Of a stretch of DNA of 11,226 nucleotides, positions 1 through 11,226 are shown in pieces. The DNA is taken from the UHGV virus genome UHGV-1656500; one strand, written 5' to 3'. Source of the stretch: a virus. Below the pieces are notes generated by a model, which was not told where the DNA came from, made no database searches, and was given only the letters and a program-made list of their open reading frames with translations. A program made the position numbers and the translations under genes. Positions within the stretch are counted from its first letter, which is position 1. The number at the start of each line of letters is the position of its first letter.

Positions 1-62
1 AGCAGGAGCAGCAGGAGCAGCAGGAGCAGCAGGAGCAGCAGGAGCAGCAGGAGCAGCAGGAG
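1..62 (+). repeat. Tandem 9-nt repeat (AGCAGCAGG), about 6-7 copies, in frame within the upstream CDS and encoding (QEQ)n
   Basis: Direct reading: agcagg followed by six perfect agcagcagg units. In the frame that ends at the TGA at 186-188 this reads QEQQEQQEQ... Confidence 0.9.
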
Positions 63-188
63 CACGGTGCTCAGTTGGTTGCTATGTTCACTGACTTCCC
101 GGCATTCCCCGGCGCGCCCACCACCGCAGATGTGCATCCTGACGAAGTGGAAAACTGGAAGGCGGCAGGCTGGCGCATAGAGGAGTGA
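1..188 (+). CDS. C-terminal fragment of an upstream phage head-region protein (5' end outside the window), with a (QEQ)n repeat
   Basis: The frame with codons at 3,6,9... is open from the window edge to TGA at 186-188. Hand translation: (QEQ)n-HGAQLVAMFTDFPAFPGAPTTADVHPDEVENWKAAGWRIEE*. The next gene starts 4 nt later. Function unknown. Confidence 0.5.
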   Translation, partial: QEQQEQQEQQEQQEQQEQQEHGAQLVAMFTDFPAFPGAPTTADVHPDEVENWKAAGWRIEE

Positions 189-191
189 TTC

Positions 192-602
192 ATGATCACC
201 TACATCACTGTTGCGGATGTCGATGCGCTTCTCGGTTCAACCTGGACGGATGAAAGCAAAAAAGCCAAATCTGTGCTGATGGCTAACACCTGGATGAATG
301 GCCTCAACCTGAAAATGCCCTGCAATAAGACCACTCACGAAGTCATCATTCCCGATGATGTGAAGCTGGCTGGGGCGTATGCGTCGCTGGCCGCAGCAAA
401 TGGCGGGCTGTATCAACAGAAAACCAGTTCTGGCGTGCTCACCAGTGAATCCGTTGATGCCGATGGCGTGAGCGTGTCGGAAAGCTACGCCGAACTGGCA
501 ACAAACAGCACATCTTTGCTGGATTCCGATCTGCAACTGGCGCTGGCGATGCTCAAGCCGTATGGCGCGAATACTTCGCAGATTCGCCTTGTCCGGGGGT
601 GA
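192..602 (+). CDS. Putative head-tail connector/adaptor protein (first of four small head-tail joining genes)
   Basis: 136-aa ORF with ATG at 192 and GGAG about 6 nt upstream. It sits between the head-gene end and the neck/tail genes. Assignment is by size and synteny only; no motif recognised. Confidence 0.5.
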   Translation: MITYITVADVDALLGSTWTDESKKAKSVLMANTWMNGLNLKMPCNKTTHEVIIPDDVKLAGAYASLAAANGGLYQQKTSSGVLTSESVDADGVSVSESYAELATNSTSLLDSDLQLALAMLKPYGANTSQIRLVRG

Positions 603-603
603 T

Positions 604-987
604 ATGGGAATTCGTGACAAGATTCAGACGAAGGTCGCAAAGGCCTTTGATACCAAACTGGCGGATGCTGTCAACGATTTCACCGGCTTATATGTCATTC
701 AGTCTGGATGGGACCCGGTAACGGAGACTGGCGGCGAAACCACCGTGACCTACACCGGGCGTGGGGTTCTGTCGAAATACAGCCTCAATCGCATTGATGG
801 CGTCAATATCCTGCACGGTGATCTCAAATTAGCCGCACTGACGAATGAAGTTACCGACGCGCCGAAGGTCGATCACATCATCACTGCACCAGATCTGACT
901 ACTGGCGAACAGCAGCGCTACAAGGTCATTACCGCAGGAACCGATCCGGCGAAAGCGACATATTCCATTCAGTTACGGAGGGTGTGA
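604..987 (+). CDS. Putative head closure / head-tail joining protein
   Basis: ATG at 604 overlaps the upstream stop (TGATATG) and is preceded by GGGGG. The track ORF begins at 562 in the same frame, but 604 is the first coupled start with an RBS. 127 aa. Function from position only. Confidence 0.5.
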   Translation: MGIRDKIQTKVAKAFDTKLADAVNDFTGLYVIQSGWDPVTETGGETTVTYTGRGVLSKYSLNRIDGVNILHGDLKLAALTNEVTDAPKVDHIITAPDLTTGEQQRYKVITAGTDPAKATYSIQLRRV

Positions 988-988
988 T

Positions 989-1369
989 ATGGCGAACGGG
1001 TGGAGTATCGACCCCTCTGTTTTTATGAATCAGGTTGAGGAAGACGTTGGTAAAAAATTGCGTTTTATCTCGCTTCAGTTGCTGAATGAAATTGTCTCTC
1101 GCTCTCCGGTCGATACCGGGCGTTTCCGTGCGAATAATCAGGTGAGTATCGGCTCTCCTGAATACGGCACCACCGATACAACGGATAAAAATGGATCGGC
1201 GACTTTGCAGCAAGGTAGCGCTGTTATCGCGCAGGGAAAACCTTATTCAGTCATCTACATTCAGAATAACCTCCCATACGCGGAACCTCTGGAGAATGGT
1301 CACTCGCAGCAGGCTCCGGCAGGTATCTACGCTGTCTCATTCCACGGTGTAACACAGGCCTACAAATGA
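989..1369 (+). CDS. HK97 gp10-like head-tail joining (neck) protein
   Basis: 126 aa, GGAGGG RBS, start 1 nt after the upstream stop. Contains SPVDTGRFRANN, which resembles the conserved VDTGRLR motif I recall for the HK97 gp10 family. Confidence 0.6.
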   Translation: MANGWSIDPSVFMNQVEEDVGKKLRFISLQLLNEIVSRSPVDTGRFRANNQVSIGSPEYGTTDTTDKNGSATLQQGSAVIAQGKPYSVIYIQNNLPYAEPLENGHSQQAPAGIYAVSFHGVTQAYK

Positions 1370-1758
1370 CCCTCACAGAAATTCGTAACGCTGTCATTGC
1401 TCGCATGACGGCGCAGACGGCTATTGCCTCTGATGCTGTGGATTATCCAAATGGGCCGATATTTGACCCGGCGGGGAAATCTATCTGGGCGCGATTGACG
1501 AATATTCCCGGACTGGCTGGCGCTAATGAAATCGGCGGTGGTCCGGTTGTTCACCGTACCGGCGTACTCATCATTCAGATATTCGTTCCGGTTGGTAGCG
1601 GCTCTCTGCTGATAAACCAGACCGCCGACAAACTACGCGAGTTATTCGAATTCCAGGATGACGGAAAACTCAGTTATTTCGCCGTATCCGCTGTTCCTGC
1701 TGGTGAAACAGATGGCTGGTCTCAGCTCAATCTACAAATTCCTTACCGCGCTCTGTAG
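1366..1758 (+). CDS. Putative tail completion / tail terminator protein
   Basis: 130 aa. ATG at 1366 overlaps the upstream stop (ATGA). Lies immediately upstream of the major tail gene. Assignment by synteny and size. Confidence 0.5.
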   Translation: MTLTEIRNAVIARMTAQTAIASDAVDYPNGPIFDPAGKSIWARLTNIPGLAGANEIGGGPVVHRTGVLIIQIFVPVGSGSLLINQTADKLRELFEFQDDGKLSYFAVSAVPAGETDGWSQLNLQIPYRAL

Positions 1759-1784
1759 CGCTTAACTTCGATGGAGGTGACCGC

Positions 1785-2705
1785 ATGTCGAGCGGCGCTA
1801 AGGTACTCTCGGCCTTTATACGGGAAACTACGGTAGGTGTAACTCCGGCAGGAGCGTGGAGTCTGATAAAGCGCTCCGCGTGGGGGGTGAAACCGACCCA
1901 AAACACAAATGACAATGACGAAATCGGTGGCACCCGCATGGCGCAGGGTATGTCGATGGGCACCGTTGATGTCGGTGGCGATGTGGCGACGAAGTTTCGC
2001 TGGGGACAGCATGATGCGTTTCTGGCGTCCTGCTTCGGTGCTGACTGGGTTGGCGATAGCCTGACGATGGGTAATGAACGTATCACGTTCTCACTCGCAA
2101 CGTATGCTTCCGATGTTGGTATCGCCTCTATCGTTCGCGGCGCGCAGGTAAGCGTGTTCCAGTTGGAGGTTCCTAACGACGGTGATGTTACCGCGACGAT
2201 CACTTTCGCCGGGCTGGGCTGGGATTCGAAAGCTGATGACACCAGTTATATCGAAGGAACACCTGCGGATAACTCTGGCGAGCTGCGTTACTCGTTCAAA
2301 GAGGTCACGGCAATCAACCTGAACGGCATCGACGGCGGTGATGGTTTCTGTATCGACACCTTCAACATCCAGTTCGACAACAACGTTCAGACCCAGCGTT
2401 GTATCGGCACCGGCTCACCATATGCCGGGGCCAATATTCCGACTACGTTCACGCCGTCAGGTTCAATCACATTATCCTGGTCTAAAGCTGCGTGGGAGGT
2501 TTGGAGCAAAACACTGACCGGGGCGACGGTGCCGTTTAGCTTCACCCTGGCGAACGACGAAGGGCAGTACACTTTCAACTTCCCGAAAGTACAGGTCGCA
2601 GGCGACTGGCCGGATGGGGGCAATACCGACATTATCCAGGTTCAACTCGATATCACTGCGGCAGACGAGTCACCGACCATTACCCGCACAGCTGCGGGCA
2701 GTTAA
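1785..2705 (+). CDS. Major tail (tube) protein
   Basis: 306 aa with a strong GGAGG RBS 8 nt upstream. Lies between the tail-terminator gene and the chaperone/tape-measure genes. Ser/Thr/Gly-rich composition is consistent with a tail tube protein. Synteny-based call. Confidence 0.6.
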   Translation: MSSGAKVLSAFIRETTVGVTPAGAWSLIKRSAWGVKPTQNTNDNDEIGGTRMAQGMSMGTVDVGGDVATKFRWGQHDAFLASCFGADWVGDSLTMGNERITFSLATYASDVGIASIVRGAQVSVFQLEVPNDGDVTATITFAGLGWDSKADDTSYIEGTPADNSGELRYSFKEVTAINLNGIDGGDGFCIDTFNIQFDNNVQTQRCIGTGSPYAGANIPTTFTPSGSITLSWSKAAWEVWSKTLTGATVPFSFTLANDEGQYTFNFPKVQVAGDWPDGGNTDIIQVQLDITAADESPTITRTAAGS

Positions 2706-2765
2706 TTTCCCTTGCCCGTTCCGCTCTGCATGGCGGCGCGGGCTTTTTTCATGCAGGAGTTTCGA

Positions 2766-3233
2766 ATGATTATCCTCAACCCACGAATTGATGTTGGTGG
2801 CGAGCGCTGGTTTACGCCGCTGAAAGATCTCAAACCCATTGAAGGCCTAAAGCTGCTCGTCAGCAGCATTGATAACGACCAGTATCGCTCGCGTAATGCG
2901 CTTATACGCCGCCACATTGAAAAAATGGATGCCAGTTACCAGGTGGGAACCAGCGAATTTAGCCTGTCTGCGGTCGGGGAAATTGACTCTGCCGATGATC
3001 TTCTGATCGACAACTGCGCGCGTTACCTGCTGAAAGACTGGAAGGGCGTTGGTGAGCTTGTTGAAGGCGAAGAAGTTCCGATTGAGTACACACCTGAACG
3101 CGGCGCTGCACTTCTGAAACAGGAACCAGCAATTTACTGGCAAATTCTGGCTGAAGCCGCCAGCATCGCCCAGGGCAAAGAGCAGCAGAAGCAGGAAACC
3201 GTAAAAAAGCCATCGAAGCGCAAAAGTGGCTGA
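2766..3233 (+). CDS. Tail assembly chaperone (lambda gpG-like), short zero-frame product
   Basis: ATG at 2766 with AGGAG 8 nt upstream (the track ORF starts further up at 2712 with no RBS). 155 aa, acidic, immediately upstream of the tape measure gene. Contains the slippery heptamer near its 3' end. Confidence 0.7.
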   Translation: MIILNPRIDVGGERWFTPLKDLKPIEGLKLLVSSIDNDQYRSRNALIRRHIEKMDASYQVGTSEFSLSAVGEIDSADDLLIDNCARYLLKDWKGVGELVEGEEVPIEYTPERGAALLKQEPAIYWQILAEAASIAQGKEQQKQETVKKPSKRKSG

Positions 3234-3553
3234 GTGAATTCGGTGGGGAGCAGGGTGAAAAGGCAAAGTGGCGAAGGGAGAAATTAAAACTCCCGCCAAT
3301 TCCCGAGCCTGAAATTGACGGCGTGACAGGGGAAATCCTCAACGCTTACTCCGTTATTTCCCGCTCCCGGCTGTATGCCGGGATGGCTGGTGCGCCACTG
3401 CCAATCTCACTTCATGATATTGAGCGCTTTCTTTCTGCACGTCCCGTCCTCATTGATCGCGATGAATTTGACGCGGCGATATTTGCCCTCGATGACGCAT
3501 GGCGTGAGAAGTGGGCGCAGGAACAGAAAAAACACGGCAAACAGAAACAATAA
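2766..3553 (+). CDS. Tail assembly chaperone frameshift fusion (gpGT-like), made by a -1 ribosomal slip at 3203-3209; about 262 aa
   Basis: The -1 frame is open from the slippery site to TAA at 3551-3553, checked codon by codon (...ETVKK|AIEAQKWLSEFGGEQGEK...KQKQ*). The annotated 76-aa ORF at 3323-3553 is the tail of this frame. Confidence 0.6.
3203..3209 (+). promoter_or_regulatory. Programmed -1 ribosomal frameshift slippery heptamer A_AAA_AAG
   Basis: In the chaperone frame the codons are GTA AAA AAG CCA, so A-AAA-AAG fits the X_XXY_YYZ rule. It lies 22 nt before the zero-frame stop, and the -1 frame stays open for another 114 codons. Confidence 0.65.
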
Positions 3554-3554
3554 G

Positions 3555-3577
3555 CCCGGCATGTCCGGGTATTTTTA
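3555..3577 (+). terminator. Weak hairpin plus T-run between the chaperone genes and the tape measure gene (possible attenuating terminator)
   Basis: cccgg-catgt-ccggg 5-bp stem followed by tattttta. Short stem, so low confidence. Confidence 0.25.
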
Positions 3578-3592
3578 TGCCCGGAGATCGCA

Positions 3593-5728
3593 ATGTCAGA
3601 ACAGACATCCCGCCTCGCTGTCATTATTGACAGCACCGGCGCAGAAAAAAATGCTGAAAGCCTGACCAGCGCCCTTCACGGGCTTACCGAGTGGGGGCAG
3701 AAAGCAGCGGCCAGCGCCGGGAAGGTAACGAAGGCGACCGAAGAAGAATCCGCTGCTTTATCGGAACTTCTGGACCGCATTGATCCGGTTAACGCGGCTC
3801 TGAATAAACTGGATAAACAACAGCAACAACTCGCGAAATTCAAGTCGAAAGGCATGCTGGACGATGAGACCTTTGATGTCTATTCGAAAAAAATCGAAGA
3901 GGCTCGTAATCGTCTCACCGGGTTTTCAGAGCAACTGAAAAATACTGGCATGTCAGCAAAGCAAACTGCTTTTGCGATGCGCATGATCCCTGCTCAGATG
4001 ACCGACATCGTCGTGGGTCTGTCTACCGGGCAAAGTCCGTTCATGGTGCTGATGCAGCAGGGCGGTCAGTTAAAAGATATGTTCGGTGGCATCGGACCTG
4101 CGATTAAAGGCGTTAGCTCCTATGTGATGGGCCTGATCAATCCTTTCACGCTGGCGGCTGCTGCGGTCGGCGTGCTGGGTGTGGCGTACTACAAAGGCAC
4201 GCAGGAACAGGACGCTTTCAATAAATCACTCATCCTGACGGGTAACCAGGTAGGGAAAACATCTGGTCAACTGGCGGACATTGCCGCGCGCGCTGGTGTA
4301 GCGGCGAACTCAACCACTGGCAAAGCGGCATCGGCGCTAAACCTACTGGTGGAATCTGGAAAGGTTGCCGGTGACTCGCTTGAGCGCGTGACCACTGCCG
4401 TTGTTAAAACGAGTGAAGCCACTGGTATTGCGACCGATAAACTGGTGGACGATTTCAACAAAATTGCCGCCGATCCGGTTGCGGCAATTACCAAACTGAA
4501 CGACCAGTACCACTTCCTTACGCTGGCAACTTACAACCAGATTAAGGCCCTCCAGGATGAAGGGAATCAGCAGGAAGCGGCGCGCGTTGCTACTGATGCT
4601 TACGCCACCACCATGCAGCAGCGTGCCGCAGATATTCAGGATAATCTCGGTTATCTCGAAAAGGCATGGAACGGACTCACCGGCGCAGCAAAAGGTGCAT
4701 GGGATGCAATGCTGGGCGTTGGGCGCGAGCAGTCTCTTGAACAACGACTGGCTGATGCGACTAAAAAGGCAAATGATGCACGCGGCAAAGCCGTGGGTAA
4801 TATTTTCGGTGTGCCAGGGTGGCAAACTGAAGCGGCAGCAGCGGCTAATTTTCTGCAAAGTGCTATCGACCTGCAAGGCGACCTTACAAAAGCTGTCGCG
4901 GCTGGCAGAGAAGAGCAGGATAAGGCAATTAAAATACAGCAGGAAGCTGATCGCGTTAACCAGCAGTTCCTGTCGAATGCTGATAAGCGAAACAAGGCGA
5001 TTCAGCAGCAGAAGAAATTCCTTGATGCCGGGGCCATCAGTGCAGATCAGTACGCGAAAAATATCGCGCGCATCAATGAAATGTACAAAGACCCTAAATC
5101 GCCAACAGCACCGAAGGGAAAAGCATATAGCGAAGATGCAGCGACACGACTGCTGGATCAGATTAACCAGCAGACATCCGCTATGCAGTCCCAGCTTGAC
5201 GCCAGCGATAAGCTCACCAGCGCCACCCAGGCGCGAGTGAAATTTGAACAGCAGATAGCTGACCTCAAATCGAAAACGCAGCTCACCGCCGATCAAAAAT
5301 CGCTTTTGTCCCGCTCTGAAGAAATTATTCAGGCCTACAAACGACAGGAGGAGTTGCAAAACTCCGTTAAAACGCTCGACGATTACCGGAAAATGCAGGA
5401 GCAGGTTAAAGCGAAGGATGAGCAGCAGAATGATTTGCTTCGCGAACGGCTTGCGCTGCTGGAAAAAGCAAAAGCCACAGGGAAGCTGGCGCCGGGGGAA
5501 TACGAGCAAACCCGATCTGATATTTACAAAAACACTCCAGCGGAGTTGCCTTCTTCAGTGAAGAGTGTGGTTGGCAACCTGTCACCGACTGGCGGCCAGT
5601 TATCCGGCACGTTCGGCGGTATGCAACAGCAGTACATTCAGCTCGATCAGGCGCAACAGCAGTTACAGACGTGGTTGCGGCATATGCCCAGGCTGCGCAA
5701 ATCACCACGGAAGGCGAAGCGCGCATGA
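3593..5728 (+). CDS. Tail tape measure protein, N-terminal ~690-aa part (frame interrupted near 5660-5675)
   Basis: ATG at 3593 with GGAG 6 nt upstream. Long Ala/Gln/Lys-rich, coiled-coil-like translation with a hydrophobic Gly-rich segment (VVGLSTGQSPFMVLMQQGG...AAAVGVLGVAYY), as is typical of tape measure proteins. The final ~20 residues of this frame (TWLRHMPRLRKSPRKAKRA) look non-native. Confidence 0.8.
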   Translation: MSEQTSRLAVIIDSTGAEKNAESLTSALHGLTEWGQKAAASAGKVTKATEEESAALSELLDRIDPVNAALNKLDKQQQQLAKFKSKGMLDDETFDVYSKKIEEARNRLTGFSEQLKNTGMSAKQTAFAMRMIPAQMTDIVVGLSTGQSPFMVLMQQGGQLKDMFGGIGPAIKGVSSYVMGLINPFTLAAAAVGVLGVAYYKGTQEQDAFNKSLILTGNQVGKTSGQLADIAARAGVAANSTTGKAASALNLLVESGKVAGDSLERVTTAVVKTSEATGIATDKLVDDFNKIAADPVAAITKLNDQYHFLTLATYNQIKALQDEGNQQEAARVATDAYATTMQQRAADIQDNLGYLEKAWNGLTGAAKGAWDAMLGVGREQSLEQRLADATKKANDARGKAVGNIFGVPGWQTEAAAAANFLQSAIDLQGDLTKAVAAGREEQDKAIKIQQEADRVNQQFLSNADKRNKAIQQQKKFLDAGAISADQYAKNIARINEMYKDPKSPTAPKGKAYSEDAATRLLDQINQQTSAMQSQLDASDKLTSATQARVKFEQQIADLKSKTQLTADQKSLLSRSEEIIQAYKRQEELQNSVKTLDDYRKMQEQVKAKDEQQNDLLRERLALLEKAKATGKLAPGEYEQTRSDIYKNTPAELPSSVKSVVGNLSPTGGQLSGTFGGMQQQYIQLDQAQQQLQTWLRHMPRLRKSPRKAKRA

Positions 5729-6459
5729 CGGCAATTCGCCAGCAGGCTGCGCAGGCCAACCAGGTAATCGAATCCCAGAAAAACGAAATCATCACCAGTG
5801 CGACGCAAACCATGATCGACAGTGGTTTGCAGATTCTGGCGACTGGTTTCGGGGAGCAATCCGGGATTTATAAAGCGGCGTTCGCTGCCAGCAAGGCATT
5901 CGCTATTGCACAGTCTCTGGTTTCGATCCAGCAGGGGATAGCAATGGCGGCGGCTAACCCGTTCCCGTACAACATCGCTGCGATGGCATCCGTTGCAGCG
6001 GCGACGGCGAGCATCGTTTCTAATATCGCAGCTGTTGCGGATGTTGGTTTTGCTGTCGGTGGTTTTACGGGCCCGGGCGGAAAATACCAGCCCGCCGGGA
6101 TAGTGCATAAAGGCGAGTATGTTTTTGACCAGGCTGCAACCAACCGGATAGGCGTCTCGAACCTTGAGGCGCTGCGCAATGGTGGTTCTCTGGATGCAAC
6201 GCTGAGCAAGCCCGGTTTCGGTACGGGGGCGCAGAACGTCAATAACAACAGTAATTCAACTGTATTCAGCCCCCAGATTCAGCAGGACTTCCATATTCAG
6301 CAGGGTGTAACGCCTGAGCAGATGGATATGTCTCTCGCCAACACCGCCAAAAAGGCGACGACGGACGCAGTTGATCAGGTGGCGAACCAGATTGTCCGGG
6401 GTAACGGGAAAGTGGGTAACGCAATGCGAGGAACGTACACCGGAAGGAGAACGACCTGA
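5671..6459 (+). CDS. Tail tape measure protein, C-terminal ~262-aa part in the -1 frame relative to the upstream part
   Basis: This frame is open from 5521 and its first start codon is GTG at 5671. The translation (VVAAYAQAAQITTEGEARMTAIRQQAAQANQ...) continues the tape-measure-like composition. The stop overlaps the next gene start (TGATG). Confidence 0.7.
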   Translation: MVAAYAQAAQITTEGEARMTAIRQQAAQANQVIESQKNEIITSATQTMIDSGLQILATGFGEQSGIYKAAFAASKAFAIAQSLVSIQQGIAMAAANPFPYNIAAMASVAAATASIVSNIAAVADVGFAVGGFTGPGGKYQPAGIVHKGEYVFDQAATNRIGVSNLEALRNGGSLDATLSKPGFGTGAQNVNNNSNSTVFSPQIQQDFHIQQGVTPEQMDMSLANTAKKATTDAVDQVANQIVRGNGKVGNAMRGTYTGRRTT

Positions 6460-6923
6460 TGGCTGAAAAATACTACCCTCACGATTATCTCCCTATGCCG
6501 CTTCAGGACGGTTATGCATTTCAGCCAGTCAGTCCGTTAAAGCGCACCGAAATGACCACCGGCCGCGCCCGTCAGCGCCGCGCGTTTATTTCGACGCCGA
6601 CACAGGCAAATGTGCAGTGGTCTTTCGAAAACGATGCTCAGGCTCAGCTTTTTGAGGGCTGGTATCACGAAACCATCACTGACGGCGCCGACTGGTTTTT
6701 CATGCGACTGCAAACGCCGCTTGGCGTGGAGTTCTACAAATGCCGGTTTACGGACATCTATCAGGGGCCGACTCTTGTCGCCCCGATTTACTGGCAGTTC
6801 TCCGCGACGCTTGAGTTGTGGACTCGACCCGTCCTCGGTGATGGCTGGGCTGAGTTCCCGGATTACATCATCAACAGCAGCATCATCGATATTGCACTTA
6901 ACAGGGAGTGGCCGGAAGCATGA
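6459..6923 (+). CDS. Minor tail protein, lambda gpM-like (tail tip)
   Basis: 154 aa with AGGAG RBS, start overlapping the tape measure stop. Position right after the tape measure gene, plus loose resemblance to gpM as I recall it. No search run. Confidence 0.5.
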   Translation: MAEKYYPHDYLPMPLQDGYAFQPVSPLKRTEMTTGRARQRRAFISTPTQANVQWSFENDAQAQLFEGWYHETITDGADWFFMRLQTPLGVEFYKCRFTDIYQGPTLVAPIYWQFSATLELWTRPVLGDGWAEFPDYIINSSIIDIALNREWPEA

Positions 6924-7408
6924 CCAGTCCGACTTTGAAACGACTGTATGCCTCTTCCGGTGAAGAGGTCATTATCAAAACTTTGCAGATCAACATCGGT
7001 GATGATGTCCTTTATCTCTGTGATGGCTACGACAACATAACAGCGACGACGGAAACTGGTGAAGAGGTCACATTCATCGCCAGCGCCATCGATGTTGCAC
7101 TACCGGCGCGGAACAGTGACGGCACTCAGGATTTGCAGTTTGCTGTCTCAAACATCAACGGTGAAGCATCCACATCCGTGCGTAGCGCGCTGGAAAATCT
7201 GCGTGGCGCCACGGTGACCTACCGACAATATACCTCTGACGATTTAGCCGCGCCCGCAGACCGCCCTTATACCCTGACGGTTAAAAATGGGTACTGGACT
7301 GCAACGCAGGCGCAGATTATCGCTGGATACATGAATGTGCTGGATACTGGATGGCCCCGCTATAGCTACACACTCCCGTTCTATCCGGGCTTGCGTTACA
7401 TGAGTTAA
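6920..7408 (+). CDS. Minor tail protein, lambda gpL-like (tail tip), short form without a C-terminal Cys cluster
   Basis: ATG at 6920 overlaps the upstream stop (ATGA). The track start at 6908 is a GTG with no RBS. 162 aa. Assignment by synteny and weak resemblance to gpL. Confidence 0.5.
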   Translation: MTSPTLKRLYASSGEEVIIKTLQINIGDDVLYLCDGYDNITATTETGEEVTFIASAIDVALPARNSDGTQDLQFAVSNINGEASTSVRSALENLRGATVTYRQYTSDDLAAPADRPYTLTVKNGYWTATQAQIIAGYMNVLDTGWPRYSYTLPFYPGLRYMS

Positions 7409-7466
7409 TGTTCAGCCATAAATTACTTGATAAGATAAGGTTCTTCTTATTGACAGGGATAGAAAA

Positions 7467-7979
7467 GTGAAACGATTTTTGCTGGTTTCTGCCGTAATTT
7501 TACTGGCCGGATGTTCGGCTAAATACAATACGAACAATATTCAGAGCAACACTGAGCAGTTAGTCAAAGATGCTCCAGTTGCTATTGCTATGCCATCTGA
7601 TGGGGTATATGAAACCCGCACATATGCTGGCTCTGGAAATTCGACAGCGACTGCATTAAAAGCTGCTTTTTTGCGACATTCAGATAACGTAGCGATTTAC
7701 GCTGATTGTGAAGATGTTACTTGTCTGAAAAATAATCATACAATCCATCATGGATACTACGTTGTTCCTCAGATATTGCATTGGGAGGACAGGGCTACTG
7801 AGTGGTCAGGAATTCCAGATAAAATTGAAGTGAAAATTACAATTTATAATGCAGAATCCAACAATCGGATTGCCTCAACGATTATTAGCGGGAAAAGTAA
7901 GTGGGCAACATTTGGTGGTGATCATCCGCAAGACTTGTTGCCAGAGCCAGTAAACTCGTACATCTCCAGCCTGTATTGA
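7467..7979 (+). CDS. Lipoprotein encoded by an AT-rich moron; function unknown
   Basis: GTG start with AGGGA 7 nt upstream. The N-terminus MKRFLLVSAVILLAGCSA is a textbook type II signal peptide with lipobox LAGC (Cys16). GC is roughly 30-38% against roughly 55-65% in the flanking tail genes, counted by eye on a few 60-nt lines. A strong terminator follows. Confidence 0.7.
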   Translation: MKRFLLVSAVILLAGCSAKYNTNNIQSNTEQLVKDAPVAIAMPSDGVYETRTYAGSGNSTATALKAAFLRHSDNVAIYADCEDVTCLKNNHTIHHGYYVVPQILHWEDRATEWSGIPDKIEVKITIYNAESNNRIASTIISGKSKWATFGGDHPQDLLPEPVNSYISSLY

Positions 7980-8000
7980 ACCGTCAGTAAACTACATTTC

Positions 8001-11226: not shown

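Follow-up and report, generated by a model that had tools for sequence, protein, structure and literature searches.

The closest described parallel to the repeat analysed here is that of the amino-acid tandem repeats (aaTRs) of Borg elements, which are perfect in-frame nucleotide repeats, with units that are multiples of three, in low-complexity or disordered segments (Schoelmerich et al. 2023, PMC9879509). These repeats are of recent and independent origin, and the hotspot is conserved among homologues, which fill it with different units alike in composition (PMC9879509). Perfect repeats within an ORF and different units at a hotspot were also found at the locus described here. It lies at the left end of a stretch of 11,226 nucleotides (the window, i.e. 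the whole of the DNA that was analysed), in a small gene whose stop is followed 3 nt further on by the start of the head-tail adaptor gene Ad1 (Table 1).

TRF detected a 9-nt period at window positions 1–64, with 7.1 copies, 100% matches and a score of 128. The original prediction, made from the letters of the window, had described a perfect in-frame 9-nt tandem repeat encoding a Gln/Glu tract about 40 residues before the C-terminus of a head-region protein. All parts of this description were borne out: TRF and translation agree on the repeat, its frame and its perfection, 41 residues separate the EQQ tract from the stop, and the gene sits between the coat and Ad1 genes. The unit given in the prediction, AGCAGCAGG, is a rotation of the same 9-nt unit, the codon register being GAGCAGCAG. 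The frame from base 3 translates as QEQQEQQEQQEQQEQQEQQE-HGAQLVAMFTDFPAFPGAPTTADVHPDEVENWKAAGWRIEE* (stop at 186–188), in which QEQQEQQEQQEQQEQQEQQE corresponds to Q(EQQ)6E; the remaining two forward frames run into stops in the window. The two-unit pattern GAGCAGCAGGAGCAGCAG was observed five times, against 0.01 expected from 200 dinucleotide-preserving shuffles. The HGAQ junction was also found in L005, L088, P0054, P0062, P0065, P0066, P0089 and P0091, and other alleles have GAQ, GIL or GVQ in its place, or nothing. Each GAGCAGCAG unit contains a Shine-Dalgarno-like AGGAG, resulting in seven consecutive copies approximately 125 nt upstream of the Ad1 start; this motif is not conserved in lineages with other repeat units.

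Table 1 Positions of the features discussed, in the window and in related contigs
Feature	Record	Position	Strand	Description
Perfect tandem array, 5'-truncated	window	1..64	+	Unit GAGCAGCAG, TRF register AGCAGGAGC; encodes Q(EQQ)6E; left edge is the contig end
Small head-module gene, 3' part	window	3..188	+	61 codons and stop; PHROG 1514
HGAQ junction	window	63..74	+	Joins array to conserved domain; lineage-specific
Conserved C-terminal domain	window	75..185	+	37 aa (LVAMFTDFPAFPGAPTTADVHPDEVENWKAAGWRIEE); family core; invariant and near-invariant columns
Ad1 head-tail adaptor gene	window	192..602	+	phrog_493 'head-tail adaptor Ad1', E=1e-40; weak Pfam DnaT_2 match
Tail-tube gene	window	1785-2705		306 aa
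Tape-measure ORF, first part	window	3593-5728		
Frameshift in tape-measure gene	window	5676/5677		13 nt GCAGGCTCAGGAA absent
Tape-measure ORF, second part	window	5671-6459		
DUF4823 ORF	window	7467-7979		170 aa
Terminator-like hairpin and T-run	L088	3672-3689		AAGGGGCTTCGGCCCCTT followed by TTCTTTCT
Full small gene	L088	3707-3997		96 aa: MAGLTKEQRAQRAAEKLAAELSANNNS-(EQQ)9E-HGAQ-LVAMFTDFPAFPGAPTTADVHPDEVENWKAAGWRIEE
Tail-tube gene	L090	1751-2911		386 aa, with Big_2 Ig-like domain
Tail-tube gene	L096	6585-7745		386 aa, with Big_2 Ig-like domain

The fragment of the small gene in the window matched profile phrog_1514 over positions 7–58 (E=7.4e-23) and a full-length relative matched it over positions 1–58 (E=4.8e-23); distant family members match this profile too. 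PHROG 1514 is annotated 'unknown function' and its profile has 58 positions, relative to which the repeat is an insertion. A profile search yielded 736 homologous proteins, all unnamed or 'hypothetical', the named sources being Klebsiella, Citrobacter, Raoultella, Escherichia, Salmonella, Pectobacterium, Kluyvera, Phytobacter and Pseudescherichia, and an exhaustive HMM search gave 460 clusters at 50% identity. Searches of Pfam, NCBIfam and PDB sequences with the protein and the profile returned chance-level matches only, and the literature search found nothing specific on the family, on its neighbours (DUF4055, DUF6651) or on VNTRs in phage linkers.

The family core consists of the C-terminal ~38 residues ([LV]VxMxRDxPxxPGGPTxADVHPDEVxNWxxxGW), and many members share the N-terminal motif MAGLTKEQRA or MAGISKAERERRAAE. 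The linker is rich in A, E, P, Q, D, S and T. Its length in the family, the distant members included, is anything from 0 to about 90 aa, so that tolerance of length is a family trait. AF2 was run on a three-unit allele with flanks identical to those of the window, using a 119-sequence alignment. The C-terminal domain was predicted to be compact (strand-strand-helix-strand, pLDDT about 90), and the part from the N-terminal helix through the repeat or linker had a pLDDT of 55–72; the EQQ tract was rendered as a helix at low confidence, and disorder of the linker is not established by this model. When the codons of the C-terminal domain were compared between lineages, 10–17 synonymous and 7–14 non-synonymous differences were counted, with synonymous differences at least as frequent as non-synonymous ones against six of the seven lineages compared. 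This is the pattern expected of a translated frame, and it indicates that the frame is translated and under purifying selection.

A segment resembling the HeH/Rho_N-type DNA-binding motif was noted among some distant family members (P0173, P0189, P0201, P0208, P0219, P0246, P0262, P0265 and P0268). In most of these the conserved domain is N-terminal and is followed by the HeH-like tail, whereas P0189 has the domain twice, once on either side of the HeH-like segment. Pfam HeH scored in P0189 only, below the cut-off (E=1.4e-4). Such segments hint that the family may link capsid or connector to DNA. Frameshifted or truncated C-termini were seen in P0106, P0129, P0133, P0138, P0170, P0174 and P0238, and in most of them the break falls within the C-terminal domain or where it begins; in P0174 the divergence sets in soon after the repeat. 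These are probably sequencing errors or decaying prophages.

Relatives were gathered by means of the neighbouring Ad1 gene and not by the repeat, so that the sample of 82 intact genes is unbiased toward repeats. A repeat was absent from 55 of the 82, which encode proteins of 70 aa (52 genes), 69 aa (two) or 72 aa (one). Repeat-bearing genes number 27; their products measure 70 to 133 aa, and most of these lengths were seen just once. At the DNA level all arrays start at nt 82 (codon 28), are 100% pure and extend up to 199 nt. EQQ is encoded by GAGCAGCAG (3.1, 3.6, 5.1, 8.6, 9.6, 10.7 or 22.1 copies) or by GAACAGCAG (4 to 16 copies), APQ by GCACCGCAG (8 to 14 copies), EQ by GAGCAG (5.7 to 19 copies) and QD by CAGGAC (6.8 copies). 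Within the sub-lineage of the window the GAGCAGCAG unit is present in 3.6, 8.6, 9.6, 10.7 and 22.1 copies, and the 4–16 copies of GAACAGCAG belong to a Klebsiella/E. coli lineage. Further types, namely (EPQ)n, (AST)n and polyQ as well as decayed EQL/EQK forms, occur in the larger protein set. Codon 28 is a repeat hotspot at which several different units are used. At the same place 70-aa alleles such as L003 have two imperfect units, GCACCGCAG GAACCGCAG, which are a plausible seed of the array.

Differences in copy number were found between closely related genomes. L079 and L080 have no mismatches over 6,390 aligned nt and differ solely by an 18-nt indel of two units (13 versus 11). The alleles of the small gene in L096 and L088 match that of the window exactly in everything but the array, which has 3.6 copies in L096 and 9.6 in L088. 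The deposited genome of Klebsiella phage 5 LV-2017 has 16 units and a RefSeq E. coli chromosome has nine units of the same allele. L027 and L033, with 8 and 11 APQ units, show 91 mismatches over 6,377 aligned nt. The expectation that copy number would vary between isolates is therefore confirmed by the pairs L079/L080 and L096/L088 and by a range of 3 to 22 copies, and a copy number identical in all relatives is excluded among the assemblies compared. That any such change would keep the frame, as also proposed, agrees with the C-terminal domain being in frame in all 82 locus genes. Because the arrays are pure and stand beside flanking codons with many synonymous differences between lineages, they are either young or continually homogenised.

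Taken together, we consider the array to be a genuine, translated, in-frame minisatellite in a linker, in which units are gained and lost by slipped-strand events within a length-tolerant spacer (probability roughly 85%). Perfect 9-nt direct repeats would misalign during replication or recombination, by slipped-strand mispairing or unequal exchange, and whole units, each equal to one Glu-Gln-Gln tripeptide, would be gained or lost. The conserved C-terminal domain would stay in frame after each event. If the linker is a hydrophilic spacer that is unconstrained in sequence and tolerant of length, such changes would survive, and copy number would drift quickly between otherwise identical prophages. 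Misalignment fits the data because the arrays are pure while the flanks have diverged, copy number changes on otherwise identical backgrounds, repeat-free alleles are nearly fixed in length and only units of 3n nucleotides occur. EQQ units are acidic and APQ units neutral, and helix propensity varies among the units too; the property common to them is hydrophilic low complexity and not a specific structure. We infer the slippage mechanism, the near-neutrality of length changes and the spacer role from these patterns, the neutrality itself being an assumption.

Expansion driven by hairpins was rejected: the strands of an 86-nt array fold weakly (-9 and -13 kcal/mol) and the GAACAGCAG (GAA) version does not fold (0). 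As single-strand structure is negligible, hairpins are not needed. The locus offers a clean natural case of the birth and turnover of tandem repeats, with an imperfect seed and at least seven units expanded at one codon, and the array could be of use in typing these prophages at a fine scale. No new mechanism is revealed or required.

A counterpoint to neutrality is the repeated origin, at a single codon, of arrays built from different units; this could be a sign that longer or more acidic spacers were selected. The locus would then be subject to adaptive tuning, like a contingency locus, with spacer length under diversifying selection (for reach, charge or escape from a host factor) and the array maintained as a source of variation. 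At least seven repeat types (EQQ, APQ, EPQ, EQ, QD, AST and polyQ) are found at the same codon in different lineages, all of them hydrophilic; purity is perfect even in an array of 22 units, and the count differs in almost every repeat-bearing isolate. However, two thirds of the sampled relatives are repeat-free with a nearly fixed 70-aa protein, units that are multiples of three provide no on/off switch, and with APQ neutral and EQQ acidic no common charge has been selected. Linker length already ranges from 0 to 90 aa over the family as a whole, and the mutational explanation suffices. We therefore regard tuning as unlikely. Quite unlikely as well is a version in which the linker acts as a mutable 'ruler', slippery arrays having re-evolved at codon 28 because the length or charge of the tether that joins the N-terminal helix to the C-terminal docking domain would affect phenotype. 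If true, this linker might affect the efficiency of packaging or head completion, or help to evade a host defence by which the protein is sensed, and would be a contingency locus within a virion-assembly gene. A phase-variable locus with on/off switching was rejected, the units being 3, 6 or 9 nt and the domain in frame in 82 of 82 genes; in the frameshifted P0106 and P0133 the shift lies inside the C-terminal domain, downstream of a linker without repeat.

The window is an entire SPAdes contig (ena:ERZ1303568:NODE_1372_length_11226_cov_2.89795, 2.9x coverage) and its left edge lies in the array, as the original prediction had recognised. L089 (ERZ28599772 scaffold_955), an independent assembly, begins at the identical base, and L090–L093, with identical Ad1 protein, retain 82, 30, 7 or 0 nt of the array at the contig end. 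Together with the window, L089–L093 make six short-read contigs that break in or at the array. MEGAHIT contigs stop with 0–7 nt of it, and the 30 nt retained in a Logan contig equal k=31 minus 1. A de Bruijn assembler with k=55 that enters a period-9 loop leaves 55 + 9 nt. The k values of 55 (SPAdes) and 31 (Logan) are presumed from contig naming and general knowledge of assemblers. With a contig edge inside the array and 64 nt of it retained, equal to the 55 + 9 left by a k=55 assembler, the 7.1 copies in the window represent truncation at the limit of the assembler and not biology.

Only L088, a 239-kb contig (GCA_030333225.1), has exactly the Ad1 protein of the window and also spans the array; it differs from the window by one mismatch in 4,410 nt. 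Here the array measures 86 nt (9.6 copies). The order is coat gene, hairpin with T-run, GGAGG Shine-Dalgarno sequence, ATG, 27 codons, array and the identical 41 C-terminal residues, with the ATG 81 nt upstream of the array and in frame. Extension of the sequence upstream, which had been proposed as a check, thus yielded the full array and a 96-aa protein, and disposed of the concern that the repeat might be out of frame or non-coding. A longer array in L092 (82 nt of repeat) than in L088 was considered and rejected, as L088 has 86 nt; there is no evidence for a difference. An exact-junction search of IMG/VR gave no match.

That the repeat or its copy number was made by the assembler, and is no biological feature, is most improbable. 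The low coverage, the start of the window in the array, the retained 64 nt (k=55 plus one period) and 30 nt (k=31 minus 1) and the six broken contigs all speak for an artefact, but one that concerns solely the number of copies that the window shows, not the array itself. Sequences that read through it are KY271399 (a deposited phage genome, 16 units), the RefSeq E. coli chromosome of the complete-genome set (nine units), the 239-kb NCBI assembly contig L088 (9.6 units) and many IMG/VR prophage records, and in all of these array-spanning sequences the flanks agree and the frame is intact. What the array does do is break short-read assemblies exactly at the boundary between head genes and connector-tail genes, so that prophages are split over separate contigs and truncated ORFs are left at contig ends.

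The least probable reading, a role at the nucleic-acid level (pausing of ribosomes on internal Shine-Dalgarno-like AGGAG ahead of Ad1, RNA structure or an iteron bound by a protein), could appeal to the AGGAG in every GAGCAGCAG unit and to the position of the array, with Ad1 following closely after ~125 nt, but other lineages have GAACAGCAG, GCACCGCAG, GAGCAG, CAGGAC or no repeat and hence no conserved nucleotide motif, folding is negligible (-9 kcal/mol per 86 nt and 0 for the GAA version), and a known RNA was rejected with no match in Rfam.

In all relatives the small gene is located between a P22-type coat gene and Ad1. The coat gene lies beyond the left end of the window and was observed in L001, L002, L088, L096, HK639 and the distant L104 and L107. 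HK639, in which the small gene is gp07, and distant members on other contigs have the same order of coat gene, small gene and Ad1, in some cases with stop and start codons that abut or overlap. Downstream of Ad1 follow head-closure, neck, tail-terminator, tube, chaperone, tape-measure and J-like genes.

In L088 the coat gene is separated from the small gene by a hairpin that resembles a terminator and has a T-run (Table 1). It is shared with Klebsiella phage 5 LV-2017 (L001), and the copy in L096 has one substitution. This hairpin probably lowers downstream expression relative to the coat gene, and it argues weakly against coat-level expression and a stoichiometric decoration protein.

Three further observations concern the tail genes of the window. 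The tape-measure gene is split into two ORFs by a frameshift, at which 13 nt are absent that are present in L099 (two mismatches to the window in 3,331 nt) and nearly identical in L097 and L100; relatives have one unbroken tape-measure protein of 952–959 aa. This frameshift may be an assembly error, given the 2.9x coverage, or a real defect. The DUF4823 ORF, between the tail gene DUF1833 and a 126-aa gene, occurs in L099–L101 and not in L097 and L098, and looks like an optional cargo gene (moron). The tail-tube protein in the close relatives L090 and L096 has a Big_2 Ig-like domain and is 80 residues longer than that of the window; the adaptor gene is shared, and immediately past it the module is mosaic.

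With respect to gene position, the locus can be compared with that of lambda FI (gpFI). The lambda order is E-FI-FII and the order here is coat-X-Ad1, so that both genes occupy the same slot, from the major capsid gene to the first head-tail joining gene. The FI protein has a helical N-terminal part, an acidic flexible linker and a small C-terminal domain. A structure of it is PDB 2LSM. FI is cited as a DNA-packaging chaperone by which the complex of terminase and DNA is brought to proheads (PMC4493119, where Popovic et al. 2012 is cited). Gene position and domain layout, the latter from alignments and AF2, are alike in the small protein studied here. Homology to FI was nevertheless rejected at the levels of sequence, profile and fold: the hhalign probability was 0.7%, repeat-poor members had no match in Pfam even at E<=10, and the C-terminal domain was not found to have the 2LSM fold. 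The protein is a small two-part protein, 'in FI position, FI-like in layout'. By analogy it is tempting to speculate, with considerable doubt, that it might be an accessory of head assembly or head completion in the slot of FI. As such an accessory, its C-terminal domain would dock on the capsid or connector, and the linker would determine how far away the basic N-terminal helix makes a further contact. PHROG 1514 is in any case a very common, unstudied small protein of the head modules of Enterobacteriaceae prophages.

With respect to the repeat itself, the Borg aaTRs are a genome-wide feature of an archaeal element, whereas the array described here occupies one short gene of a temperate siphophage of Enterobacteriaceae, with G/C/A-rich units that encode EQQ or APQ. 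Bacterial contingency loci and VNTRs likewise consist of a perfect short array with a count that differs between otherwise identical genomes. However, the classical loci switch genes on and off by frameshift or promoter spacing, and here units of 3, 6 or 9 nt change linker length only. The units at this locus are perfect, head to tail and of 3n nucleotides, and their number differs between near-identical genomes, as in an in-frame VNTR. The phenomenon, an in-frame VNTR in a low-complexity linker, is therefore already known; the family that carries it is uncharacterised, and its hotspot with multiple units is a tidy example.

Follow-up and report, generated by a model that had tools for sequence, protein, structure and literature searches.

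Probable programmed −1 ribosomal frameshifting between the tail assembly chaperone frames G and T of a Citrobacter siphovirus-type prophage

The window, by which we mean the whole stretch of 11,226 nucleotides that was analysed, contains a series of tail genes, recognised with Pfam and PHROG profiles, which follow one another in the order tail terminator, tail tube, G/T pair and tape measure (Table 1). Between the tube and tape measure genes lie two overlapping open reading frames, the arrangement by which the G/GT class of tail assembly chaperone genes is recognised. The window is a Citrobacter prophage of the siphovirus type. Its G protein is 93-98% identical to that of four Citrobacter species, and its DNA is 98.7% identical to chromosomal loci, including one on the 5.0-Mb chromosome CP166747.1. 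The tape measure gene is split in the window into two frames, 3593-5728 (711 aa) and 5671-6459 (262 aa); at the break, near position 5677, 13 nt (GCAGGCTCAGGAA) are missing relative to the 959-aa gene of the 98.7%-identical chromosomal copies. This deletion may mean that the prophage is defective, or it may be an assembly error.

Further features were noted along the tail operon and at the edge of the window. A consensus scan of 2500-3800 found seven terminator-like sites against 2.1 expected, and terminator-like hairpins with T-runs are present at 2683-2698 and 2725-2742, directly after the tail tube gene, and at 3554-3570, behind the GT stop (Table 1). The hairpins after the tube gene and GT may attenuate transcription and thus set the expression ratios within the tail operon. 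Between tail genes further downstream, a 639-bp segment (7409-8047) carries a 170-aa open reading frame (7467-7979), whose counterpart in the relatives L100-L102 matches PF16105 DUF4823. The segment is missing from the otherwise collinear relative L099, and it looks like a moron-type insertion. Positions 1-603, which hold most of the frame 192-602 with its weak DnaT_2 match, could not be aligned to L099-L102, which are otherwise 97-99% identical to the window; this edge marks a boundary between mosaic parts, situated where the head-tail connector genes lie.

Table 1. Features of the chaperone locus and of the neighbouring tail genes (window coordinates)
Feature	Position	Strand	Basis or remark
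Tail terminator gene	1366-1758		PF13554
Tail tube (major tail) gene, directly 5' of G/T	1785..2705	+	PF18906 Phage_tube_2, E 5.7e-31; phrog_290
Shine-Dalgarno CAGGAG for the G start	2754..2759	+	Read from sequence; anti-SD duplex −6.9 kcal/mol
G, tail assembly chaperone, 0-frame product of 155 aa	2766..3233	+	
AGGA, SD-like tetramer 6 nt 5' of the heptamer, candidate weak stimulator	3193..3196	+	Read from sequence
Slippery heptamer A_AAA_AAG, probable −1 frameshift site	3203..3209	+	Register and conservation
T extension, −1 frame, 114 codons and TAA	3209..3553	+	Open frame, phrog_1189, codon periodicity
GTG opening the mechanical orphan ORF 3323-3553 (76 aa)	3323..3325	+	Probably no real start
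Terminator-like hairpin and T-run between the GT stop and the tape measure gene	3554..3578	+	Consensus scan; putative
Tape measure gene, presumed client of G/GT	3593..6459	+	PF06791 TMP_2 (E 1e-81), PF24622 TMP_4

The initial annotation had placed a −1 slippery site in the first of the two overlapping frames, and our reading of the codons upholds nearly all of its description. The sequence AAAAAAG at 3203-3209 of the plus strand lies in the register A_AAA_AAG within the frame that runs from the ATG at 2766 to the TGA at 3231-3233, the 0-frame codons around it being ...ACC GTA AAA AAG CCA TCG AAG CGC AAA AGT GGC TGA; this is the exact X_XXY_YYZ register of the chaperone frame that had been claimed. 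The distance to the stop codon, given there as 22 nt, is correct as the offset from 3209 to 3231, whereas the number of nucleotides that intervene is 21 (seven codons, PSKRKSG). After a slip, the first codon of the −1 frame would be GCC at 3209, and this frame remains open, as stated, for 114 codons until the TAA at 3551-3553. Translation also agrees with the junction peptide ...ETVKK-AIEAQK... that had been proposed: in the predicted fusion of 262 aa, ...ETVKK is followed by AIEAQKWLSEFGG..., beginning AIEAQKW. The anti-SD duplex energy at the start of G resembles that of other true starts in the window.

The bare sequence AAAAAAG occurs five times in the window, with 1.84 expected; since a count of at least five was reached in 8 of 200 shuffles, the motif alone is unremarkable. 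The 13 plus-strand genes contain ten in-register X_XXY_YYZ heptamers, and only that at 3203-3209 opens a long −1 frame, with 114 open codons against 1-11 at the other nine.

Since megablast with 2600-3700 as the query matched neither a phage nor a complete E. coli genome, searches at the protein level were needed. The comparison set of 97 loci was drawn from phage records, from one genome per species and from IMG/VR contigs, and it represents prophages of Citrobacter, Escherichia/Shigella, Salmonella and Klebsiella together with a bat-faeces phage. The heptamer is present in register in 96 of these loci, which rules out chance; one of the carriers so counted (L031) has its 0-frame stop further downstream. 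It is also kept in a Providencia rettgeri prophage that was fetched separately and whose G is 50% identical (GTA AAA AAG CAC TAG). When viral contigs were scanned again with an alignment of the family, the close relatives already known came up and diversity did not increase. When the fusion was compared with phage genomes by tblastn, 19 records, from E. coli, Salmonella, Klebsiella, Erwinia and the bat-faeces phage, showed a match in two pieces lying in two frames; a joined CDS was annotated in none of the related phage records inspected.

The manner in which the junction varies between relatives was analysed in a codon-phase test on 34 unique junction sequences. Upstream of the heptamer, 14 of the 25 variable columns fall at third positions of the 0 frame, and downstream 27 of 48 fall at third positions of the −1 frame; that is, the periodicity of substitutions switches from one frame to the other at the heptamer. 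In the same 34 sequences TAAAAAAG is invariant, as are the three synonymous positions of the heptamer, while variation is seen at 14 of the 15 remaining third-codon positions upstream. Past the heptamer, the 0-frame protein ends variably, with either P or PSKRKSG before the stop, and conservation of the −1 protein sets in with the codon that directly follows the slip. In the Pseudomonas phage phiPSA1, at 32% identity, T is likewise conserved from the junction (ETLEK followed by AIARFQWESEWAG).

A separate observation concerns a Providencia stuartii genome (L184, CP114582.1), in which ATAAAAAAAGTC, with A7G in place of A6G, is found near locus position 1770. There G and T lie in a single frame and only the fusion is encoded, its sequence ...ETIKKVIEAQKWL... 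being exactly that of the predicted frameshift product; the explanation is either a mutant that makes GT only or an error in sequencing the homopolymer. In another locus, L104, a one-frame fusion is merely simulated by an ambiguous base.

In more distant relatives the −1-frame T domain is conserved from the same junction, without the canonical heptamer of the enterobacterial members (A_AAA_AAG, then CC); all that is shared is A_AAG. In the Erwinia phage Gungnir39 (L003, 1975-1995) the sequence is GCA_AAG directly before TAA, and in the Pseudomonas phages phiPSA1 and Aurca01 (L009, L004) it is G_GAA_AAG; at both of these the P-site tRNA is unable to re-pair. It is possible, although on balance we lean against it, that the recoding core of the YdaY family is the A_AAG tetramer alone, read by tRNA-Lys without an RNA stimulator. 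If this were true, the family would provide a natural series from two-tRNA to single-tRNA −1 frameshifting (A-site only, possibly stop-codon-assisted) that leads to the same product.

By the phrog_313 profile and, weakly, by predicted fold, both halves, G and T, match annotated tail assembly chaperones. G alone aligned with phrog_313 'Tail assembly chaperone' at E 2.4e-45 over profile positions 22-154 of 258, and the fused 262-aa GT did so at E 5.7e-47 over positions 22-254; with phrog_8233, also a tail assembly chaperone family, the score rose from 18 to 35 bits on fusing (positions 72-256 of 271). The fused protein aligns end to end with the profiles, which implies that fused entries already exist among the members of phrog_313 and phrog_8233. 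The T extension matched phrog_1189, an 86-position family of unknown function, at E 2.6e-33. The precomputed Pfam annotation assigns PF27119 Phage_YdaY to the exact G protein and to all of its 89 homologues; our scans of G, T and GT with NCBIfam and with a copy of Pfam without PF27119 found no family. The name Phage_YdaY presumably derives from ydaY of the Rac prophage remnant of E. coli K-12, and a literature search on ydaY yielded nothing on function. In several phage records G is labelled 'putative protein YdaY'.

The structures of G and T were predicted separately rather than as the fusion. The best structural match of the G model in BFVD was the tail assembly chaperone of Acinetobacter phage Loki (262 aa, E 1.2e-4), and the AF2 model of T (pLDDT 81.9) matched the fused chaperones of CcrColossus (268 aa, TMq 0.69) and Loki (262 aa, TMq 0.65). 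Both models match the same fused chaperones, those of Loki and CcrColossus; the matches listed beside these were from Xanthomonas phage Suba, Salmonella phage 9NA and Escherichia phage Seurat. A sequence search of the PDB with the GT profile returned noise only (E of at least 0.27), with no solved structure matched. The entry 2OB9 we take to be the HK97 tail assembly chaperone with its 'spiral' fold, a fold reportedly described by Pell and colleagues in 2013. Position, PHROG profile and the weakly similar modelled fold all point to a role as tail assembly chaperones for proteins of the YdaY family.

Alternatively, the T frame could be a small gene in its own right, initiated at GTG 3323 or at the ATG at codon 58, with the heptamer being incidental. 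A mechanical open reading frame 3323-3553 does exist, depositors and gene callers have entered an orphan T frame in each of the 19 related phage records as well as in numerous genomes, and methionine occupies codon 58 in 42 of 45 unique sequences. However, the 38 codons from the heptamer to GTG 3323 contain no start and are nevertheless conserved as protein, with third-position periodicity of the −1 frame; in the window this frame has no ATG, GTG or TTG anywhere between the upstream stop and GTG 3323. The GTG, which corresponds to codon 38, is matched by a start in only 23 of the 45 unique relatives, and its anti-SD pairing amounts to −1.9 kcal/mol, as compared with −6.9 at G, −6.6 at the tape measure gene and −10.6 at the tube gene. 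No start codon before codon 58 is conserved among the 45 relatives, and the conserved 38-58 N-terminal codons of T are therefore reachable only from G. The orphan frames as deposited begin at the non-homologous codons 14, 38, 43 and 48 and span 70-128 aa; all are named 'hypothetical protein' and carry no Pfam family. An incidental heptamer is, moreover, at odds with the invariance of its three synonymous positions. To judge from these sequence comparisons, GTG 3323 is probably not a real start, and we consider independent translation of T very unlikely.

Another route to the same protein would be transcriptional slippage, in which RNA polymerase adds one A within the A6 run and so places G and T in one mRNA frame. 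Productive slippage of bacterial RNA polymerase is known from A/T runs of some 8-9 nt or longer, and the run of six A found here falls short of this. The site is nevertheless a homopolymeric A run in which one extra A yields an identical protein, as in the A7G sequence of P. stuartii, and it is recognised that trans-frame products can arise through realignment during transcription (PMC5009743). Yet what is conserved is the phased heptamer ending in G and not the length of the run, and the distant relatives with only A_AAG (GCA_AAG, G_GAA_AAG) have A runs of 3-4, which fits slippage of tRNA-Lys and not of the polymerase; we regard polymerase slippage as highly improbable. It could further be argued that G and T are the halves of an ancestral gene split by a frameshift mutation, that is, a pseudogene in a decaying prophage with no recoding. 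This prophage copy already has the frameshifting 13-nt deletion in its tape measure gene, and single-frame G-T versions are found in databases (P0018, P0001). Such versions are rare, though (two clusters with one contig each), and the extra A explains one of them, while an ambiguous base was responsible in L104. The two-frame arrangement with its heptamer, on the other hand, recurs in 96 of 97 loci from several genera, complete sequenced phage genomes included, and a random mutation would not be expected to be so widely shared, nor to keep both frames under purifying selection. A broken gene is thus an extremely unlikely explanation.

The region 3210-3260, proposed in the initial annotation as the place to look for a downstream stimulatory structure, was folded, and no significant or conserved element emerged: its fold of −12.1 kcal/mol (z −1.30) was equalled in stability by 19 of 200 shuffles. 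The longer segment 3210-3310 folded at −29 kcal/mol (z −0.94), and a consensus fold of ten sequences (−7.4 kcal/mol) contained no compensatory pair changes. Two hairpins were rejected as stimulators. That at 3210-3246 (−12.1 kcal/mol) is no better than shuffles, leaves zero spacer and is unconserved in the alignment, and a GGGAG...CUCCC hairpin, at about 3275-3298, is 66 nt away on the downstream side and does not occur in the E. coli group. Searches of Rfam gave no match, either locally at E ≤ 10 or window-wide at the gathering score. Upstream of the heptamer, CAGGA is kept in most relatives, with AAAGA in the Flyfo phage; because CAGGA encodes Gln-Glu/Asp, its conservation is uninformative. 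The dinucleotide CC directly follows the heptamer in nearly all sequences. The heptamer in its 3' CC context seems to make up the recoding signal, without any strong stimulator.

We conclude that ribosomes very probably undergo a programmed −1 frameshift at this site, which lies in the tail assembly chaperone gene of the prophage. Gene order, conservation, the switch in periodicity, the lack of a conserved start for T and the chaperone profiles all agree with the earlier proposal of a conserved λ-type G/GT frameshift. In the model that we favour, most ribosomes would make G (2766-3233, 155 aa), ending at TGA 3231, and a minority would slip back by one base with tRNA-Lys on A_AAA_AAG (3203-3209), decode G3209 a second time, now as the first base of a GCC codon, and translate the −1 frame as far as TAA 3551, giving GT of 262 aa. 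By analogy with λ, G and the G part of GT would coat the tape measure protein, the T part would recruit the tail tube protein, and both G and GT would be required for assembling the tail and absent from the virion. We infer both the slip on the ribosome and the protein interactions of G and GT. The efficiency of the shift, also an estimate, is probably a fraction of a percent to a few percent; the intrinsic shiftiness of AAAAAAG is equal to that of the λ heptamer, and a yield from below 1% to a few percent is reasonable.

The value of this result lies mainly in annotation. The annotation to be used is join(2766..3209,3209..3553), coding for 262 aa; the suggestion that a joined CDS should replace the orphan 3323-3553 is supported by the end-to-end alignment of the fusion with phrog_313 and phrog_8233. 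A joined CDS gives G and T a function and removes a spurious gene. In the public records of relatives, T is an orphan hypothetical protein and G is often 'YdaY' or hypothetical. One more family is thereby brought under the G/GT rule, and the Pfam family Phage_YdaY is linked to tail assembly chaperones; about the mechanism of frameshifting itself nothing new is learned.

Although their sequences are little alike, long-tailed dsDNA phages are described as widely conserving frameshifting of the G/GT type (PMC5009743). In λ, the −1 shift at G_GGA_AAG (Levin 1993; Xu, Hendrix and Duda 2004, 2013, 2014, summarised in PMC5009743) gives G and GT in a ratio of 30:1, and in the model for λ the tape measure protein is bound by the G part and the major tail protein by T (PMC5009743). 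The present locus resembles λ in its place between the genes for the major tail and tape measure proteins, in a slip site close to the 3' end of G, in the −1 direction of the shift and in a T of similar size (GT of 279 aa in λ, 262 aa here). The A-site codon AAG, read by tRNA-Lys, and the intrinsic shiftiness of the heptamer are alike as well. The two differ in the heptamer itself, G_GGA_AAG in λ and A_AAA_AAG here, and in its distance to the G stop, which is 15 nt in λ and 21 nt here. An hhalign comparison of an eight-sequence GT profile with λ GT detected no similarity (probability 0.06%, E 0.78), and λ-type Pfam families did not match G, T or GT at E ≤ 0.01. The parallel with λ that had been drawn beforehand therefore stands for position, mechanism and a weak similarity of fold, but not for sequence homology to λ G/T.

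The E. coli dnaX gene, with its gamma and tau products, has a strong Shine-Dalgarno sequence about 10 nt upstream of the slip site and a downstream stem-loop, shifts at about 50% and makes the shorter product by frameshifting. In the present locus there is only AGGA 6 nt upstream, no supported hairpin and a longer frameshift product. The heptamer was found alone and not in a dnaX-type cassette, with z-scores of −0.9 and −1.3 for the downstream folds, no covarying pairs and no Rfam match. What remains of the earlier comparison with dnaX is the identical heptamer A_AAA_AAG and the tRNA-Lys mechanism (PMC5009743); a downstream structure and an Rfam match were not found. This heptamer is highly shift-prone because E. 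coli has a single tRNA-Lys (PMC5009743). In E. coli reporters, AAAAAAG gave 0.29% frameshifting with no stimulator, 4.3% with IS911 stimulators and 39% with the IS3 pseudoknot, and the λ sequence GGGAAAG gave 0.28%, 3.8% and 43%, respectively (PMC4066793 supplement). E. coli genes show a strong avoidance of A_AAA_AAG where it would stand in phase (z −10.1; PMC4066793 supplement).

The putative chaperone gp12/gp13 of Loki, for which a −1 frameshift is predicted at AAAAAAC adjoining the gp12 stop (PMC5313236), shares the architecture and the fused length of 262 aa with the present locus. It differs in sequence (about 20% identity) and in a motif that ends in C, not G, and the frameshift there is also predicted only. 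As regards the heptamer, a precedent is ECs1801, the tail assembly chaperone of an E. coli O157 Sakai prophage, whose cluster A_AAA_AAG_25 is recorded as 'true' −1 PRF (PMC4066793, Table S4). In this listing, on which our comparison is based, the cluster is entered with a downstream structure that is conserved (N/Y); at our site no such structure is supported. A tail assembly chaperone frameshift on A_AAA_AAG is thus already on record for E. coli prophages in ECs1801, and with the present locus the known G/GT class gains a generally unannotated member.

Follow-up and report, generated by a model that had tools for sequence, protein, structure and literature searches.

A lambda-family tape measure gene split between two reading frames by a 13-bp deletion in a Citrobacter koseri prophage tail module

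The window, by which we mean the whole 11,226-nt stretch of DNA analysed here, is part of the siphovirus tail module of a Citrobacter koseri prophage, and its lambda-family tape measure gene is carried in two reading frames. Alignment of both open reading frames (ORFs) to intact homologues reveals one gene, as the preliminary description of this DNA had proposed, split by a frameshift that traces to a single 13-bp deletion. We judge it slightly better than an even bet (a probability of about 0.55) that this is a real, recent deletion private to the copy in the window, and we infer that it exists in the organism, beyond the reads.

Identity and genomic setting of the gene

The product of the first ORF matches two Pfam tape measure domains. 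PF06791 (TMP_2) covers residues 114-318 of the 711-aa product with 273.7 bits, against a cut-off of 30.2 (the Pfam gathering threshold), and PF24622 (TMP_4) covers residues 514-589 of the same product with 89.5 bits. No Pfam domain was found in the frame-1 part, which matches several PHROG tape measure families over their C-terminal regions (e.g., phrog_1506, E = 3e-45). Judged by sequence, the window gene belongs to the lambda-family tape measure proteins (PF06791) as a disrupted copy, be it a pseudogene or an artefact; in place of an uninterrupted reading frame, the window copy is split at 5677/5678. The gene also lies where a tape measure gene is expected in a tail module: the tail tube gene and a −1 frameshift chaperone pair precede it, and the tip and central fibre genes follow (Table 1). 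Like lambda G/GT, the chaperone pair has a first ORF that stops at 3233 and a −1 frame that is open over 3155-3553. Gene callers give the 3′ part of the chaperone as a separate 76-aa gene (3323-3553).

The intact counterpart is the tape measure protein of C. koseri prophages, here P0001 (959 aa; CP166747.1/GCA_041344885.1 and JAOWGI010000024.1/GCA_030333225.1). Apart from the missing bases, its DNA is identical to that of the window, with 0-2 substitutions in 2,867 nt. P0001 loci have the same flanking genes as the window, from which they differ by 1-2 substitutions over the whole 11.2 kb. The joined protein had been put at ~955 aa, a figure that gives way to the 959 aa of P0001; by the rule of thumb of 0.15 nm per residue, 959 aa would correspond to a tail of ~144 nm, compared with ~140 nm in the preliminary description.

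P0001 in turn matches lambda gpH (853 aa; PDB 8IYK chain H) with an E value of 1.6e-61 over two collinear stretches, residues 115-651 aligning to 55-607 and residues 736-881 to 650-790. The second stretch, which includes a GGFTGxGGKYxPAGIVHxGExVF motif, falls wholly within the portion of the gene that the window has out of frame. Both the lambda gene and the window gene belong to PF06791, and both follow a chaperone pair that has a −1 slippery site. They differ in that the intact relative is ~100 aa longer than gpH, that the window copy is broken, and that the downstream tip genes of the window (phrog_384, DUF1833, the 126-aa minor tail and the 905-aa gpJ-like genes) are not the M-L-K-I set of lambda.

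The module has two further features. A DUF4823 gene (7467-7979), predicted to encode a lipoprotein with a signal peptide and an LAGC lipobox, is flanked by the DUF1833 tail gene and the gene for the 126-aa minor tail protein, and has a terminator-like hairpin of its own behind it (8001-8022). The related locus L007 has no such gene at the matching position, which suggests a moron that entered the tail module, possibly with a surface or superinfection exclusion role. Separately, loci L003, L004, L006 and L009, which carry an identical tape measure gene, diverge from the window upstream of ~604, where they have different head-tail connector and head-proximal genes. Their identity to the window is ~99% downstream of ~604, with none upstream, a pattern that indicates mosaic recombination at a module boundary.

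Table 1. Coordinates of the tape measure gene, its break and its tail-module neighbours in the window
Feature	Position	Strand	Description
Tail terminator	1366-1758		
Tail tube	1785-2705		Phage_tube_2
Tail assembly chaperone	2766-3233		phrog_313, 155 aa
Tape measure ORF, N-terminal part	3593-5728	+	Frame 2, 711 aa; ORF list
5′ part of tape measure gene	3593-5677	+	Native frame 2; residues 1-695 of intact protein; ORF and translation
Frame-1 ORF	5671-6459	+	262 aa from first GTG; ORF list
Deletion junction	5677-5678	+	13 bp (GCAGGCTCAGGAA) missing; DNA alignment with 8 intact loci, whole-window alignment
Out-of-frame tail of truncated product	5678-5728	+	16 non-native codons (RHMPRLRKSPRKAKRA, 5678-5725) and TGA (5726-5728)
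3′ part of tape measure gene	5680-6459	+	Now frame 1; residues 701-959 of intact protein (coding 5680-6456)
ATGA overlap	5725-5728	+	Frame-1 ATG (MTAIRQQ..., 244 aa) over premature frame-2 TGA
Genes 3′ of tape measure			154-aa structural protein (phrog_384), DUF1833 protein, 126-aa minor tail protein, 905-aa gpJ-like protein
gpJ-like gene	8426-11143		905 aa

A 13-bp gap between the two frames

The ORF list and translations bear out the two-frame arrangement first described for this DNA, with a tape measure ORF that stops at 5728 and a frame 1 that is open from 5521 through 6459. Frame 1 has a TGA at 5518-5520 and then stays open up to the TAA/TGA at 6457-6459, and the frame-2 stop is, by translation, a premature TGA. 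The two ORFs match collinear parts of a single protein (residues 1-695 and 701-959 of P0001, at 100% identity) and collinear parts of a single PHROG profile (positions 120-837 and 879-1063 of phrog_24), and they are therefore more than a chance overlap. Native frame-2 sequence ends with ...QQLQTWL (5677), and native reading picks up at AYAQAAQITTEGE (5680) in frame 1; likewise, in tblastn searches with intact homologues, the frame-2 match stops at ...QTWL. An earlier reading of the junction as QT/VVAAY must be amended, as the W-L that follows ...QQLQT is native frame-2 sequence and the VVA that opens frame 1 is not native. The non-native end of the frame-2 product, first estimated at ~20 residues, comprises 16. 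The 3′ part of the gene, beyond the break, holds the hydrophobic segment, the gpH-like motif and the C-terminus.

The nature of the break was established by DNA alignment with 8 intact loci, among them one on the complete C. koseri chromosome CP166747.1, one in a draft isolate genome and others in several independent metagenome and Logan assemblies. Besides 0-2 substitutions, the sole difference from the intact genes over 2,867 nt is a single 13-bp gap, and the tape measure DNA shows no substitutions at all relative to L003, L006, L008, L009 and L010. Intact relatives read TGGTT-GCAGGCTCAGGAA-GCGGCA where the window reads TGGTTGCGGCA, and P0001 across the break site reads ...LQTWLQAQEAAYAQAAQ... 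/ ...LQTWLQAQEAAYAQAAQITTEGE.... Relative to P0001, the window lacks the codons Q-A-Q-E (Q696-E699) plus one base, which leaves its gene frameshifted and truncated. The deleted 13 bases start with GC and GC comes next, a 2-nt microhomology across which the breakpoint may be placed anywhere from 5676/5677 to 5678/5679. The preliminary description had put the frame switch at 5660-5675 and likened it to a 1-nt deletion or a 2-nt insertion. A single switch by frameshift stands, but alignment to the P0001 loci moves it a few bases downstream, to 5676-5679; similarly, the effect on the frame does equal that of a 1-nt deletion, but the lesion is a 13-nt deletion (four codons plus 1 nt). A 1-nt insertion, giving a protein of 955 aa, is ruled out by the 100% identical 959-aa homologue, comparison with which shows a 13-nt deletion.

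More diverged homologues are intact at the deletion site. The Klebsiella prophage tape measures ST974-OXA48phi18.2 (QBP28659.1, 960 aa) and ST16-OXA48phi5.1 (QBQ71715.1, 1109 aa), from a different host genus, share 69-74% protein identity over their full length and are single ORFs in which the segment WLAAQEEAYAKAGEIT spans the break position. They match frame 2 through ...QQLQTWL and frame 1 from ITTEGE, and the DNA alignment contains a 13-nt gap. Klebsiella prophage DNA, which alone was matched in a nucleotide search of the phage collection, was rejected as the reference for the lesion, because at 73-84% identity over part of the gene it is too distant, and a 13-nt gap could reflect lineage variation. 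At the protein level, the spacing from the W to ITxEGE is exactly 13 residues in all 120 nearest homologues, 95 of which read LQAQEAAYAQAAQ.

The junction contains no repeats of ≥10 nt; what is present is the 2-nt microhomology and a CAGGCT repeat of 6 nt whose copies are spaced by 24 nt and do not coincide with the breakpoints. A 50-nt stretch across the junction, folded with DNA parameters as a local test, reaches −5.2 kcal/mol and is no better than shuffles (z-score +0.83). A hairpin or long direct repeat was accordingly discarded as the cause.

Recoding or a functional split

Two overlapping frames may also be read as functional, either through −1 frameshifting within 5521-5728 or through 711-aa and reinitiated 244-aa polypeptides that jointly serve as the tape measure. 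We regard this as very improbable, and the comparative data already largely refute it. The circumstantial points in its favour are that the frame change goes in the −1 direction and that a frame-1 ATG overlaps the premature stop, with a GGAAGG (5709-5714) 10 nt upstream of that ATG. However, no X_XXY_YYZ slippery heptamer is present in 5521-5728 in any frame, and the sole homopolymer in this interval, an A5 at 5528, lies 150 nt upstream of the change in homology frame. The search for slippery sites has a positive control within the window, as the chaperone gene contains the canonical A_AAA_AAG at 3203-3209, a site kept in all related C. koseri loci. Nor was a stable stimulatory structure found at the junction, where the local fold described above is not more stable than shuffles.

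Comparison with relatives argues in the same direction. The best 120 homologues (cluster representatives; 954-1192 aa) are single proteins in every case, as are the Klebsiella phage homologues and lambda gpH. Programmed frameshifting was rejected on these grounds together with the missing heptamer, and the preliminary description was right to call it unlikely, having noted the same lack of a slippery heptamer or a homopolymer near the junction. The 120 single proteins likewise dispose of the idea that two separate proteins are the conserved state. Moreover, the deletion that made the two-frame arrangement also takes out 4 conserved codons, and the arrangement was found in no other genome.

The 244-aa sequence that begins at the ATG of the ATGA overlap is identical to the recorded protein P0129. 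This ATGA site is fortuitous, and we infer that a separate 244-aa C-terminal fragment could be expressed from it by reinitiation. A further possibility combines a real deletion with a live prophage, in which the 711-aa ruler and a reinitiated 244-aa tip-anchoring/membrane fragment assemble in trans into a functional tail, possibly a shorter one. We consider this exceedingly unlikely; if true, the trans-assembling fragments would constitute a naturally split tape measure protein.

Real deletion or artefact

The two explanations that remain are exactly those between which the preliminary description had hesitated, an artefact and an inactivating mutation. An exact look-up places both truncated products on one contig only, NODE_1372_length_11226_cov_2.89795 of ENA analysis ERZ1303568, a metagenome contig which is the window, and the 711-aa product forms a singleton cluster on that one contig. 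Two samples are listed for the contig, the second of which may be an independent run or a bin of that assembly. The intact 959-aa P0001 is carried by at least 24 C. koseri prophage contigs. An exact 28-nt pattern across the deletion junction has no match in IMG/VR, in the JGI metagenome contigs or in the GTDB representative genomes, and the intact junction is found in 2 IMG/VR contigs. The GTDB representatives are without the intact junction also; the exact prophage allele is missing there, so the absence of the deletion from GTDB is uninformative. Complete E. coli genomes gave no megablast match to the junction region, so the host is not E. coli.

Over the full 11,226 bp of the window, the deletion is accompanied by one substitution relative to L008 and by two relative to L005. 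Its private differences relative to these two loci are only two, the 13-bp deletion and a G>A at 10783, a position at which L003, L004, L005, L007 and L008 all have G. The substitution turns a Met codon (ATG) of the 905-aa gpJ-like central fibre gene into one for Ile (ATA), and may be either genuine variation or an error due to low coverage.

If the gap is an artefact, 13 bases were lost in library preparation (by a polymerase template jump in PCR or MDA), in a faulty read or in thin-coverage assembly. We hold this to be possible, at somewhat under even odds. The contig comes from a SPAdes-type assembly and has a k-mer coverage of ~2.9 (2.89795, a whole-contig value taken from the contig name), and as few as one or two reads may support the junction. 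This thin coverage counts against a real deletion, as do the restriction of the allele to one contig, versus 24 with the identical intact gene, and the absence of the junction from the other collections searched (IMG/VR, JGI metagenomes, GTDB representatives). An artefact would also fit a window in which every other gene is intact and identical to its relatives, and the non-synonymous G>A at 10783 is equally explicable in this way.

Other observations weigh against an artefact. Nearly all read errors in Illumina data are substitutions or homopolymer indels of 1-2 nt, and a 13-nt deletion is atypical of them. Because the junction has no repeat of ≥10 nt or hairpin, neither a de Bruijn graph shortcut nor a false gap closure is explained, and the local sequence likewise offers no long repeat or stable hairpin for a polymerase jump. 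Outside the deletion, the 11.2-kb contig is essentially free of errors, having no more than one private substitution. We count in favour of a real deletion that the gene differs from intact genes only by the 13-bp gap and that the copy is slightly diverged, by the substitution at 10783.

Other broken copies of the gene are on record. Sixteen C-terminal fragments of this tape measure family (the P0123-P0136 cluster) come from other assemblies, two of them, of 283 aa and 118 aa, from complete C. koseri chromosomes of 4.77 Mb and 4.76 Mb. The existence of such copies, for example the 283-aa fragment on a C. koseri chromosome, indicates that real decay of the tape measure gene occurs, and its disruption seems to recur in this prophage family. 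The recorded fragments that reach the break segment all keep an intact QAQEA, so their breaks lie elsewhere.

The real deletion remains our preferred explanation, and the lesion would be recent, since the remaining genes of the window are all intact and nearly indistinguishable from those of functional-looking relatives. Were the gap an artefact, the real gene would be the intact 959-aa tape measure, and the prophage may be fully functional.

Predicted consequences and significance

If the deletion is real, the loss of 13 bp between the GC/GC microhomology would shift translation by one base, and the ribosome would read 16 wrong codons before it stops at 5726-5728. The predicted product would hold 695 native residues and miss the last 264 of 959. 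The lost part would comprise the hydrophobic segment, the GG(F/Y)TGxGGKYxPAGIVHxGExVF region common with lambda gpH, and the C-terminus; the truncated protein would keep the N-terminal part and the central ruler. In lambda, the C-terminal residues 818-842 of gpH make up a three-helix coiled coil in the lumen of the tail tip, held by the gpI trimer/plug, which places the gpH C-terminus in the tip, the starting point for polymerisation of the tube (PMC10721106). By analogy with gpH, a tape measure protein without its C-terminus would not be anchored in the tip complex and tail assembly could not start. Loss of the gpH-like end would thus probably abolish tail assembly, and the prophage would make no infectious tailed particles.

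The window holds a disrupted copy of a well-known gene family in a known, widespread C. koseri prophage; a small out-of-frame deletion is ordinary, and a low-coverage artefact would be equally so. Whichever explanation is correct, the locus should be annotated as one disrupted tape measure gene and not as two proteins. If the gap is an artefact, the lesson is that frameshifts in contigs of ~3x coverage are not to be read as biology. A real deletion would leave the widespread C. koseri prophage freshly defective in this copy, with a single lesion and all else intact, a textbook early step of prophage domestication or decay.
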